Origin: a virus | Length of the DNA stretch: 41,934 nucleotides | Strand: one strand, 5' to 3' | Virus genome (UHGV): UHGV-0119548 | In this document: positions 1 to 41,934 of the stretch, in pieces | Position numbering within the stretch: the stretch's first letter is position 1 | Layout: every line of letters begins with the position of its first letter | The notes under the pieces: generated by a model | Seen by the model: the letters and a program-made list of their open reading frames with translations, nothing else | Database searches by the model: none | What the model was told of the DNA's origin: nothing | Position numbers and translations under genes: made by a program

Positions 1-40
1 ATCATCACGAACAACAAATGACAGTAAAACAAACAGTAAG

Positions 41-295
41 GTGAATACAATGAAAAAACTAATTGTTGCTTGCATCTTATCAGCTCTGTCTTTTGGTGCT
101 TTTGCTTCTGTAAATTCGACAGATAAGAGTGATGCTGGCACTGCTCAATATGGTGATACTGGCCTTGATAACCAACGTTCGAGTTATTTCAATACTGACT
201 CATGGAAAGAAAAACAACTACAAGGTAAAATTATTGACAGTGAATGTAATTTACCTATCCATTTTTCTGGTGTAAATGATGGGTGTAAAAAATAA
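41..295 (+). CDS. small secreted protein (84 aa), moron downstream of tail-fibre gene
   Basis: ATG preceded by AAGGTGA; N-terminus MNTMKKLIVACILSALSFGAFA looks like a signal peptide; followed by intrinsic terminator. Confidence 0.5.
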   Translation: MNTMKKLIVACILSALSFGAFASVNSTDKSDAGTAQYGDTGLDNQRSSYFNTDSWKEKQLQGKIIDSECNLPIHFSGVNDGCKK

Positions 296-306
296 AAACA
301 ATGCAT

Positions 307-337
307 AAAAAAAACGGGGCTTATGCCCCGTTTTTTA
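307..337. terminator. bidirectional intrinsic terminator
   Basis: hairpin ACGGGGC-TTAT-GCCCCGT (314-331) flanked by an A-run (307-314) and T-run (331-336); lies between convergent genes. Confidence 0.6.
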
Positions 338-3300
338 TGCTGTCGTTGATGTTCTAAATGATCCGGTGCCTCTTGCTACTATCATTGTTGGAGAATACAA
401 CGCGGTACAATATGCGTATCCTTCAGATGATGATGTTTGAGGACAATATATTTTCCCGATAATATCTGATGCTTTTAAACCAGAAAAAGCGCATTGCACT
501 GTTAATGTGCATCCACCATAAGGCACGTAATATGAAATTGTTTTGTTTTTATCTCCGCAACTAAACGTTACGTTATAAGTGGATCTATATTCACCAGACA
601 TTAATGAAATAGTCGCCATAAGCATAACTGATTTCGTCAATGCATTATCCGTGCTGTCTTTATATGTGATGGTTGCGCTATAACTTCCGTTATGCCCAAG
701 CACTCGATCTGGACCAACCCCCATGTTAGCAACGTCACCGACAAATGACTTTGCCTCTACTGTACCTTTAAACTTCCCGCTTGTGGCCTGAATCTCACCA
801 GTGAATTTACCAGATGTTGCGTACACCGTACCGCGTACAGTGACGTTGTTGAACTCCGCATTGCCGTTTTTATTTAGCATCCAGCCAGCCGAACCAGCTT
901 TATAGTTGGTTGACTGAATTTGCTGCGCAATCTTCGCGGTAGTGATTGATGCGTCTCTGATCCACGCATCACGGATGTAGCAAGCACCGTTAGTAACATA
1001 GAACGGGGTCTGATAGGAGCCACCTGCCGCAGTCATAAGCACGAAACGGTCAACGAGGAAAATACACTGCGATTGAACGTTAGTCCCGCTACCAGTAAGG
1101 CCGAGCGACATTCCTGTAGCGTATTTCATACCGTTTTTATCAGTGGCAATCTTAATTGAATATGACGCATCAACGTTACCTTTGAAGTCAGTCAGTGCTT
1201 TTGATGTCGTTTCTATCGCCGTTGTGTTTCCGTTAATAGTTACTTTCAACTGGTCGATTCTGGTTGACAATGCCTCGTCTGCCGTTGCCATAGCCTGTGA
1301 CCATTCCGTGATGCTTGAGTTTACATCGTCGAAAGATGCCGAGATCTGGCCAAATTTTTCCGCGCTTGATGTTTCATGCGTAGAAAGTGCAGTTGACACT
1401 TCGGATACTTTCGAATTAATCGTACTGGTAAGCGATGAGTTAAGGCTGCTGATTGCGTCAGTGCGTGCATTCTTCTCATCTGCGATCGCTTTATCCATCC
1501 TGGTTACGTTGCTTGTCACCTTGCTATCGAGCGTGGAAATTGACGCATTAACCCCGCTAATAGCTTCTGCGCGTGCGCTCGCCTCATCTGCGATTGCTTT
1601 ATCAAGACGGGAAACGCTCGCGTCGGTTTTGCTTTCAAGACTACTGACGCTGGCGTTAACGTTGCTAATAGCTTCTGCGCGTGCGCTCGCCTCATCTGCG
1701 ATTGCTGTGTCTACCCTTGCTATTTCCGCTTTTGTTTTTCTTTGTCCTTTCCTGTATTTCGCCTCAATAACAGTGCTCATCTTGCTTTGCGCCATTGAGT
1801 TATTAATAAGCGCCAGAGATGCGTTTTGCAGACCTGCTTTCGCCTGAACTATCTCGTCGCTGTTTTTATCAACCTCACTTTTAACGCTGCCAAGCGACGC
1901 GCTGATACCTGATATCGCCTGAGCGCGTGTGCTTGATTCGTCAGCGATAGCTTGATCAAGACGGCTAACACTGGCATTTGTGTTATTTTCAAGCGTTGTT
2001 AAATCAGCTTTAACCACTGTTATTGCGTCGCTTCTTGCCTGCGTTTCATCTGATATTGCCTTATCGAGGCGCTTAACACTGGCGTCAGTTTTCTTGTCAA
2101 GCGTTGAGATACTTGCGTTCACGTCGCTGATAGCCTGAGTACGCGCACTTGTTTCGTCTGCAATTGCCCGATCAAGACGGTTTACGCTGGCGTCAGTTTT
2201 CTTGTCAAGATTGCTTATTGAGGCATTTACACCGTTAATAGCTTCAGCGCGAGCGCTGGCCTCGTCAGCTACTGCGCGTTGCACATTAGAGATCTGACCT
2301 TTAAGGTTTGTGTCCATCACATTCATTTCTGCCGTGATGGTTTCCAGTGATTCCGCTGTCGCTTTTTTCTCTTCAGCGATAACGTTGTCAATGCGGTCAA
2401 TTTCCGCTTTCGTCTCTGTCCTGCCTTTCTTGTACTGAGCGGTAAGAGTTACGCGAGTGTTAGTCTGTGCAAGCGAGTTATTAATAAGAGCAAGTGAGGC
2501 GTTTTGCAGACTTGCTTTTGCTTGCGCTAGTTCGCTGCCAACTTTTTCGCTAGACACCTCTAGCGAGTCGATTCTCGACTCATGCTGTCCAATATCATCG
2601 GCGTTTTCCTTAACCTTTTTATAAAGATCTTCCGTTTCTTTTTTAAGTGTGTCTGTGTCAGCTTTTATTGATCCTGTTTCTATGGTTAGGTTGTCAGTTT
2701 CAGTCCTTAAATCGTCAGTTATATTGGTCAGATTATCAGTTGCAGTTTTGAGGTTGTCAGTAGCAGTTTTAAGGTCATTCGTAGCGCTTTCGATAAGATC
2801 AGTGCGGTCGCCTAGATCTTTAATGTCACCAACCATTTCTTTAAATTGTTTGGAATTCATTACGTCTTTGGTGACGTAATCGGTAATTTCGTCAAAGTTT
2901 TCTGTTGGCTTACCTGACGCTTCCACAAAGTCAGACACACCAAAAGCGTTACGCGTGCGCACATAAACGTAATATATGTGACCTGTATTCATGCCGCCAA
3001 ACGTCCACTGATGACCACGCCCCGTATATTGTGCTTTAGTGGTTACTGATGCCGGGTCGGTGATCTGTGTTTCACCTGAGTAATAAAACTCGTAACTGGT
3101 ATCAGTGGTAAGCGTTGTTCTGCTGATCGGATACACTGTTGCCTGGAATACACCAGGAACCCAATTAACGCCAATCGGGGCTGCTGGTGCACCAATAACC
3201 AGATCAACTATACTCTCAGCGCCCTTCATGCCCGTATCATTACGACCGCGAATGCCTAATGAGTAGGTTCCTGAATCAATGCCATAAAAATCATAACTGT

Positions 3301-5305
3301 AATTCGTAGTTTCGTAGCTTTTAACCACAGCGCCGTCGGCGTTATACACGCGAATCTCAAAGGTCAGGCGACGCGTTGTCGTCTGTGTTTCCCATGTTGC
3401 GCGACATTGAACCGTTTCAGATCCAACGTTTAACACCTTCAGATTTTCAATGTTCGGCACGCGGAAGTGATTAAGCGTGTCGTTATTGATCTCGAAGATT
3501 GCGCCATTATCGACTACGGCCTGCTTATGTGGATCATGCTGTGCGGCCTCGATGGTGTATACGCTGTTATTTTCTGTTTCTGCTACGCTGGTGATTCGAC
3601 ATAAAACGGGTTTTGCTGCGTTGGTTGATGCAGCAAAAACAGTACCGTTACGAATCCATGCCGGGGCGGATGCAAGGGTAATTTTGTTTCCGCTAACTCC
3701 AGTGATCTGGTGTTTTTTAAACTTGCCATCGCTATCAAGCAGGCTGATCGTATCTCCAGCGGAGATATATTTGGCATCAACCTTGTCTACAGTTATTACT
3801 TTGCCATTGTTCGCAACGATGCGACCGCCTAAGCGAGCGCCTGCGCGGTTATTGTCCAGGATTTCGATAATATCACCTGGCGTAAAGTGAATCGCGTCAC
3901 GGGCCATTTTAAACGTGAATTTTGACGGCTCGCGTTTTGCTGTTTCTATCAGCCATTTGCCAGCGCGGTACGCTTGCCCGCGTGACGTGCAACCGAAAGC
4001 CTCTAGCGTGGTTTCGTTATAACCATCGCGGGCGATCAGTTCATCGTCTGCCACGTATTCTTTTGATTGCTCCCAGCCGTTTTCCGGGTCAGTCCATGAC
4101 ACAATCACGGCGTTGTAAGATTCTGCGCGGGCAATACTTGAACGAGTAAACGCGCCATCAACTACGTTTGCATTTGTAATGGTGGCGATTGGATCTTGTG
4201 GCGCATCAATCATCACGGTAAGGCGCTGCCCGTCCCATAATGCAATACCACGGAACATGCCTGCAATATTATCCAGTAAGTCGCGTGCGCTAATTTGTTC
4301 CGTGATGTAAGCATTAAGCGTCATGCGAGGTTCAAAGCCGCCGTAACCATCGCTAACCAACTGATCGCAGTATTGGGAAAGCGTATATAATGCGCCATCG
4401 TCAACATCAATGTAACCAGCGTGGCGAGCAAGTCCGAAACGTTCATTTTTAACCAGATACCGGAAAAGCCATGCAGGGTTATTGGTGTACGCTTTTTTAA
4501 ATCCACCAAGCCATAAACCGGAATACGTGCGCGTTTCAGGGTTATAGTTGTCCGGCACATCAACAATCAGTCCGCGCAGATGATAAGTGCGGGCAGGAGT
4601 ATCAGTATACTGGTCATGGTCAATTACCGCGCCAGCTACAGCGGTATGAGGGTAAGACAGGTTATCGTCGATTATCTCGCTGTAACTGCTCCACCGCGTA
4701 TCATTACGAAGAAGATCGCTTTTGCTGTCTGGCGTTACGCGACGAACGCGAATATCAAACGGCTTTTCATCCGGTGCGTTGATAACGTGAGCTTCCAGGT
4801 ATTCACCACTCTGTTTACCAGGCCCGATCGTAATGTCTTTAACCAGCGACCACGTCGATGATGATGATGGCTTAACATCAACCATTAACATGACTGACGT
4901 GTTATATTGATTGCCCTTATCATCTGACTGAACTAGAGCATCAACGCCAACATTCAATCTAACGCGGGTGACGTTTGGGTCTGAAACGGTCCTGATTATT
5001 GGCGTATCGTGAGTTACCTTCGCATTGACAATAACAGTTGATTCAATGGCGTTAAAACCGTTAATCGGTGATTGGTCAGCTGTGCCATTGCGCCACGCTA
5101 TACTTACCCCAGGGATTGACGTATTTCCGTTGGCGTCAGTAACAGGCGTGTCATTAAGCATCACATCATTTAATGGCGCTTTCTGGTTTACCGGGCCGTA
5201 TATCGGCCCCTCGCTGAGAATGTCTAAAACACGATAAAACTGTTTATGATACAGGTTATCGTTCAATAAATGTGGTGTTTTGGCTTTGCCGCCGCCGCTA
5301 CTCAT
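335..5305 (-). CDS. J: central tail fibre / host specificity protein J homolog (1656 aa) with internal coiled-coil repeat insertion
   Basis: long ORF at end of tail module after L-K-I homologs; N-terminal and central blocks resemble lambda gpJ as recalled; C-terminal about 250 aa unlike lambda J. Confidence 0.9.
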   Translation of the reverse strand: MSSGGGKAKTPHLLNDNLYHKQFYRVLDILSEGPIYGPVNQKAPLNDVMLNDTPVTDANGNTSIPGVSIAWRNGTADQSPINGFNAIESTVIVNAKVTHDTPIIRTVSDPNVTRVRLNVGVDALVQSDDKGNQYNTSVMLMVDVKPSSSSTWSLVKDITIGPGKQSGEYLEAHVINAPDEKPFDIRVRRVTPDSKSDLLRNDTRWSSYSEIIDDNLSYPHTAVAGAVIDHDQYTDTPARTYHLRGLIVDVPDNYNPETRTYSGLWLGGFKKAYTNNPAWLFRYLVKNERFGLARHAGYIDVDDGALYTLSQYCDQLVSDGYGGFEPRMTLNAYITEQISARDLLDNIAGMFRGIALWDGQRLTVMIDAPQDPIATITNANVVDGAFTRSSIARAESYNAVIVSWTDPENGWEQSKEYVADDELIARDGYNETTLEAFGCTSRGQAYRAGKWLIETAKREPSKFTFKMARDAIHFTPGDIIEILDNNRAGARLGGRIVANNGKVITVDKVDAKYISAGDTISLLDSDGKFKKHQITGVSGNKITLASAPAWIRNGTVFAASTNAAKPVLCRITSVAETENNSVYTIEAAQHDPHKQAVVDNGAIFEINNDTLNHFRVPNIENLKVLNVGSETVQCRATWETQTTTRRLTFEIRVYNADGAVVKSYETTNYSYDFYGIDSGTYSLGIRGRNDTGMKGAESIVDLVIGAPAAPIGVNWVPGVFQATVYPISRTTLTTDTSYEFYYSGETQITDPASVTTKAQYTGRGHQWTFGGMNTGHIYYVYVRTRNAFGVSDFVEASGKPTENFDEITDYVTKDVMNSKQFKEMVGDIKDLGDRTDLIESATNDLKTATDNLKTATDNLTNITDDLRTETDNLTIETGSIKADTDTLKKETEDLYKKVKENADDIGQHESRIDSLEVSSEKVGSELAQAKASLQNASLALINNSLAQTNTRVTLTAQYKKGRTETKAEIDRIDNVIAEEKKATAESLETITAEMNVMDTNLKGQISNVQRAVADEASARAEAINGVNASISNLDKKTDASVNRLDRAIADETSARTQAISDVNASISTLDKKTDASVKRLDKAISDETQARSDAITVVKADLTTLENNTNASVSRLDQAIADESSTRAQAISGISASLGSVKSEVDKNSDEIVQAKAGLQNASLALINNSMAQSKMSTVIEAKYRKGQRKTKAEIARVDTAIADEASARAEAISNVNASVSSLESKTDASVSRLDKAIADEASARAEAISGVNASISTLDSKVTSNVTRMDKAIADEKNARTDAISSLNSSLTSTINSKVSEVSTALSTHETSSAEKFGQISASFDDVNSSITEWSQAMATADEALSTRIDQLKVTINGNTTAIETTSKALTDFKGNVDASYSIKIATDKNGMKYATGMSLGLTGSGTNVQSQCIFLVDRFVLMTAAGGSYQTPFYVTNGACYIRDAWIRDASITTAKIAQQIQSTNYKAGSAGWMLNKNGNAEFNNVTVRGTVYATSGKFTGEIQATSGKFKGTVEAKSFVGDVANMGVGPDRVLGHNGSYSATITYKDSTDNALTKSVMLMATISLMSGEYRSTYNVTFSCGDKNKTISYYVPYGGCTLTVQCAFSGLKASDIIGKIYCPQTSSSEGYAYCTALYSPTMIVARGTGSFRTSTTA
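1400..2350 (-). repeat. in-frame tandem coding repeats (about 105-108 nt, 35-36 codons) inside J
   Basis: exact 43-nt copies at 1556-1598 and 1664-1706; further near-copies (e.g. 2081-2103 vs 2185-2207); protein units like KTDASVSRLDKAIADEASARAEAISGVNASISTLDSK. Confidence 0.7.
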
Positions 5306-5318
5306 GGTTTTTCTCCTG

Positions 5319-5849
5319 TTAACTTACAACGTCTAATGCATCTCTGTTGTTGCTTGTGTCTATGCCTAACGATCCGACGTTTGAACCTATTTTCATTTCA
5401 CCCAACAGGATTGGCACTGGTCTACCCTGGCCTACCTTGTTTTCAACGCTGGTGTAGGTGTTGTTCGTTATGGTGTTATCTTGTGCGCTTTCTGCTGACG
5501 TCTTTATCTTCAGGTTGCGAGACATAAAGATCGAGAACGCAACGCTAACCACTGAAACACCAATCAAGATCCAACCCACAACACCAATCCCCGCAATACC
5601 ACCTTCAACTACTGGAGCAATAATGATGGTTGTTCCGTCAGGGTATTTACTGTTAACCGCTGCTGGCGCGGTCTTTTCGTCATAATCTTTTCCGGCAATT
5701 CGTAAGCGCAAAGGTGTATTTAAAAAAGCCTTCTTGAACTCCTGATCCTGCGCGGTCAATAGGCTAAGTCCTTGCGCTGGCGTATCAACGTTTAAACACA
5801 CTTTGCCGTAATATCTTCGAAGATTGCCCGTAAATCTAAATTTGAGCAT
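5319..5849 (-). CDS. I: tail assembly protein I-like (176 aa)
   Basis: position between K and J; central hydrophobic segment; RBS GGAG upstream of ATG at 5849. Confidence 0.65.
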   Translation of the reverse strand: MLKFRFTGNLRRYYGKVCLNVDTPAQGLSLLTAQDQEFKKAFLNTPLRLRIAGKDYDEKTAPAAVNSKYPDGTTIIIAPVVEGGIAGIGVVGWILIGVSVVSVAFSIFMSRNLKIKTSAESAQDNTITNNTYTSVENKVGQGRPVPILLGEMKIGSNVGSLGIDTSNNRDALDVVS

Positions 5850-6523
5850 TTGTCAGATCTCCATATTGAATGCGTTTGTCGAACATACGCGGGCCGCATT
5901 TGCTCGCGGCGGCTTAGCAGTCCGGCATTGTCATGATGCAAAACAGTGTTATCGCCCAGGAAAATCATCGCGTGGCATGGGTCAGCGCCTTTAAACGGCT
6001 GGCGGATAATCACGTCACCAGGCTGAATGCTTTGCGCATCAACCATGAAAAACCCGTTCAATGGCAGGTTTTTTATGTACAGGTTTTCCCCACGCAGCCA
6101 CCACCCATCGTGGCGCTCAAAGTCAGGTAGATCCACGCCGCAAAGGTGATAGGCGTCACGGAAAAGCGAGTAGCAGTCTGTTTTCCCGTGCTCAAATTTA
6201 CGGCCTAACAGGTGCGCTACCGGGAGAAACTTTCTCACCCTGCCACCTGAACATAAAAACCACGGCAGGCCGGAAATAACATGCTGTTGTCGATCCCGTG
6301 CCGACAATACCAGGGTATCATCGGTGTGGGAGTGGAAAACTGCTGTTATAACGCCTAATTCGTCAGCTTTGATATAATCGTCAGGCGAGATTTTAAAGCT
6401 GTTGTGCGGCGTTTCAGACACGTTTAAGCACGGGTAAAAATAATCGTTATCTATCACCAGGCCGCAAACTTCCTCACGCGGGTGTGCTGCTGCATAGCGA
6501 ATCATTTTATCTTCAAGCGCCAT
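5792..6523 (-). CDS. K: tail assembly protein K-like (MPN/JAB plus NlpC/P60 domains)
   Basis: HSHTDD (JAB-like) and KTDCYSLFRDAYHLCG (NlpC/P60 Cys) motifs; start chosen at ATG 6523 with RBS AAGGTGGG, 2 nt after L stop. Confidence 0.8.
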   Translation of the reverse strand: MALEDKMIRYAAAHPREEVCGLVIDNDYFYPCLNVSETPHNSFKISPDDYIKADELGVITAVFHSHTDDTLVLSARDRQQHVISGLPWFLCSGGRVRKFLPVAHLLGRKFEHGKTDCYSLFRDAYHLCGVDLPDFERHDGWWLRGENLYIKNLPLNGFFMVDAQSIQPGDVIIRQPFKGADPCHAMIFLGDNTVLHHDNAGLLSRREQMRPAYVRQTHSIWRSDKCSNLDLRAIFEDITAKCV

Positions 6524-6525
6524 AA

Positions 6526-7230
6526 TCAACCCACCTTGCTTGATCCTGGGAAACATGAAATTGGTAACGGATTCGGGCGCGGAAAACGCAAACGGCAACC
6601 GCTTAGGCGGTGGCTGCATTTATCCAGCTTTGGATCGCTTGTCGATTCGTCTTTGTCAGTAGCTACAGGGCCGCCACTATATCCGCAACCGTCGCCGCGA
6701 TATTGCCACTGGCAAACGTCAGCGAGGATTGTGCGCCCAGGGATAACCGCTTTATCAGCATCAATTGGCGTTGACAGTTCATATTGCACCTGGTCCGCTG
6801 TTTCTTCGCTCATCGCTTCAACGACGTAAAAAGACACAGCCTCAATAGATGGATCTGCATCTGGATTGCCGTTGGGGAAGTTAACGGCGTCCAGGTATTT
6901 TACTTCCACCTGGCGGCGAGTAACCTTCATTCCTCGCAGGTCGTTGAAATCGTTATTCATCCCGGTGATTAGCCCGCCAATGTTGGCTACTACCATTTGG
7001 GGGCGTGAGTAAACGCCTTCGTTTTTCATTTCGAAGCCAGTTGCCTCGATCGGGTAGCTGTTGTAAGCCAAGCCCTTCCAGATAACCGGGCCGTAATAGC
7101 CATTCACGCCGGAATGGAAGCGGATAACCTCGCCACCCAGGGGCGTGAGGTCTAATTCAAACAAGTCAATTACCGCGCCGACTCCGGCATCGACGGAATC
7201 AATAATCATTTCTCTCGGAATATTGCGCAT
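6526..7230 (-). CDS. L: minor tail protein L-like (234 aa)
   Basis: motifs YLDAVNFPNGNPDADP and CQWQYRGDGCGYSG resemble lambda gpL as recalled; order M-L-K-I-J. Confidence 0.85.
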   Translation of the reverse strand: MRNIPREMIIDSVDAGVGAVIDLFELDLTPLGGEVIRFHSGVNGYYGPVIWKGLAYNSYPIEATGFEMKNEGVYSRPQMVVANIGGLITGMNNDFNDLRGMKVTRRQVEVKYLDAVNFPNGNPDADPSIEAVSFYVVEAMSEETADQVQYELSTPIDADKAVIPGRTILADVCQWQYRGDGCGYSGGPVATDKDESTSDPKLDKCSHRLSGCRLRFPRPNPLPISCFPGSSKVG

Positions 7231-7272
7231 TTTCTCACCTTGTCATTCTGTGATCTGCGTCACGCTAAATCA

Positions 7273-7345
7273 TACCAAAATGGATTGATCGCGGTTTTTA
7301 CAATATGTATATTTTACTCAAACGGAAGCATAGTTAACAAAATGG
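7273..7345 (+). promoter_or_regulatory. two copies of the recurrent ACAAAATGG motif upstream of plus-strand island A
   Basis: TACCAAAATGG at 7273-7283 and AACAAAATGG at 7336-7345, the latter directly upstream of RBS GGAGGTG and ATG 7360. Confidence 0.35.
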
Positions 7346-7359
7346 CGCGGAGGTGCGTT

Positions 7360-7524
7360 ATGACTGAAAAGCTATGGAAGTTGACGGTATTCATGACAGA
7401 CGGTAGGGAAAAGGTTATCGCCCTGTATGACGACGAGGGTGAAGCATTGGTTGACGCGCTTTTACTTGCTGAGGATGACCGCCTTTTGGGATACCAGATC
7501 GAACCTGTCAAATATGAGGGTTAG
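7360..7524 (+). CDS. hypothetical protein (54 aa), island A
   Basis: internal ATG of track ORF 7240-7524 with RBS GGAGGTG; acidic product MTEKLWKL... Confidence 0.4.
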   Translation: MTEKLWKLTVFMTDGREKVIALYDDEGEALVDALLLAEDDRLLGYQIEPVKYEG

Positions 7525-7528
7525 CAAA

Positions 7529-7882
7529 ATGCAAAAGTATCGTCTTGATGTCTGGATGGCTGGTAGTGATGATTGGGAAGGTTACGGTTTGCATGACAGT
7601 TACGAAATGGCGGTCGAGGAAGGAGAAAAACTCGTTCGATTCTTCGGTCGCGCCAGAGAATTCAAAATTACTCCAGTACAAATACCGGATAAGGTGGAAG
7701 ATATGAACCCGAAAGATATTAATGGTAGCTTCACTGCTTATTATGCAGATTCTATGGACCAGTCTTGCCCTGGTGAAATACACGCAAAAGGTTTCCCGGC
7801 TGACGATCCAGAAGCAAAACGCGAATACGAAAAAGCGGCGAAAGATTTCTGTATCGATAACCTTTCAGCATTCGATAAATAA
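7529..7882 (+). CDS. hypothetical acidic protein (117 aa), island A
   Basis: ATG 4 nt after upstream stop with GAGGG RBS; D/E-rich product. Confidence 0.5.
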   Translation: MQKYRLDVWMAGSDDWEGYGLHDSYEMAVEEGEKLVRFFGRAREFKITPVQIPDKVEDMNPKDINGSFTAYYADSMDQSCPGEIHAKGFPADDPEAKREYEKAAKDFCIDNLSAFDK

Positions 7883-7891
7883 GGCGGCAAC

Positions 7892-8140
7892 ATGGGGCGG
7901 CGCAATCACGGTGATTATGTGTACACGTTGAAACAGGCCGCCCGCCTCGTCGGTTATCATGAGCACGAATTTATTGATTTGATGATTGAGCGCGGGATAC
8001 TGTACCAGGTCTGTTTAACGCTGTACCCAAAAGCGAAATACCTACAGGAAAAGTTATTCATCATCATGACAGATGAAAACCAGGTTAACCATTCATTCGT
8101 CACTGATAAGGGCGTTAATTATCTGCGTGATAACTTATAG
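7892..8140 (+). CDS. hypothetical protein (82 aa), island A
   Basis: ORF with AAGGCGG RBS; segment LKQAARLVGYHEHEFIDLMIERG could be a helix-turn-helix (speculative). Confidence 0.45.
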   Translation: MGRRNHGDYVYTLKQAARLVGYHEHEFIDLMIERGILYQVCLTLYPKAKYLQEKLFIIMTDENQVNHSFVTDKGVNYLRDNL

Positions 8141-8150
8141 GTGACAGATT

Positions 8151-8267
8151 ATGAAAATAGAAGTTTTGGCGCTAATAATAATGGGATTGATAGTATTTGG
8201 CGTTCATTCTGTAGATCTGGACTGGAAAACGATAGCAGAAAATATAGCATTAATGGAAATGGAATAA
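8151..8267 (+). CDS. small membrane peptide (38 aa)
   Basis: ATG with AGGTGA RBS; MKIEVLALIIMGLIVFGV... hydrophobic; ends just before terminator; preferred over read-through track ORF 8141-8611. Confidence 0.35.
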   Translation: MKIEVLALIIMGLIVFGVHSVDLDWKTIAENIALMEME

Positions 8268-8269
8268 TA

Positions 8270-8300
8270 ATAACCCCGCTTCTCGCGGGGTCGTGTTTAT
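8270..8300. terminator. bidirectional intrinsic terminator
   Basis: hairpin CCCCGC-TTCTC-GCGGGG (8274-8290) with T-run 8291-8300 on plus and T-rich tail on minus. Confidence 0.55.
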
Positions 8301-8497
8301 ACGCCATCAAGCAAAAACAAAACTTCCTTCCCTTCTCTGGATCTGCACCCCACATACCCATCACCAACGTCGTGAAGATACCATATATCGCCATTATCAG
8401 CTTTTACAGCAAGGTCGTTGATCTCATAGTCATCAAACAATGTGAAAGCGTCAGTTTTGTCCACTACACAAGTCCCGTACATATTAACCACCATCAT
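8297..8497 (-). CDS. hypothetical acidic protein (66 aa), coupled to M
   Basis: ATGA start/stop overlap with M stop at 8494-8497; ends in terminator. Confidence 0.45.
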   Translation of the reverse strand: MMVVNMYGTCVVDKTDAFTLFDDYEINDLAVKADNGDIWYLHDVGDGYVGCRSREGKEVLFLLDGV

Positions 8498-8847
8498 CTA
8501 ACAACTTGCTCAAACGTTGCGTTAAGCGTGTATACAGGACCGTCTTTCGTCATACTCCAGCTACGGCAAACAAAAAGCCTTTGCACGCCATCCATCGACG
8601 GCGACCAGTAAAAAGCCTCGACAGCGCCGCGCGCCATCAAGAATGCTTCAGCCTGGATCGCCACGTTTCCACCATCACCGCATCCTGCGCTACTGCCTTT
8701 AAAGACCAGGGTGTAGCTGTCAAGCAATGTGTTGATCCCTTTCGCCTGGCGCTGTTCATAACCATCACCAAGTTTGACAACGGACACATTCGGTTCCCTG
8801 GTTACGCTGTAGCTTCGTTGCGGCGTCCATTTGAACACTTCCGGCAT
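8494..8847 (-). CDS. M: minor tail protein M-like (117 aa)
   Basis: LGDGYEQR and C-terminal FEQVV resemble lambda gpM as recalled; position after tape measure; RBS GGGGGGG. Confidence 0.85.
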   Translation of the reverse strand: MPEVFKWTPQRSYSVTREPNVSVVKLGDGYEQRQAKGINTLLDSYTLVFKGSSAGCGDGGNVAIQAEAFLMARGAVEAFYWSPSMDGVQRLFVCRSWSMTKDGPVYTLNATFEQVVR

Positions 8848-8863
8848 AAAACCCCCCCATAAG

Positions 8864-8947
8864 TTACATTTTGTATATATCTTTACGCGCTTCTACGCGA
8901 AAAATAAGATCATTGTCACAATGATTATAGCTAGTTTACAAAATGGC
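8864..8947. promoter_or_regulatory. divergent regulatory region: inverted ACAAAATG(G/T) motif pair flanking a conserved 25-nt element
   Basis: TTACATTTTGTATA at 8864-8877, TTTACAAAATGGC at 8935-8947, 25-nt element at 8882-8906; between minus gene M and plus island B. Confidence 0.4.
8882..8906 (-). promoter_or_regulatory. conserved 25-nt element TTTACGCG(C/T)T(T/G)CTACGCGAAAAATA, copy 1
   Basis: near-identical second copy at 21166-21190; both lie 20-60 nt upstream of a minus-strand structural gene start (M; portal). Confidence 0.35.
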
Positions 8948-9016
8948 TTCACATAGCACGCAACAAGATGTATATAGAAAGCAAGAAGAAAGTAGTACCA
9001 ACGAAGGAGGCCCAAA

Positions 9017-9172
9017 ATGAAACGCTATGTAGTAGTAATGCTAAATAACGCATTCGAACAAGTGGAAATAGCAATCGTTAAGGGTTTCGACGACGCATTC
9101 AAATACGGTCAATTCATGATGAATGCGAAAGAAGATGAATACCGGGACTTCTTCCTGAAGGCACTTAACTAA
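9017..9172 (+). CDS. hypothetical protein (51 aa), island B
   Basis: ATG preceded by GAAGGAGG; product MKRYVVVMLNNAFEQVEIAIVKGFDDAFKYGQFMMNAKEDEYRDFFLKALN; below track length cutoff. Confidence 0.45.
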   Translation: MKRYVVVMLNNAFEQVEIAIVKGFDDAFKYGQFMMNAKEDEYRDFFLKALN

Positions 9173-9189
9173 GGATGATGGGGTGAGTT

Positions 9190-9444
9190 ATGAAACTGGT
9201 AGCGATTGACAGAAATCTGAAAGCACAGAAAAACGCACAGGACCGGATCATCAAGAAAGGTAAGGAATTACTTAAAGCCTTTCTGAGAAAAGAAGTTTAC
9301 CCCAAAAAGTTACGCGACGGTTACGGATACAAAATGGATATCAATCTTGATCGGAGGCTGTTTAGCGAAGATTTGAAGGTTTGGTTAATTGTTGAGCACC
9401 ATGCCTATAACAAGTTATGTGGCGTGAAAGGCACTCATAAGTGA
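9190..9444 (+). CDS. hypothetical basic protein (84 aa), island B
   Basis: ORF with GGGGTGAG RBS; followed by terminator. Confidence 0.5.
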   Translation: MKLVAIDRNLKAQKNAQDRIIKKGKELLKAFLRKEVYPKKLRDGYGYKMDINLDRRLFSEDLKVWLIVEHHAYNKLCGVKGTHK

Positions 9445-9494
9445 GTCGAGATATTCGAAAGGGGATATATCGCGCGGAATGGTCGTTTATAAAT

Positions 9495-9536
9495 ACGAAA
9501 AATAACCCCGGCATTGCACCGGGGTTTAGTTTATTT
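9495..9536. terminator. bidirectional intrinsic terminator
   Basis: hairpin CCCCGG-CATTGCA-CCGGGG (9506-9524) with TTTAGTTTATTT on plus and A-run-derived T-run on minus; tape-measure stop at 9531. Confidence 0.6.
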
Positions 9537-11873
9537 GCGGCGAGGTTGCAACATTCCGCCTGGTCTTTGAGATTCCCTTGTTATCATTTTCATGGCTACA
9601 CGTTCCATTGTTAATTCAAGTCTGCGGCTGTCTTCGTCGCTGAATCCGTTCGTGGTCTGAATGCTGATACTGACAGGCATACTAATACCGCCACCGCCGC
9701 CAATATCACGGCCCGGAATAACTCTGCCGTTCTCGCCAGGAATCATATATTGATTCCCGTTAGATGTCTGGAATAGCTCCGGCCTGTTGTGTTCCCCTAC
9801 ACGGTACATATTGCCACCAATGACGCTACCACCATTAAAGCGACCGCCGCCAAAAATTGACGTAGCCAGCGACATGATCGCAGTGAGTGCCGCAGAACCA
9901 GCCGCCGCCCATGCGCCGCCAGTTGACGCCGCTGTTGCCGCCGCCGCCGGGGCCGCCGCCGCAGCAATCTGGCCTTGCGCCGCTACCGCGCCCGCCGTGG
10001 TACTTGCCTGAGTCGCTTTGCTTTGCGTTTCCATCATGATCTGATCTGCTATCCAGTTTGCAGCTATGTCTGAAAGCCTGTTACCGATATTCCCGAGGAT
10101 ATTGCTGCCTAAGTTAGCAAAAACATCACTCAATGATTGAGTACCATTTAACAGGCCAACAAGTGCATTGCTCATACCACCTTTAAGGCCATTAACGCAA
10201 TCACCGATAAGGCTGTTTGTGTCGCTTTGCGCCTGCCATTGCTCCCACTTCAGATCGCGGATCTGTTGCTCATAGGCTAACAGTTCCTGTTTCTGTTGCG
10301 CTTCCGTCACGCCCAGGTCGATAAGCATTTGCTTACGGACGGCCCATTCATTTTGAACCTGCTGAATAGGGTCTACTTCGCCCTTTAGCTGATCCATCGG
10401 GCTTACTATTTGCTCCCATTTGTCGCGCAATTCCTCTACCGGAATTTGTGCTAATTCTTCCTTTAGTTCCTTACCTATCCCTTTTTGCGCGGCGCGGTAC
10501 TCAAGGAGAGTGATTTTACCCTGGGCGAATGCAGCATCAATGGCCTTGCCGCTCTCTAACGCTTTGCGCATAGCGGCGGCGTCTTTGTTGTACTGGTCAG
10601 AAACGCTTATACCTTTATCGCCAAGACGATCAGCTTCAGATTTCTTCTCTTTTTTCTGTTTTTTCGGTTTGTCTACTGGCTTGTCGAATCCGGTAATCGC
10701 TCCGTCATTGGCGGCATTCTGTTCATTTTTCCTTGCTTCTTCTGTAGCCTGGATTGCTGCGGTCAGATCATCCTGTAGTTGCATGACCTTGCCAACGGTC
10801 TTACCGTATTTCTTCTCGTAGTTGCTGTTATATTCGTCGGTTTGCTCTCCTACGACCTCCTTCATCCATTTGTAGGCATCCATTAGTGCCTTGATTGGCG
10901 TCACCATTGCGATGATCTTCTCGGCTACCTCGCCAGCCTTGATTCTGACATCTTCAAACATGTCGATGAATTCGCCACCAGCCGTCTTCAGGGTGTTAAA
11001 GCAGGTTTTAGCGAAATCAGCGCCTTCACCTAAAGCCTTAACACCTTTCGTTACAAGATCGATACCAGCAACAACCGTATCGGATACACCGAAAAGATCA
11101 TCCAATTGCTCAACAAGTCCCATAACCTCGACTTTAAGCTCATTCAGGGCCATGCCGGATGTGCGCGGCAACTGCGCAAACTTCTCGTTTGTTTCCTGCG
11201 TAGCCGCCTGGATTGCGTTAACCATCCTTTCTGCCGTGATCTTACCGTCCAGCATTTCGGCGCGGAATTGGCCCATTGATAACCCCATCTGGCGTGCCAT
11301 TGTCTGTACGATGGTCGGGGTGTTTTCTAACAGGCTGTTGAATTCTTCAGCACGCAACACGCCACCGTCGATAGACTGACGGAATTGACGCATTGAGTTT
11401 GACATCTGCTCCGCTGACGCGCCGCCCAACGCCCCCATTTTCTGAATCGTACCTACCAGGTTAAGCAATTGCCCTTCAGTGGCGGACGTGTTCTTCAGTG
11501 AGATAGCTAAGCCTTGCCACAGATCCCCGGTATCCTTCATGCTTTGGCCTGTTTCTTTTGATATTGCTTTCAGGCCATCAAAAACCCGTCCGGCGGACTC
11601 CGCATCGCCCGTAAGCATTTTGATTTTTACGCGAAGCATTTTTGCTTGCTCCGCCATATCCATAAATTGACGCACGGCCTCCGCAGCAATTAGCAAATGG
11701 ATAACCCTGGTCAGTGCCTTGATGGATGTTTTCAGGGTGTTTACCTGGCGGTCAGCCTGTTTTGCGCCGCGCTCTATACGCCCAAAGGCCTGGTCTGCCT
11801 GTCGTTGTGCAACGAGAAGTTGACCAGTTTTCGCATCAACTTCGTAATAAATTGTACCTACACTGGTAGCCAT
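9531..11873 (-). CDS. tail tape measure protein (780 aa)
   Basis: long alpha-helical Ala/Gln-rich ORF with Gly-rich C-terminal region, between chaperone-position gene and M. Confidence 0.9.
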   Translation of the reverse strand: MATSVGTIYYEVDAKTGQLLVAQRQADQAFGRIERGAKQADRQVNTLKTSIKALTRVIHLLIAAEAVRQFMDMAEQAKMLRVKIKMLTGDAESAGRVFDGLKAISKETGQSMKDTGDLWQGLAISLKNTSATEGQLLNLVGTIQKMGALGGASAEQMSNSMRQFRQSIDGGVLRAEEFNSLLENTPTIVQTMARQMGLSMGQFRAEMLDGKITAERMVNAIQAATQETNEKFAQLPRTSGMALNELKVEVMGLVEQLDDLFGVSDTVVAGIDLVTKGVKALGEGADFAKTCFNTLKTAGGEFIDMFEDVRIKAGEVAEKIIAMVTPIKALMDAYKWMKEVVGEQTDEYNSNYEKKYGKTVGKVMQLQDDLTAAIQATEEARKNEQNAANDGAITGFDKPVDKPKKQKKEKKSEADRLGDKGISVSDQYNKDAAAMRKALESGKAIDAAFAQGKITLLEYRAAQKGIGKELKEELAQIPVEELRDKWEQIVSPMDQLKGEVDPIQQVQNEWAVRKQMLIDLGVTEAQQKQELLAYEQQIRDLKWEQWQAQSDTNSLIGDCVNGLKGGMSNALVGLLNGTQSLSDVFANLGSNILGNIGNRLSDIAANWIADQIMMETQSKATQASTTAGAVAAQGQIAAAAAPAAAATAASTGGAWAAAGSAALTAIMSLATSIFGGGRFNGGSVIGGNMYRVGEHNRPELFQTSNGNQYMIPGENGRVIPGRDIGGGGGISMPVSISIQTTNGFSDEDSRRLELTMERVAMKMITRESQRPGGMLQPRRK

Positions 11874-11914
11874 GATTTAACCTCATGCAAAAATGTGATC
11901 TGTGTATCTATTTT

Positions 11915-11953
11915 ATACAAAATGGCTTTACTTCAACGACTCCATTTTGTATA
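11915..11953. promoter_or_regulatory. perfect 12-nt inverted repeat TATACAAAATGG / CCATTTTGTATA in divergent intergenic region
   Basis: copies at 11915-11926 and 11942-11953, 15-nt spacer; TGTATAAA resembles a -10 with TTTACT as -35 17 nt upstream for gene at 12001. Confidence 0.4.
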
Positions 11954-12000
11954 AAGAAGCCAAAGGGAATGGTCAGTAAATCAAGTTAGCGTGGTGGGTT

Positions 12001-12660
12001 ATGAAACGGTTAGCAAAAGTGGCAATGATTGCGGCGGTATTGGGTCTGGTTGGTTGCAATGAGGATAATGAAAAAGCGCCTATAGTGACCACTCAAGAAC
12101 AACAAGCATTAGCAGAGAAAAATGCTAAATGGCTTGCAGAACAACAAGCAAAACAAGCCGCATATGAGGCACAGTTAGCAAAAGAAAAAGCTGGTAAACA
12201 GTGGCTTGTGGTCGAAAGAAAAGATGATATGCAGGACACAAAAAACGTGTTCCTTTTCGTGAAAGCAGAACATTTCAGCGGAAGTCTTGATGCTTTCCCT
12301 ACACTGAAAGCACGGGATGAAAACAAACCTGTATTAACAATCGCTTGCCAGGGTAATAAAACAAAAATGTTCGTAGCATGGTCAAACCATGTAACTGACG
12401 CTGGGGACACTACTTATATTAACTACCGGATCGGCGATCACAAAGCTGTAGCTACTGAATGGAGTCGGTCAACTAACTATAAAGCTCTTGGATTATGGAA
12501 CGGCAAAAAAGCCATTCCAATGATTAAAAAACTGGTTAACGAAAAACAATTTATCATTGAAGTAGTGCCGGAAGCTGGCGACATTGAGAAAGCAGTGTTT
12601 AACATTGATGGTCTTTATAACCACATCGACAAAGTGAAAAACGCTTGCAACTGGAATTAA
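12001..12660 (+). CDS. lipoprotein (219 aa), island C
   Basis: signal peptide MKRLAKVAMIAAVLGLVGC with lipobox LVGC; RBS GGTGGG. Confidence 0.7.
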   Translation: MKRLAKVAMIAAVLGLVGCNEDNEKAPIVTTQEQQALAEKNAKWLAEQQAKQAAYEAQLAKEKAGKQWLVVERKDDMQDTKNVFLFVKAEHFSGSLDAFPTLKARDENKPVLTIACQGNKTKMFVAWSNHVTDAGDTTYINYRIGDHKAVATEWSRSTNYKALGLWNGKKAIPMIKKLVNEKQFIIEVVPEAGDIEKAVFNIDGLYNHIDKVKNACNWN

Positions 12661-12669
12661 GGGTGAAAC

Positions 12670-12990
12670 ATGAAACGCGATGAATGGATGAGAAAATGGG
12701 AACATAAACAAGTAGCATATAATCGCAAGATGAACCGCGAATTTGACTTCGGTGTCGCAGAGCGTGATTGTGGGTATAAAGGAAATCTAAATGGTGCATA
12801 TGTTCAACATGTTGGCGATAAACAGTATTATTACATTGTCAACTTCAACCATGTATTGCACGCAGATCTGGTTGTTATTGATGGGAAAACAAAAATAGTA
12901 GCGAATAAACGCATTAATAAGAACGCAGCAATCAATATATTAACAGTGATTCGCACCCAGATGAATGTGCTTTACGAAAAAATAGCATAA
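12670..12990 (+). CDS. hypothetical protein (106 aa), island C
   Basis: ORF 10 nt after lipoprotein gene; followed by terminator. Confidence 0.5.
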   Translation: MKRDEWMRKWEHKQVAYNRKMNREFDFGVAERDCGYKGNLNGAYVQHVGDKQYYYIVNFNHVLHADLVVIDGKTKIVANKRINKNAAINILTVIRTQMNVLYEKIA

Positions 12991-13000
12991 GCGAACTTAA

Positions 13001-13030
13001 CAAAAACGCCCGGATCTACCGGGCTTTTTC
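13001..13030. terminator. bidirectional intrinsic terminator
   Basis: hairpin GCCCGG-ATCTA-CCGGGC (13008-13024), T-run 13025-13029, A-run 13002-13006. Confidence 0.55.
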
Positions 13031-13693
13031 TTGCTCGCGATTTTTCATTCTTTTTAGTATCTCCATAGCACCATTCATTCCATCGTCATAAGCCTTTTTA
13101 TCCAGCAATACATTTGGGCGTTTTTGTTTGTTTCTTGCTTCTGGCGGCGTTTTAGCGCGTACAACGGCCCTATATCCGGTCATTGTCATATTCCATGCTT
13201 CTGATTCTGATAACCCCAGGTGAGCTACGGCAGAATAAACGAATTCCAGCACGTTAAAAGTCGGCTTATATTCCCCTTCCCGGATCTCTCCGGCGTCTTC
13301 TTCTGGCCCGTCACCGATTAAACCGTGGTACATGCAATGTTGTGCCAGCGTGATAACGTCACTGGTCGGCATCAGTCCGGGTTTTAGTCGTAACTTGGCG
13401 GAAGAAGTTAACCTACATTCACCCAATAACGGGGCTATTTCGTCGTCTGAGCAACATTTCAGGATGCGCATTGACGTTTGTACTATCTCACCATAACACC
13501 GCGCCATAATGCGATTGCGGAGGTCTGGATCTGTAGGCAATCGTGATGGGTATTTGCTGCCGTGGATAAGTGCGAAATATTCGACAAGCTCACTATCGTT
13601 GCCGATTTTAGCCATCGCAGCAAAGCAAGGATTAAACTCATAGCGCTTACCGTTCACCACAGCCGCAAATTGTCCTGTACGAACATGGATCAT
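13016..13693 (-). CDS. putative tail assembly chaperone (by position), about 225 aa
   Basis: between major tail gene and tape measure; start taken at ATG 13693 with AAGGTGA RBS (track uses upstream GTG 13702). Confidence 0.5.
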   Translation of the reverse strand: MIHVRTGQFAAVVNGKRYEFNPCFAAMAKIGNDSELVEYFALIHGSKYPSRLPTDPDLRNRIMARCYGEIVQTSMRILKCCSDDEIAPLLGECRLTSSAKLRLKPGLMPTSDVITLAQHCMYHGLIGDGPEEDAGEIREGEYKPTFNVLEFVYSAVAHLGLSESEAWNMTMTGYRAVVRAKTPPEARNKQKRPNVLLDKKAYDDGMNGAMEILKRMKNREQEKAR

Positions 13694-13705
13694 AGTATTC
13701 ACCTT

Positions 13706-13730
13706 AAAAGAAAAGGGGCCAAATGGCCCC
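13706..13730 (-). terminator. intrinsic terminator after major tail gene
   Basis: hairpin GGGGCC-AAAT-GGCCCC (13715-13730) followed on minus strand by TTTTCTTTT. Confidence 0.55.
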
Positions 13731-13748
13731 GATTGTTAATATTGGCTG

Positions 13749-14225
13749 TTATGCTGGCGGAACGTCGCCTACCGTTACCTTGCCAGCGCTTTCGCACTCA
13801 ATGGACCAGGTGGAAACATCATCGTGTGGATCTTCTTCTTTAAAGGAAGTGCAAAGGAATGGGCCTTCAGTTACGTCTACAGGAGAAACGATCTTCAGCC
13901 ATACATAAGGTTGTGATCCGGTGGTTTCACCTGGCGTAATTACGTGGCGTTTCAGCGCTTTCTGATTATGGATTTCTTCAGTGCGGGACACACCGTCGCC
14001 GGAGAAAGAAACGGATTTGTAAGTAACCATTGATTCTTTCGTGTAATCGGCTGATTTATCGGCGGTGGCGTCAGCGGTTTCCCATTCAACGGAAAGTGTT
14101 TTACCACGCATCATGCCTAACGCTTTGTACGCTCCAGTTTCCGGCTTCGCATTTGGACAAGCGATAGCGAAGAATACAGCAACGTCACGGCCTGTAAACG
14201 TGCCTTTTTCGCAAGTCTGAGACAT
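13749..14225 (-). CDS. putative major tail (tube) protein (158 aa)
   Basis: position upstream of chaperone and tape measure; terminator directly downstream. Confidence 0.6.
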   Translation of the reverse strand: MSQTCEKGTFTGRDVAVFFAIACPNAKPETGAYKALGMMRGKTLSVEWETADATADKSADYTKESMVTYKSVSFSGDGVSRTEEIHNQKALKRHVITPGETTGSQPYVWLKIVSPVDVTEGPFLCTSFKEEDPHDDVSTWSIECESAGKVTVGDVPPA

Positions 14226-14238
14226 GTTAATTTACCTC

Positions 14239-14625
14239 TTATCTTGATATGATGGTTTGAAAAGCTACGGTAAAAATAAAGCGCCCTTCTCTTGTCTGCA
14301 TTGCAGGAATAGCGCCAATTGGTTTCATGTGTGTAATTTTATCAGTTTTATATTCGGTTATCATACTTTGGCGTATTGCATCGGCGAGATCTTCCACTTC
14401 ACTGATATTTGCGTCATTACGCGCTGAAATAACCAGGATGCGGAAATAATCACGTGTTATTGCTTCTTCACCAGCAGCCCCGCCGTTTTGCTGTATGACA
14501 ATGTATCTGCTGTTATTCGAATTGGATTTCTCATTCCAGAAACGGGCCTGCAAAATATAACCTTCGTCGTACCCGTGGGATTTAATCCAATCCCTTATTT
14601 CGTCATATACTTCGCTGCGTTTCAT
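14239..14625 (-). CDS. putative tail terminator / tail completion protein (128 aa)
   Basis: position in neck-tail module; no motif recognised. Confidence 0.4.
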   Translation of the reverse strand: MKRSEVYDEIRDWIKSHGYDEGYILQARFWNEKSNSNNSRYIVIQQNGGAAGEEAITRDYFRILVISARNDANISEVEDLADAIRQSMITEYKTDKITHMKPIGAIPAMQTREGRFIFTVAFQTIISR

Positions 14626-15095
14626 GATTGTTTCGTCCAGTACCCAAGTTTAATCGTGTTCCAGATCTCATTAAAGTTGTCCGGTTCCTCGAACGCCTTG
14701 CGCAAAAATTCCGGTTCCGCGTTTGGATCCCAATAATAACCCTTCCCAGTACCGCCGCCGAACTCAACTACCTGTTTCGGGCCGAAATCTGAAAGGTTAT
14801 TGGTTTTCCCGAAATGCTCGCGCGGCTCTCCCATTAATGTTCCTGGCATGTCATGCACCCATTCAGCATAGCGGGCGGTATACCCAACCATTAAGCAAAG
14901 GCCGTCACCGTTTTTCTCTACGGTCTGGTACATGCTGTTAATTAAAAAACCCGTATCAACTGGTGTCATTCCAGAAGCAAGGCCGGAGGCAACGTTACCA
15001 ACCAGCCACAGCACTTCATAAGTCTTTTTGTCTGCTATGCTCCTGATTTCTTCCGTCATTTTCATACGGACGCGTCTGACGCCTTTCAGTGGCAT
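14622..15095 (-). CDS. putative neck/tail-component protein (HK97 gp10-like, by position)
   Basis: 157-aa ORF coupled (overlap) to neighbours in head-tail joining module. Confidence 0.45.
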   Translation of the reverse strand: MPLKGVRRVRMKMTEEIRSIADKKTYEVLWLVGNVASGLASGMTPVDTGFLINSMYQTVEKNGDGLCLMVGYTARYAEWVHDMPGTLMGEPREHFGKTNNLSDFGPKQVVEFGGGTGKGYYWDPNAEPEFLRKAFEEPDNFNEIWNTIKLGYWTKQS

Positions 15096-15097
15096 GA

Positions 15098-15472
15098 TTA
15101 ACCCCCTGTCACGATCTTATAATCCGGCGTGTCATTAAACATGCTCATGTCCCATTCAACAATCCCGGTTATAAAGTTGGCCCCAGCCTCCAACGGGTCG
15201 GCAATAGAAGTAGTGTCACCAGTGGCAAGCATCCATCCTTTTTCCGGGCGCTGTACTGGCTGCATCTTGTGAAGCAGTTCGGTATATACGGTTATCGTGT
15301 TGCTAACCTCATTCCCGTTTGCGTCTGTTGCGGTTCCGTCAGTACGCTCCCATGCACAATCTACCAGGTATGGCGTACCGTATACGTCGGAGTTTGTCCA
15401 GTCGTCACGCGTTACTGGGTAAATGGTGGCTAACGCCTTGTAAGTAAATCTCGATAACTTACTCATAGCCAT
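15098..15472 (-). CDS. putative head closure / head-tail joining protein (124 aa)
   Basis: position; overlapping start-stop with neighbours. Confidence 0.4.
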   Translation of the reverse strand: MAMSKLSRFTYKALATIYPVTRDDWTNSDVYGTPYLVDCAWERTDGTATDANGNEVSNTITVYTELLHKMQPVQRPEKGWMLATGDTTSIADPLEAGANFITGIVEWDMSMFNDTPDYKIVTGG

Positions 15473-15644
15473 AGCTCCATTTAACGATTTTCGGATGGGT
15501 TTTAGCTACGCGCGGGCAAAGAATTACCCATTCGCCAGCATCATTAAGATAGGCCGCCACCTGTCGCCCGGTGTCAGTTTTCACCCACACGCGGGTAAAC
15601 AGTTTCGGCAATAGCGGATCCGGTAATGTCAGGTCGTTCCACAT
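15459..15644 (-). CDS. hypothetical protein (61 aa)
   Basis: short ORF packed between connector-region genes. Confidence 0.35.
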   Translation of the reverse strand: MWNDLTLPDPLLPKLFTRVWVKTDTGRQVAAYLNDAGEWVILCPRVAKTHPKIVKWSYGYE

Positions 15645-15646
15645 TG

Positions 15647-16033
15647 TTACATCCTCCCGCTTTTACCTATCCACAATCCTGCGTGCGCGGTGTTTTCTGG
15701 ATCTGGTGGAATCAGTTCGGCTGTACAGTGATGTTTATCAAGGGAGTAAAGCAACGAGTAGGCTGCCTTCCATTTTTTATTAAAATCGACATAGCGGTAT
15801 GACTGGCCTGCACCGTTCGGACCAGTTTGCGAGGAAACGTACTTGTTAGCCTGGGTGAGTCCTAACAGGCCGATCAGATAAAGTTGGATCAATGTTGCAG
15901 TGGAGGCAGGATAGTTGGCATCAAGGCATTCATTAACGCTGTTTGCCTGCTCCACCAGCAAGGATAAGATAATGTCTGGCAGGTCAACACCCTGGCTTTC
16001 AAGATATTCCCGCGCCTGTTCTGTAGTGACCAT
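15647..16033 (-). CDS. putative head-tail connector/adaptor protein (129 aa)
   Basis: first gene after capsid terminator; start at ATG 16033 with GGAG RBS (track start 16069 lies inside the terminator hairpin). Confidence 0.45.
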   Translation of the reverse strand: MVTTEQAREYLESQGVDLPDIILSLLVEQANSVNECLDANYPASTATLIQLYLIGLLGLTQANKYVSSQTGPNGAGQSYRYVDFNKKWKAAYSLLYSLDKHHCTAELIPPDPENTAHAGLWIGKSGRM

Positions 16034-16049
16034 TTTGTTTGCTCCACAT

Positions 16050-16080
16050 ACAAAAAAAATCCCCGGCATCGCGCCGGGGA
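16050..16080 (-). terminator. strong intrinsic terminator after major capsid gene
   Basis: hairpin CCCCGGC-ATCGC-GCCGGGG (16061-16079) followed on minus strand by TTTTTTTT. Confidence 0.6.
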
Positions 16081-16098
16081 GTTACAGGAAATACAAAA

Positions 16099-17151
16099 TT
16101 ATTTGTGACCGTAAACGACACCGGAACGGCCCAGCATGTCGCAGGTGATTTGTAAACCTTCGGCAGACATGATTTTGAAGTTGTAGTTATCAGTCGGCAT
16201 AAAGCGCGGCAGAGGGACAACACCAGTAGTCATACCAACCAGCGGGGTAATGACGTTGCGACGGCGTTGGTAAGCAATGAACTCGTTACCTTTCAGAGCA
16301 AAGGTCTGACGGATTTCTTTAACCGGAATGAACGGTTTAACGATATTCAGTACAGTACCAACAACAGTACCGTTAGCAATGTGCGGCGCTGCCAGGTTAG
16401 CCATGATTTCAGGTGACACCCACATGATGTCATACTGGTCAACGCGGTTGTTACGGGCCATGACACCGAATGCACCAGTGGTGAAGAATTTGATGATGTC
16501 GTCGAATCCGTCAGTGGTGAGGTCGTCAGTGGTCATTTTCAGTTGCTGGGTATTACGGTGATTTTTAATACCCTGGCCAGGTTTACCGTTGACGTTGATT
16601 TTTTCGTTACCGTTAAGGTAATACTCAACGCGGGCTTTGTTGAATTTTTGCAGTTTCAGACGCTGGCTGTCCAGGGCGAGGTCAATACCTACAGTTTTCA
16701 TACCTTCGGAATGACGCCAGTTAACACCGTAACCCGCTGTAAACATCGGGATCGGGTCGCTATCGCTGCCGTATTCGGTGTGATCAAAGCCGTGTGGCGC
16801 TTGACCATCAATACTAACTACGACTTCATCGTTAATATCACCGGATACGCTGTACATTTTCTCTGTTTTACCGATTGGCAATACGGTTTGCACAGCCATC
16901 AGATCGTTTACAATTTCAATACCAGTCTCTTCGGTGCTCATTTCGATAATCTGGTTATCGATAGCTTTCCAAAATTCATGATCGAAGCCGCCAACGGCAT
17001 TACATGCCAGGATGTCAGCGGTCATGTTTGCCATATTTGCGGCAATAAGAGCGCCGTCATGACTATTGAACATGTTGCGCTGCGCCCAAAGGTGATCCCA
17101 CTGAGCACGAATGCGGCTGTTGGTAGCAAGGTTGTGTTTATTAAACAACAT
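16099..17151 (-). CDS. major capsid protein (350 aa)
   Basis: position after scaffold-like and decoration-like genes; strong RBS; terminator downstream. Confidence 0.75.
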   Translation of the reverse strand: MLFNKHNLATNSRIRAQWDHLWAQRNMFNSHDGALIAANMANMTADILACNAVGGFDHEFWKAIDNQIIEMSTEETGIEIVNDLMAVQTVLPIGKTEKMYSVSGDINDEVVVSIDGQAPHGFDHTEYGSDSDPIPMFTAGYGVNWRHSEGMKTVGIDLALDSQRLKLQKFNKARVEYYLNGNEKINVNGKPGQGIKNHRNTQQLKMTTDDLTTDGFDDIIKFFTTGAFGVMARNNRVDQYDIMWVSPEIMANLAAPHIANGTVVGTVLNIVKPFIPVKEIRQTFALKGNEFIAYQRRRNVITPLVGMTTGVVPLPRFMPTDNYNFKIMSAEGLQITCDMLGRSGVVYGHK

Positions 17152-17170
17152 AGTTTTTCACCTCTTACTA

Positions 17171-17599
17171 TTATGCAACGCGGACACGAACAAAATCAGC
17201 CGCTTCAAGGGTTACAGTTTCCTGACAGAAAGCGAAAACTGGATCGGCAGGGGTTTGTGATGGCTCGCTGGACGCTGGTTTTGCTAATGCGAAGCCAGAC
17301 TCGCCAATGGTGATTCCTGCGTCTTTGGTGTAAGTACCTTCAGGAAGAAGAATTGCAAATTCGCGTCCTTCTTCTGCGTAGTCAGCAACCACGGAATGAC
17401 CAACCGGGATCGCATCTTCAATACCTAAACCTTCATGATATGCCGGATTGACAACATAAATACGGCCTTCGGTATCAGTTGCGGCAGCGAATTTACCAGC
17501 CGCCATTTTTACCGGAGTACCTGGCTTAAGTGCTGCGTCAGATACTGCGGTTTCAGTAACGGATTTACCGTCAATATTTACACGACGAAAACGGGCCAT
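17171..17599 (-). CDS. putative head decoration / minor head protein (142 aa)
   Basis: small Ala/Gly/Pro-rich ORF between scaffold-like and capsid genes. Confidence 0.45.
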   Translation of the reverse strand: MARFRRVNIDGKSVTETAVSDAALKPGTPVKMAAGKFAAATDTEGRIYVVNPAYHEGLGIEDAIPVGHSVVADYAEEGREFAILLPEGTYTKDAGITIGESGFALAKPASSEPSQTPADPVFAFCQETVTLEAADFVRVRVA

Positions 17600-17609
17600 A
17601 ATTCACCTC

Positions 17610-26177: not shown

Positions 26178-26201
26178 GCAAAAACCCGGCGCGGGGCCGG
26201 G
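26178..26201 (-). terminator. intrinsic terminator immediately upstream of holin (tR-prime-like)
   Basis: hairpin CCCGGC-GCGGG-GCCGGG (26185-26201) followed on minus strand by TTTTTGCTTT. Confidence 0.55.
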
Positions 26202-26229
26202 TAATTACAATTTCGCATTGTTAGGAAAT

Positions 26230-26258
26230 ATTTTAATCTGTTTGTTTGCGCTCTACAA
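26230..26258 (-). promoter_or_regulatory. candidate sigma70-type promoter (late, pR-prime-like)
   Basis: minus-strand -35 TTGTAG (26258-26253), 17-nt spacer, -10 TAAAAT (26235-26230); about 25 nt upstream of the terminator hairpin. Confidence 0.3.
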
Positions 26259-26266
26259 ATACGGCG

Positions 26267-26494
26267 TTAACGATAAGGTCCAAGCAAACGAACAAGCCAT
26301 TCTTTGTATTTGACGGCAACGTGTTTTGGTGCAAAATATCCTTGCACTTCCTTACCGCCTCGCCACTCCCTTCTAAATTCGCACTCGTTTTGATACTCCT
26401 TTCCGCTTTTACTATCCAGCCAGCAAGCAGGTGAGTAACCTTTTTCACTTCCGAACCGATGCCATATTGATGACAGCAAAACCCTTTCTTCCAT
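26267..26494 (-). CDS. hypothetical protein (75 aa)
   Basis: ORF with GGGGG RBS; alternative frame 26233-26508 judged less likely. Confidence 0.4.
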   Translation of the reverse strand: MEERVLLSSIWHRFGSEKGYSPACWLDSKSGKEYQNECEFRREWRGGKEVQGYFAPKHVAVKYKEWLVRLLGPYR

Positions 26495-26516
26495 ATTACC
26501 CCCAACAAATACGGCT

Positions 26517-26693
26517 TTACGCAGTTCTGTATATCAGGCCGTTATCAAGCAATGTTTGCATGTGTTCGCGATCCATGTCGCTTAATTCCCAATAAGGAAC
26601 ATCTTCATTCCTTATCATCACCTCTTCGCCTCTCACCAAATAGGCGATGTCAAATACCTTATGCAAATAGATGCCATCTTCGATCTCGTTCAT
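26517..26693 (-). CDS. hypothetical protein (58 aa)
   Basis: ATGA coupling to upstream gene; MNEIEDGIYLHKVFDIAYLV...; below track cutoff. Confidence 0.45.
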   Translation of the reverse strand: MNEIEDGIYLHKVFDIAYLVRGEEVMIRNEDVPYWELSDMDREHMQTLLDNGLIYRTA

Positions 26694-26872
26694 AGGTCGC
26701 TAACCTTTACCAGTTCACCAGCATCAAGAAATATTTTAATTGTTTCTCGCGTCGTCTTAATGATTGGCGCAACCCACTCGCCACCACCAACACGGATACG
26801 AATATCATCGCCTTCCACGCGATAAAGCAACCCGTCAACTGCTGTTGCTGAGTACACGCCATCTTTAATCAT
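26690..26872 (-). CDS. hypothetical protein (60 aa)
   Basis: ORF in tightly packed array. Confidence 0.45.
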   Translation of the reverse strand: MIKDGVYSATAVDGLLYRVEGDDIRIRVGGGEWVAPIIKTTRETIKIFLDAGELVKVSDL

Positions 26873-27105
26873 TTCTTGCGCTCCTTAATGGCTCGCTTGA
26901 TCTGCACTACCGTAGCATCGAAGAAAGCGAGAAACATAACTACAGGCAATAAAGGAATCTCAATGCCACCAGGTTCAGCGCCGCTATACTTAATAAAACA
27001 TGACATCAGGATCGCGCCAGCTATATAAAGCAAAACAATCACAGCAATAAGGCATTCAATCATAATCATCCTCATCGTCTTCATGTTCAGCCAGGAACTC
27101 ATCAA
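26869..27105 (-). CDS. small membrane protein (78 aa, two TM segments)
   Basis: hydrophobic stretches IMIECLIAVIVLLYIAGAILM and LLPVVMFLAFF. Confidence 0.5.
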   Translation of the reverse strand: MMSSWLNMKTMRMIMIECLIAVIVLLYIAGAILMSCFIKYSGAEPGGIEIPLLPVVMFLAFFDATVVQIKRAIKERKK

Positions 27106-27196
27106 CTACGCGGTAAGTTACTGGCGGGATGTATTCGAAATCATCAGAATCAAGATCGAGCGTCCTGCTGTCGCCGTCGTCGTCCATCGTATTCAT
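27056..27196 (-). CDS. highly acidic small protein (46 aa from ATG 27196; track extends to TTG 27355)
   Basis: MNTMDDDGDSRTLDLDSDDFEYIPPVTYRVVDEFLAEHEDDEDDYD; upstream TTG start would overlap neighbour by 70 nt. Confidence 0.4.
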   Translation of the reverse strand: MNTMDDDGDSRTLDLDSDDFEYIPPVTYRVVDEFLAEHEDDEDDYD

Positions 27197-27284
27197 TCCA
27201 AGTTCACCGAAAGGGCCGTACCCAATATGGCCCAGGTATTCGCAACCAACCGTAAAGCCAGGATATTCACCTTTACACCTGACT

Positions 27285-27626
27285 TTATACAGCTTGTTTG
27301 ATGCGCTCAATTTCCGCCACTCCGTTTTCTCCTTCAGTGATTTTGTATTCCGCAACCAGTTCAGCGCCGATCAAATCCACTTCGTTTTTAGATGTTTTAT
27401 GGCTAGAATCAAACATCAGCGAGGCAAAAACGAAGTGTTTAACGTGATTTTCATCTTCAAGGTGTTTCACATCGAAAGGCGGTTCAGATACATGGAAGCA
27501 CTTGATGTGAGCGTCGTTATCAGTAGCTACGCGGAAACATGCGCCAGGTTGCCCGGCGTACTGTCCCAATCTTTCTTCGTTCGGTAAAGTACCACGGAAA
27601 ACTTTAACGCTGATAAATTTGTACAT
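27285..27626 (-). CDS. hypothetical protein (113 aa)
   Basis: ORF in packed array. Confidence 0.5.
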   Translation of the reverse strand: MYKFISVKVFRGTLPNEERLGQYAGQPGACFRVATDNDAHIKCFHVSEPPFDVKHLEDENHVKHFVFASLMFDSSHKTSKNEVDLIGAELVAEYKITEGENGVAEIERIKQAV

Positions 27627-27649
27627 TGCTTATTCTCCTTAGTAATAAA

Positions 27650-27949
27650 TTAAAATTCAGCACCGGGTAAGCTACGCGCTTTATTTATAACATCTTGTTT
27701 TAACAATAATAGTGAGTGATAATGCATGTTAAACATGCTGCAAAGTGGCGTTTCACTATTTTCTGACTTAATTTTGAATAACTGGTTTGCAGTAAAAATC
27801 ATGTCGTCGTCTGTTATGTATAACCAGTCTCCGCGCTTGCCAACTACAACATGAGATTTTCCCCAACTGTCTTTAAATTCATAATCGCAGAAGGCATCAC
27901 CTTTAGGCACTTCAACAAAACAGCACGCTATGAATTTATCGCTTTTCAT
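27650..27949 (-). CDS. hypothetical protein (99 aa)
   Basis: ORF with GAAGGG RBS. Confidence 0.5.
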   Translation of the reverse strand: MKSDKFIACCFVEVPKGDAFCDYEFKDSWGKSHVVVGKRGDWLYITDDDMIFTANQLFKIKSENSETPLCSMFNMHYHSLLLLKQDVINKARSLPGAEF

Positions 27950-27992
27950 GATTCAACCCTTCTGGTTTGATGGAGCCATCCGACCCCGTGCT

Positions 27993-28133
27993 TTATCCTT
28001 CTTTGCCTCCTTTGAACCCCAAACACTCCGCGTATTCGTCAATGCTTAATGCTTCTTCACCTGGTGCCAATACTTCAAAGTAGCGGGCGTATAGTTCGAA
28101 AACCCAGGCCGGATATTTAGCGTTAGCGTTCAT
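27993..28133 (-). CDS. hypothetical protein (46 aa)
   Basis: ATG with GGGGGAA RBS; MNANAKYPAWVFELYARYFEVLAPGEEALSIDEYAECLGFKGGKEG. Confidence 0.4.
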   Translation of the reverse strand: MNANAKYPAWVFELYARYFEVLAPGEEALSIDEYAECLGFKGGKEG

Positions 28134-28142
28134 GGTTCCCCC

Positions 28143-28421
28143 TTATGCCATGCGTGCAAATTCAAGTGATTTGCATTCGTAGTCTTCCTCTGCCTGTTCG
28201 ATGACTGCCATCATCATTTCGTTTGCGTTGTTGAATGCGTTGCTTTGTGCGAACTTGTCGGCTCCACCTTCTTCTTCGAACTCCGCGTTGTTTGCTGCAA
28301 TGTAGTGATATTCGATGTTGTTCAGGTAAGGGCTTGCAGCGTGTGCTGGGTCTTCTTTCTCCACCATCTCCCAAAATGCGTTTAAGCGAGATTCGACTTC
28401 TTTGTTAATCCAGCGTTTCAT
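28143..28421 (-). CDS. hypothetical acidic protein (92 aa)
   Basis: ORF; Glu/Asp/Ala-rich. Confidence 0.5.
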   Translation of the reverse strand: MKRWINKEVESRLNAFWEMVEKEDPAHAASPYLNNIEYHYIAANNAEFEEEGGADKFAQSNAFNNANEMMMAVIEQAEEDYECKSLEFARMA

Positions 28422-28459
28422 TTTTCTACCCTCCGCATCGTTCTCTCTTCAGCTTCTTT

Positions 28460-28500
28460 ATAACAAAATGGCACTGCCGAAACAATGCCATTTCGTAAAC
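28460..28500. promoter_or_regulatory. imperfect inverted ACAAAATGGCA / TGCCATTTCGT motif pair
   Basis: ATAACAAAATGGCA 28460-28473 and TGCCATTTCGTAAAC 28486-28500; intergenic between two minus genes. Confidence 0.35.
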
Positions 28501-28519
28501 CTTGTGATACAGATCACAT

Positions 28520-28744
28520 TTACGTTTCTTCCGTAAAAGTAACCTTCATCGCCCCATCCGAACTACGGACAACATAACGACCAATACCGCCTAGCGGCCC
28601 TGCATACCATAAGTGACCGTAAGTGTCAGTTACGACGATAAACGGAAATTTAGGAGACAATCCCATCGGTTTTTCAGCCGTATACTGTGCGCCTTCTTCA
28701 AAACAGCCTAATTTCGATTCGTTACACGTTAAAATCATTTTCAT
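28520..28744 (-). CDS. paralog family member 4 (74 aa)
   Basis: shares motif h-h-TD-x3-h-W with three upstream neighbours (FIVVTDTYGHLWYAG). Confidence 0.55.
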   Translation of the reverse strand: MKMILTCNESKLGCFEEGAQYTAEKPMGLSPKFPFIVVTDTYGHLWYAGPLGGIGRYVVRSSDGAMKVTFTEET

Positions 28745-28980
28745 ACCCCTACATACGAAAACGCAGCAAAAGCACCACCACCAGCACGCGCATAAACAAG
28801 TGCCGTGCCATACCCCATCTTATAAAATCGCCATAACTGACCCTGGTCGTCAGTAATGGCATGAATATATTCCTGATCCTTTGCGTCAACCAATGCCGCG
28901 TCAACCTCGTAGATCTTGCCATTCTTAAAAAACGCGCTGCATCGTGAGTATGTGCACTGGTATCTATGTTTCCGATTCAT
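28741..28980 (-). CDS. paralog family member 3 (79 aa)
   Basis: FKNGKIYEV...IHAITDDQGQLWRFY; ATGA coupling. Confidence 0.55.
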   Translation of the reverse strand: MNRKHRYQCTYSRCSAFFKNGKIYEVDAALVDAKDQEYIHAITDDQGQLWRFYKMGYGTALVYARAGGGAFAAFSYVGV

Positions 28981-28990
28981 AGCACCTCAC

Positions 28991-29248
28991 TTATTCCGGT
29001 TTACTGCCTTCGCGGGCGCAAAACTCCGCGATCTCACGGAAATCATGCACTATGCGATAAATATACAAACCAGCGGCGTTATTGATATGGCTAACATAAG
29101 CGAAATAAACTTTATCATCATCGCCAGTTATCGCCATTGCACCATCACCGCCCGGTGCGCCGTGGAGTTGAACGCCGCAATAGATCTTCCCTTCTTCAAA
29201 AATATTGCGGTCGCGCGTCTGCAATACCTCAAAATATAAATGTTTCAT
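28991..29248 (-). CDS. paralog family member 2 (85 aa from ATG 29248)
   Basis: FEEGKIYCG...AMAITGDDDKVYFAY; RBS AGGGG. Confidence 0.55.
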   Translation of the reverse strand: MKHLYFEVLQTRDRNIFEEGKIYCGVQLHGAPGGDGAMAITGDDDKVYFAYVSHINNAAGLYIYRIVHDFREIAEFCAREGSKPE

Positions 29249-29258
29249 TGTTGCCCCT

Positions 29259-29471
29259 TTAATAACGTTCAAAGCTGGCAGCAAAACCTACACCGGATAT
29301 TTCACCGCCTTCATAGCTCGGCCTGAATACCCATATTTCGTCATGATTATCAATCAAGGCAAGGCAATTACTCATTGTGTGTGCTTCATTGCCATAAACG
29401 ATGTGAACGTCATAAATACTCCCAATCGTGAAAACACTGTCATTGCTTGAGTATGAGCATTTAACTTGCAT
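29259..29471 (-). CDS. paralog family member 1 (70 aa)
   Basis: GSIYDVH...CLALIDNHDEIWVFR. Confidence 0.55.
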   Translation of the reverse strand: MQVKCSYSSNDSVFTIGSIYDVHIVYGNEAHTMSNCLALIDNHDEIWVFRPSYEGGEISGVGFAASFERY

Positions 29472-29716
29472 CAGAAAACCCCTTTATAATCGACCGTGTA
29501 TTTTGCTATCAGATTCCAGTCGCAGTAATTAAGCATGTTGCGAGGCTGCCAGCCTTTCATCCCGACCGCCCGCCGCGCAGCGTGACGGCGATAATCATCG
29601 TTATAGTCAGCTATGCACCACGGCTGGAGAACAAACATATAATTTGCTTCATTAACCAGGATAGCCACCAGCTTTCCTGTTGCCTTGTCTTTTGCCCTGA
29701 AATAATTCACTTTCAT
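29471..29716 (-). CDS. hypothetical protein (81 aa)
   Basis: ORF in packed array. Confidence 0.5.
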   Translation of the reverse strand: MKVNYFRAKDKATGKLVAILVNEANYMFVLQPWCIADYNDDYRRHAARRAVGMKGWQPRNMLNYCDWNLIAKYTVDYKGVF

Positions 29717-29928
29717 TTTAACACCTCGTCGATCAACATTTCTTCTTCCAGGTTAGCCGGACGTTTACGAAATATCCCGGCAAAAACCAGATCTTCGAGT
29801 AGGTCTTTACGCTTAAATAACCACTCTTTCATTATCACCCCGTCGTTGCTGCGATATACGACGCCGCTTTTCAGAAAATAAAAAGTGCGGCTATTGGTCT
29901 GTAGGTAGAGATCTTCGTAAACGTCCAT
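29713..29928 (-). CDS. hypothetical protein (71 aa)
   Basis: ORF with ATGA coupling. Confidence 0.5.
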   Translation of the reverse strand: MDVYEDLYLQTNSRTFYFLKSGVVYRSNDGVIMKEWLFKRKDLLEDLVFAGIFRKRPANLEEEMLIDEVLK

Positions 29929-29932
29929 ACCG

Positions 29933-30160
29933 TTAATCCTCTACAATCTCAAGCCCGCGCCCCTTGTCCCCGACGAAATCGCCCAAGCTGAACGTATACG
30001 ACCACGCCGGATTGATGTAATGGTCATCAGCACCAGCGGCAATGAGATCAGCACCATTAATCATGCAAGTAATATCATCGCTATGAACGACATTAACGAC
30101 CTTACCAACAACCTGTTTCAATGACTGGTATCCGTGATCGTGCAAGAATTTAACTTTCAT
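29933..30160 (-). CDS. hypothetical protein (75 aa)
   Basis: ORF in packed array. Confidence 0.5.
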   Translation of the reverse strand: MKVKFLHDHGYQSLKQVVGKVVNVVHSDDITCMINGADLIAAGADDHYINPAWSYTFSLGDFVGDKGRGLEIVED

Positions 30161-30390
30161 TCGTCTGCCTCCCAGTGGTCTATGCTGATTAAAAAGTCCC
30201 GGATAGCGTGTCGTTCGTCGCGCGTTGGCTTGCGCTTACGGTAAATCTTAAAGTCAAACCATTCTTTTTCTTGTTCGAAATCCAGGTTGTAAGCAAGCAC
30301 CTCAATATATCCACATTCGTGATACTGGTACGCCACGCCAGCACGAACAAAAAAGCGGGTTTTATCCCGCTTGTGTTCATAGATACGCAT
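30157..30390 (-). CDS. hypothetical protein (77 aa)
   Basis: ORF with ATGA coupling. Confidence 0.5.
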   Translation of the reverse strand: MRIYEHKRDKTRFFVRAGVAYQYHECGYIEVLAYNLDFEQEKEWFDFKIYRKRKPTRDERHAIRDFLISIDHWEADE

Positions 30391-30400
30391 ATTTGCCCCA

Positions 30401-30631
30401 CTATGCAGTCGTGTAACTATCTACCAGCTTTTCATCCTTCATTCTGGCAAGCTGGGAGATATTCATCGTGTAGCCTTCATCAGAGAAAAGCCACTCCGCA
30501 GCCTTGCGACGAAAAGCTATATCATCATGGTTGCGCGTCCATGTAGCGATCACCACGCGCTTTCCATCAGTGGCAAACATGGTTAATTCGTTATCAACAA
30601 CGTCGATAGCCTGCCAGATTTTTAGTTCCAT
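30401..30631 (-). CDS. hypothetical protein (76 aa)
   Basis: ORF in packed array. Confidence 0.5.
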   Translation of the reverse strand: MELKIWQAIDVVDNELTMFATDGKRVVIATWTRNHDDIAFRRKAAEWLFSDEGYTMNISQLARMKDEKLVDSYTTA

Positions 30632-30987
30632 GATTTATCACCGTAGATCTTGAATAGTTCACACGCTTTCTGATCTTCAAATATATTCATATGCAGGTCA
30701 CGCAGACGGCGCATTGTTCGGAATCGCGGTCTAAACTCCTGGCTCCGTTTAATGTATTTGCCGCCAATTGAATAAATATGCCCGTATGAATACCATCTAT
30801 TCCCTACCCATATTTCATATTCTTTGCCTTCGTAATTGAATTTTATCGTTAGCTCGTCCACTTCAACTATTGACCATTTATCAATGATGTCATTAAGCAT
30901 TTCGTCCCATTCTTTCAGGAATGGATGCTGATAAAAACCGAAAAGCGTATTTGCAGCGTGGCAAAGGTAATCAATGATTATTTGCAT
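30622..30987 (-). CDS. hypothetical protein (121 aa)
   Basis: ORF in packed array. Confidence 0.5.
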   Translation of the reverse strand: MQIIIDYLCHAANTLFGFYQHPFLKEWDEMLNDIIDKWSIVEVDELTIKFNYEGKEYEIWVGNRWYSYGHIYSIGGKYIKRSQEFRPRFRTMRRLRDLHMNIFEDQKACELFKIYGDKSWN

Positions 30988-31207
30988 ATTTCCACCTTCT
31001 CAATATGTAGTAAATGTTATCGTAAGCTATATTATCCGCATCTTCCTGTGTTATATGTCTGGCATCAAAAAAGAAATCAGCGTCGTGCCATACATGAAAA
31101 AGAAGTCGCGCGAATTGTCTGCGGCGGCGCTTACTGCGTGATAGTTCGTTAAATTCTATTAACGCTTTATCATATGCTCTTATCATGCGCTTACGGTTAC
31201 TTTTCAT
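30971..31207 (-). CDS. basic small protein, paralog pair member b (78 aa)
   Basis: MKSNRKRMIRAYDKALIEF... parallels neighbour MKSRMKRLVRAYDKALMVF... Confidence 0.55.
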   Translation of the reverse strand: MKSNRKRMIRAYDKALIEFNELSRSKRRRRQFARLLFHVWHDADFFFDARHITQEDADNIAYDNIYYILRRWKYANNH

Positions 31208-31211
31208 ATTG

Positions 31212-31412
31212 TCACCACATCATATAGTAAACGTTATCATCTGCTAATTCGTCTGCGTCTCTTTGGCAGTCGATTGTCGCATCATCTTCGTGCCATTCTT
31301 TAGCAAATAAACGCGCCCATTTACGACGCTCACGTTTATTGTGCCGCAGGTCACTAAAAACCATTAAAGCCTTGTCGTAAGCTCTTACCAGGCGTTTCAT
31401 TCTACTTTTCAT
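31212..31412 (-). CDS. basic small protein, paralog pair member a (66 aa)
   Basis: tandem duplicate of 30971-31207. Confidence 0.55.
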   Translation of the reverse strand: MKSRMKRLVRAYDKALMVFSDLRHNKRERRKWARLFAKEWHEDDATIDCQRDADELADDNVYYMMW

Positions 31413-31618
31413 TTTTCACCCTTCCTTAATTCCTTAATTTCAATATTGCGTAACCGGACGTCGCACGGCGTTTCAGATTTACCAGTAAGCGCCAGCGTCA
31501 GGTTTTCAGGTGTCGTGTAAAGAATTATCTCTTTACCAGTGCTAAATTTAATTTCTATGCGGATCTCGTTTTCATCACCGCACAATACGCGGCTAATTGA
31601 CAGGCCAGCTTTTTTCAT
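31409..31618 (-). CDS. hypothetical protein (69 aa)
   Basis: ORF with ATGA coupling. Confidence 0.5.
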   Translation of the reverse strand: MKKAGLSISRVLCGDENEIRIEIKFSTGKEIILYTTPENLTLALTGKSETPCDVRLRNIEIKELRKGEK

Positions 31619-31631
31619 TGCTCAACAAACC

Positions 31632-31943
31632 TTAAAATCTGTATTGCCAGTAAATATCACACTTTATTGCGAATACCTTCACCGGATCAGGGCCGAATAG
31701 TGGATGTTGAATCAACTTGATTTCGTACCCCATGTAAGGCAATACGATAATCCGGTCTTTCTCATCATCCGATGGATAACCCCATTTAATGATTAATCTT
31801 GTGTACTCCCGCCCCTCCAGGCGTTTACGCCAGTATTCATTGTAAAGCCGGTATTCTTCCACCTTCTTTCCCGCCCGGATGGCGTGGAAGTATTCACCTT
31901 TTAAATTCAAATGTAAGTGTTTATTTGCCATCGCTATGATCAT
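31632..31943 (-). CDS. hypothetical protein (103 aa)
   Basis: ORF in packed array. Confidence 0.5.
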   Translation of the reverse strand: MIIAMANKHLHLNLKGEYFHAIRAGKKVEEYRLYNEYWRKRLEGREYTRLIIKWGYPSDDEKDRIIVLPYMGYEIKLIQHPLFGPDPVKVFAIKCDIYWQYRF

Positions 31944-32190
31944 GTAAACAGTCGTTATAGCCTTCGATGTATCCGGTTAATCCTGTGTTACTTACTGACC
32001 AATCAGCCGAACGGCGCTTGATGGCCTTGTCCATAGTCATCTCGTCACCTGGCCCGCCTGGCTCGATGTATTTTCTTAAATCCCTTACTATCCACGCCCT
32101 TAATTGTTGCGTATCACTGCACACACGCGCCGTTAATGTCAGATTATTAACCAGCTTTGCGAATAGATGTTCTTTTAATTTAGGCTTCAT
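31921..32190 (-). CDS. hypothetical protein (89 aa)
   Basis: ORF in packed array. Confidence 0.5.
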   Translation of the reverse strand: MKPKLKEHLFAKLVNNLTLTARVCSDTQQLRAWIVRDLRKYIEPGGPGDEMTMDKAIKRRSADWSVSNTGLTGYIEGYNDCLHDHSDGK

Positions 32191-32380
32191 CCTTCACCTC
32201 GCGACGATAGATTTCTACTGGCTTAACCGGAATAGCGTTAAAATCACCTTCATCCAGTGCGGCAATAAACGTTAGCGCCAACCGTGCTTCAACACCGCTT
32301 AAATACTTGCACCATGCCTCACCGTTATAATCTTTAAAAAGAATAATCACTTTTTTCATGTTTATCTCTTGTTGTTTCAT
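32180..32380 (-). CDS. hypothetical protein (66 aa)
   Basis: ATG overlaps Q stop by 1 nt (TAATG); RBS GGGGTGA. Confidence 0.5.
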   Translation of the reverse strand: MKQQEINMKKVIILFKDYNGEAWCKYLSGVEARLALTFIAALDEGDFNAIPVKPVEIYRREVKDEA

Positions 32381-33102
32381 TATTCACCCCGTGTCACTCG
32401 TTTAATTTCGTTATCAGCCCGCGCCTCTTCTTTGAACAATTCAGTAATGGCGTCTTCATAGAAAGCACGGTATTTCTTCCACCACGTTGATCGGCTTACC
32501 GGAAATACAAGCTGATTAACCGCACGCCGGACAAGATCTACAGGGAAACGCGAGTACCCGCGCCCGCCGCAATGCTGGCACGTTTTGAACGCTGGCATTT
32601 CCGCTGCTTCACTGGCTGCTTTATCCGGTATCTCGCCGCGCCCTTTGCATCGTTTACAATGATTGCGAACTTTTCCATGCCCCTTGCATTTTTTGCAAAG
32701 GTGTTTTTCTCCGTAGTCGTCAAACGTAAATTTATATCCGCCGCAATCCATACAAGTTTTTTCTGTCGCGGCACTCTGGCAGTAATCCCGAAACGCGAAA
32801 ACGGCAACAAGAATAATAAGATCATTGCGTTTGTCCTCGTCCAACTCCATGACGTATTCGTAATCTTTTGCCATAGCTCTTAAACGCTCTGTAAGCAAAA
32901 CTACGGCCCTGTGTTTTTCGGCTTGCGATAATTCCATCTTCCCTAAAAAAGCGCTATAACCAAGCTCTACGCGCGATTGCGCCATACCTGCTGCGGTTAG
33001 TGCATCAGTAGTATTAAGCGAGTCTGGGGACGTGCCCCGGCTTTCATCTGACAAACGCGGTGATTTTGGGAGGTGGAATTTAAGAATAGATTCCAAATTC
33101 AT
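32380..33102 (-). CDS. Q: late-gene antiterminator Q-like protein (240 aa) with four CxxCxGxG zinc-finger repeats
   Basis: N-terminus MNLESILKFHLPKSPRLSDESRGTSPDSL...AAGMAQS resembles lambda Q as recalled; central Cys-rich region; downstream of NinG-RusA. Confidence 0.8.
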   Translation of the reverse strand: MNLESILKFHLPKSPRLSDESRGTSPDSLNTTDALTAAGMAQSRVELGYSAFLGKMELSQAEKHRAVVLLTERLRAMAKDYEYVMELDEDKRNDLIILVAVFAFRDYCQSAATEKTCMDCGGYKFTFDDYGEKHLCKKCKGHGKVRNHCKRCKGRGEIPDKAASEAAEMPAFKTCQHCGGRGYSRFPVDLVRRAVNQLVFPVSRSTWWKKYRAFYEDAITELFKEEARADNEIKRVTRGE

Positions 33103-33284
33103 TATTTACCCCCGTAACGTGCAACCAGTCTTTTGCGATCAGATATTGATTGCACTAGCTTTCTTTCAAACTCTTTCAGTGCAAGTAATTCTCGCATGTG
33201 AAAAGCCTGAATTTGTCGGACTGTGGCTAAATCACGCTCGTCGCGCTGAATATCTATTTGCAGATCTTTAATTTCGTTTTTCAT
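33102..33284 (-). CDS. hypothetical coiled-coil protein (about 60 aa)
   Basis: ATG 33284 two nt after RusA stop with GGTGGT RBS; overlaps Q start by 1 nt. Confidence 0.4.
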   Translation of the reverse strand: MKNEIKDLQIDIQRDERDLATVRQIQAFHMRELLALKEFERKLVQSISDRKRLVARYGGK

Positions 33285-33286
33285 TG

Positions 33287-33688
33287 TTACCACCACATAT
33301 TAGTCAAGTATTCGTTAATATCCGGTAACAGGTCGCCGCGTTCGCGTACCTTGATAAACAATCGCCCTCTTTTTACCTTCCGGCAGCGGACAAATTTCAT
33401 TGCGTCAACCTGGCTATCATCAGCCCAAAAACCGGAATAAGTTATAGCGTCAAATAATGCCTTCCCTACATTGTCAATATCGCGGCGTCTGTTATCTGGC
33501 GGTGCAATATACACCGTTATTGATAGCCTACACTTAAGATTAATTTTCAGATTAAGCAGTTTTATAATGTCTTTTACCTGCTCCCTGTATTCCTTACCTT
33601 CCTTGCTTATATAGTGGAAACCGCGCGAATGCCGGTAATATTTATTGTTCGATGGCGGGTAAGGCAGGCTAAAAGTATATTCATTCAT
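33287..33688 (-). CDS. rusA: Holliday-junction resolvase RusA
   Basis: N-terminal LPYPPSNNKYY motif and acidic residues (DIDNVGKALFD, ADDSQV) typical of RusA; ATGA coupling with NinG. Confidence 0.85.
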   Translation of the reverse strand: MNEYTFSLPYPPSNNKYYRHSRGFHYISKEGKEYREQVKDIIKLLNLKINLKCRLSITVYIAPPDNRRRDIDNVGKALFDAITYSGFWADDSQVDAMKFVRCRKVKRGRLFIKVRERGDLLPDINEYLTNMWW

Positions 33689-34290
33689 GCTGCCTTTCTC
33701 CTTAAGGCGTCCAATTTAGCCTGATAGACTTTTATGATCTCCTTGCATTCTTCGATCGCCCATTTATGAGTTTCGTTGTTGTTCTCCAGCGCTTCCACCC
33801 TGGCAAGGCCAATTTTCCTAATCAGCGCTGGGCGATATGCTTCTATGTTGCCATCTAATGTCTGGTTGCAGTGCCTGCATTGTTTGTGGCAATTATCCTC
33901 GTTAAAACGAAGGTGCCCGGCGGCGGCAACCGTTCTATAGTGTCCGGCATCTGCTCCGCATTGTTCGTAATAGTAAGTCCCGCATGATATGCACGGCTGA
34001 CCCGCGTCACGTTCGCGGATATAGGCATTAAATACCGCTTGTGCCTGCTTCAACCAATAACTACGCGGATTTAACTGCTTCCGCTTCCGGTTGCGTTCTT
34101 CCCGCTGGCTATCACGGCGTTTCTTCCGTTCCATAGCCTTCATAGCCTTCTCACGGTCGCGGCATAGCTGATCAAACTTCAGCTCTTCCAGACACTCATC
34201 ACTGCACCACGTTTGATTGTGATATTTAGGCTCAAAAAAAACGCCGCAGCACTTGCAACGGCGTCTTATTGGTTTTTTAGGGTTCTGCAT
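33685..34290 (-). CDS. ninG: NinG / Rap-like recombination protein (about 201 aa)
   Basis: blocks RRRCKCCGVFFEP, PRSYWLKQAQ, YIRERD, PCISCG, AGHYRT, LRFNE, HKQC match lambda NinG as recalled; start at ATG 34290 with AGGGGTGG RBS. Confidence 0.85.
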   Translation of the reverse strand: MQNPKKPIRRRCKCCGVFFEPKYHNQTWCSDECLEELKFDQLCRDREKAMKAMERKKRRDSQREERNRKRKQLNPRSYWLKQAQAVFNAYIRERDAGQPCISCGTYYYEQCGADAGHYRTVAAAGHLRFNEDNCHKQCRHCNQTLDGNIEAYRPALIRKIGLARVEALENNNETHKWAIEECKEIIKVYQAKLDALRRKAA

Positions 34291-34304
34291 AAAAACCACC
34301 CCTA

Positions 34305-41934: not shown

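Follow-up and report, generated by a model that had tools for sequence, protein, structure and literature searches.

A J-type tail fibre gene with a repeat-built, predicted helical shaft that varies in unit number among related coliphages

The stretch of viral DNA analysed here (41,934 nucleotides of UHGV-0119548, hereafter the window) carries at 335-5305, on the minus strand, a gene that is probably J from a temperate E. coli siphophage of the mEpimmI (mEp021-like) type, with a helical shaft of variable length. How non-contractile tails deliver the tail mouth to the cell and open it is only now emerging, from lambda in 2024 and from the F-pyocins in 2026, and in both systems the part that moves is the central fibre's helical shaft. 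The phage group to which the window belongs offers a natural series of shaft lengths, from 0 to 13 repeat units across the group, including alleles of 7, 8, 9 and 10 units whose backgrounds hardly differ. With such a series one could measure the effect of shaft length on adsorption through O-antigen or capsule, and on triggering and ejection.

A J homologue with an expanded shaft

The open reading frame encodes 1656 aa and was assigned to J, the tip attachment or central tail fibre protein, by its Pfam domains (FNIII-A_GpJ, Phage-tail_3, Ig_J, Ig_J_second and Phage_Tail_Tip), by PHROG 31 ('central tail fiber J') and by a match to the lambda J structure (8iyk chain J, E 3.6e-187), which aligns residues 1-851 with lambda 1-858 and adds a further segment at window J residues 1356-1528. 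The initial annotation had recognised a J-like fibre about 500 aa longer than that of lambda; the measured difference is 524 aa (lambda J, 1132 aa). As the protein scores 725 bits against the curated NCBIfam lambda_TipJ cutoff of 1950 bits, we regard it as a J homologue but not, strictly speaking, as an orthologue of lambda J.

Upstream of J, on the same strand, lie the tail-tip genes I (5319-5849), K (5792-6619) and L (6526-7230), so that the block at 5319-7230 together with J has the order L-K-I-J, annotated alike in mEp phages and prophages. Window J is 84-88% identical to mEp-phage J at the nucleotide level across 65-80% of the gene, and its residues 1-820 are 92-95% identical at the amino-acid level. 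All seven related phage genomes match the first 25 kb of the window at 87-89% identity; five of the seven each cover 83-85% of it, and coverage is lower for mEp013 (77%) and mEp515 (74%). A scan for promoters and terminators near the J stop codon gave none above shuffle background, and the small ORF downstream of J showed no similarity to published exclusion lipoproteins. A secreted protein of 81-84 aa is encoded at 41-295. We also considered the plus-strand ORF at 1143-1847 (234 aa) as a gene and rejected it: it is antisense to the Ala/Ser-rich repeats and is read as a by-product of their composition.

The hub and FNIII/Ig domains (aa 1-811; 2873-5305, minus strand) are collinear with lambda J from residue 1 to about 818, with 39.6% identity over 834 columns for the N-terminal part. 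The lambda alignment is then interrupted between J residues 851 and 1356, and here, at the site of lambda's 53-residue shaft (lambda 809-861; PMC11101478), lies an expanded, predicted alpha-helical shaft (aa 812-1347; 1265-2872, minus strand). As judged from the alignment, the approximately 500 extra residues stand in place of the lambda shaft, with the FNIII domains before them and the beta-prism fibre after. At about 535 residues, the shaft enlarges roughly tenfold a domain that lambda J already has and is no foreign insertion. An earlier description of the region as a repeat coiled-coil insertion thus holds in that the segment is helical in prediction, built of repeats and confined to a single site; "insertion" gives way to expansion of lambda's own shaft. 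Among related J proteins of solved structure, for example the F2 pyocin fibre, coiled coils of intermediate length occupy this same site. Following lambda gpJ (PDB 8iyk, 8xck and 8xcj; PMC11101478), with which it shares domain order, a collinear hub and FNIII region and a straight fibre homologous by profile, window J would comprise a hub, FNIII domains, an alpha-helical shaft, a beta-prism straight fibre and an Ig-like receptor-binding domain. The lambda shaft, in contrast, has neither the 36-residue array, nor the heptad array, nor the small-residue motif described below.

Pfam gave zero matches on the shaft region, which yields weak SMC-type coiled-coil matches. The shaft contains no proline in 542 aa, and its hydrophobic periodicity is 3.59-3.60 in both blocks of 36-residue repeats and 3.54 in the heptad zone. 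AF2, run on a monomer of aa 1155-1500 with a 45-sequence alignment, predicted a single uninterrupted helix over aa 1156-1319 (pLDDT mostly 94-97) and a further helix at aa 1335-1347, followed by strands from 1349. The helical evidence consists of a monomer prediction and of periodicity. Three J chains would run in parallel in a trimeric coiled coil with almost no supercoiling.

Repeat architecture and variation in copy number

The shaft is made of repeats that preserve register, namely eight heptads and then two blocks of 36-residue units. At 3.6 residues per turn each of these units spans ten turns of helix, divided into two hendecads and two heptads. On the minus strand, the heptads (aa 841-897, TDNLKTA type, 21-nt period) occupy 2615-2785. 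They are followed by unit B1 (aa 919-964, ...AKASLQNASLALINNS...QYKKGRTE; 2414-2551) and, directly after it, by repeat block 1, which has five 36-aa units, the first of them degenerate (aa 965-1144; 1874-2413). Unit B2 (aa 1145-1190; 1736-1873), a paralogue of B1 that is predicted to be helical and is continuous with the repeats, precedes repeat block 2, which has three 36-aa units (aa 1191-1298; 1412-1735) and is the site of recent copy-number change. A repeat search on the DNA found a 108-nt unit seven times (64-90% identity), and a profile built from the repeats found eight units, at aa 965-1144 and 1191-1298; in block 1 the first unit scores 8.7 bits and the others 59.8-66.8 bits. It is this search and the protein profile that define the 108-nt array. 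Tandem Repeats Finder, which had been proposed as a check, proved unsuited to it: even at a low threshold it reported only the 21-nt heptad array (period 21 at 2735-2785), because most copies of the 108-nt unit are too diverged.

The extra length had been ascribed to a run of 35-36-residue repeats, exemplified by what is here aa 1226-1262. Eight such units are indeed present, and they account for 288 of the approximately 500 extra residues, the rest being heptads, the two 46-aa units and a non-repetitive helical tail. A larger duplication said to carry one motif twice is likewise real in part. A 46-residue LQNASLALINNS unit stands ahead of each 36-mer block (B1 and B2), and the corresponding 69-nt pair (2466-2534 and 1788-1856, 678 nt apart) is 78% identical. 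LQNASLALINNS occurs twice; GLQNASLALINNS, in contrast, is exact in one place only, and its second copy reads SLQNASLALINNS. The two 43-nt copies reported as exact are identical, and the match extends no further: copy 1 (1556-1598) lies inside the unit at aa 1227-1262 and copy 2 (1664-1706), a candidate crossover substrate, inside the unit at aa 1191-1226.

We counted 36-mers in 49 related J genes drawn from IMG/VR loci and E. coli genomes and found from 0 to 13 units (J of 1318-1828 aa). The number varies inside every multi-member C-terminal cluster except one pair. In one series of prophage alleles, which carry 7, 8, 9 and 10 units, the sequences are otherwise the same to within two residues, and at the DNA level the 8-, 9- and 10-copy alleles are separated by one or two substitutions plus indels of 108 nt. 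In GN04592 and LP-26-E1-261 the hybrid unit TDASVSRLDKAIADEASARAEAISNVNASVSSLESK occurs one or two extra times, and this extra unit is the hybrid predicted for a crossover within the exact 43-nt repeat. In the heptad zone, indels among relatives measure 7, 14, 21 or 28 aa. Copy number therefore changes by unequal homologous recombination or slippage between units, always by whole units, as the initial annotation had anticipated; aligned J homologues differ in repeat number, and the repeats are not invariant conserved J sequence. Judged from their sequences, natural prophages would differ in fibre length through repeat number. Among matches from a collection of 5.8 billion proteins, full-length J proteins were absent and most were C-terminal fragments.

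Collapsed or expanded repeats in assemblies could mimic such differences, and the three identical tandem 108-nt units of LP-26-E1-261 are open to short-read mis-assembly. However, the 7-, 8- and 9-copy alleles recur in two, at least six and two independent records, respectively (RefSeq complete genomes and IMG/VR contigs), and six sequenced mEp phages likewise span 5 to 13 units, compared with 8 in window J, making a general artefact very improbable. The repeats might also simply recombine, leaving an array length without selected function. The broad scatter of 0-13 units, which has no obvious tie to C-terminal type, and the very recent date of the changes are what such neutral instability would give. 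We nevertheless think it unlikely, as every indel observed in close allele pairs or in the heptad zone adds or removes complete units, nearly all relatives keep arrays, and the unit sequences are strongly constrained: across 112 distinct 36-mers E15 and R19 are invariant and A11, D14, A18, A22 and A28 are conserved in at least 94%.

Repeats in J are already known for this group. The J proteins of mEpimmI phages were reported to differ in size, with 'repeats of different length (positions 950-1,475)', after which come a conserved stretch and a terminus that varies (PMC11893012, Front Microbiol 2025), and window J, which belongs to the same phage group and shares its gene order and repeat family, shows the same pattern of variable repeats, conserved stretch and variable terminus. 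That paper offers no analysis of the repeat unit or its helical register, of how the repeats recombine, or of series of near-identical alleles (PMC11893012). We found no direct precedent in the literature for repeat-number variation in phage fibre coiled coils.

C-terminal fibre and receptor-binding region

Downstream of the shaft, the beta-prism central straight fibre (aa 1348-1500; 806-1264, minus strand) comprises a PF09327 match at aa 1363-1500 (E 1.8e-39) and predicted strands just upstream; these start at aa 1346 or 1349 in the AF2 models, and aa 1346-1372 are beta in both. Three of the matches from the protein collection carry a precomputed Pfam PF28217 annotation just upstream of PF09327. 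The remaining residues (aa 1501-1656; 338-805, minus strand) form a C-terminal receptor-binding region of its own sequence type.

The C-terminus had been described as unlike that of lambda J. At the level of plain sequence this is so: BLASTP found no match between the C-terminal 156 aa and either lambda or OmpA-using relatives, identity to LamB-using relatives is at most 37%, and the last approximately 90 aa cannot be aligned with lambda gpJ by sequence. At the level of profile and predicted fold it is not. In hhalign, aa 1360-1564 match lambda J 841-1038 with 98.6% probability, and when aa 1340-1656 are modelled with AF2, Foldseek aligns the result with the fibre and receptor-binding domain of lambda gpJ (gpJ713) over all 317 columns (E 6.6e-16), the best match being the LamB-bound open state. 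The predicted C-terminal fold is a beta-sandwich (pLDDT 72-95). Structure prediction, which had been suggested for the last 300 aa or so, thus argues against a divergent fold, and the region keeps its own sequence type; modelling places the divergence in the sequence alone and gives a fold that matches lambda's.

The region is 30-43% identical to the J termini of HK97, 9g, Seuratvirus and Enterobacter phages, and its cluster is the largest of 13 (19 members at an 80% identity threshold). The six mEpimmI isolates carry 5-13 units, compared with 8 in window J, whose C-terminal cluster lies outside both characterised receptor classes, the LamB users and the OmpA users. Because of this separate clustering, it is plausible that the receptor specificity differs. 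The repeats also act as crossover points at which receptor-binding tips are joined anew to hub domains, and this bears on host-range evolution and on engineering fibres or tailocins of chosen length.

Possible roles of the shaft

If the shaft is a straight helical rod, each 36-mer would add about 5.3 nm, giving roughly 75-80 nm here, and 0-13 copies would alter the shaft by up to about 69 nm across the family. Shaft length would then set the distance of the receptor-binding tip from the tail mouth. The paper on mEpimmI phages describes tails of about 130 nm and leaves a strikingly long tip fibre unmentioned (PMC11893012); as a rod of about 80 nm should have shown in that work, the shaft may bend, fold back on itself or be flexible.

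Homologous shafts move. On LamB binding the lambda shaft flips, residues 841-861 become beta strands and the fibre shortens from 29.7 to 13.2 nm (PMC11101478), and in F7 pyocin a 163-residue coiled coil converts to beta-prism in a step required for killing (PMC12874032). The central fibre of F-type pyocins (F7, PMC12874032; F2/PA0641, bioRxiv 10.64898/2026.02.24.707460, PDB 25vf) is a J homologue in which a long trimeric coiled coil leads straight into a PF09327-type prism. Window J residues 1204-1482 align with F2 residues 911-1185 (E 6e-29), covering most of the trimeric coiled coil resolved by cryo-EM at 907-1084 (bioRxiv 10.64898/2026.02.24.707460), and aa 1346-1372, beta in our AF2 models, align with part of the F2/F7 pre-ejection coiled coil. 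As in the fold-switching fibres of He et al. 2026, a long predicted helix lies immediately upstream of beta-prism seed strands. Window J and the pyocin fibre share an ExxARAxA element, with Glu and Arg four residues apart, and alternating SxSxxMxxLxS motifs. The pyocin coil, however, has 163-178 residues, mostly heptads (periodicity 3.51), and no tandem array, whereas that of window J is about three times as long, has a periodicity of 3.60 and differs in copy number between relatives; of the two, only the pyocin coil is known to switch fold. By analogy with lambda and the F-pyocins, the shaft is probably a metastable element that keeps the FNIII plug closed, and it would probably have to collapse or refold after receptor binding for the tail mouth to get to the outer membrane.

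The fold-switch motif SxSxxMxxLxS has 28 matches in aa 821-1362, compared with 7.7 +/- 2.7 in shuffles, although these matches all descend from a single ancestral unit, and moving the register by 7 residues gives a fit that is nearly as good. Run on F2, the motif regex picks out Glu1039, the published M position. In every 36-mer, reverse and forward copies alternate at spacings of 15 and 21 residues, and Glu or Asp at motif position M is paired with an Arg four residues off, as in the invariant E15/R19 pair. Motif and homology, which are what link the repeats to fold switching, suggest a tentative reading in which the 36-mer fits two registers, as ten helical turns or as one beta-hairpin layer of a beta-prism, so that the array would be a metastable 'reel-in' spring tunable by copy number. 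The one reverse and one forward F-pyocin motif of each unit would suffice for one hairpin layer; each unit would extend the reach by about 5.3 nm before binding and, once refolded, by about 1 nm; and the fit to two registers would let whole units be gained or lost without disturbing either state. If so, natural alleles would differ in capture distance and in contraction stroke or stored energy, and the 7-, 8-, 9- and 10-copy alleles would provide a direct test of force generation by non-contractile tails. AF2, on the monomer of aa 1155-1500, did not predict a beta state for the 36-mers, giving only the long, confident helix.

That helix, confident even when AF2 is given an alignment, is also what a passive spacer would show: a stable coiled-coil stalk that never refolds, whose sole role is to reach through O-antigen or capsule to an outer-membrane protein and whose copy number tracks the thickness of the surface layer. 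We hold this to be a real possibility, if still short of an even one. Stalks of YadA-family trimeric autotransporter adhesins are tandem-repeat coiled coils in which variable repeat number sets reach; the motif xLDxAIxDExxxR makes an 18-residue array in a YadA-anchor protein (P0086, with 13 copies of this shorter version of the window J motif) and 33-47-residue arrays in further large proteins, some of which have domains of phage tails or fibres. By this analogy, use in a plain stalk with no triggering role is possible. The likeness is confined to the stalk repeat motif, as Pfam found no YadA anchor (PF03895) in window J, which, unlike the adhesins, is a virion protein with no autotransporter context. 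Copy number also varies freely within C-terminal types. On the other hand, a rigid stalk of about 80 nm would keep the tail mouth far off the membrane, so that some collapse or bending would be needed, and the homologous shaft rearranges in lambda and F7 pyocin. Conservation of solvent-exposed Ala and Ser is far above what a plain stalk needs, although the need to pack a trimer tightly might by itself explain why Ala-rich positions beside the core are conserved.

It is less probable, and on balance doubtful, that the shaft, especially its one or two LQNASLALINNS units, serves as a docking platform for side fibres encoded downstream of J, with repeat number setting their spacing or number. Side fibres of F2 and F7 pyocins do attach to the central coiled coil, a fibre gene lies directly beyond J in mEp-type genomes, and relatives carry one or two B units. 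The side-fibre gene, however, falls outside the window, unit B2 is an ordinary continuous helix in AF2, and the recent changes in copy number have hit the 36-mers and left the B units unaffected.

Domain layout and helical shaft of J

The minus-strand ORF at 335-5305 encodes a product of 1656 aa, which PHROGs assigns to 'central tail fiber J', and is preceded by ORFs matching the tail-tip genes L, K and I. In a Pfam search, the J-specific domains FNIII-A, Phage-tail_3, Ig_J and Ig_J_second lie within aa 88-811 and PF09327, a tail-tip fibre domain, covers aa 1363-1500; aa 812-1362 and 1501-1656 have no Pfam match. In a search of solved structures, aa 1-851 aligned with lambda J 1-858 and aa 1356-1528 with lambda 838-1000; thus, the extra residues, about 500, all lie at one site, with the second FNIII domain before it and the beta-prism fibre after it. 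The initial annotation had called this extra length an insertion. The length is real, but since lambda J has an alpha-helical shaft of 53 residues (809-861) at the corresponding position (PMC11101478), it is better seen as the enlargement of a domain that J already has.

The tandem repeats reported earlier are genuine. Along with the exact 43-nt pair (1556-1598 and 1664-1706), we found seven copies of 108 nt at 64-90% identity, and a profile made from the units recovered eight units of 36 residues each, which occupy aa 965-1144 and 1191-1298. As a 46-residue unit with LQNASLALINNS stands before each of the two 36-mer blocks, the larger duplication that had also been proposed takes the form of 'unit B plus repeats', with a 69-nt pair spaced 678 nt apart. 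Upstream of the 36-mers lie eight TDNLKTA-type heptads (aa 841-897; a 21-nt tandem repeat in the DNA). The 542-residue shaft region is free of proline; the heptad zone has a hydrophobic periodicity of 3.54, and each of the two 36-mer blocks one of 3.60. Read from the consensus, the core spacing per 36-mer appears to be 3,4,4,4,3,3,4,3,4,4, a register that would comprise two hendecads and two heptads and give each 36-residue unit ten turns. From an alignment of 45 sequences, AF2 predicts a single unbroken helix for unit B2 and three repeats (aa 1156-1319), with pLDDT 94-97 across most of it, and places the first beta strands at aa 1349. Antisense to the repeat region runs a plus-strand ORF of 234 aa (1143-1847), which most probably arises from the Ala/Ser-rich composition of the repeats.

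Copy-number variation and mosaicism

The J shaft is an expanded helical shaft of variable copy number. The comparison covered 49 complete J genes: those of the window, seven phages and four E. coli prophages, and those on 37 IMG/VR contigs. The shortest product has 1318 aa and the longest 1828 aa; repeat units number 0-13 and B units one or two, and repeat number differs within nearly all C-terminal clusters of more than one member. The window's own cluster includes alleles with seven units (loci L018 and L024), eight (prophage 2017C-4173W12 and several contigs), nine (prophage GN04592 and locus L021) and ten (prophage LP-26-E1-261) that show at most two residue differences over at least 1620 aa; the DNA of the 8-, 9- and 10-copy genes is one or two substitutions plus 108-nt indels apart. 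The extra unit, TDASVSRLDKAIADEASARAEAISNVNASVSSLESK, joins the start of unit 1227-1262 to the end of unit 1191-1226, a hybrid make-up matching the expected product of unequal crossover or slippage inside the exact 43-nt repeat. The earlier proposal that repeat number varies by recombination is thus borne out. The heptad zone of relatives likewise differs in length, by 7, 14, 21 or 28 residues; both modules therefore vary only in register-preserving steps.

When we compared the window J gene with that of prophage 2017C-4173W12, all 244 substitutions lay between gene nt 34 and 3566; the final 1405 nt (3567-4971) were free of them. The window gene is thus a recombinant mosaic, with its breakpoint near window 1739 (gene nt 3566). 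As this is the start of repeat block 2, it suggests that the repeats serve as junctions for the exchange of receptor-binding modules.

The closest phages to the window are mEp021, mEp010, mEp013, mEp044, mEp515, mEp554 and MagusPhagus. They are the mEpimmI group, whose 2025 description reports J proteins of unequal size with 'repeats of different length (positions 950-1,475)', followed by a conserved stretch and then a variable terminus, and a need for LamB in four phages and OmpA in two (PMC11893012). The basic observation is therefore already in print, as one sentence without analysis; the structural interpretation of the repeats and the near-identical allele series are new and of use for experiments. 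The window J gene is a new member of this published family with a new C-terminal type.

Parallels with fold-switching fibres

In lambda, the helical shaft lets go of the FNIII plug upon LamB binding, J 841-861 become beta strands atop the prism, and the fibre goes from 29.7 to 13.2 nm (PMC11101478). In the F7 pyocin protein homologous to J, the trimeric coiled coil in this position spans 163 residues and turns wholly into beta-prism upon cell contact, and killing is lost in mutants barred from the beta state; the authors describe a motif, SxSxxMxxLxS, that alternates in orientation and pairs Glu/Asp with an Arg four positions away (PMC12874032). A preprint on F2 pyocin resolves the coil at 907-1084, with side fibres docked on it (bioRxiv 10.64898/2026.02.24.707460).

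Four observations tie the J shaft to this system. J aa 1204-1482 align with F2 911-1185 (E 6e-29), and the repeat core DEASARAEA has its counterpart in SEQTARANA of F2. Across 112 distinct 36-mer units, E15 and R19 never vary, and conservation is 88-99% for the small residues A11, A13, A18, A22 and A28. The F7 motif has 28 matches in aa 821-1362, all copies of one ancestral unit, versus 7.7 +/- 2.7 in shuffles, and the same regex finds the published Glu1039 position in F2. Each 36-mer carries one reverse (ASVxRLDxAIA) and one forward (ARxxAIxxVNA) copy, 15 and 21 residues apart, in a register that fits almost equally well when shifted by seven residues. As a caveat, stalk repeats of the same motif also occur in a YadA-anchor adhesin and in further large proteins, some of which carry domains of phage tails or fibres. 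AF2 of the J repeats gave helix only, with no other state predicted. We take the expanded helical shaft of variable copy number as shown. It probably forms a trimeric rod of ~5.3 nm per unit, whose length would set reach and which would have to collapse after binding. Fold switching of the repeats themselves is possible but less likely than not.

In a representative protein search (P0083-P0100), tandem arrays of xLDxAIADExxARxxAI occurred in only 74 of 1.84 billion protein clusters, with periods of 18, 33, 35, 36, 37, 42 and 47 residues. Carriers include a J-like protein of 1922 aa with ~16 copies, a T5 pb4-like fibre with collagen repeats and, in an 18-residue version, the YadA-anchor adhesin. 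Pfam family PF28217.1, precomputed just upstream of PF09327 on J-homologue fragments P0001, P0006 and P0013, may be a newly built model that covers the distal shaft or the repeats.

The receptor-binding terminus and neighboring genes

The C-terminus had been described as unlike lambda J. For sequence this stands: in BLASTP, aa 1501-1656 are 31-37% identical to LamB-using relatives and MagusPhagus and match neither the OmpA users nor lambda, and tblastn finds 30-43% matches in J termini of HK97, 9g, Seuratvirus and Enterobacter phages. For the predicted fold it does not. Profile comparison aligns aa 1360-1564 with lambda J 841-1038 (probability 98.6%), and the AF2 model of aa 1340-1656 is all-beta (mean pLDDT 83), its top PDB match being LamB-bound lambda gpJ713, the open state (E 6.6e-16, 317/317 columns, 16% identity). 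The C-terminal fold is thus predicted to be lambda-like, while the sequence type is separate.

Convergent on the J stop is a small plus-strand ORF (41-295; 84 aa, or 81 counted from ATG) whose product combines a Sec-type signal peptide (MKKLIVACILSALSFGAFA/SVNS) with two cysteines at the C-terminal end. The ORF sits in the exact slot of the superinfection-exclusion lipoproteins of mEp010-type and mEp021-type phages, but its product has no similarity to them and no lipobox where the signal peptide would be of normal length. The product (WP_000734009.1) is kept in 4/4 examined prophages with the same J C-terminus, and may be an exclusion factor that pairs with this receptor-binding type.

Between I and J, mEp515 and mEp021 have an extra 189-aa ORF (2437-3003 in both loci), annotated as a hypothetical protein and an HNH endonuclease, respectively; the window, where the end of I at 5319 is followed by the start of J at 5305, and the other relatives are without it. 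Four E. coli prophages with the same J type (L009-L012) occupy two chromosomal sites, by truncated abgT or by ydaN/zntB. Just past J and the small ORF, beyond the window edge, they carry a 'phage head spike fiber domain' gene (~598 aa), whose product may be a side fibre docking on the shaft.

Follow-up and report, generated by a model that had tools for sequence, protein, structure and literature searches.

We observed a 25-nt sequence element that occupies two fixed positions in a temperate E. coli phage, upstream of the portal gene and of a lambda M-like minor tail protein gene, that is strongly constrained and confined to one phage lineage, and that is also present in islands of E. coli genomes. 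The element is real and had not been described before; it is almost certainly regulatory and very probably serves as a switch for late gene expression. The DNA analysed here, referred to as the window, is a stretch of 41,934 nucleotides from an mEpimmI-type temperate E. coli phage whose structural region is ~88% identical to that of Enterobacteria phage mEp021 and, likewise, to those of six other mEpimmI phages. The mEpimmI phages are temperate, Nus-dependent, non-lambdoid siphoviruses of E. coli, and the paper on them makes no mention of the element (PMC11893012).

The two copies are TTTACGCGCTTCTACGCGAAAAATA (plus strand, 8882-8906; copy A) and TTTACGCGTTGCTACGCGAAAAATA (plus strand, 21166-21190; copy B), and direct comparison bore out the original prediction that they agree at 23 of 25 positions. 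No further match with three or fewer mismatches was found elsewhere on either strand of the 41.9-kb window, and 100 dinucleotide-preserving shuffles of the window gave 0 matches, none being expected by chance. The repeat is in fact longer than 25 nt and extends over 35 nt at 86% identity (8872-8906 vs 21156-21190; repeat family D15). On the coding (minus) strand both copies read TATTTTTCGCGTAG-NNN-CGCGTAAA followed by sRTRTATdC: the core is TATTTTTCGCGTAGAAGCGCGTAAA in copy A (8882..8906) and TATTTTTCGCGTAGCAACGCGTAAA in copy B (21166..21190), and the 3' extension of copy A, GATATATACA (8872..8881), can be aligned with that of copy B, CATGTATTCA (21156..21165), which runs into the portal Shine-Dalgarno sequence. 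Three bases of this extension (T35, A38 and C41) were invariant among 39 distinct sequences, both copies pooled. The direct CGCGTA repeat that had been predicted on the coding strand is present in both copies with a period of 10 nt and, because CGCG is self-complementary, the element also contains an imperfect inverted repeat, TTTTCGCG...CGCGTAAA.

Nearly all genes of the window lie on the minus strand, and each copy had been placed 20-60 nt 5' of a minus-strand structural gene, namely the portal gene and minor tail gene M. Both gene assignments were confirmed by Pfam and by the mEp021 annotation, and the distances hold. Copy A ends 34 nt from the ATG at 8847 of the minor tail protein gene (8494..8847, minus strand; Phage_min_tail, E = 1.6e-28; homologue of mEp021_69), and for copy B the distance is 22 nt to the ATG at 21143 of the portal gene (19773..21143, minus strand; Phage_portal_3; 97.6% identical to the mEp021 portal) and 10 nt to its Shine-Dalgarno sequence, AGGAG (21152-21156). 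An in-frame ATG at 21164, which opens the longest ORF and is the start in the mEp021 annotation, is without a ribosome-binding site and is probably not the portal start; nor does the start codon lie further downstream, since the alignment with portals of outgroups begins at residue 1 of the portal N-terminus.

The surroundings of the two copies differ. Copy B lies between the co-oriented large terminase (21292..22776, minus strand) and portal genes, with no terminator found by our scan between the terminase gene and the element; the terminase is of the headful (Sf6/ES18-like) type. Copy A is situated in a 169-bp divergent intergenic region because an opposite-strand island (9017..9444, plus strand), encoding a 51-aa ORF and a ParE-like toxin of 84 aa, stands between the tape-measure gene with its terminator (9504-9526) and gene M. 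The late region is unusual in being interrupted by three opposite-strand islands with terminators. The phage encodes an antiterminator of the Q-lambda family, an assignment that draws on PMC9388147, and a lambda-like late promoter precedes the holin/lysis genes (TTGTAG, 17 nt, TAAAAT, an AACAAT pause-like hexamer and then a terminator); promoter-like sequences are also seen 5' of the tape-measure and tail-L genes.

To avoid bait bias, relatives were fetched by portal or M protein homology, and the element itself was not used as bait. The original prediction had proposed looking for the element at syntenic sites of relatives, and we found it at every one: all 50 portal-homology loci (84-98% protein identity) carry it, exactly in 49 and with a single change in 1, as do all 31 mEpimmI-type M-homology loci (exact in 22, with 1-2 changes in the others), where the M-copy variants fall into eight types. 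In mEp021 both copies are at syntenic places. Outside the lineage, 49 M homologues of other phages (67-70% identity) had nothing resembling the element, and the outgroup phages Midgardsormr38 and ES18, whose portals are 57-61% identical, have no such spacer.

Nucleotide diversity was computed among distinct sequences, with the element taken as 24 nt. At the portal copy it was 0.010 in the element, 0.139 in the 25 columns upstream, 0.009 from the element to the ATG, 0.221 at third codon positions and 0.039 at codon positions 1 and 2; the corresponding values at the M copy were 0.049, 0.194, 0.176, 0.297 and 0.046. Overall, the element has a diversity of 0.005-0.05, the non-coding DNA beside it 0.14-0.19 and third codon positions 0.22-0.30, so that the constraint on the element is about that on amino-acid-changing codon positions while neighbouring non-coding DNA varies freely. 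At the M site a constrained element is thus surrounded by variable DNA, and such variation as the element shows lies nearly all in its three central bases. These comparisons indicate that the element is under strong purifying selection.

Searches of larger collections gave the same picture of a lineage-restricted sequence. A 37-nt query made from the portal copy and run against 50,697 phage records found a full match only in the seven known mEpimmI phages, each of which was matched at two places. Scanned for exact matches to the pattern, the viral collection gave 84 loci, and no fewer than 33 of its contigs, ~50-57 kb long, contain exactly two copies and none contains three. The pattern TTTACGCGNNNNTACGCGAAAAAT retrieved mEpimmI-type contigs almost exclusively, and a looser pattern yielded chance or coding matches only in the viral collection, one of them in a picorna-like RNA virus. 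A flank-anchored metagenome scan produced 13 relevant matches and no new variants, a portal protein search of species-representative genomes produced no match, and a pattern for the 5' half of the element gave, in the species-representative genomes, mostly chance or coding matches together with two further island-like contexts. Neither a third nor an antisense copy was found in the window or in the complete mEp021 genome; the only recurring motif besides the element in that search was the unrelated ATACAAAATG.

The element is also found outside mEpimmI-type prophages. The 37-nt query matched 51 of 5,426 complete E. coli genomes; a query made from the copy A region matched 35 genomes, which are the prophage carriers, and ~16 of the 51 hold a single copy (90-97% identity), all in a setting that is not of prophage type. 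In strain GF3-3 this copy lies in a ~12-kb island between eutA and eutB, beside intZ, where an integrase gene, small genes and an AlpA/HTH_17 gene come before the element, and genes for a 103-aa protein, further unknowns, a protein resembling small terminases and a tape-measure protein of 733 aa come after it, in that order. The terminase-like protein shares 48% identity in its N-terminus with the TerS of the window, and the tape-measure protein aligns along its whole length with that of the window at 38% identity. Other islands share the order of an HTH protein, an optional 150-200-aa protein, the element and a homologous ~100-aa protein, which is widespread in E. coli assemblies (one cluster occurs on 925 contigs). 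Gram-negative PICIs have an integration zone with AlpA and a late zone of captured helper genes, and the island layout agrees with this organization (PMC10111431). The viral collection contained no island copies. The presence of the element in these AlpA-bearing islands also points to a satellite family not characterised before, whose members bring small-terminase-like and tape-measure-like genes of their own.

The island copies are of portal type and share with the portal copy ~30 nt of upstream sequence. Their degeneration is informative: one CGCG was lost without compensation in some copies (L251, L253, L284 and L288), and in three types (L255, L271 and L282) only TATTTTTC-R-CGTAG-MAR-C is retained and the 3' half has been replaced. 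Two island types carry GATTTTACG or GATTTCACG, and several islands (among L286-L294) are without the element, the 100-aa gene there abutting the upstream gene. The most persistent part of the island copies is thus the 5' half and the centre, not the hairpin. Because the element occurs in three contexts on the sense strand, at the head of a morphogenetic block in the phage and of the late zone in the islands, our analysis strongly suggests that it is a cis-acting signal read by a common trans-acting factor. The regulatory role in late gene expression that had been proposed gains further support from the copy that heads the island late-gene zone.

We then considered the sequences 5' of each copy. 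An invariant TATAAT (8924..8929, minus strand) lies 17 nt 5' of copy A among bases that vary, and is probably the -10 of a promoter that drives transcription of gene M; a consensus scan missed it because its -35 (GTGAAG) is weak. Upstream of copy B, a conserved CACAAC box (21207..21212, minus strand) lies 16 nt 5' of a TATTTT, and there C-CAC-AA is conserved and the next 9 columns are variable. The portal copy and five satellite-like islands share one arrangement, an A-tract, 6-7 nt, CAAC, 16 nt and TATTTT, within which the spacer is variable. Requiring a -35 and a -10 with at least 4/6 bases each, 16-18 bp apart, our scan found no sigma-70 consensus promoter on the sense strand overlapping either copy or the copies in three islands. 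TATTTT itself agrees with the -10 consensus at 4/6 bases, and the -35 position is occupied by nnCAAC or TATAAT. Most M copies have CATTTT instead of TATTTT; the bases equivalent to -11A and -7T are kept in TATTTT, CATTTT and GATTTT and thus in nearly all copies, and lost in GTTTTT (L146) and in the island sequence GATTTC (L288). No terminator was found after the element in the window or in three islands.

On these grounds we tentatively favour a reading in which the element is the core of a factor-dependent internal late promoter together with its leader. The cassette would mark the starts of late units, that is the head unit (portal), the tail-tip unit (M) and the captured late zone of the islands. 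Its 5' half would be a weak internal promoter core in need of a further factor, with TATTTT as the -10-like hexamer and TCGCGT as a G+C-rich discriminator. Transcription would start near the central TAG, which would give leaders of ~35 nt (portal), ~47 nt (M) and up to ~50 nt (islands), and the 3' half, GCGTAAA-sATGTAT, would form the first ~20 nt of this 35-50 nt leader with its ribosome-binding site. We presume that the factor is a phage product synthesised no later than the late phase, and islands with the same cassette would turn on their late genes alongside those of the helper phage; the start site, the factor dependence and the timing are what we infer from this arrangement.

Several features are consistent with such a core. 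The fixed distance from CAAC to TATTTT, across a spacer that varies, would suit a promoter in which an UP-like tract accompanies a poor -35, and the persistence of the A (-11A) and the last T (-7T) of TATTTT counts in the same direction. Three island types retain (T)ATTTT(T)C-R-CGTAG-MAR-C with a replaced 3' half, a pattern more in keeping with a promoter core than with a hairpin or symmetric operator. Internal restarts of transcription are plausible because opposite-strand islands and terminators segment the late region. There is precedent, too, in the late promoters common to P2 and its satellite P4, in the SaPI packaging operon and in Gram-negative PICIs, which capture late-gene clusters of their helpers (PMC10111431). 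Against this reading, no sigma-70 consensus overlaps the element, which has practically no -35. The context of copy A differs, with TATAAT 17 nt away, no CAAC box and mostly CATTTT; -11A is lost in one phage sequence (L146), and two island types read GATTTTACG or GATTTCACG. Strict conservation of the 3' half in phages is unexplained by a core alone, and Q with the lambda-like late promoter could by itself transcribe all late genes. Furthermore, a Pfam search of the 20 small ORFs from the Q gene to the lysis genes gave no usable activator or sigma-like candidate. With respect to the candidates named in the original prediction, a late promoter survives only as such a core, and an activator site upstream of a promoter does not fit the portal copy, which is 10 nt from the Shine-Dalgarno sequence.

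The hairpin leads to a different explanation, that the element is an operator in the RNA leader, a short G+C stem-loop that governs how the portal and M messages are translated or processed or how stable they are; we regard this as possible but rather unlikely. The sense-strand RNA is predicted to fold as CGCGU-AGNN-RCGCG, extendable by U-A pairs across a one-base bulge, and this hairpin, flanked by a U-tract and AAA, would be recognised by a common protein or RNase, either in the polycistronic late mRNA or, before gene M, in a transcript from the TATAAT promoter, which would put the whole of copy A at ~+11 to +35. In copy A the putative hairpin (8886..8899, minus strand) has arms CGCGU (8899-8895) and GCGCG (8890-8886) and loop AGAA, and U/A pairs can lengthen its stem to 12 bp with one bulge; at -10 kcal/mol it beats shuffled sequence (z = -2.4), 3 of 200 shuffles folding as well. 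The hairpin in copy B (21170..21183, minus strand; arms CGCGU, 21183-21179, and ACGCG, 21174-21170; loop AGCA) folds at -6.1 kcal/mol (z = -1.5). The orientation of the element is invariably sense, 22-36 nt 5' of the start codon; in 33 of 39 distinct sequences the partner of the closing U is G or A; and one lineage (L165/L166) tolerates the loss of 1 nt from the centre. The loops are AGAA, AGCA, AGAG, AGCU and AGCG, with GGAA as the lone GNRA variant. The phage copies show two stem substitutions, both C-to-U, which leave a G-U pair in the sense-strand RNA only, a pattern that is weak evidence for RNA, arising in ~1 in 4 cases by chance.

Pairing itself discriminates little. Paired cells make up 98% over the 39 distinct phage sequences, but only as a result of near-invariant stems, and shuffles for covariation are uninformative because the variation is so small: among eight pairs tested, 5 are invariant, 3 changed on one side only (all wobble-compatible) and 0 on both sides, so that there are no compensatory double changes. 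The RNA element in the original prediction survives, with no support from covariation. In the islands, moreover, four out of five changes in the stem disrupt pairing and have no compensating partner, and the 3' arm is missing from three island types. The same stem sequence is found in both paralogous copies, which argues that sequence rather than shape is recognised; Rfam gave no match; and the window and the complete mEp021 genome contain no complementary third copy that could act as an antisense partner.

Recognition of sequence could equally take place on DNA, and here the palindrome TTTTCGCG-N6-CGCGTAAA, or the two CGCGTA repeats, would bind a dimeric or tandem protein, a repressor or an Xis/AlpA-type winged-helix protein, that gates transcription into the head and tail-tip units from a site on or just 3' of internal promoters. 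The conservation is at the level of sequence, with the variation in the three central bases resembling an uncontacted operator spacer; the site would lie at +11 to +35 of the TATAAT promoter in copy A and overlaps the promoter-like layout in copy B. The CGCGTA repeats are one helical turn apart, the Q21 binding element is a documented case of two protomers on direct 6-bp repeats (PMC6606751), and an AlpA/HTH_17 gene lies directly 5' of the island copies. We nonetheless consider such an operator unlikely. The dyad is made asymmetric by the conserved central TAG and a one-base bulge, the island copies keep only one half of it, and a helper-encoded repressor is a poor fit for a satellite that needs silence in the absence of its helper. 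No binding protein was identified, and the HTH protein encoded by the phage integrase gene's neighbour is only marginally similar to the AlpA-like proteins of the islands (26% over 47 residues). A related and very unlikely alternative is that an antiterminator of Q or AlpA type loads here, with the 5' half as its protein-binding element and AAAsAT (AAACAT or AAAGAT) as a -10-like, sigma-dependent pause element ~10-16 nt past a start at the central TAG. Q proteins and AlpA require a binding element and an early-transcribed -10-like sequence (PMC6606751, PMC9371919); nAnnAT hexamers are present in the phage copies (AAACAT, AAAGAT), with CATTCT, CATCCT and CAATCT at a similar distance in islands, and the phage has a Q-lambda-family protein and the islands AlpA-like proteins. 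Yet a Q-lambda element belongs between -35 and -10, where here there is a variable spacer, the resemblance to the phage's own late-promoter region is matched by 15-34% of random 80-nt windows, and no terminator follows the element. Finally, the element might have no regulatory role: it could be a linker used in recombination, or left over from module exchange, that was copied from one site to the other and reached the islands along with captured late genes. Both copies are at module boundaries (copy A beside the variable toxin-antitoxin island), a ~70-nt stretch beside copy B is present in some genomes only, islands are known to capture late-gene clusters (PMC10111431), and swaps of the central triplet (GAAG in two portal copies, GCAA in one M copy) suggest gene conversion. 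This explanation is highly improbable given that a relic would decay neutrally, yet diversity in the element is 10-40x below that of third codon positions and flanking non-coding DNA, and that orientation and distance to the start codon are held in all three contexts.

A number of known signals were rejected. The element is not an intrinsic terminator: the stem has its T-run in front of it when read on the minus strand and an A-run behind it on the plus strand, and the scan reports none. A classical upstream activator site of the P2 Ogr or Mu C type, whose centre should be ~40-60 bp 5' of the transcription start, with the -10 and the start between site and gene, is ruled out by geometry at the portal copy because a centre near -41 or -61 puts the transcription start inside the portal gene. 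It is also not a lambda-type nut site, as the hairpin has no CGCTCTTTA-like boxA on its 5' side, where the flank (T/C)(T/C)ATTTTT abuts the stem directly, and the loops are not GNRA-like; nut sites of the mEpimmI group carry the boxA GCTCTTTAAAAA or CGCTCATTAACAA. NagC/Mlc operators are 23-bp quasi-palindromes with invariant TT/AA at +/-5 and 6 (PMC4288165), and these positions in the 23-bp dyad of the element are CG/GC. For a Q-utilisation site of the Q-lambda family we looked for an element between -35 and -10, a pause element at ~+1 to +6 and a terminator downstream; the CAAC-TATTTT stretch is variable and a terminator is absent after the element, which makes such a site unlikely, and it is the phage's own late promoter, 5' of the lysis genes, that shows these features. 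A gapped alignment with the phage's own late promoter was obtained, but 15-34% of random windows score as well. No Rfam score in the whole 41.9-kb window was above the gathering threshold, which leaves no known RNA family. A pac or cos site was set aside on account of the two copies 12 kb apart, their sense orientation, their fixed proximity to start codons and the headful terminase.

Several well-studied systems resemble the element in part. The late promoters of P2 (the Ogr/delta-dependent PP, PO, PV and PF) have counterparts in its satellite P4 (Psid and PLL), these sites being TGT-N12-ACA dyads centred near -55, 5' of a recognisable -10, and the packaging operon of SaPIs responds to the late activator of the helper. 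As in P2/P4, we see a short element repeated before the head/portal and tail blocks and also in a satellite that would follow the helper's late signal; unlike the P2/P4 sites, the element has no TGT-N12-ACA dyad and is too near the gene for an upstream activator site, and unlike P2, which has no Q-type antiterminator, the mEpimmI-type phage has one. The Q21 binding element consists of two direct TGAGCA repeats and is accompanied by a -10-like pause element (PMC6606751). Like the Q21 and AlpA elements, ours has two direct 6-bp repeats near a -10-like hexamer, in a promoter-proximal position and a phage late-gene context; it differs from the Q21 elements in its period of 10 bp rather than 8, in not lying between -35 and -10, and in having no terminator after it. 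It also resembles the mEpimmI nut sites of the N-like Gp17 system, of which the mEpimmI paper names nutL, nutR1 and nutR2 only (PMC11893012), in its short G+C stem, the U before a purine-rich loop and its location on the sense strand of a long rightward operon. The boxB hairpins of the three mEpimmI nut sites are CGCU-GNRA-(A/U)GCG, whereas the element has no boxA (GCTCTTTAA), an AGNN loop and a late-region location. As with the CUUCGG hairpins of T4 and the RNase III sites of T7, a short hairpin is repeated between cistrons just 5' of ribosome-binding sites; those stem-loops are defined by structure and vary in sequence from site to site, whereas here the sequence is fixed and the structure is not kept in islands, and the 5-bp stem is too short for RNase III.

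These results bear on a group of phages that, in one human-faecal E. coli phage collection, are reported to be as common as lambdoid phages (PMC11893012). Apart from a predicted Q, the control of late genes in mEpimmI phages is undescribed, and the element provides a concrete handle on it as well as a specific sequence tag for these phages. The most valuable by-product of the analysis is the link to AlpA-bearing islands with TerS-like and tape-measure-like genes of mEpimmI type, which makes both a helper-satellite relationship and a late switch directly testable; the island copies, if functional, would show how islands sense the late phase of their helper. It is possible, though we hold it to be doubtful as a joint claim, that the element is the recognition site, in DNA or in leader RNA, of a late regulator encoded by mEpimmI phages and that it has been copied by AlpA-bearing E. 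coli islands (some at intZ, eutA/eutB) to time their own TerS-like and tape-measure-like genes. If true, this reading would establish a new helper-satellite pair with a shared late switch that operates alongside a Q-lambda-type antiterminator.

Besides the 25-nt element, we found a second repeated motif in the window, CCATTTTGTA(TA), with 17 sites at one mismatch or fewer against 4.8 expected, a count that was equalled in none of 100 shuffles. Sites of the motif lie at 7336-7345, 8866-8875, 8937-8946, 9328-9337, 11916-11925, 11942-11951, 28462-28471, 28488-28497, 34562-34571, 34627-34636 and 38148-38181. In intergenic regions they frequently form inverted pairs, and TATAAA or TATGAT-like hexamers come after them, for instance ahead of the tape-measure and tail L genes and of the opposite-strand islands, the plus-strand gene blocks that interrupt the minus-strand late region. 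In the related phage mEp021, the motif stands immediately upstream of the -35 hexamer of the early rightward promoter. CCATTTTGTA may mark a family of promoters, or else the operator to which a phage regulator binds. Pairs of the motif are adjoined by TGTGA-N6-TCACA palindromes; perfect or near-perfect examples, which fit the CRP-site consensus, were located at 28503-28518, 34603-34618 and about 7262-7277. The sequence CAGATCACA is shared by the tape-measure and tail L genes, lying downstream of the promoter-like sequence of each.

Two CCATTTTGTA sites also flank copy A, the copy of the 25-nt element upstream of gene M. In the leader of this gene (8861-8870, minus strand), the window and its relatives have a conserved ATGTAAC that precedes the M ribosome-binding site by 10-20 nt and lacks a Shine-Dalgarno sequence of its own; the window has it as an ATG-TAA start-stop, many relatives as a 7-codon mini-ORF. 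Near copy B, the copy upstream of the portal gene, an extra stretch of about 70 nt (about 21215-21290) separates terL from the portal-proximal block. This stretch is present in the window and about one quarter of the relatives, and is missing from mEp021. It contains a perfect palindrome, CTTCGAAAAATTTTCGAAG (21255-21273), which does not resemble a terminator.

Of the opposite-strand islands, the one that separates the tape-measure gene from gene M (9017-9444, plus strand) codes for a 51-aa protein together with a ParE-like toxin (Pfam PF24732); these probably constitute a toxin-antitoxin pair, and a bidirectional terminator lies nearby (9504-9526). A further island, located between the tape-measure gene and the tail assembly genes (12001-12660, plus strand), codes for a protein that has a type VI secretion VasI domain (PF11319, E = 1.7e-16), an unexpected occupant of a tail gene cluster.

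The holin gene (ATG at 26159) is preceded by a lambda-like late promoter on the minus strand (about 26181-26258), composed of TTGTAG (26258-26253), a 17-nt spacer and TAAAAT (26235-26230). Next come AACAAT, a -10-like hexamer at about +1 to +6, and a strong terminator (about 26201-26181). This arrangement fits the Q-lambda-family protein whose gene lies at 32380-33102. For the N-like Gp17 system, the nut sites could be read straight from the sequence, in the window at 34500-34545 (minus strand) and in mEp021 at 10960-11005 (minus strand) and 12220-12270 (plus strand): boxA, GCTCTTTAAAAA or CGCTCATTAACAA, is followed by a 7-8 nt spacer and a boxB hairpin (UCGCU-GCGA-AGCGA, CCGCU-GGAAG-UGCGG or GCGCU-GAAA-UGCGU).

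Further features were seen on the minus strand. Many very short ORFs overlap one another in a series (23260-24190) that lies between terS and the gene at 24191-24733. They specify hydrophobic peptides, each ORF having about 25-40 codons and its own ribosome-binding site; a similar start region appears again at 29236-29264. The tail fibre/host-specificity gene (335-5305; 1,656 aa) includes a tandem repeat of seven copies of a 108-nt (36-codon) unit at 1437-2281.

Finally, E. coli islands with lengths of about 8-12 kb were recovered that form a family, comprising L251 (NZ_CP053259.1 1333600-1345800), which carries a portal-type copy of the element, and loci L253, L254, L255 and L282-L294. One member is located between eutA and eutB, at the intZ site, and another appears as an 8-kb record labelled 'plasmid' (NZ_CP062859.1). 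Their genes encode an integrase, an AlpA/HTH_17 protein, often an HNH_3 endonuclease, a conserved protein of about 100 aa, an Sf6-type small-terminase-like protein and a full-length tape-measure-like protein. These islands resemble satellites, with mEpimmI-type phages or relatives of these as helpers.

Follow-up and report, generated by a model that had tools for sequence, protein, structure and literature searches.

Positions 11914 to 11953 of this viral DNA hold two inverted copies of a 12-nt motif, TATACAAAATGG, that recurs elsewhere in the same stretch, which raises the question of what the motif marks. The initial annotation regarded its copies as possible divergent promoters, as operator sites for a dimeric regulator, or as both. 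The window, i.e., the whole stretch of 41,934 nucleotides that was analyzed, is a temperate coliphage of the mEp021 group (mEpimmI), and it was compared mainly with MagusPhagus and mEp021, giving three genomes. Phages of this group were reported to be as common as lambdoid phages among the human-gut coliphage isolates of one collection (PMC11893012). [quoted passage not shown] Its genome paper likewise mentions no such motif, and a full-text literature search with the motif sequence returned only primer and miRNA noise. We consider it probable (roughly 0.6) that the 12-mer is the conserved arm of promoter-associated cis-regulatory cassettes specific to mEp021-like (mEpimmI) temperate coliphages. 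That a putative dedicated sequence-specific factor, and not RNA polymerase alone, reads the motif is a more tentative proposal.

The exact 12-mer has three matches in the window, at 11914-11925 (plus strand), 11942-11953 (minus strand) and 34560-34571 (plus strand), and exact matches occurred in none of 100 dinucleotide shuffles. With up to two mismatches allowed, 15 matches are found against 5.6 +/- 2.3 expected, a number reached by no shuffle, so the motif passes the comparison with shuffled sequence that had been proposed for it. The 9-mer core ACAAAATGG occurs ten times in the window (0.64 expected). When all k-mers were ranked without bias, the two 10-mers that stood out most in the window were ATACAAAATG and TACAAAATGG, with eight and seven copies against 0.17 and 0.13 expected (p of about 1e-11 and 1e-10); in MagusPhagus they come first, and in mEp021 they are among the few highest-ranked. 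The word (A)TACAAAATG(G) is the top over-represented 9-10-mer of the window, with 7-10 copies against 0.1-0.6 expected. A chance origin of the motif is ruled out by the shuffles, the core counts and the k-mer ranking.

The first copy starts at 11914, one base before the position first reported for it (11915-11926), and the second exact plus-strand copy, at 34560, lies where it had been placed. The inverted partner at 11942-11953 is perfect, as claimed, and the match even extends to 14 nt, making the site a perfect inverted repeat (TTTATACAAAATGG / CCATTTTGTATAAA) with arms 16 nt apart. All the near-copies listed earlier are present, at 7272-7283, 7334-7345, 8866-8877, 8935-8946, 28459-28471 with 28488-28499, 34627-34638 and 41584-41595. 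Copies at 38170-38181 and 38146-38157 had been overlooked, as had the longer cassette with its CRP-like site, the two terminator sites, the mosaic junctions and the mEp021 membership. The statement that every site is intergenic holds for the sites listed at the time but not for all core copies: on the ORF maps, ten of 13 exact ACAAAATG cores are intergenic, and the remaining three (9329, 16031 and 19950) fall inside a coding sequence or on a start codon, the one at 9329 not being kept in relatives.

The 12-mer belongs to intergenic cassettes of 60-80 bp with a common layout, five of which (A, B, C, D and I) are present in the window. In the direction of the gene, each cassette consists of a CRP-like TGTGA-N6-TCACA site or a TGTGATCT half, 11-24 nt, a forward copy T(A/T)TACAAAATGG, one base, a -35-like hexamer and a 17-nt spacer; the inverted copy spans the end of this spacer (its last eight nucleotides, CCATTTTG or, in degenerate form, CAAKATG) and the first four bases of a TATAxx -10-like hexamer. 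Assuming the -10 element at -12 to -7, the forward copy lies at about -48 to -37 and the inverted copy at about -20 to -9. The remark that the inverted form falls where a -10 element would sit is borne out, given that the inverted copy always ends in the -10-like TATAxx.

The hexamers following the forward copy are TTTACT (A), TTCACA (D), TTGATC (I) and, at the gp16/gp17 promoter of relatives, TTGACT; 17 nt further on lie TATAAA, TATATA, TATATT and TATATT, respectively. By chance alone, a hexamer at a fixed offset would agree with TTGACA in four or more of its six positions at about 4% of sites. Cassette C has TTGTTT-16-TATACT, and cassette B is weaker, with TTGTTT-17 (or ATTGTT-18)-TATAAA. 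A -35-like hexamer with at least four of six matches to TTGACA, 16-18 nt from a -10-like hexamer, is thus found at the cassettes, more weakly at B. A -10-like hexamer with both the A of position 2 and the T of position 6 is seen in I (TATATT) and C (TATACT) and not in A, B or D. In A and B, where it reads TATAAA (TATAAG in some orthologues), the T at -7, which is highly conserved in such promoters, is missing, and a strict promoter consensus scan did not pick up these two cassettes. TG abuts the hexamer directly and is therefore out of the extended -10 register, except in B.

All five cassettes are directed at a gene start: three of them lead into plus-strand moron islands, one into a 92-aa gene and one, immediately ahead of nutR2, into the NinF-Q operon. 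The islands carry a ParE-like toxin pair, a KilAC-domain protein and a VasI-domain lipoprotein, and every one of them has its own promoter-like cassette upstream and terminators downstream. Enrichment, architecture, conservation, terminator folds and mosaic flanks are shown by the analysis, while promoter activity, any protein binding and CRP involvement at the cassettes are our inference. The earlier promoter idea fits in its anatomy (hexamer spacing, orientation toward gene starts, position of C relative to nutR2), while the activity itself is a prediction. For divergent promoters there is less to cite: the opposite-strand -35 is poor at A and B, and only region I has a plausible leftward extended -10, TGGTATGAT (7269-7277, minus strand).

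Cassette I (7249-7313, plus strand) faces island I, whose first gene has its ATG at 7360. It comprises a CRP-like site TGTGATCTGCGTCACG (7249-7264, 9/10 match), a forward copy ATACCAAAATGG (7272-7283), the -35-like TTGATC (7285-7290), a degenerate -10-proximal copy ACAATATGTATA containing TACA-ATA-TGTA (7300-7311) and the -10-like TATATT (7308-7313). It was picked up by the promoter scan at 9/12 and is kept in MagusPhagus and mEp021. Island I has an extra forward copy, TTAACAAAATGG (7334-7345, plus strand), in its predicted 5' leader; this copy ends 3 nt ahead of a GGAGG ribosome-binding site and is invariant across the three genomes. Cassette D (8909-8976, plus strand) faces island II, i.e., a 51-aa ORF at 9017 followed by the ParE-like toxin gene, and has a palindromic CRP-like element (8909-8925), a forward copy TTTACAAAATGG (8935-8946), TTCACA (8948-8953), the inverted copy in the degenerate form ACAAGATGTATA (8963-8974) and TATATA (8971-8976). 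Cassette A (11894-11955, plus strand) faces the VasI-domain lipoprotein gene at 12001; a TGTGATCT half-site (11894-11901) precedes the forward copy, TTTACT occupies 11927-11932 and TATAAA 11950-11955. Its orthologues are found in all seven mEp-group phage records and in IMG/VR contigs.

The other two cassettes are on the minus strand. Cassette B (28457-28518) faces the 92-aa gene starting at 28421, with a perfect CRP-like site TGTGATCTGTATCACA (28503-28518, 10/10 match), a forward copy TTTACGAAATGG (28488-28499) and an inverted copy CCATTTTGTTATA (28459-28471) with TATAAA at 28457-28462. Cassette C (34558-34638), between a C5-methyltransferase gene and a NinF-like gene, faces the NinF-Q operon. 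Its forward copy TTTACAAAATGG (34627-34638) is followed by an intrinsic terminator (34593-34628), the equivalent of TERM_4/t4 of mEp021, of which a perfect CRP-like site, TGTGATACAGGTCACA (34603-34618, 10/10 match), forms the stem top; then come TTGTTT (34580-34585), the inverted copy CCATTTTGTATA (34560-34571) and TATACT (34558-34563). The boxA of nutR2, GCTCTTTAAAAATCCGG (34526-34542, minus strand), lies about 10 nt downstream of the predicted start site of cassette C, and nutR2 has been placed "downstream of the methyltransferase" (PMC11893012).

Further minus-strand copies lie apart from these cassettes. Site E (38146-38181), upstream of a 91-aa gene starting at 38165, has two copies in the same orientation, ACATTTTGTATT (38170-38181) and CCGTTTTGTAAG (38146-38157); in mEp021 the second copy of this site stands ahead of a -10-like TAAACT, with TTGTGA 17 nt upstream. 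Solitary T-variant copies are found just upstream of the start of a minor tail gene at 8847 (TATACAAAATGT, 8866-8877), with partial conservation in mEp021, and in the narrow space that separates the N-like gp17 gene from the small gene after it (AATACAAAATGT, 41584-41595), kept in MagusPhagus and mEp021. The solitary copies beside ribosome-binding sites (7334, 8866 and 41584) are outside the scheme of copies at about -42 and -15.

Cassettes A and B keep arms of 9-12 nt and an exact 16-nt gap around unrelated spacers. Given that A, B and D also share GGCTTYAC and AGAARGC, part of this likeness reflects common descent and not independent constraint. In IMG/VR the N16 arrangement is found in mEpimmI-like contigs only, and other spacings or arrangements of two copies gave only unrelated hairpins and tandem repeats; hence the N16 arrangement is specific to mEpimmI-like phages. 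A core-N16-core scan over one genome per species gave 113 matches in unrelated taxa, which are generic hairpins, with no Escherichia among the 80 listed, and it is therefore uninformative about a host regulon.

CRP-like sites accompany the motif. The 16-bp TGTGA-N6-TCACA matches in cassettes I (7249), B (28503) and C (34603) are three of the four such sites in the window, where 1.4 are expected, and in the three genomes 13 of 17 sites matching at 9/10 or better lie within 45 bp of a motif core. The half-sites are kept between genomes while the central N6 varies, and each of the three TGTGATCT words in the window falls within a cassette. With the -10 again assumed at -12 to -7, the CRP-like centers lie at -60.5 (A and B), -59.5 (C), -63.5 (I) and -70.5 (D). 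At the Lpp exclusion gene of mEp021, a CRP-like site lies about 40 bp upstream of the predicted start. Host CRP probably co-regulates several cassettes.

In relatives, the motif is also present at both early promoters and at the Lpp exclusion gene, and their nutR1 and nutL lie 45-85 nt downstream of motif-bearing promoters. A motif copy adjoins TTGACT in 43 of 43 relatives. Across 23 unique sequences of the leftward early promoter, CCATTnTG is kept while the spacer half beside it varies. Together with the constant arms of A and B, this speaks for selection on the arms and not on the spacer.

According to the reading we prefer, the cassettes would be host sigma-70 promoters that start accessory (moron) units and early operons, with an output set by a putative DNA-binding factor recognizing TACAAAATG(G/T), likelier phage-encoded than host. 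Two copies whose centers are 28 bp apart would bracket the -35 and overlap the -10, so that occupancy would repress or gate RNA polymerase, and a single copy at about -42 would occupy the place to which the alpha C-terminal domain and class II activators bind. The arms also border the intrinsic terminators of B and C, possibly as a side role. The suggestion of an operator for a dimeric regulator is plausible given the exact 16-bp spacing in A and B and the retention of both arms; set against it, a search for candidate proteins binding the motif found none, and the 28 bp between arm centers, about 2.7 helical turns, is awkward for a simple dimer on one face of the DNA.

The rival that survives best, which we nevertheless judge unlikely, is that RNA polymerase reads the motif by itself, as a promoter consensus, with no dedicated regulator. 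The forward copy would then be a proximal UP-element subsite, the inverted copy a favored spacer/-10 context, and the motif as a whole the extended consensus of one duplicated strong-promoter family, like T4 early promoters. Every forward copy does place an A-tract at -43 to -40, the proximal UP position (AAAA in those of A, D, I and the gp16/gp17 promoter), and TACAAAATG fits seven of nine positions of the proximal UP consensus, which is reportedly AAAAAARNR. The A-tract center is 19 bp (A) or 18 bp (B) from the CRP-like center, a spacing said to be like the geometry of the CAP-alphaCTD-DNA complex; the -42 copy of mEp021 site E is reversed, as an orientation-insensitive minor-groove reader would tolerate, and A, B and D are clearly paralogous. 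However, UP subsites are normally not kept base for base, whereas here C-44, T-39 and GG-38/-37 are kept across unrelated promoters. The alpha C-terminal domain leaves unexplained both the inverted copy at -20 to -9 and the perfect 14-nt palindrome of A, and copies in 5' leaders or next to ribosome-binding sites would have no role.

A prophage repressor could be the reader instead. If the motif were the operator of Rep021 (gp15) or of a Cro-like partner, the moron copies would tie expression to the immunity switch, an explanation we find improbable. The longest word common to both early-promoter regions of MagusPhagus is the motif (TCCATTTTGTA), with one copy over the spacer/-10 of the leftward promoter and one at about -42 of the rightward, as with lambda CI acting from OR2. 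Yet there is a single copy per early promoter, which is not a 14-18-bp palindrome as in CI-type operators, and the rightward copy, upstream of the -35, is poorly positioned for repression. Better operator-like sequences exist: the repeat CTTGCA/TGCAAG, present three times between rep and gp14, and TTGACTCG...CGAGTCAA (TGACTYG), running from the -35 to the start of the rightward promoter. Moreover, the Lpp exclusion gene, expected to be expressed in lysogens, has copies across its core promoter. The complete co-occurrence of Rep and motif in 43 relatives speaks for a repressor operator, although Rep is the same in all 43 (alignment scores of at least 962 against a self-score of 1030), so that a heteroimmunity comparison has no power. 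A Q-binding element or late promoter was rejected, given that only part of the group has cassette B, which lies between Q and the holin gene: it is absent from the BLAST matches in mEp021, mEp013 and mEp515, and the mEp021 motif scan is also empty there.

Alternatively, the arms may act as RNA, with ACAAAAUGG and CCAUUUUGU providing the A-tract, the U-tract and the foot of the stem in hairpins that end operons, either as (bidirectional) intrinsic terminators or as processing signals at the boundary. The spacer of cassette B does hold a hairpin, GGCAUUGU-UUCG-GCAGUGCC, followed by AUUUUGUUAU, making it an intrinsic terminator on the minus strand too. This 15-bp hairpin folds at -19.9 kcal/mol on the minus strand (z of -4.8) and at -11.2 on the plus strand; the stem uses G.U pairs, and the opposite strand therefore folds far worse. 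Its counterpart is annotated as a terminator in mEp044, mEp010 and mEp554. The forward copy of cassette C continues into t4 (-23.6 kcal/mol), and cassette A folds at -14.6 kcal/mol (z of -5.2). However, the stem of A is made of AU pairs only, with an 18-nt loop and no U-tract, and cassettes D and I show no RNA fold (z of +1.8 and +0.5) and still keep the forward copy and the spacing. A stem-loop with GC pairs and a U-tract is present at B and in the left half of C, and not at A, D or I. Given that D and I do not fold while B and C are terminators, RNA structure is not the common factor. The lone copies of the two early promoters and the Lpp promoter lack a partner, arm changes are uncompensated (T to C in B of the window, G to T in A of mEp021), and an Rfam search matched no family. 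D, I and the single copies already contradict a role in RNA as a general explanation, and we give it very little weight.

The cassettes are joints for the exchange of unrelated gene modules. Cassette A stands ahead of at least three different cargo genes, and cassette B is a mosaic junction with the flank combinations (1,a), (1,b), (2,a), (2,b) and (3,b), which include all four of the two-by-two types. That the paired arms are themselves recombination or mobility sites (recombinase targets, or terminal repeats of small elements moving morons) and not transcription signals is hardly credible: the cassettes sit exactly at mosaic junctions that pass the four-gamete test, the phage codes for Erf, SSB and an anti-RecBCD protein, and the arms, as inverted half-sites of 12 nt, recall invertase and resolvase sites, but no serine recombinase or transposase is annotated in the three genomes, the 16-bp spacer matches no recombinase site known to us, the single copies and the fixed -35/-10 register are left unexplained, and homologous exchange in any conserved 60-bp block yields the same mosaic without a dedicated enzyme.

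Known binding sites, compared with the motif by eye, gave no convincing resemblance. IHF (WATCAANNNNTTR) gives no match, Fis (GNNYAWWWWWTRNNC) gives half a match, and the repeat arrangement is wrong for an OmpR half-site. The sigma-54 -24/-12 pattern (GG-N10-GC) fits B alone, and a DnaA box (TTATACAAA against TTATNCACA) fits A alone and leaves the conserved AATGG outside. The second half of a 434-type ACAA-N6-TTGT is not kept, spacing or polarity is wrong for EvgA, NarL and GntR-type palindromes, and dif/XerCD shows a 12-nt overlap at the mEp021 Lpp site and nothing more. Short ORFs starting from an ATG within the motif have inconsistent lengths and strands and no ribosome-binding site, and this reading was rejected.

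Returning to promoter cassettes read by a dedicated factor, the motif gives concrete positions for the candidate promoters of the early operons and accessory islands, which include a toxin-antitoxin-like pair, an antirepressor-like protein, lipoproteins and, in relatives, the Lpp exclusion gene. It also hints at a missing regulator and a possible cAMP-CRP input, and the cassettes would offer a simple route for accessory-gene exchange between mEpimmI prophages. A bolder version, possible but on balance doubtful, is that a global mEpimmI regulator and host cAMP-CRP govern all moron units and three N-utilizing early promoters from about -42 and -15, with the cassettes serving as portable promoter-terminator joints for Erf-type moron swapping, a counterpart of the PeSLs of T4 discussed below. 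If true, this would add a regulatory layer besides Rep/Cro, Gp17(N) and Q. Should the cassettes prove to be ordinary promoters that have an upstream element in common, what remains is a useful annotation and no surprise.

Several known systems invite comparison. Class I and class II CRP-dependent promoters of E. coli, such as lac, malT and gal, have CRP sites at -41.5, -61.5 and -71.5. The cassettes are similar in that their sites match at 9-10/10 about 60 or 70 bp upstream of predicted starts, and differ in that these positions fit the classical -61.5 and -71.5 only in part, several orthologues retain only the TGTGATCT half, and the site in C doubles as the top of a terminator stem. The lambda CII promoters pRE, pI and paQ have TTGC-N6-TTGC around the -35. 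As there, a phage-specific repeat brackets the -35 at scattered promoters, some with a weak -35; unlike there, where direct repeats lie 10 bp apart, the copies here are inverted, 28 bp apart, with the second over the -10, and we know of no CII-like gene identified in the mEp021 group.

Lambdoid morons reportedly consist of their own promoter, gene and terminator inserted into a late operon, and the islands of the window, with their own promoter-like cassettes and terminators, resemble them. To our knowledge lambdoid morons share no single promoter motif, whereas here one 10-13-bp word and its layout are found at every island and at the early promoters.

There is also a likeness of form with the PeSLs of T4-like phages, in which a strong sigma-70-like promoter is combined with an adjacent terminator stem-loop (Arbiol et al. 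2010, PMC2839356; Comeau et al. 2014, PMC4122927). PeSLs are likewise short repeated promoter-plus-terminator cassettes beside non-essential variable genes, at places where unrelated sequences were exchanged. They belong, however, to the hyperplastic regions of lytic myoviruses, whereas the present cassettes are found in a temperate siphovirus, antisense within the late operon and at early operons. A real terminator is present at only two of the five window cassettes (B and C), A, D and I having the promoter-like part alone; where there is a hairpin, it lies inside the promoter between the arms and not beside it, and, unlike PeSLs, most window cassettes carry a CRP-like site.

The exact 12-mer occurs in three copies in the window, with no match in any shuffle, and every near-copy listed in the initial annotation is present; the position of the first copy had to be shifted by one base, to 11914-11925. 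All 7-10-mers were scored against a third-order Markov expectation. The 10-mers of top significance in the window are ATACAAAATG (p ~1e-11) and TACAAAATGG (p ~1e-10), which rank first in MagusPhagus and among the top few in mEp021. This ranking in the three genomes indicates the motif is the strongest repeated word of the phage group and not a selected coincidence. Of thirteen exact ACAAAATG cores, ten lie between genes; the remaining three, which fall in coding sequence or on a start codon (...AAAATGG), were left out of the motif set. The T-variant copies can be read as a palindrome, TACA-W3-TGTA, found four times in the window against 0.12 expected, an excess compatible with a small dimeric protein without naming one.

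With two parts of the window as query, BLAST gave matches of 80-89% identity to temperate coliphages of the mEp021 group, led by MagusPhagus, which has the window's orientation, and followed by mEp021, mEp044, mEp010, mEp554, mEp013 and mEp515. The group is known as the “mEpimmI” phages, which are non-lambdoid and depend on Nus (PMC11893012). The minus strand runs from a J-like tail fibre through tail, head, terminase and lysis genes to a lambda-type Q (PF03589), methyltransferases, Erf and the N-like antiterminator Gp17, with the repressor gene just past the right end. The Q-like gene (32383-33102, minus strand) encodes a lambda-type Antiterm domain at residues 144-230; the N-terminal half has no Pfam match, and residues 136-183 give a weak, sub-threshold match to a CXXC zinc finger (DnaJ central domain). 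No intergenic gap follows this gene, which places the late promoter elsewhere than in lambda. A strong terminator is found at 30353-30372 on the minus strand.

The tail genes are broken by three plus-strand islands, whose products are typical moron cargo. Island I encodes a 54-aa protein, a 117-aa protein and a KilAC-domain protein. In island II (9017-9444), the gene for a 51-aa protein precedes that of an 84-aa ParE-like toxin (PF24732); the two probably form a toxin-antitoxin pair, and the palindrome ATCATTGTCACAATGAT (8909-8925) upstream could be the pair's own operator. The third island is a lipoprotein gene (12001-12660; 219 aa, LVGC lipobox, type VI secretion VasI domain PF11319), in whose place an unrelated gene of ~138 aa stands in mEp021 and MagusPhagus. 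At island 3' ends (9504-9526 and 8272-8292), A-tracts and T-tracts flank GC-rich hairpins on both strands; these hairpins would be bidirectional terminators for the late Q-modified transcript to read through.

When every site is turned to face its downstream gene, a shared order emerges: a CRP-like element or its TGTGATCT half comes first, then the forward copy T(A/T)TACAAAATGG, which a single base separates from a -35-like hexamer, and, after a spacer of 17 nt, a -10-like TATAxx. The inverted copy takes in the last 8 nt of the spacer and 4 nt at the start of the -10-like hexamer. On the plus strand, cassette I (7249-7313; TTGATC-17-TATATT) faces island I (ATG 7360), cassette D (8909-8976; TTCACA-17-TATATA) faces island II (ATG 9017), and cassette A (11894-11955; TTTACT-17-TATAAA) faces the lipoprotein gene (ATG 12001). 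On the minus strand, cassette B (28457-28518; TTGTTT-17-TATAAA) faces a 92-aa gene (ATG 28421), and cassette C (34558-34638; TTGTTT-16-TATACT), in which the forward copy lies farther upstream, ahead of a terminator, faces the NinF-Q operon via nutR2. The arms at site A form a perfect 14-nt inverted repeat and lie 16 nt apart; this distance to the forward copy is retained by the degenerate inverted copies ACAATATGTATA in I and ACAAGATGTATA in D. Due to a compensating 1-nt difference between A and B, TGTGATCT stands exactly 48 nt from TATAAA in both. The sites had initially been suggested to be divergent promoters, operators or both: their anatomy argues strongly for an association with promoters and weakly for divergent ones, and the operator idea is plausible, yet unproven.

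The strand opposite cassette I carries a proper extended -10, TGGTATGAT (7269-7277, minus strand), ~40 nt upstream of the tail gene start at 7230, which may restart late-operon transcription past the antisense island. GATC (Dam) sites are found around all the cassettes and lie 11-50 bp from nine of twelve regulatory copies, mostly as TGTGATC (e.g., 7252, 7287, 8907, 11897, 28512 and 38192), a modest enrichment given that 29% of random positions have GATC within 35 bp. The phage has its own Dam-like methyltransferase.

Cassettes A and B are found at orthologous places in phage records and in ~25 IMG/VR contigs (53-57 kb). Scanning the whole genomes of MagusPhagus and mEp021 located the motif at further places. 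It stands a single base ahead of TTGACT-17-TATATT, a promoter-like element that follows the repressor gene and its terminator and precedes nutR1, gp16 and gp17; it lies within the spacer/-10 region of TTGAYC-16-TAAACT, aimed at gp14 and nutL; and it occurs upstream of the Lpp exclusion gene gp81, the helicase gene and gp26. A copy adjoins TTGACT in all 43 immunity regions gathered through Gp17, and in their leftward promoter CCATTnTG is constant and the other half of the spacer variable. In the Lpp promoter region (mEp021 52940-52990; MagusPhagus 12751-12793), the inverted copy is fused to a CRP-like site (CCATTTTGTGATCT...) with a predicted centre close to -41, as at class II promoters; a forward T-variant copy abuts TATATT/TATAAT without a gap. 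The same region holds AATGTATATTAT, identical to 12 nt of the E. coli dif core, probably by coincidence.

In the window, nutR2 (34500-34542, minus strand; boxA GCTCTTTAAAAATCCGG at 34526-34542, then a boxB-like GCAGCGCTGAAATGCG) lies directly downstream of the terminator t4 and a promoter-like element, its boxA beginning ~10 nt past the predicted cassette C start. A start at this place, rather than upstream read-through, could thus account for transcripts modified at nutR2. Three nut sites are reported for the mEpimmI group (PMC11893012), and all three lie shortly downstream of a motif-bearing promoter-like element. This placement is the strongest indirect argument that such elements do start transcription.

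TGTGA-N6-TCACA matches at 9 or 10 of 10 positions at 4, 6 and 7 sites in the three genomes, against 1.4-1.9 expected, and 13 of these 17 CRP-like sites have a motif core no more than 45 bp away. All three window copies of TGTGATCT are inside cassettes. Across genomes, D, I and C have constant half-sites and a variable central six bases, a pattern expected of a protein-binding site. If the -10 occupies -12 to -7, the CRP-like elements are centred at -60.5 (A, B), -59.5 (C), -63.5 (I) and -70.5 (D), near classical class I positions with some off them, and in several B orthologues the left half alone remains. CRP involvement is hence taken as likely for some cassettes and unproven overall.

On the minus strand, B folds at -19.9 kcal/mol (z -4.8), against only -11.2 on the plus strand, into a 15-bp hairpin with a UUCG loop followed by AUUUUGUUAU; its reliance on G.U pairs indicates selection on the transcribed strand, and B is annotated as a terminator in three relatives. 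The forward copy of C (-23.6 kcal/mol) continues into t4 (34593-34628, minus strand), a 16-pair stem with the perfect CRP consensus TGTGATACAGGTCACA at its top. Since these half-sites are constant in three genomes and the central six bases differ, a single sequence may double as terminator in the RNA and as binding site in the DNA. B and C are terminator-promoter composites. A (-14.6 kcal/mol) has an AU-only stem, a large loop and no U-tract, and D and I show no fold (z above 0). Single copies have no partner arm, changes in one arm are uncompensated in the other, and an Rfam search gave no match. Together, these results indicate that the motif itself acts at the DNA level.

The favoured reading, given somewhat less than even odds, is that a sequence-specific factor reads the motif; it would act at ~-42 and ~-15 and repress where both sites are occupied. 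This putative factor is more likely phage-encoded, given that in IMG/VR the motif, with its N16 arrangement, is restricted to the phage group. A serious rival is that RNA polymerase alone reads the forward copy, whose A-tract lies at -43 to -40 and, in A and B, 18-19 bp from the CRP-like centre; however, this does not account for an inverted copy, for the palindrome at A being perfect, for conservation at every base or for the copies in leaders. The immunity repressor (Rep, gp15) is not the best candidate, because each early promoter has one non-palindromic copy and other repeats resemble operators more. These are three CTTGCA/TGCAAG copies between rep and gp14 in the relatives' immunity region (MagusPhagus 650-960) and the inverted repeat TTGACTCG-N22-CGAGTCAA spanning the rightward early promoter, candidate Rep/Cro operators of which we found no description in the literature. 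Covariation of repressor and motif has no power here, since all 43 relatives share Rep.

The element is probably a promoter/operator cassette specific to this group; such cassettes are of a known kind, although no description for mEpimmI phages was found in the literature. The cassettes offer promoter positions that can be tested in a widespread group of gut prophages, and point to a missing regulator. In family B, a conserved block from GTGATCT to TTATAWAKAAG is joined to three unrelated upstream types (1-3) and two downstream types (a, b), in the combinations (1,a), (1,b), (2,a), (2,b) and (3,b), and cassette A stands upstream of at least three different cargo genes. Among elements already described, the PeSL of T4-like phages comes nearest: it combines promoter and terminator in one cassette, flanks ORFans and serves as an exchange point (PMC2839356, PMC4122927). 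Given the stem-loop is absent in three of the five window cassettes, their membership in the PeSL class is partial.

Follow-up and report, generated by a model that had tools for sequence, protein, structure and literature searches.

The definition of a lambda-type Q cassette includes a Q gene that adjoins the transcription unit under its control (PMC9388147), and the locus described here raises the question of where Q would act when its gene lies elsewhere. In the stretch of DNA analysed (hereafter the window; 41,934 nucleotides of the UHGV virus genome UHGV-0119548), a Q-like gene and the holin gene are separated by about 6 kb of small genes. The original prediction was that a promoter and terminator immediately upstream of the holin gene serve as the substrate of Q over this distance, in the manner of the lambda late promoter, or else that a different late promoter directly follows Q. 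Comparative evidence supports the first of these, namely an invariant pause-like element, 56 canonical sites of the same architecture and the preservation of the site as a conserved island. From these comparisons we consider it quite probable that positions 26258-26174 (minus strand) are the late-gene control region of this mEpimmI-type phage, an analogue of lambda pR'/qut-tR' that is unlinked from Q.

The features on which the argument draws are listed below; counts of variable alignment columns refer to 36 distinct sequences of the family of loci described in the next section, and the upstream variants A and B are defined with the promoter.

about 34541-34532, minus strand: boxA-like GCTCTTTAAA, upstream of ninG and Q
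32380-33102, minus strand: Q antiterminator gene (PF03589, E = 7.7e-30)
26267-32379, minus strand: variable cassette of about 25 small ORFs (from the ORF list), separating Q from the putative site
26253-26258, minus strand: candidate -35 TTGTAG, weak and not conserved (3/6 match to TTGACA)
26236-26247, minus strand: conserved spacer block AAACAAACAGAT, common to variants A and B (3/12 columns vary)
26230-26235, minus strand: -10 TAAAAT (5/6 match to TATAAT)
26211-26224, minus strand: invariant block CTAACAATGCGAAA (0/14 columns vary)
26222-26217, minus strand: -10-like AACAAT, a putative sigma-dependent pause element, 7 nt after the -10
26216-26214, minus strand: discriminator-like triplet GCG, directly after AACAAT
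26184-26202, minus strand: intrinsic terminator hairpin ACCCGGC-CCCGC-GCCGGGT (tR' analogue), about +21 to +39
26174-26183, minus strand: U-tract TTTTGCTTTG (2/11 columns vary)
26171-26167, minus strand: holin ribosome-binding site GGAGG (holin ATG at 26159)
26159-25959, minus strand: holin gene (Pfam Phage_holin_2_3, E = 7e-14)
25958-25470, minus strand: lysozyme gene (Pfam, E = 4e-44)
25500-25012, minus strand: Rz gene (Pfam, E = 5e-26)

The phage, its Q protein and the distance between Q and the site

The region aligns at 85-93% DNA identity with temperate coliphages of the mEpimmI group, among them mEp021, mEp010, mEp013, mEp044, mEp515, mEp554 and MagusPhagus; the window is a relative of these phages, the mEp021 group, and belongs to a gut coliphage. 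According to PMC11893012, the mEpimmI phages are non-lambdoid, depend on Nus factors and encode both an N-like antiterminator (Gp17) and a Q-lambda-like protein; in human faeces they are reportedly as prevalent as lambdoid phages. Pfam confirmed the identities of the holin, lysozyme, Rz and Q genes. The late operon opens with the holin gene; the lysozyme and Rz genes come next, and the terminase and structural genes after them.

Q itself is a true homologue of Q-lambda, scoring 103 bits against PF03589 (cut-off 26.7) and matching the Q-lambda structure PDB 7ubm with E = 3e-39. It falls in a long Q-lambda subfamily with an extra zinc ribbon, an insertion common to the Q proteins of Salmonella phage ST104 and Erwinia phage Midgardsormr38 (36-41% identity). 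The insertion, a CxxC...CxxC zinc-ribbon-like segment relative to lambda Q, occupies residues ~122-147 (window 32620-32780) and takes a longer form in the Q proteins of ST104, the Erwinia phage and the locus L054; it could serve, for example, as a second DNA-contacting arm.

For comparison we used 56 family loci, drawn from mEp021, E. coli prophages and IMG/VR contigs. Each contains exactly one copy of CTAACAATGCGAAA, and in all of them about 65 nt separate the site from the holin ATG downstream. From the site to the Q stop codon the distance is 1,939-6,737 nt (median 5,470), and 6,156 nt in the window, such that in neither the window nor any of the 56 loci does the regulated unit adjoin Q. 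Of 5,426 complete E. coli genomes, 35 carry the site, and the identical set of 35 carries this type of Q (strains UMNK88, M1/5 and O157:H7 LSU61 are examples); Q and its putative DNA site can be separated by recombination-prone DNA, yet co-occur perfectly (35/35 genomes).

The second possibility originally raised, a late promoter directly after Q, is not supported by the arrangement of the genes. Throughout the family, the Q stop and the ATG of the following ORF share bases (TAATG or TGATG), so that no intergenic DNA is left in which a promoter could follow Q directly; moreover, there is a single site per locus and no similar composite near Q. When a second site was sought near Q or within the cassette, the pattern search returned the known site as its sole exact match, and a composite scan of the window found no second combination of promoter, pause element and terminator in either place. 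We also observed that an ORF of ~60 aa (33105-33284, minus strand) fills the gap between rusA and Q, its stop overlapping the Q start (TAATG), so that with the overlap at the Q stop there is no intergenic DNA on either side of Q. The matching stretch of mEp021 is annotated as non-coding.

Architecture and conservation of the site

All elements of the promoter-hairpin layout lie where they were originally placed, except that 27 nt, rather than about 25, separate the -10 from the hairpin. The same holds for the hexamers of the sigma70-like promoter and their 17-nt spacer, and TAAAAT is invariant (0/6 columns vary among the 36 distinct family sequences); TTGTAG, however, is not a conserved element. 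A consensus scan did not list the TTGTAG/TAAAAT pair, because TTGTAG matches TTGACA at only three of six positions. Promoter-like sites showed no enrichment in the region (16 observed compared with 22.5 expected from shuffles), and the -35/-10 pair on its own is not above chance. Two forms of the upstream sequence occur in the family. In variant A, which includes mEp021, the -35 reads TTGT(A/G/T)(G/T), or in a wider upstream reading GCCGTATTTGT(A/G/T)G, while variant B reads CCATAATCGCGCATAAAAAAC, with TCGCGC at the -35 position and no -35 at a spacing of 16-18 nt. Roughly one locus in three carries variant B, as does MagusPhagus, a viable isolate. The -35 of the original prediction is therefore dispensable, and the strength of the promoter is uncertain given that its -35 is weak and is replaced in variant B.

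In lambda the Q-binding element (QBE) sits between the -35 and the -10 (PMC9388147). Its position makes AAACAAACAGAT, in the promoter spacer, a candidate for such an element here, and so does that of the block AAACAAAYRGAT, which both variants have just upstream of the -10 and which does not resemble the lambda spacer. Q alleles of 240 and of 242 aa show no correlation with the upstream variant (A or B), and the part in which the variants differ is therefore unlikely to be the Q-binding element; AAACAAAYRGAT does not co-vary with the Q alleles either. As a separate observation, the 13-nt ATTAAAATATTTC (minus strand) is repeated exactly at 26728-26740 and at 26225-26237, where it covers the -10 of the site. 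The second copy, inside ORF 26690-26872, forms a promoter-like TTAAGA, 16 nt, TAAAAT with no pause element or terminator downstream; the repeat may reflect chance, microhomology or a weak internal promoter.

Absent from the original description is the AACAAT(GCG) that follows the -10. In lambda, the pause element is AACGAT at +1 to +6, followed by GGG, and this -10-like sequence brings about the sigma-70-dependent pause at +16 on which Q relies (PMC4005639). AACAAT is invariant, and the A and T at its positions 2 and 6 are, at the level of sequence, those expected of such an element. Aligned with lambda pR' (TTGACT, 17 nt, TAAATT, 6 nt, AACGAT, GGG), the site reads TTGTAG, 17 nt, TAAAAT, 7 nt, AACAAT, GCG, and transcription is predicted to start near A26222. 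The pattern TANNNT, 5-7 nt, AACRNT taken alone occurs at chance frequency (11 found, 10.7 expected). When TANNNT, 5-7 nt, AAC(A/G)NT is combined with an intrinsic terminator within 70 nt, the composite occurs once in the window, at the site, and in 4% of shuffled windows; this is more than chance, and the support it gives is modest.

The terminator is robust and more than a chance occurrence. The consensus scan listed its hairpin, which has seven pairs, six of them G-C, and folds at -18.1 kcal/mol (z = -3.35), with none of 200 shuffles as good. Among 31 distinct sequences the stem is 100% paired and the loop varies, without covariation in the stem across the family sequences. This part of the site is known already: public records of sister phages annotate the hairpin as a terminator (GenBank label TERM_5), and it may be the same as the "experimentally demonstrated terminator t5" of mEp021 (PMC11893012, legend to Fig. 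7). In the public-record stretches examined, the terminator is the only element annotated here, with neither promoter nor pause element, and PMC11893012 discusses no promoter, pause element or Q site, its sole mention of a promoter being that of Ptac. The terminated RNA is predicted to be ~40-46 nt long. With its start at +21, the hairpin begins 4-5 nt past the expected pause position and before that of every canonical relative with a convincing terminator (about 50; the earliest at +27).

Variation is distributed unevenly across the site. While no column varies in TAAAAT or in CTAACAATGCGAAA, three of five vary in the 5-nt discriminator, five of eight in the segment between pause element and hairpin, and 35 of 66 (53%) at third-codon positions of the holin gene, which were taken as a neutral proxy. 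This is the pattern that the lambda model predicts, but the argument from conservation is suggestive rather than conclusive, because the family is closely related, so that invariance partly reflects shared ancestry, and because the stem shows no covariation. In several relatives homology sets in exactly at the upstream ORF's stop codon (26269) or inside the spacer (26247). In the prophages L003 and L004, a 74-nt core is 92-93% identical, compared with ~65% for the holin gene and ~55% for the upstream gene, which was called unrelated; judged by these alignments, the site appears as a conserved island between mosaic flanks. The upstream regions of more distant holin relatives (L050-L065) are unrelated to the site.

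We also compared the site with a canonical set, made up of loci encoding Q-lambda-family proteins together with lambda, ST104, the Erwinia phage and L054. Each of the 56 distinct canonical sequences has a -35, a 17-nt spacer, a -10 and, after 5-7 nt, (C)TAAC(G/A)NT, in place of which some canonical sites have CAATGAT, AACCGT or TAATAAT. These sites start 54-81 nt after the Q stop codon (56 distinct Q-lambda-family phages), and in most of them the terminator hairpin begins between +27 and +44. Sites of the ST104 class read CTAACAGTAGAAAT or CTAACACTAGAAAT, where that of the window reads CTAACAATGCGAAAT. A profile HMM built from 49 canonical pR' sites and searched against the window (nhmmer, --max) ranked the site fourth, with a non-significant E of 1.3; the resemblance is therefore one of shared architecture and short motifs rather than proven homology.

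Proposed mechanism and rival readings

Under the explanation that we favour, host sigma-70 polymerase would start at about A26222 from the -10 TAAAAT, the poor -35 being dispensable. Sigma region 2 would then re-bind AACAAT within the first transcribed bases and hold the polymerase in a pause at about +16/+17 (26207-26206). Without Q, transcription would terminate at the hairpin and U-tract, giving an RNA of ~45 nt (end at +40 to +46). With Q present, the protein would bind DNA just upstream of the paused complex, for which AAACAAACAGAT is the candidate site, and would load onto the polymerase, probably together with NusA, a factor that Q-lambda requires (PMC9388147). The modified polymerase would then read through into the holin, lysozyme, Rz, terminase and structural genes. 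The same hairpin would also end the early operon transcript, which carries Q and the cassette. The start site, the pause, the binding of Q and Q-dependent read-through are thus all predictions from the likeness to lambda, and antitermination by the N-like Gp17 from upstream could carry polymerase through the terminator independently of Q.

Alternatively, one could envision that the site is a terminator and nothing else: the hairpin would end the early operon, the promoter and AACAAT would be conserved for another reason or by ancestry, and the late genes would be reached through Gp17/Nus antitermination from an upstream nut site or by Q loaded elsewhere. The -35 is indeed weak and not conserved, the profile search was not significant, and transcription from upstream must enter the site since the interval between the cassette and the site has no terminator. 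Such a reading also draws on the boxA-like GCTCTTTAAA at ~34540 and on the Gp17 antitermination documented for mEp021 (PMC11893012). However, it leaves unexplained why 20 bases (TAAAAT and CTAACAATGCGAAA) are invariant among variable neighbours and against 53% synonymous variation, and why they match lambda and the 56 canonical pause architectures. It would also leave a conserved Q without a target, as no other candidate site was found in the interval between Q and the holin gene or beside Q. We regard it as improbable. Independently of this question, a long hairpin terminator at 34628-34593 (minus strand) is the counterpart of TERM_4 of mEp021; the boxA-like GCTCTTTAAA comes after it and is followed by a small hairpin, GCGC-UGAAAU-GCGU (window 34500-34630). 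This segment (34500-34630), which precedes ninF, ninG, rusA and Q, is probably the nutR2 site of the system of the N-like Gp17.

It is less probable still, in our estimate, that the site lacks a promoter of its own, at least in variant B, and that polymerase of the early operon, carrying or re-binding sigma-70, pauses at TAAAAT/AACAAT and is loaded with Q there, which would make late expression depend on transcription through the cassette. Two tandem -10-like hexamers would suit such in-line loading, as would the lack of a -35 in roughly one locus in three and in a phage isolate, and phage 82 Q engages a promoter-distal sigma-dependent paused complex in vitro (PMC4914094). In the same work, however, NusA antagonised phage 82 Q when the nascent RNA was long, and the authors argue that engagement of Q needs an RNA shorter than ~30 nt (PMC4914094). 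Moreover, all canonical relatives have a real promoter at the equivalent position, and a -10-only promoter is still plausible for TAAAAT. If in-line loading were true, nature would provide an example of promoter-distal engagement by Q, which has so far been seen only on engineered templates (phage 82 Q), and late expression would be wired in series with early transcription. 

A nut-like RNA site is the least likely of these readings, and we give it very little weight. Here the hairpin ACAAU-GCGAA-AUUGU (26221-26207), with its 5-bp stem and GNRA-like pentaloop (-2.6 kcal/mol, z = -3.2), would be a boxB-like element for Gp17, in keeping with the three nut sites of mEp021, whose boxB loops are A-rich (PMC11893012). 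However, a pair of the stem is broken in 14 of 31 distinct sequences, including four of seven isolated phages, its 5' arm (the -10-like AACAAT) is the only invariant part, and no boxA lies upstream. The hairpin was rejected as a boxB because its stem is broken without compensation and it has no boxA. Rfam 15 gave no family at gathering score in the whole window (best sub-threshold score in 25900-26600, 24.5 bits against the required 55), and a search for tRNA genes found none.

The intervening cassette and comparison with known systems

The cassette spans 1.9-6.7 kb in the 56 family loci, and a PHROG scan of 20 of its ORFs gave matches that were all to families of unknown function. Because it lies upstream of the late promoter, it is predicted to be early and co-transcribed with Q in an operon antiterminated by the N-like Gp17; we thus take the cassette to be probably early-expressed. 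This would place a mosaic cassette of 2-7 kb outside the Q-controlled operon and narrow the guesses at its function, for example to host takeover or counter-defence.

Several features of the cassette were noted in passing. A junction sequence, TAA(A/C)GCCGTATTTGT (minus strand), occurs at 26496-26519 and at 26246-26269, after the stops of two consecutive small ORFs, and its two copies flank a 75-aa ORF (26267-26494). In L049, L028 and mEp021, a gene ending in '...LLDNGLIYR*' directly precedes the promoter region. From the repeat and the layout of these relatives, the 75-aa ORF looks inserted, with a 12-13-bp duplication of the junction, and the junction is a possible recombination linker of the mosaic cassette. 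In mid-cassette, a strong terminator-like hairpin, AAGCGGGATAAAACCCGCTT, followed by TTTTGTT (30353-30372, minus strand) lies inside the 5' end of ORF 30157-30390; it could be an internal terminator that requires antitermination, or the start of the ORF may have been miscalled.

For annotation, the site would fix the start of the late operon in mEpimmI phages. As an element of only ~85 bp from the -35 to the U-tract, it is a natural test case for how early Q must load, and it is a possible small part for synthetic circuits.

The likeness to the lambda cassette extends to a homologous Q, a 17-nt spacer, a -10 of the type TAAAnT, an AACnAT -10-like element at the start of the transcript with a G-rich triplet behind it, an intrinsic terminator ahead of the lysis genes and dependence on host Nus factors. 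The differences are that the site lies 6.16 kb from Q, compared with 77 nt in lambda, that the -35 is weak or absent, that the spacer, in which a QBE would be located, is unrelated and that Q carries the extra zinc-ribbon insertion. The leader also differs, with a predicted length of ~45 nt compared with the longer leader of lambda pR', which is 194 nt.

A second comparison is with the late promoters of ST104 (gene 23) and Midgardsormr38, which share with the window a Q of the subfamily with the extra zinc ribbon and an initial transcribed motif of CTAACA(N)T...GAAAT. In many members of the long Q subfamily, including ST104, the leader is short and the terminator hairpin lies at +27 to +44, while in Midgardsormr38 the first hairpin detected starts at +108. 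Sites of the ST104/Midgardsormr38 type nevertheless start 54-81 nt beyond the Q stop, with good -35s (TTGCAA, TTTACT and TTTACA), whereas the site of the window is kilobases from Q and its hairpin comes earlier (+21).

As in Stx and other lambdoid phages (pR'-tR'-stx-S, with the StxS small RNA), accessory genes are found between Q and the lysis genes. As in Stx phages (PMC7547250), a pR' transcript that is constitutive, short and terminated would be expected here too. In Stx-type phages and L054, however, pR'-tR' stays beside Q and the accessory genes lie downstream, where they depend on Q. In the mEpimmI phages they lie upstream of the site and are therefore predicted to be Q-independent, such that an early cassette would stand in contrast to the accessory genes behind pR' of the Stx type. 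Because Q is a diffusible protein, its separation from the site is unusual and not mechanistically surprising. We thus conclude that the site probably works like lambda pR'-tR' but departs from it in the adjacency to Q, and that it represents a modest organisational variant of a textbook system.

Follow-up and report, generated by a model that had tools for sequence, protein, structure and literature searches.

What is the block of small genes that separates the late antiterminator gene Q from the lysis genes in UHGV-0119548, and when is it expressed? The entire 41,934-nt virus sequence was analysed and is referred to here as the window. Its DNA matches phages mEp044, mEp010, mEp554, mEp013 and mEp021 and 35 E. 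coli prophages, and the window is an mEpimmI (mEp021-like) temperate coliphage. The block is a flexible accessory array of these coliphages that is probably transcribed early, may be host-directed and lies between the Q gene and the probable site at which Q acts.

A first-pass annotation had described a dense array of small ORFs separating Q from the lysis genes, and matches to a lambda-type Q and to a holin confirm that arrangement. Q is recognized by Pfam (PF03589, E 7.7e-30), matches lambda Q in PDB 7UBM (E 3e-39) and is 35% identical to lambda Q over its full length. The lysis genes are ordered class II holin, endolysin, spanin. The boundaries of the array are as follows.

32380-33102, minus strand: Q, lambda-type late antiterminator, 240 aa; upstream boundary
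25959-26159, minus strand: class II holin (PF16080, E 7e-14), which opens the lysis cassette; downstream boundary

Between them, 25 minus-strand ORFs rather than the proposed 30 or so fill positions 26267-32380; the size range given earlier, 46-121 aa, was correct. The genes are tightly packed as described, but most are not ATGA-coupled: only 6 of the 25 junctions are 4-nt ATGA overlaps. About 13 junctions overlap in some way, and the remaining genes are separated by 4-23 nt, apart from longer gaps of 43, 98 and 107 nt. The Q stop codon overlaps the ATG of g01 by 1 nt. The products are small soluble proteins and one membrane protein (g22), and three families within the array are tandem paralogs.

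32180-32380, minus: g01, 66 aa; phrog_35000 (E 2e-42); dN/dS 0.31; 38 of 51 arrays
31921-32190, minus: g02, 89 aa; phrog_29262; dN/dS 0.22; 44 of 51 arrays
31632-31943, minus: g03, 103 aa, ASCH-like (below threshold); phrog_625 (E 3e-37); dN/dS 0.08
31409-31618, minus: g04, 69 aa; phrog_1222; 21 of 51 arrays
31212-31412, minus: g05, 66 aa, basic, helical, paralog of g06; phrog_8758; pI 8.9; dN/dS 0.19
30971-31207, minus: g06, 78 aa, basic, helical, paralog of g05; phrog_8758; pI 10.1
30622-30987, minus: g07, 121 aa; phrog_16975 (E 5e-60); dN/dS 0.09; 50 of 51 arrays
30401-30631, minus: g08, 76 aa, ortholog of mEp021 gp38 by sequence match; phrog_38280; dN/dS 0.12; 51 of 51 arrays
30157-30390, minus: g09, 77 aa, ortholog of mEp021 gp39; phrog_30442; dN/dS 0.06; 51 of 51 arrays
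29933-30160, minus: g10, 75 aa, ortholog of mEp021 gp40; phrog_5009; dN/dS 0.075; tblastn match in all loci
29713-29928, minus: g11, 71 aa, ortholog of mEp021 gp41; dN/dS 0.085; 51 of 51 arrays
29471-29716, minus: g12, 81 aa, ortholog of mEp021 gp42; phrog_38609; dN/dS 0.10; 51 of 51 arrays
29259-29471, minus: g13, 70 aa, member 1 of the predicted beta-barrel family; phrog_31142; dN/dS 0.22
28991-29248, minus: g14, 85 aa, ATG at 29248 as called by PGAP in relatives, probable member 2; dN/dS 0.16
28741-28980, minus: g15, 79 aa, member 3, predicted six-stranded beta-barrel
28520-28744, minus: g16, 74 aa, member 4; dN/dS 0.19
28143-28421, minus: g17, 92 aa, very acidic (net charge -11, pI 4.4); phrog_7287; dN/dS 0.16; 20 of 51 arrays
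27993-28133, minus: g18, 46 aa; phrog_22232 (E 3e-34); dN/dS 0.07
27650-27949, minus: g19, 99 aa, ortholog of mEp021 gp43 by sequence match; dN/dS 0.18; 37 of 51 arrays
27285-27626, minus: g20, 113 aa; phrog_23107 (E 9e-56); dN/dS 0.34
27056-27355, minus: g21, acidic, start uncertain (99 aa from a TTG, or 46 aa from the ATG at 27196)
26869-27105, minus: g22, small membrane protein, probable start near 27069; phrog_10061; dN/dS 0.45
26690-26872, minus: g23, 60 aa, paralog of g24; phrog_15318 (E 2.6e-29); dN/dS 0.24
26517-26693, minus: g24, 58 aa, paralog of g23, ortholog of mEp021 gp45 by sequence match; phrog_15318 (E 2.7e-31)
26267-26494, minus: g25, 75 aa, indel cassette; phrog_23715; dN/dS 0.14; 13 of 51 arrays

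The shortness of these ORFs, down to 46 aa, could mean that many are not genes and that ORF calling in non-coding or decaying DNA has produced most of the array artificially. ORFs in alternative frames are abundant, and searches of Pfam and NCBIfam with the array proteins gave nothing above threshold. In g21, the ATG used by relatives, in which PGAP calls a 45-aa form, appears by eye to be absent; residues 16-98 match phrog_25234. Against this stand the substitution rates. Comparison of orthologs from about 50 related phages gave dN/dS of 0.06-0.45 (dS 0.08-1.35) for 24 of the 25 ORFs, with Q at 0.11 and the holin at 0.07; g21 has too few full-length orthologs and lies outside this set. The 24 measurable genes are under purifying selection and are therefore real genes, which essentially refutes the artefact. 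Moreover, 21 of the 25 proteins match PHROG families, PGAP calls the same genes in relatives, gene order is kept across about 50 genomes, and the ortholog of one product has been detected by mass spectrometry. An artefact is thus very improbable. The same values do not agree with the diversifying selection suggested earlier, since gene-wide dN/dS is well below 1 in every gene measured.

The array is variable in content and constant in order. Across 51 loci, collinear arrays of 8-28 ORFs span 2006-6804 bp and draw on about 29 families, of which the window holds a near-maximal set. ORF clustering of the 51 arrays places g08, g09, g11 and g12 in every one. The number of copies per array is 0-5 for the g13-g16 family, 0-2 for g05/g06 and 0-4 for the g23/g24 cluster, a count that also takes in g21-type ORFs; copy number thus varies among relatives. 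A direct repeat (26246-26269 and 26496-26519) borders the g25 cassette on both sides. Variation is mainly gain, loss and allelic replacement from a pool of about 29 families in fixed order, not open-ended capture of morons. The possibility that the genes are insertions peculiar to this genome was rejected, as about 50 mEpimmI relatives all carry a collinear array.

An invariant non-coding module that bears on the time of expression lies at the holin end.

26217-26258, minus strand: putative late promoter PR', from conservation and analogy with lambda PR'
26178-26202, minus strand: intrinsic terminator immediately before the holin RBS, tR' equivalent (mEp021 TERM_5)

This module occupies about 100 nt of non-coding DNA upstream of the holin and reads AAACAAAYRGAT-TAAAAT-7 nt-AACAAT-14 nt-terminator-RBS. 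It comprises the invariant AAACAAAYRGAT (26247-26236), a candidate Q-binding element, a -10 (TAAAAT, 26235-26230) and AACAAT (26222-26217), which resembles a sigma-dependent pause element. It is invariant in all 49 loci whose sequence extends to the holin, regardless of the accessory gene before it, and the whole window, Q included, holds no second copy. The -35, TTGTAG (26258-26253), is weak, and its region is not conserved, occurring as two upstream variants that do not track Q type; a generic promoter scan did not flag the module. The terminator was found by a terminator scan (7-bp stem with 6 GC pairs, T5; fold -25.4 kcal/mol, z -3.9). Its mEp021 counterpart, TERM_5, is annotated with a score of 100, and t5 of mEp021 is listed as experimentally demonstrated (PMC11893012). 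The PR' regions of lambda (TAAATT-6 nt-AACGAT) and ST104 (TAGAAT-11 nt-AACAGT-terminator) have the same layout. Conservation and this analogy suggest that the module is a promoter and that it depends on Q.

PR' comes immediately after Q in lambda and ST104, whereas the putative PR' of the mEpimmI group abuts the holin, which places the array between the Q gene and the probable site of action of Q. The proposed equivalence with the moron site of Stx phages is therefore not supported: Stx cargo is downstream of PR'/tR' and Q-dependent late, whereas the entire mEpimmI array is upstream of the putative PR'. By this analogy, expression of the array is most likely early rather than late. RNA polymerase modified at nutR2 by the N-like antiterminator Gp17 would transcribe it as the last part of the early rightward operon, and it would stay outside the Q-dependent late operon. 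A boxA/boxB-like nutR2 is located at 34511-34543, upstream of the array and after terminator t4; in mEp021, nutR2 after t4 is described likewise (PMC11893012). The modified polymerase would read through two internal terminator-like hairpins.

30343-30372, minus strand: terminator-like hairpin, AAGCGGGATAAAACCCGC plus T6, inside the 5' end of the g09 coding sequence
28461-28518, minus strand: g16-g17 intergenic element, a palindrome followed by a hairpin

The g09 hairpin was picked up by the terminator scan (fold z-score -4.6) and scarcely differs among about 50 loci, in contrast to the variable synonymous sites around it. The g16-g17 element consists of a perfect TGTGA-N6-TCACA palindrome (28503-28518) and a 15-bp hairpin with a T-tract (28461-28493; fold z-score -3.8) that is conserved across loci and corresponds in position to predicted terminator T7 of mEp044. 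Because Gp17-modified polymerase would also pass tR', early and late expression would not be cleanly separable.

Two other accounts of expression make different use of these elements. PR' might lie at or inside the 3' end of Q, making the array Q-dependent late cargo like stx and leaving only a terminator and an RBS before the holin. The location of the array between Q and the lysis genes and the placement of PR' directly after Q in lambda and ST104 favour this. In addition, the g09 hairpin of mEp021 is only about 260 nt past the Q stop, a spacing like that of lambda Q/PR'/tR', and g08 holds a 13-nt invariant run containing ACACGATG. However, Q leaves no non-coding space behind it: its stop overlaps the next gene whichever follows (g01, g02, g03, g07 or g08), and no conserved non-coding sequence is found there. 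An alignment of g08 with the 60 nt before it contains no -10 plus pause-element module, and the sole PR'-like module in the window is that at 26217-26258. A promoterless terminator before the holin would also block the lysis genes unless polymerase were already antiterminated. We consider late cargo unlikely.

It is also doubtful that g17-g25 form a moron block expressed in the lysogen from a CRP-dependent promoter in the g16-g17 gap, with host exclusion or fitness functions outside the lytic cycle. The palindrome there is one of only two perfect sites in 42 kb, and the four matches with at most one mismatch were reached in 3 of 100 shuffles. A distance of about 61 nt, counted by hand, separates its centre from a possible downstream start behind TTGTTT-17 nt-TATAAA, which is the geometry of class I CRP sites; the hairpin that precedes g17-g25 could insulate the block, and g22 encodes a membrane protein. 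Yet the -35 is poor, roughly half of the related sequences have a degenerate second half-site, and no PADLOC match was obtained. The other perfect palindrome is the stem of terminator t4, and both regions share GTTTACRAAATGGC; the motif may therefore belong to a terminator family rather than mark a CRP site.

The array products may act on host processes early in infection, in takeover, counter-defence or exclusion. The earlier view of an accessory locus without recognizable domains is borne out: genes are small, paralogs are in tandem, all PHROG matches are of "unknown function", and no array protein matches a known defence or anti-defence model in PADLOC. KilA-N in g25 scores 17.6 bits against a cutoff of 23.8, and ASCH in g03 16.9 bits against 21.2; PGAP names the g03 ortholog WP_001703268.1 "ASCH domain-containing protein". 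Stx phages and Salmonella phages both have g03 homologs, and one annotated Stx-type record has the match next to EaA; homologs of g04 (47-58% identical) occur in Dhillonvirus and Stx-converting phages. The 19-residue hydropathy maximum of g22 is 2.76.

Both paralog families noted previously are real, and a third tandem pair, g23/g24, had been missed. The basic pair at 30971-31412, g05 and g06, is 49% identical over 69 aa (E 3e-22). The four-member family at 28520-29471 survives proper alignment with uneven support. In hhalign, g13/g15 (probability 96%, E 2e-9), g15/g14 (66%, E 5e-5) and g13/g16 (41%, E 2.7e-4) rank first to third among the cluster-pair comparisons made, each of them collinear. 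A merged g13+g15 profile matches g16 at 88% (E 3.5e-6, 68 columns) and g14 at only 19.5%. Membership of g13, g15 and g16 is well supported by these profiles; g14 is a probable member and the weakest.

The g15 model resembles a small non-essential protein of phage Bas11, Gp54, which binds the defence protein CapRelSJ46 and activates it; the match comes from a single AlphaFold model of moderate confidence, built on a shallow alignment of 15 sequences, and sequence comparison gave no support for it. The g13-g16 family is accordingly predicted to share the rare six-stranded beta-barrel of Gp54, and the match provides one structural link from the array to phage-host immunity. A similar predicted fold (TM 0.6-0.74) is found in small uncharacterized proteins of many enterobacterial phages.

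The product of g11 is 87% identical to mEp021_41, annotated as "virion structural protein". One mEp021 virion protein detected by mass spectrometry is encoded upstream of the lysis region (PMC11893012), and we take it to be gp41. Detection of this g11 ortholog in purified mEp021 virions sits uneasily with the idea that g11 has a purely early, host-directed role.

All genes in the array part of the window are on the minus strand. ORF analysis places 25 small genes, numbered g01 to g25 from the Q side, between the Q antiterminator gene and the holin gene:

32380-33102, minus strand: Q antiterminator, 240 aa (PF03589, E 7.7e-30; lambda Q, 35% over the full length; 7UBM, E 3e-39)
32380 down to 26267, minus strand: g01-g25, ORFs of 46-121 aa
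25959-26159, minus strand: class II holin, followed by the endolysin and then the spanin

The first-pass annotation, whose observation is largely right, described about 30 ORFs, mostly ATGA-coupled. The dense cassette of small ORFs is there, but the count is 25, and the coupling is partial: six junctions are ATGA overlaps, about 13 overlap in some way, and the others are gaps of 4-23 nt, apart from three larger ones of 43, 98 and 107 nt. Orthologs were compared across 46 IMG/VR phage contigs (retrieved with Q as query), mEp044, mEp021 and two E. coli prophages. Nei-Gojobori dN/dS values against orthologs in related phages are 0.06-0.45 for 24 of the 25 ORFs, with Q (0.11) and the holin (0.07) as controls; g21 was left out because it has too few full-length orthologs. 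PHROG matches exist for 21 of the 25 proteins, every one labeled 'unknown function', and PGAP calls the same genes in relatives. The array ORFs are real genes under purifying selection. The 24 measured genes give no gene-wide signal of diversifying selection, so the suggestion that the locus evolves in that way is unsupported. All 25 genes are now annotated 'hypothetical', and the purifying selection on them makes functional screening worthwhile.

As the first-pass annotation had it, no domains are recognized: none of the 25 proteins scores above threshold in Pfam, NCBIfam or PADLOC, and none matches a PADLOC defence-system model at E ≤ 0.01. PDB sequence searches with g03, g07, g17 and g20 gave nothing useful. 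Rfam and tRNA scans gave no match, the sole sroH match (18.5 bits, threshold 80) being noise.

The window DNA matches the mEpimmI group of coliphages (mEp021, mEp044, mEp010, mEp013, mEp515 and mEp554) and 35 E. coli prophages. The paper that describes mEpimmI presents it as a new, gut-prevalent family, reports it to be as common as lambdoid phages in human gut samples, and places its flexible genes, about 49% of all genes, in variable regions (Negrete-Mendez et al. 2025, PMC11893012). The array is one of these variable regions, with the same locus, flanks and gene order. It is bordered by orthologs of mEp021 gp37 (Q) and gp46 (class II holin), and g08, g09, g10, g11, g12, g19 and g24 correspond collinearly to mEp021 gp38-gp43 and gp45 at 74-97% identity; gp44 of mEp021 has no counterpart in the window. 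Across 50 loci Q is 81-100% identical, and holin orthologs lie downstream. Every relative carries the array at the same position, from 2006 bp with eight genes in mEp021 to 6804 bp with 28 ORFs (median 5509 bp; 6223 bp in the window). The gene order is fixed and draws on a small pool of about 29 families. ORF clustering finds g08, g09, g11 and g12 in every array, tblastn finds g10 in every locus, and g07 is present in 50 of 51. The family formed by g13-g16 ranges from 0 to 5 copies and that of g05 and g06 from 0 to 2, with two copies in 7 of 49 arrays. Comparison of related phages confirms the earlier view of an accessory locus with tandem paralogs that vary in copy number. Because the order is fixed, the family pool small and the array present in every relative, the window array, with 25 genes against eight in mEp021, comes close to the maximal form of a flexible region already known and conserved, and is not a set of genome-specific insertions. 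The examined passages of the mEpimmI paper describe neither the array nor its paralog families, nor where the late promoter lies, and the words 'late promoter', 'late gene' and 'holin' are absent from its text (PMC11893012).

The two ends of the array differ. At the Q end the following gene begins in overlap with the Q stop codon, and its identity differs among loci. At the holin end, an alignment of the 260 nt upstream of the holin in all loci reveals that the coding sequence of the last accessory gene, whichever gene that is, gives way to an invariant non-coding module. Its order is AAACAAAYRGAT, TAAAAT, 7 nt, AACAAT, 14 nt, a hairpin ACCCGGCCCCGCGCCGGG followed by T5, the ribosome-binding site and the holin ATG. 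The module is single-copy in the window, at 26178-26258, and no second copy occurs anywhere in the window. A -10 hexamer followed by a -10-like pause element (TAAAAT-7 nt-AACAAT) is invariant in all loci. AAACAAAYRGAT, located between the -35 and -10 positions, is likewise invariant and is a candidate Q-binding element. The downstream intrinsic terminator (hairpin plus T5, 26178-26202) corresponds to TERM_5 of mEp021, which we equate with the t5 terminator that the mEpimmI paper lists as experimentally demonstrated (PMC11893012). The layout recurs in lambda PR' (TAAATT-6 nt-AACGAT, AACGAT being the sigma-dependent pause element) and in ST104, which has one of the nearest Q proteins outside the mEpimmI group and a late promoter reading TAGAAT-11 nt-AACAGT-terminator. 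No conserved promoter-like module was found in g08. From the invariant module next to the holin and the lack of one at the Q end, we infer that the late promoter PR' directly adjoins the holin, with the array between the Q gene and the target of Q. This putative displacement of the late promoter is a modestly new point of the present work. Q sequence type does not correlate with the variant sequence upstream of PR'. A boxB-like RNA hairpin considered within the module (ACAAU-GCGAA-AUUGU) was rejected, as its 3' arm varies (U to C or G) and its 5' arm does not compensate.

The position of this module bears on how the array is likely to be regulated. Stx phages have the arrangement Q, PR', tR', cargo, S. 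The window uses the same interval, Q to the lysis genes, and in both cases it holds accessory cargo, but here the PR'/tR'-like module follows the cargo: the only such module recognized in the sequence, at 26178-26258, is downstream of all 25 genes. The expected regulation is therefore early and not Q-dependent late, and the Stx-like late position proposed in the first-pass annotation is probably wrong. The array also has likenesses to lambda nin and other lambdoid early accessory regions, runs of small, dispensable genes that are coupled in translation and belong to the N-antiterminated PR operon; like them, it is mosaic among relatives. NinG and RusA are encoded just upstream here. The lambda nin genes lie upstream of Q, however, and lambda PR' starts 44 nt after Q, whereas in the window the array comes after Q and PR' would be about 6.1 kb from the Q gene. 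If PR' is at the holin, the Q gene and its target are separated in this group by 2-7 kb of early accessory genes, and the predicted timing of cargo expression changes. This cautions against reading every stretch from Q to the lysis genes as a late moron site of the Stx kind.

Read most simply, the array would form the tail of an early operon antiterminated by Gp17, the N-like antiterminator of the group. A boxA-like TGCTCTTTAA and a boxB-like GCAGCGCTGAAATGCG are found at 34511-34543 on the minus strand, directly following terminator t4 and ahead of NinG, RusA and Q. The pair fits nutR2, the Gp17 site, which in mEp021 is placed at the equivalent position after t4 by the mEpimmI paper (PMC11893012). 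Transcription antiterminated in this way would read through two conserved internal hairpins. About 50 related phages carry the hairpin within the g09 coding sequence (AAGCGGGATAAAACCCGC plus T6, 30343-30372, minus strand) in essentially unchanged form, whereas the synonymous sites flanking it vary. In mEp021 the distance from the Q stop codon downstream to the hairpin is only about 260 nt. The hairpin is likely to be a functional RNA or terminator element overlapping the gene. The hairpin after g16 is also conserved and corresponds to the predicted terminator T7 of mEp044. The window contains two perfect TGTGA-N6-TCACA palindromes, which match the consensus half-sites of CRP:

28461-28518, minus strand: palindrome and hairpin region in the g16-g17 gap, the palindrome just upstream of a strong hairpin
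34593-34628, minus strand: palindrome region of terminator t4, the palindrome being the upper stem of the terminator

Both regions also share GTTTACRAAATGGC. Each may be a CRP site, or the two may represent a terminator-associated motif repeated in this phage group. Under the classical definition, every moron gene has a promoter and a terminator of its own. Of such signals, the array offers the two internal hairpins of terminator type and a single possible promoter of CRP type; promoter-like sites are no commoner than in shuffled sequence, at 15 against 16.1 expected.

Three groups of tandem paralogs are present in the array, two of which had been noted before. g05 and g06 are clearly paralogs by sequence (49% identity, E 3e-22); each is a basic protein (pI 8.9 and 10.1) with a match to phrog_8758. 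Homologue searches found their family in E. coli prophages only, and its model is a helical bundle (pLDDT 83.6) with uninformative structural neighbors. For g13-g16 (28520-29471) pairwise comparison is weak (best E 7e-4), and profiles of the clusters were built from related phages and compared in pairs with hhalign. The top three cluster pairs are g13-g15 (96%, E 2e-9), g15-g14 (66%, E 5e-5) and g13-g16 (41%, E 2.7e-4), all collinear. A merged g13 and g15 profile matches g16 at 88% (E 3.5e-6, 68 columns) and cluster c34, a further variant found before g13 in other phages, at 19% (E 1.3e-3). The family holds at the profile level, with g14 its least secure member. The third pair, g23 and g24 (both phrog_15318, E about 1e-30), had been overlooked. 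The 'TDD' motifs of g19, g20 and g21 made these genes candidates for the g13-g16 family, which hhalign does not support (at most 11%). g21 also seemed to be linked to the g23/g24 cluster; this is an artefact that a hybrid gene in three related loci (L030-L032) creates.

The g13-g16 proteins are predicted to form a six-stranded small barrel with a prominent β1-β2 loop, structurally closest to 9AXB, the Gp54 protein of phage Bas11 (Zhang et al., Nature 2024, PMC11578894). Both are small accessory phage proteins, of 66 aa for Gp54 and 70-85 aa for g13-g16, and both have six β strands and a long β1-β2 loop. They differ in that there is no detectable sequence similarity (10% identity) and in that the window's family occurs in a temperate phage, in four tandem copies. 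A profile search of PDB sequences did not recover 9AXB, and the family HMM has no match in one complete Dhillonvirus genome. Foldseek against BFVD finds similar predicted folds (TM 0.6-0.74) in small uncharacterized proteins of many enterobacterial phages. Even close homologues of Gp54 do not activate CapRelSJ46 (PMC11578894). The predicted match is best taken as placing these proteins with Gp54 in one kind of small accessory barrel; it says nothing further.

The family motif, h-A-h-T-D-D-x-G-x-h-W, makes up the hairpin that connects strands 3 and 4; it resembles both a β-propeller blade hairpin and the repeats in protein P0022. When g15 was used in a word-indexed homologue search, close variants from E. 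coli prophages were all that it retrieved. An exhaustive HMMER search with the profile of the four paralogs revealed no small distant relatives; it gave matches in several stretches to β-propeller repeat proteins, which arise because the motif hairpin resembles the blade hairpin. These matches raised the alternative that each protein is a single-blade propeller subunit (Reg_prop, NHL or BNR-like). Each phage protein has one copy of the motif and not 4-8 repeats, and the alternative was rejected because the model is a closed six-stranded barrel and not a blade.

The single specific lead to function among the array proteins is this structural match. Few proteins are known to trigger a bacterial immune sensor directly, and Gp54 is one of them; g13-g16 are its first candidate relatives, by predicted fold only; this Gp54-like fold is a second modestly new point of the present work. 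The family varies naturally from 0 to 5 copies and sits in an inducible temperate phage, a handy setting for learning the role of the fold. A bolder proposal, which we think improbable, is that the array is a counter-defence island. It would be Gp17 (N)-dependent and early; the four tandem Gp54-fold barrels g13-g16, of which relatives have 0-5 copies, would be diversified immune-sensor binders acting as inhibitors of, or decoys for, CapRel-type systems; and the unusual insertion between Q and a displaced PR' would ensure their production before commitment to late gene expression.

g03 scores 16.9 bits against Pfam ASCH (PF04266; cutoff 21.2), over the first 26 profile positions only; PGAP labels a g03 ortholog ASCH, and there is a weak match to PH0355 (E 0.28). 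Homologues of g03 and g04 are present in Stx phages, Dhillonvirus and Salmonella phages, and in one annotated Stx-type record the g03 match adjoins EaA. For g25 a below-threshold match to KilA-N is the closest domain hint in Pfam. Computed properties make g22 a membrane protein and show g17 and g21 to be very acidic. The ortholog of g11 (29713-29928) in mEp021, mEp021_41 (6216-6464 in locus L002), is annotated 'virion structural protein'. The mEpimmI paper reports one small protein, encoded upstream of the lysis region and detected by MS in CsCl-purified virions, for which RegA-like nucleic-acid binding is suggested (PMC11893012); we take this to be gp41, the g11 ortholog. Presence in the virion is odd for a gene of an apparently early accessory array. 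By eye, the ATG of the g21 orthologs is apparently missing in the window, so that g21 would lack the start codon of its relatives. Two starts are left: a TTG, which makes g21 overlap g20 by 71 nt (27285-27355), and an ATG inside the gene at 27196, for a product of 46 aa. The window copy of g21 may be decaying or cut short at its N-terminus.

Traces of reshaping are visible at several points in the array. g25, present in 13 of 51 arrays, is bracketed by a direct repeat (26246-26269 and 26496-26519) with an 11-nt exact core, ACAAATACGGC, an arrangement suggesting that a cassette was inserted or deleted. The promoter-side copy of the repeat overlaps the -35 region of the putative PR'. In L030-L032 the hybrid gene (about 13319-13552) joins the N-terminus of g21 to a g23-like C-terminus, and in the database homologue P0057 an ASCH-like g03 N-terminus is fused to g05 at an RKRL microhomology. 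These hybrid genes are evidence of microhomology deletions between neighboring array genes. A metagenomic phage (L005, IMGVR_UViG_3300029816_000005) has Q and g01-g17 at 100% protein identity to the window in tblastn and diverges from g18 on, for example with no g19 or g25 and with g23 at 48%. This switch indicates a recent recombination breakpoint near the g17-g18 boundary.
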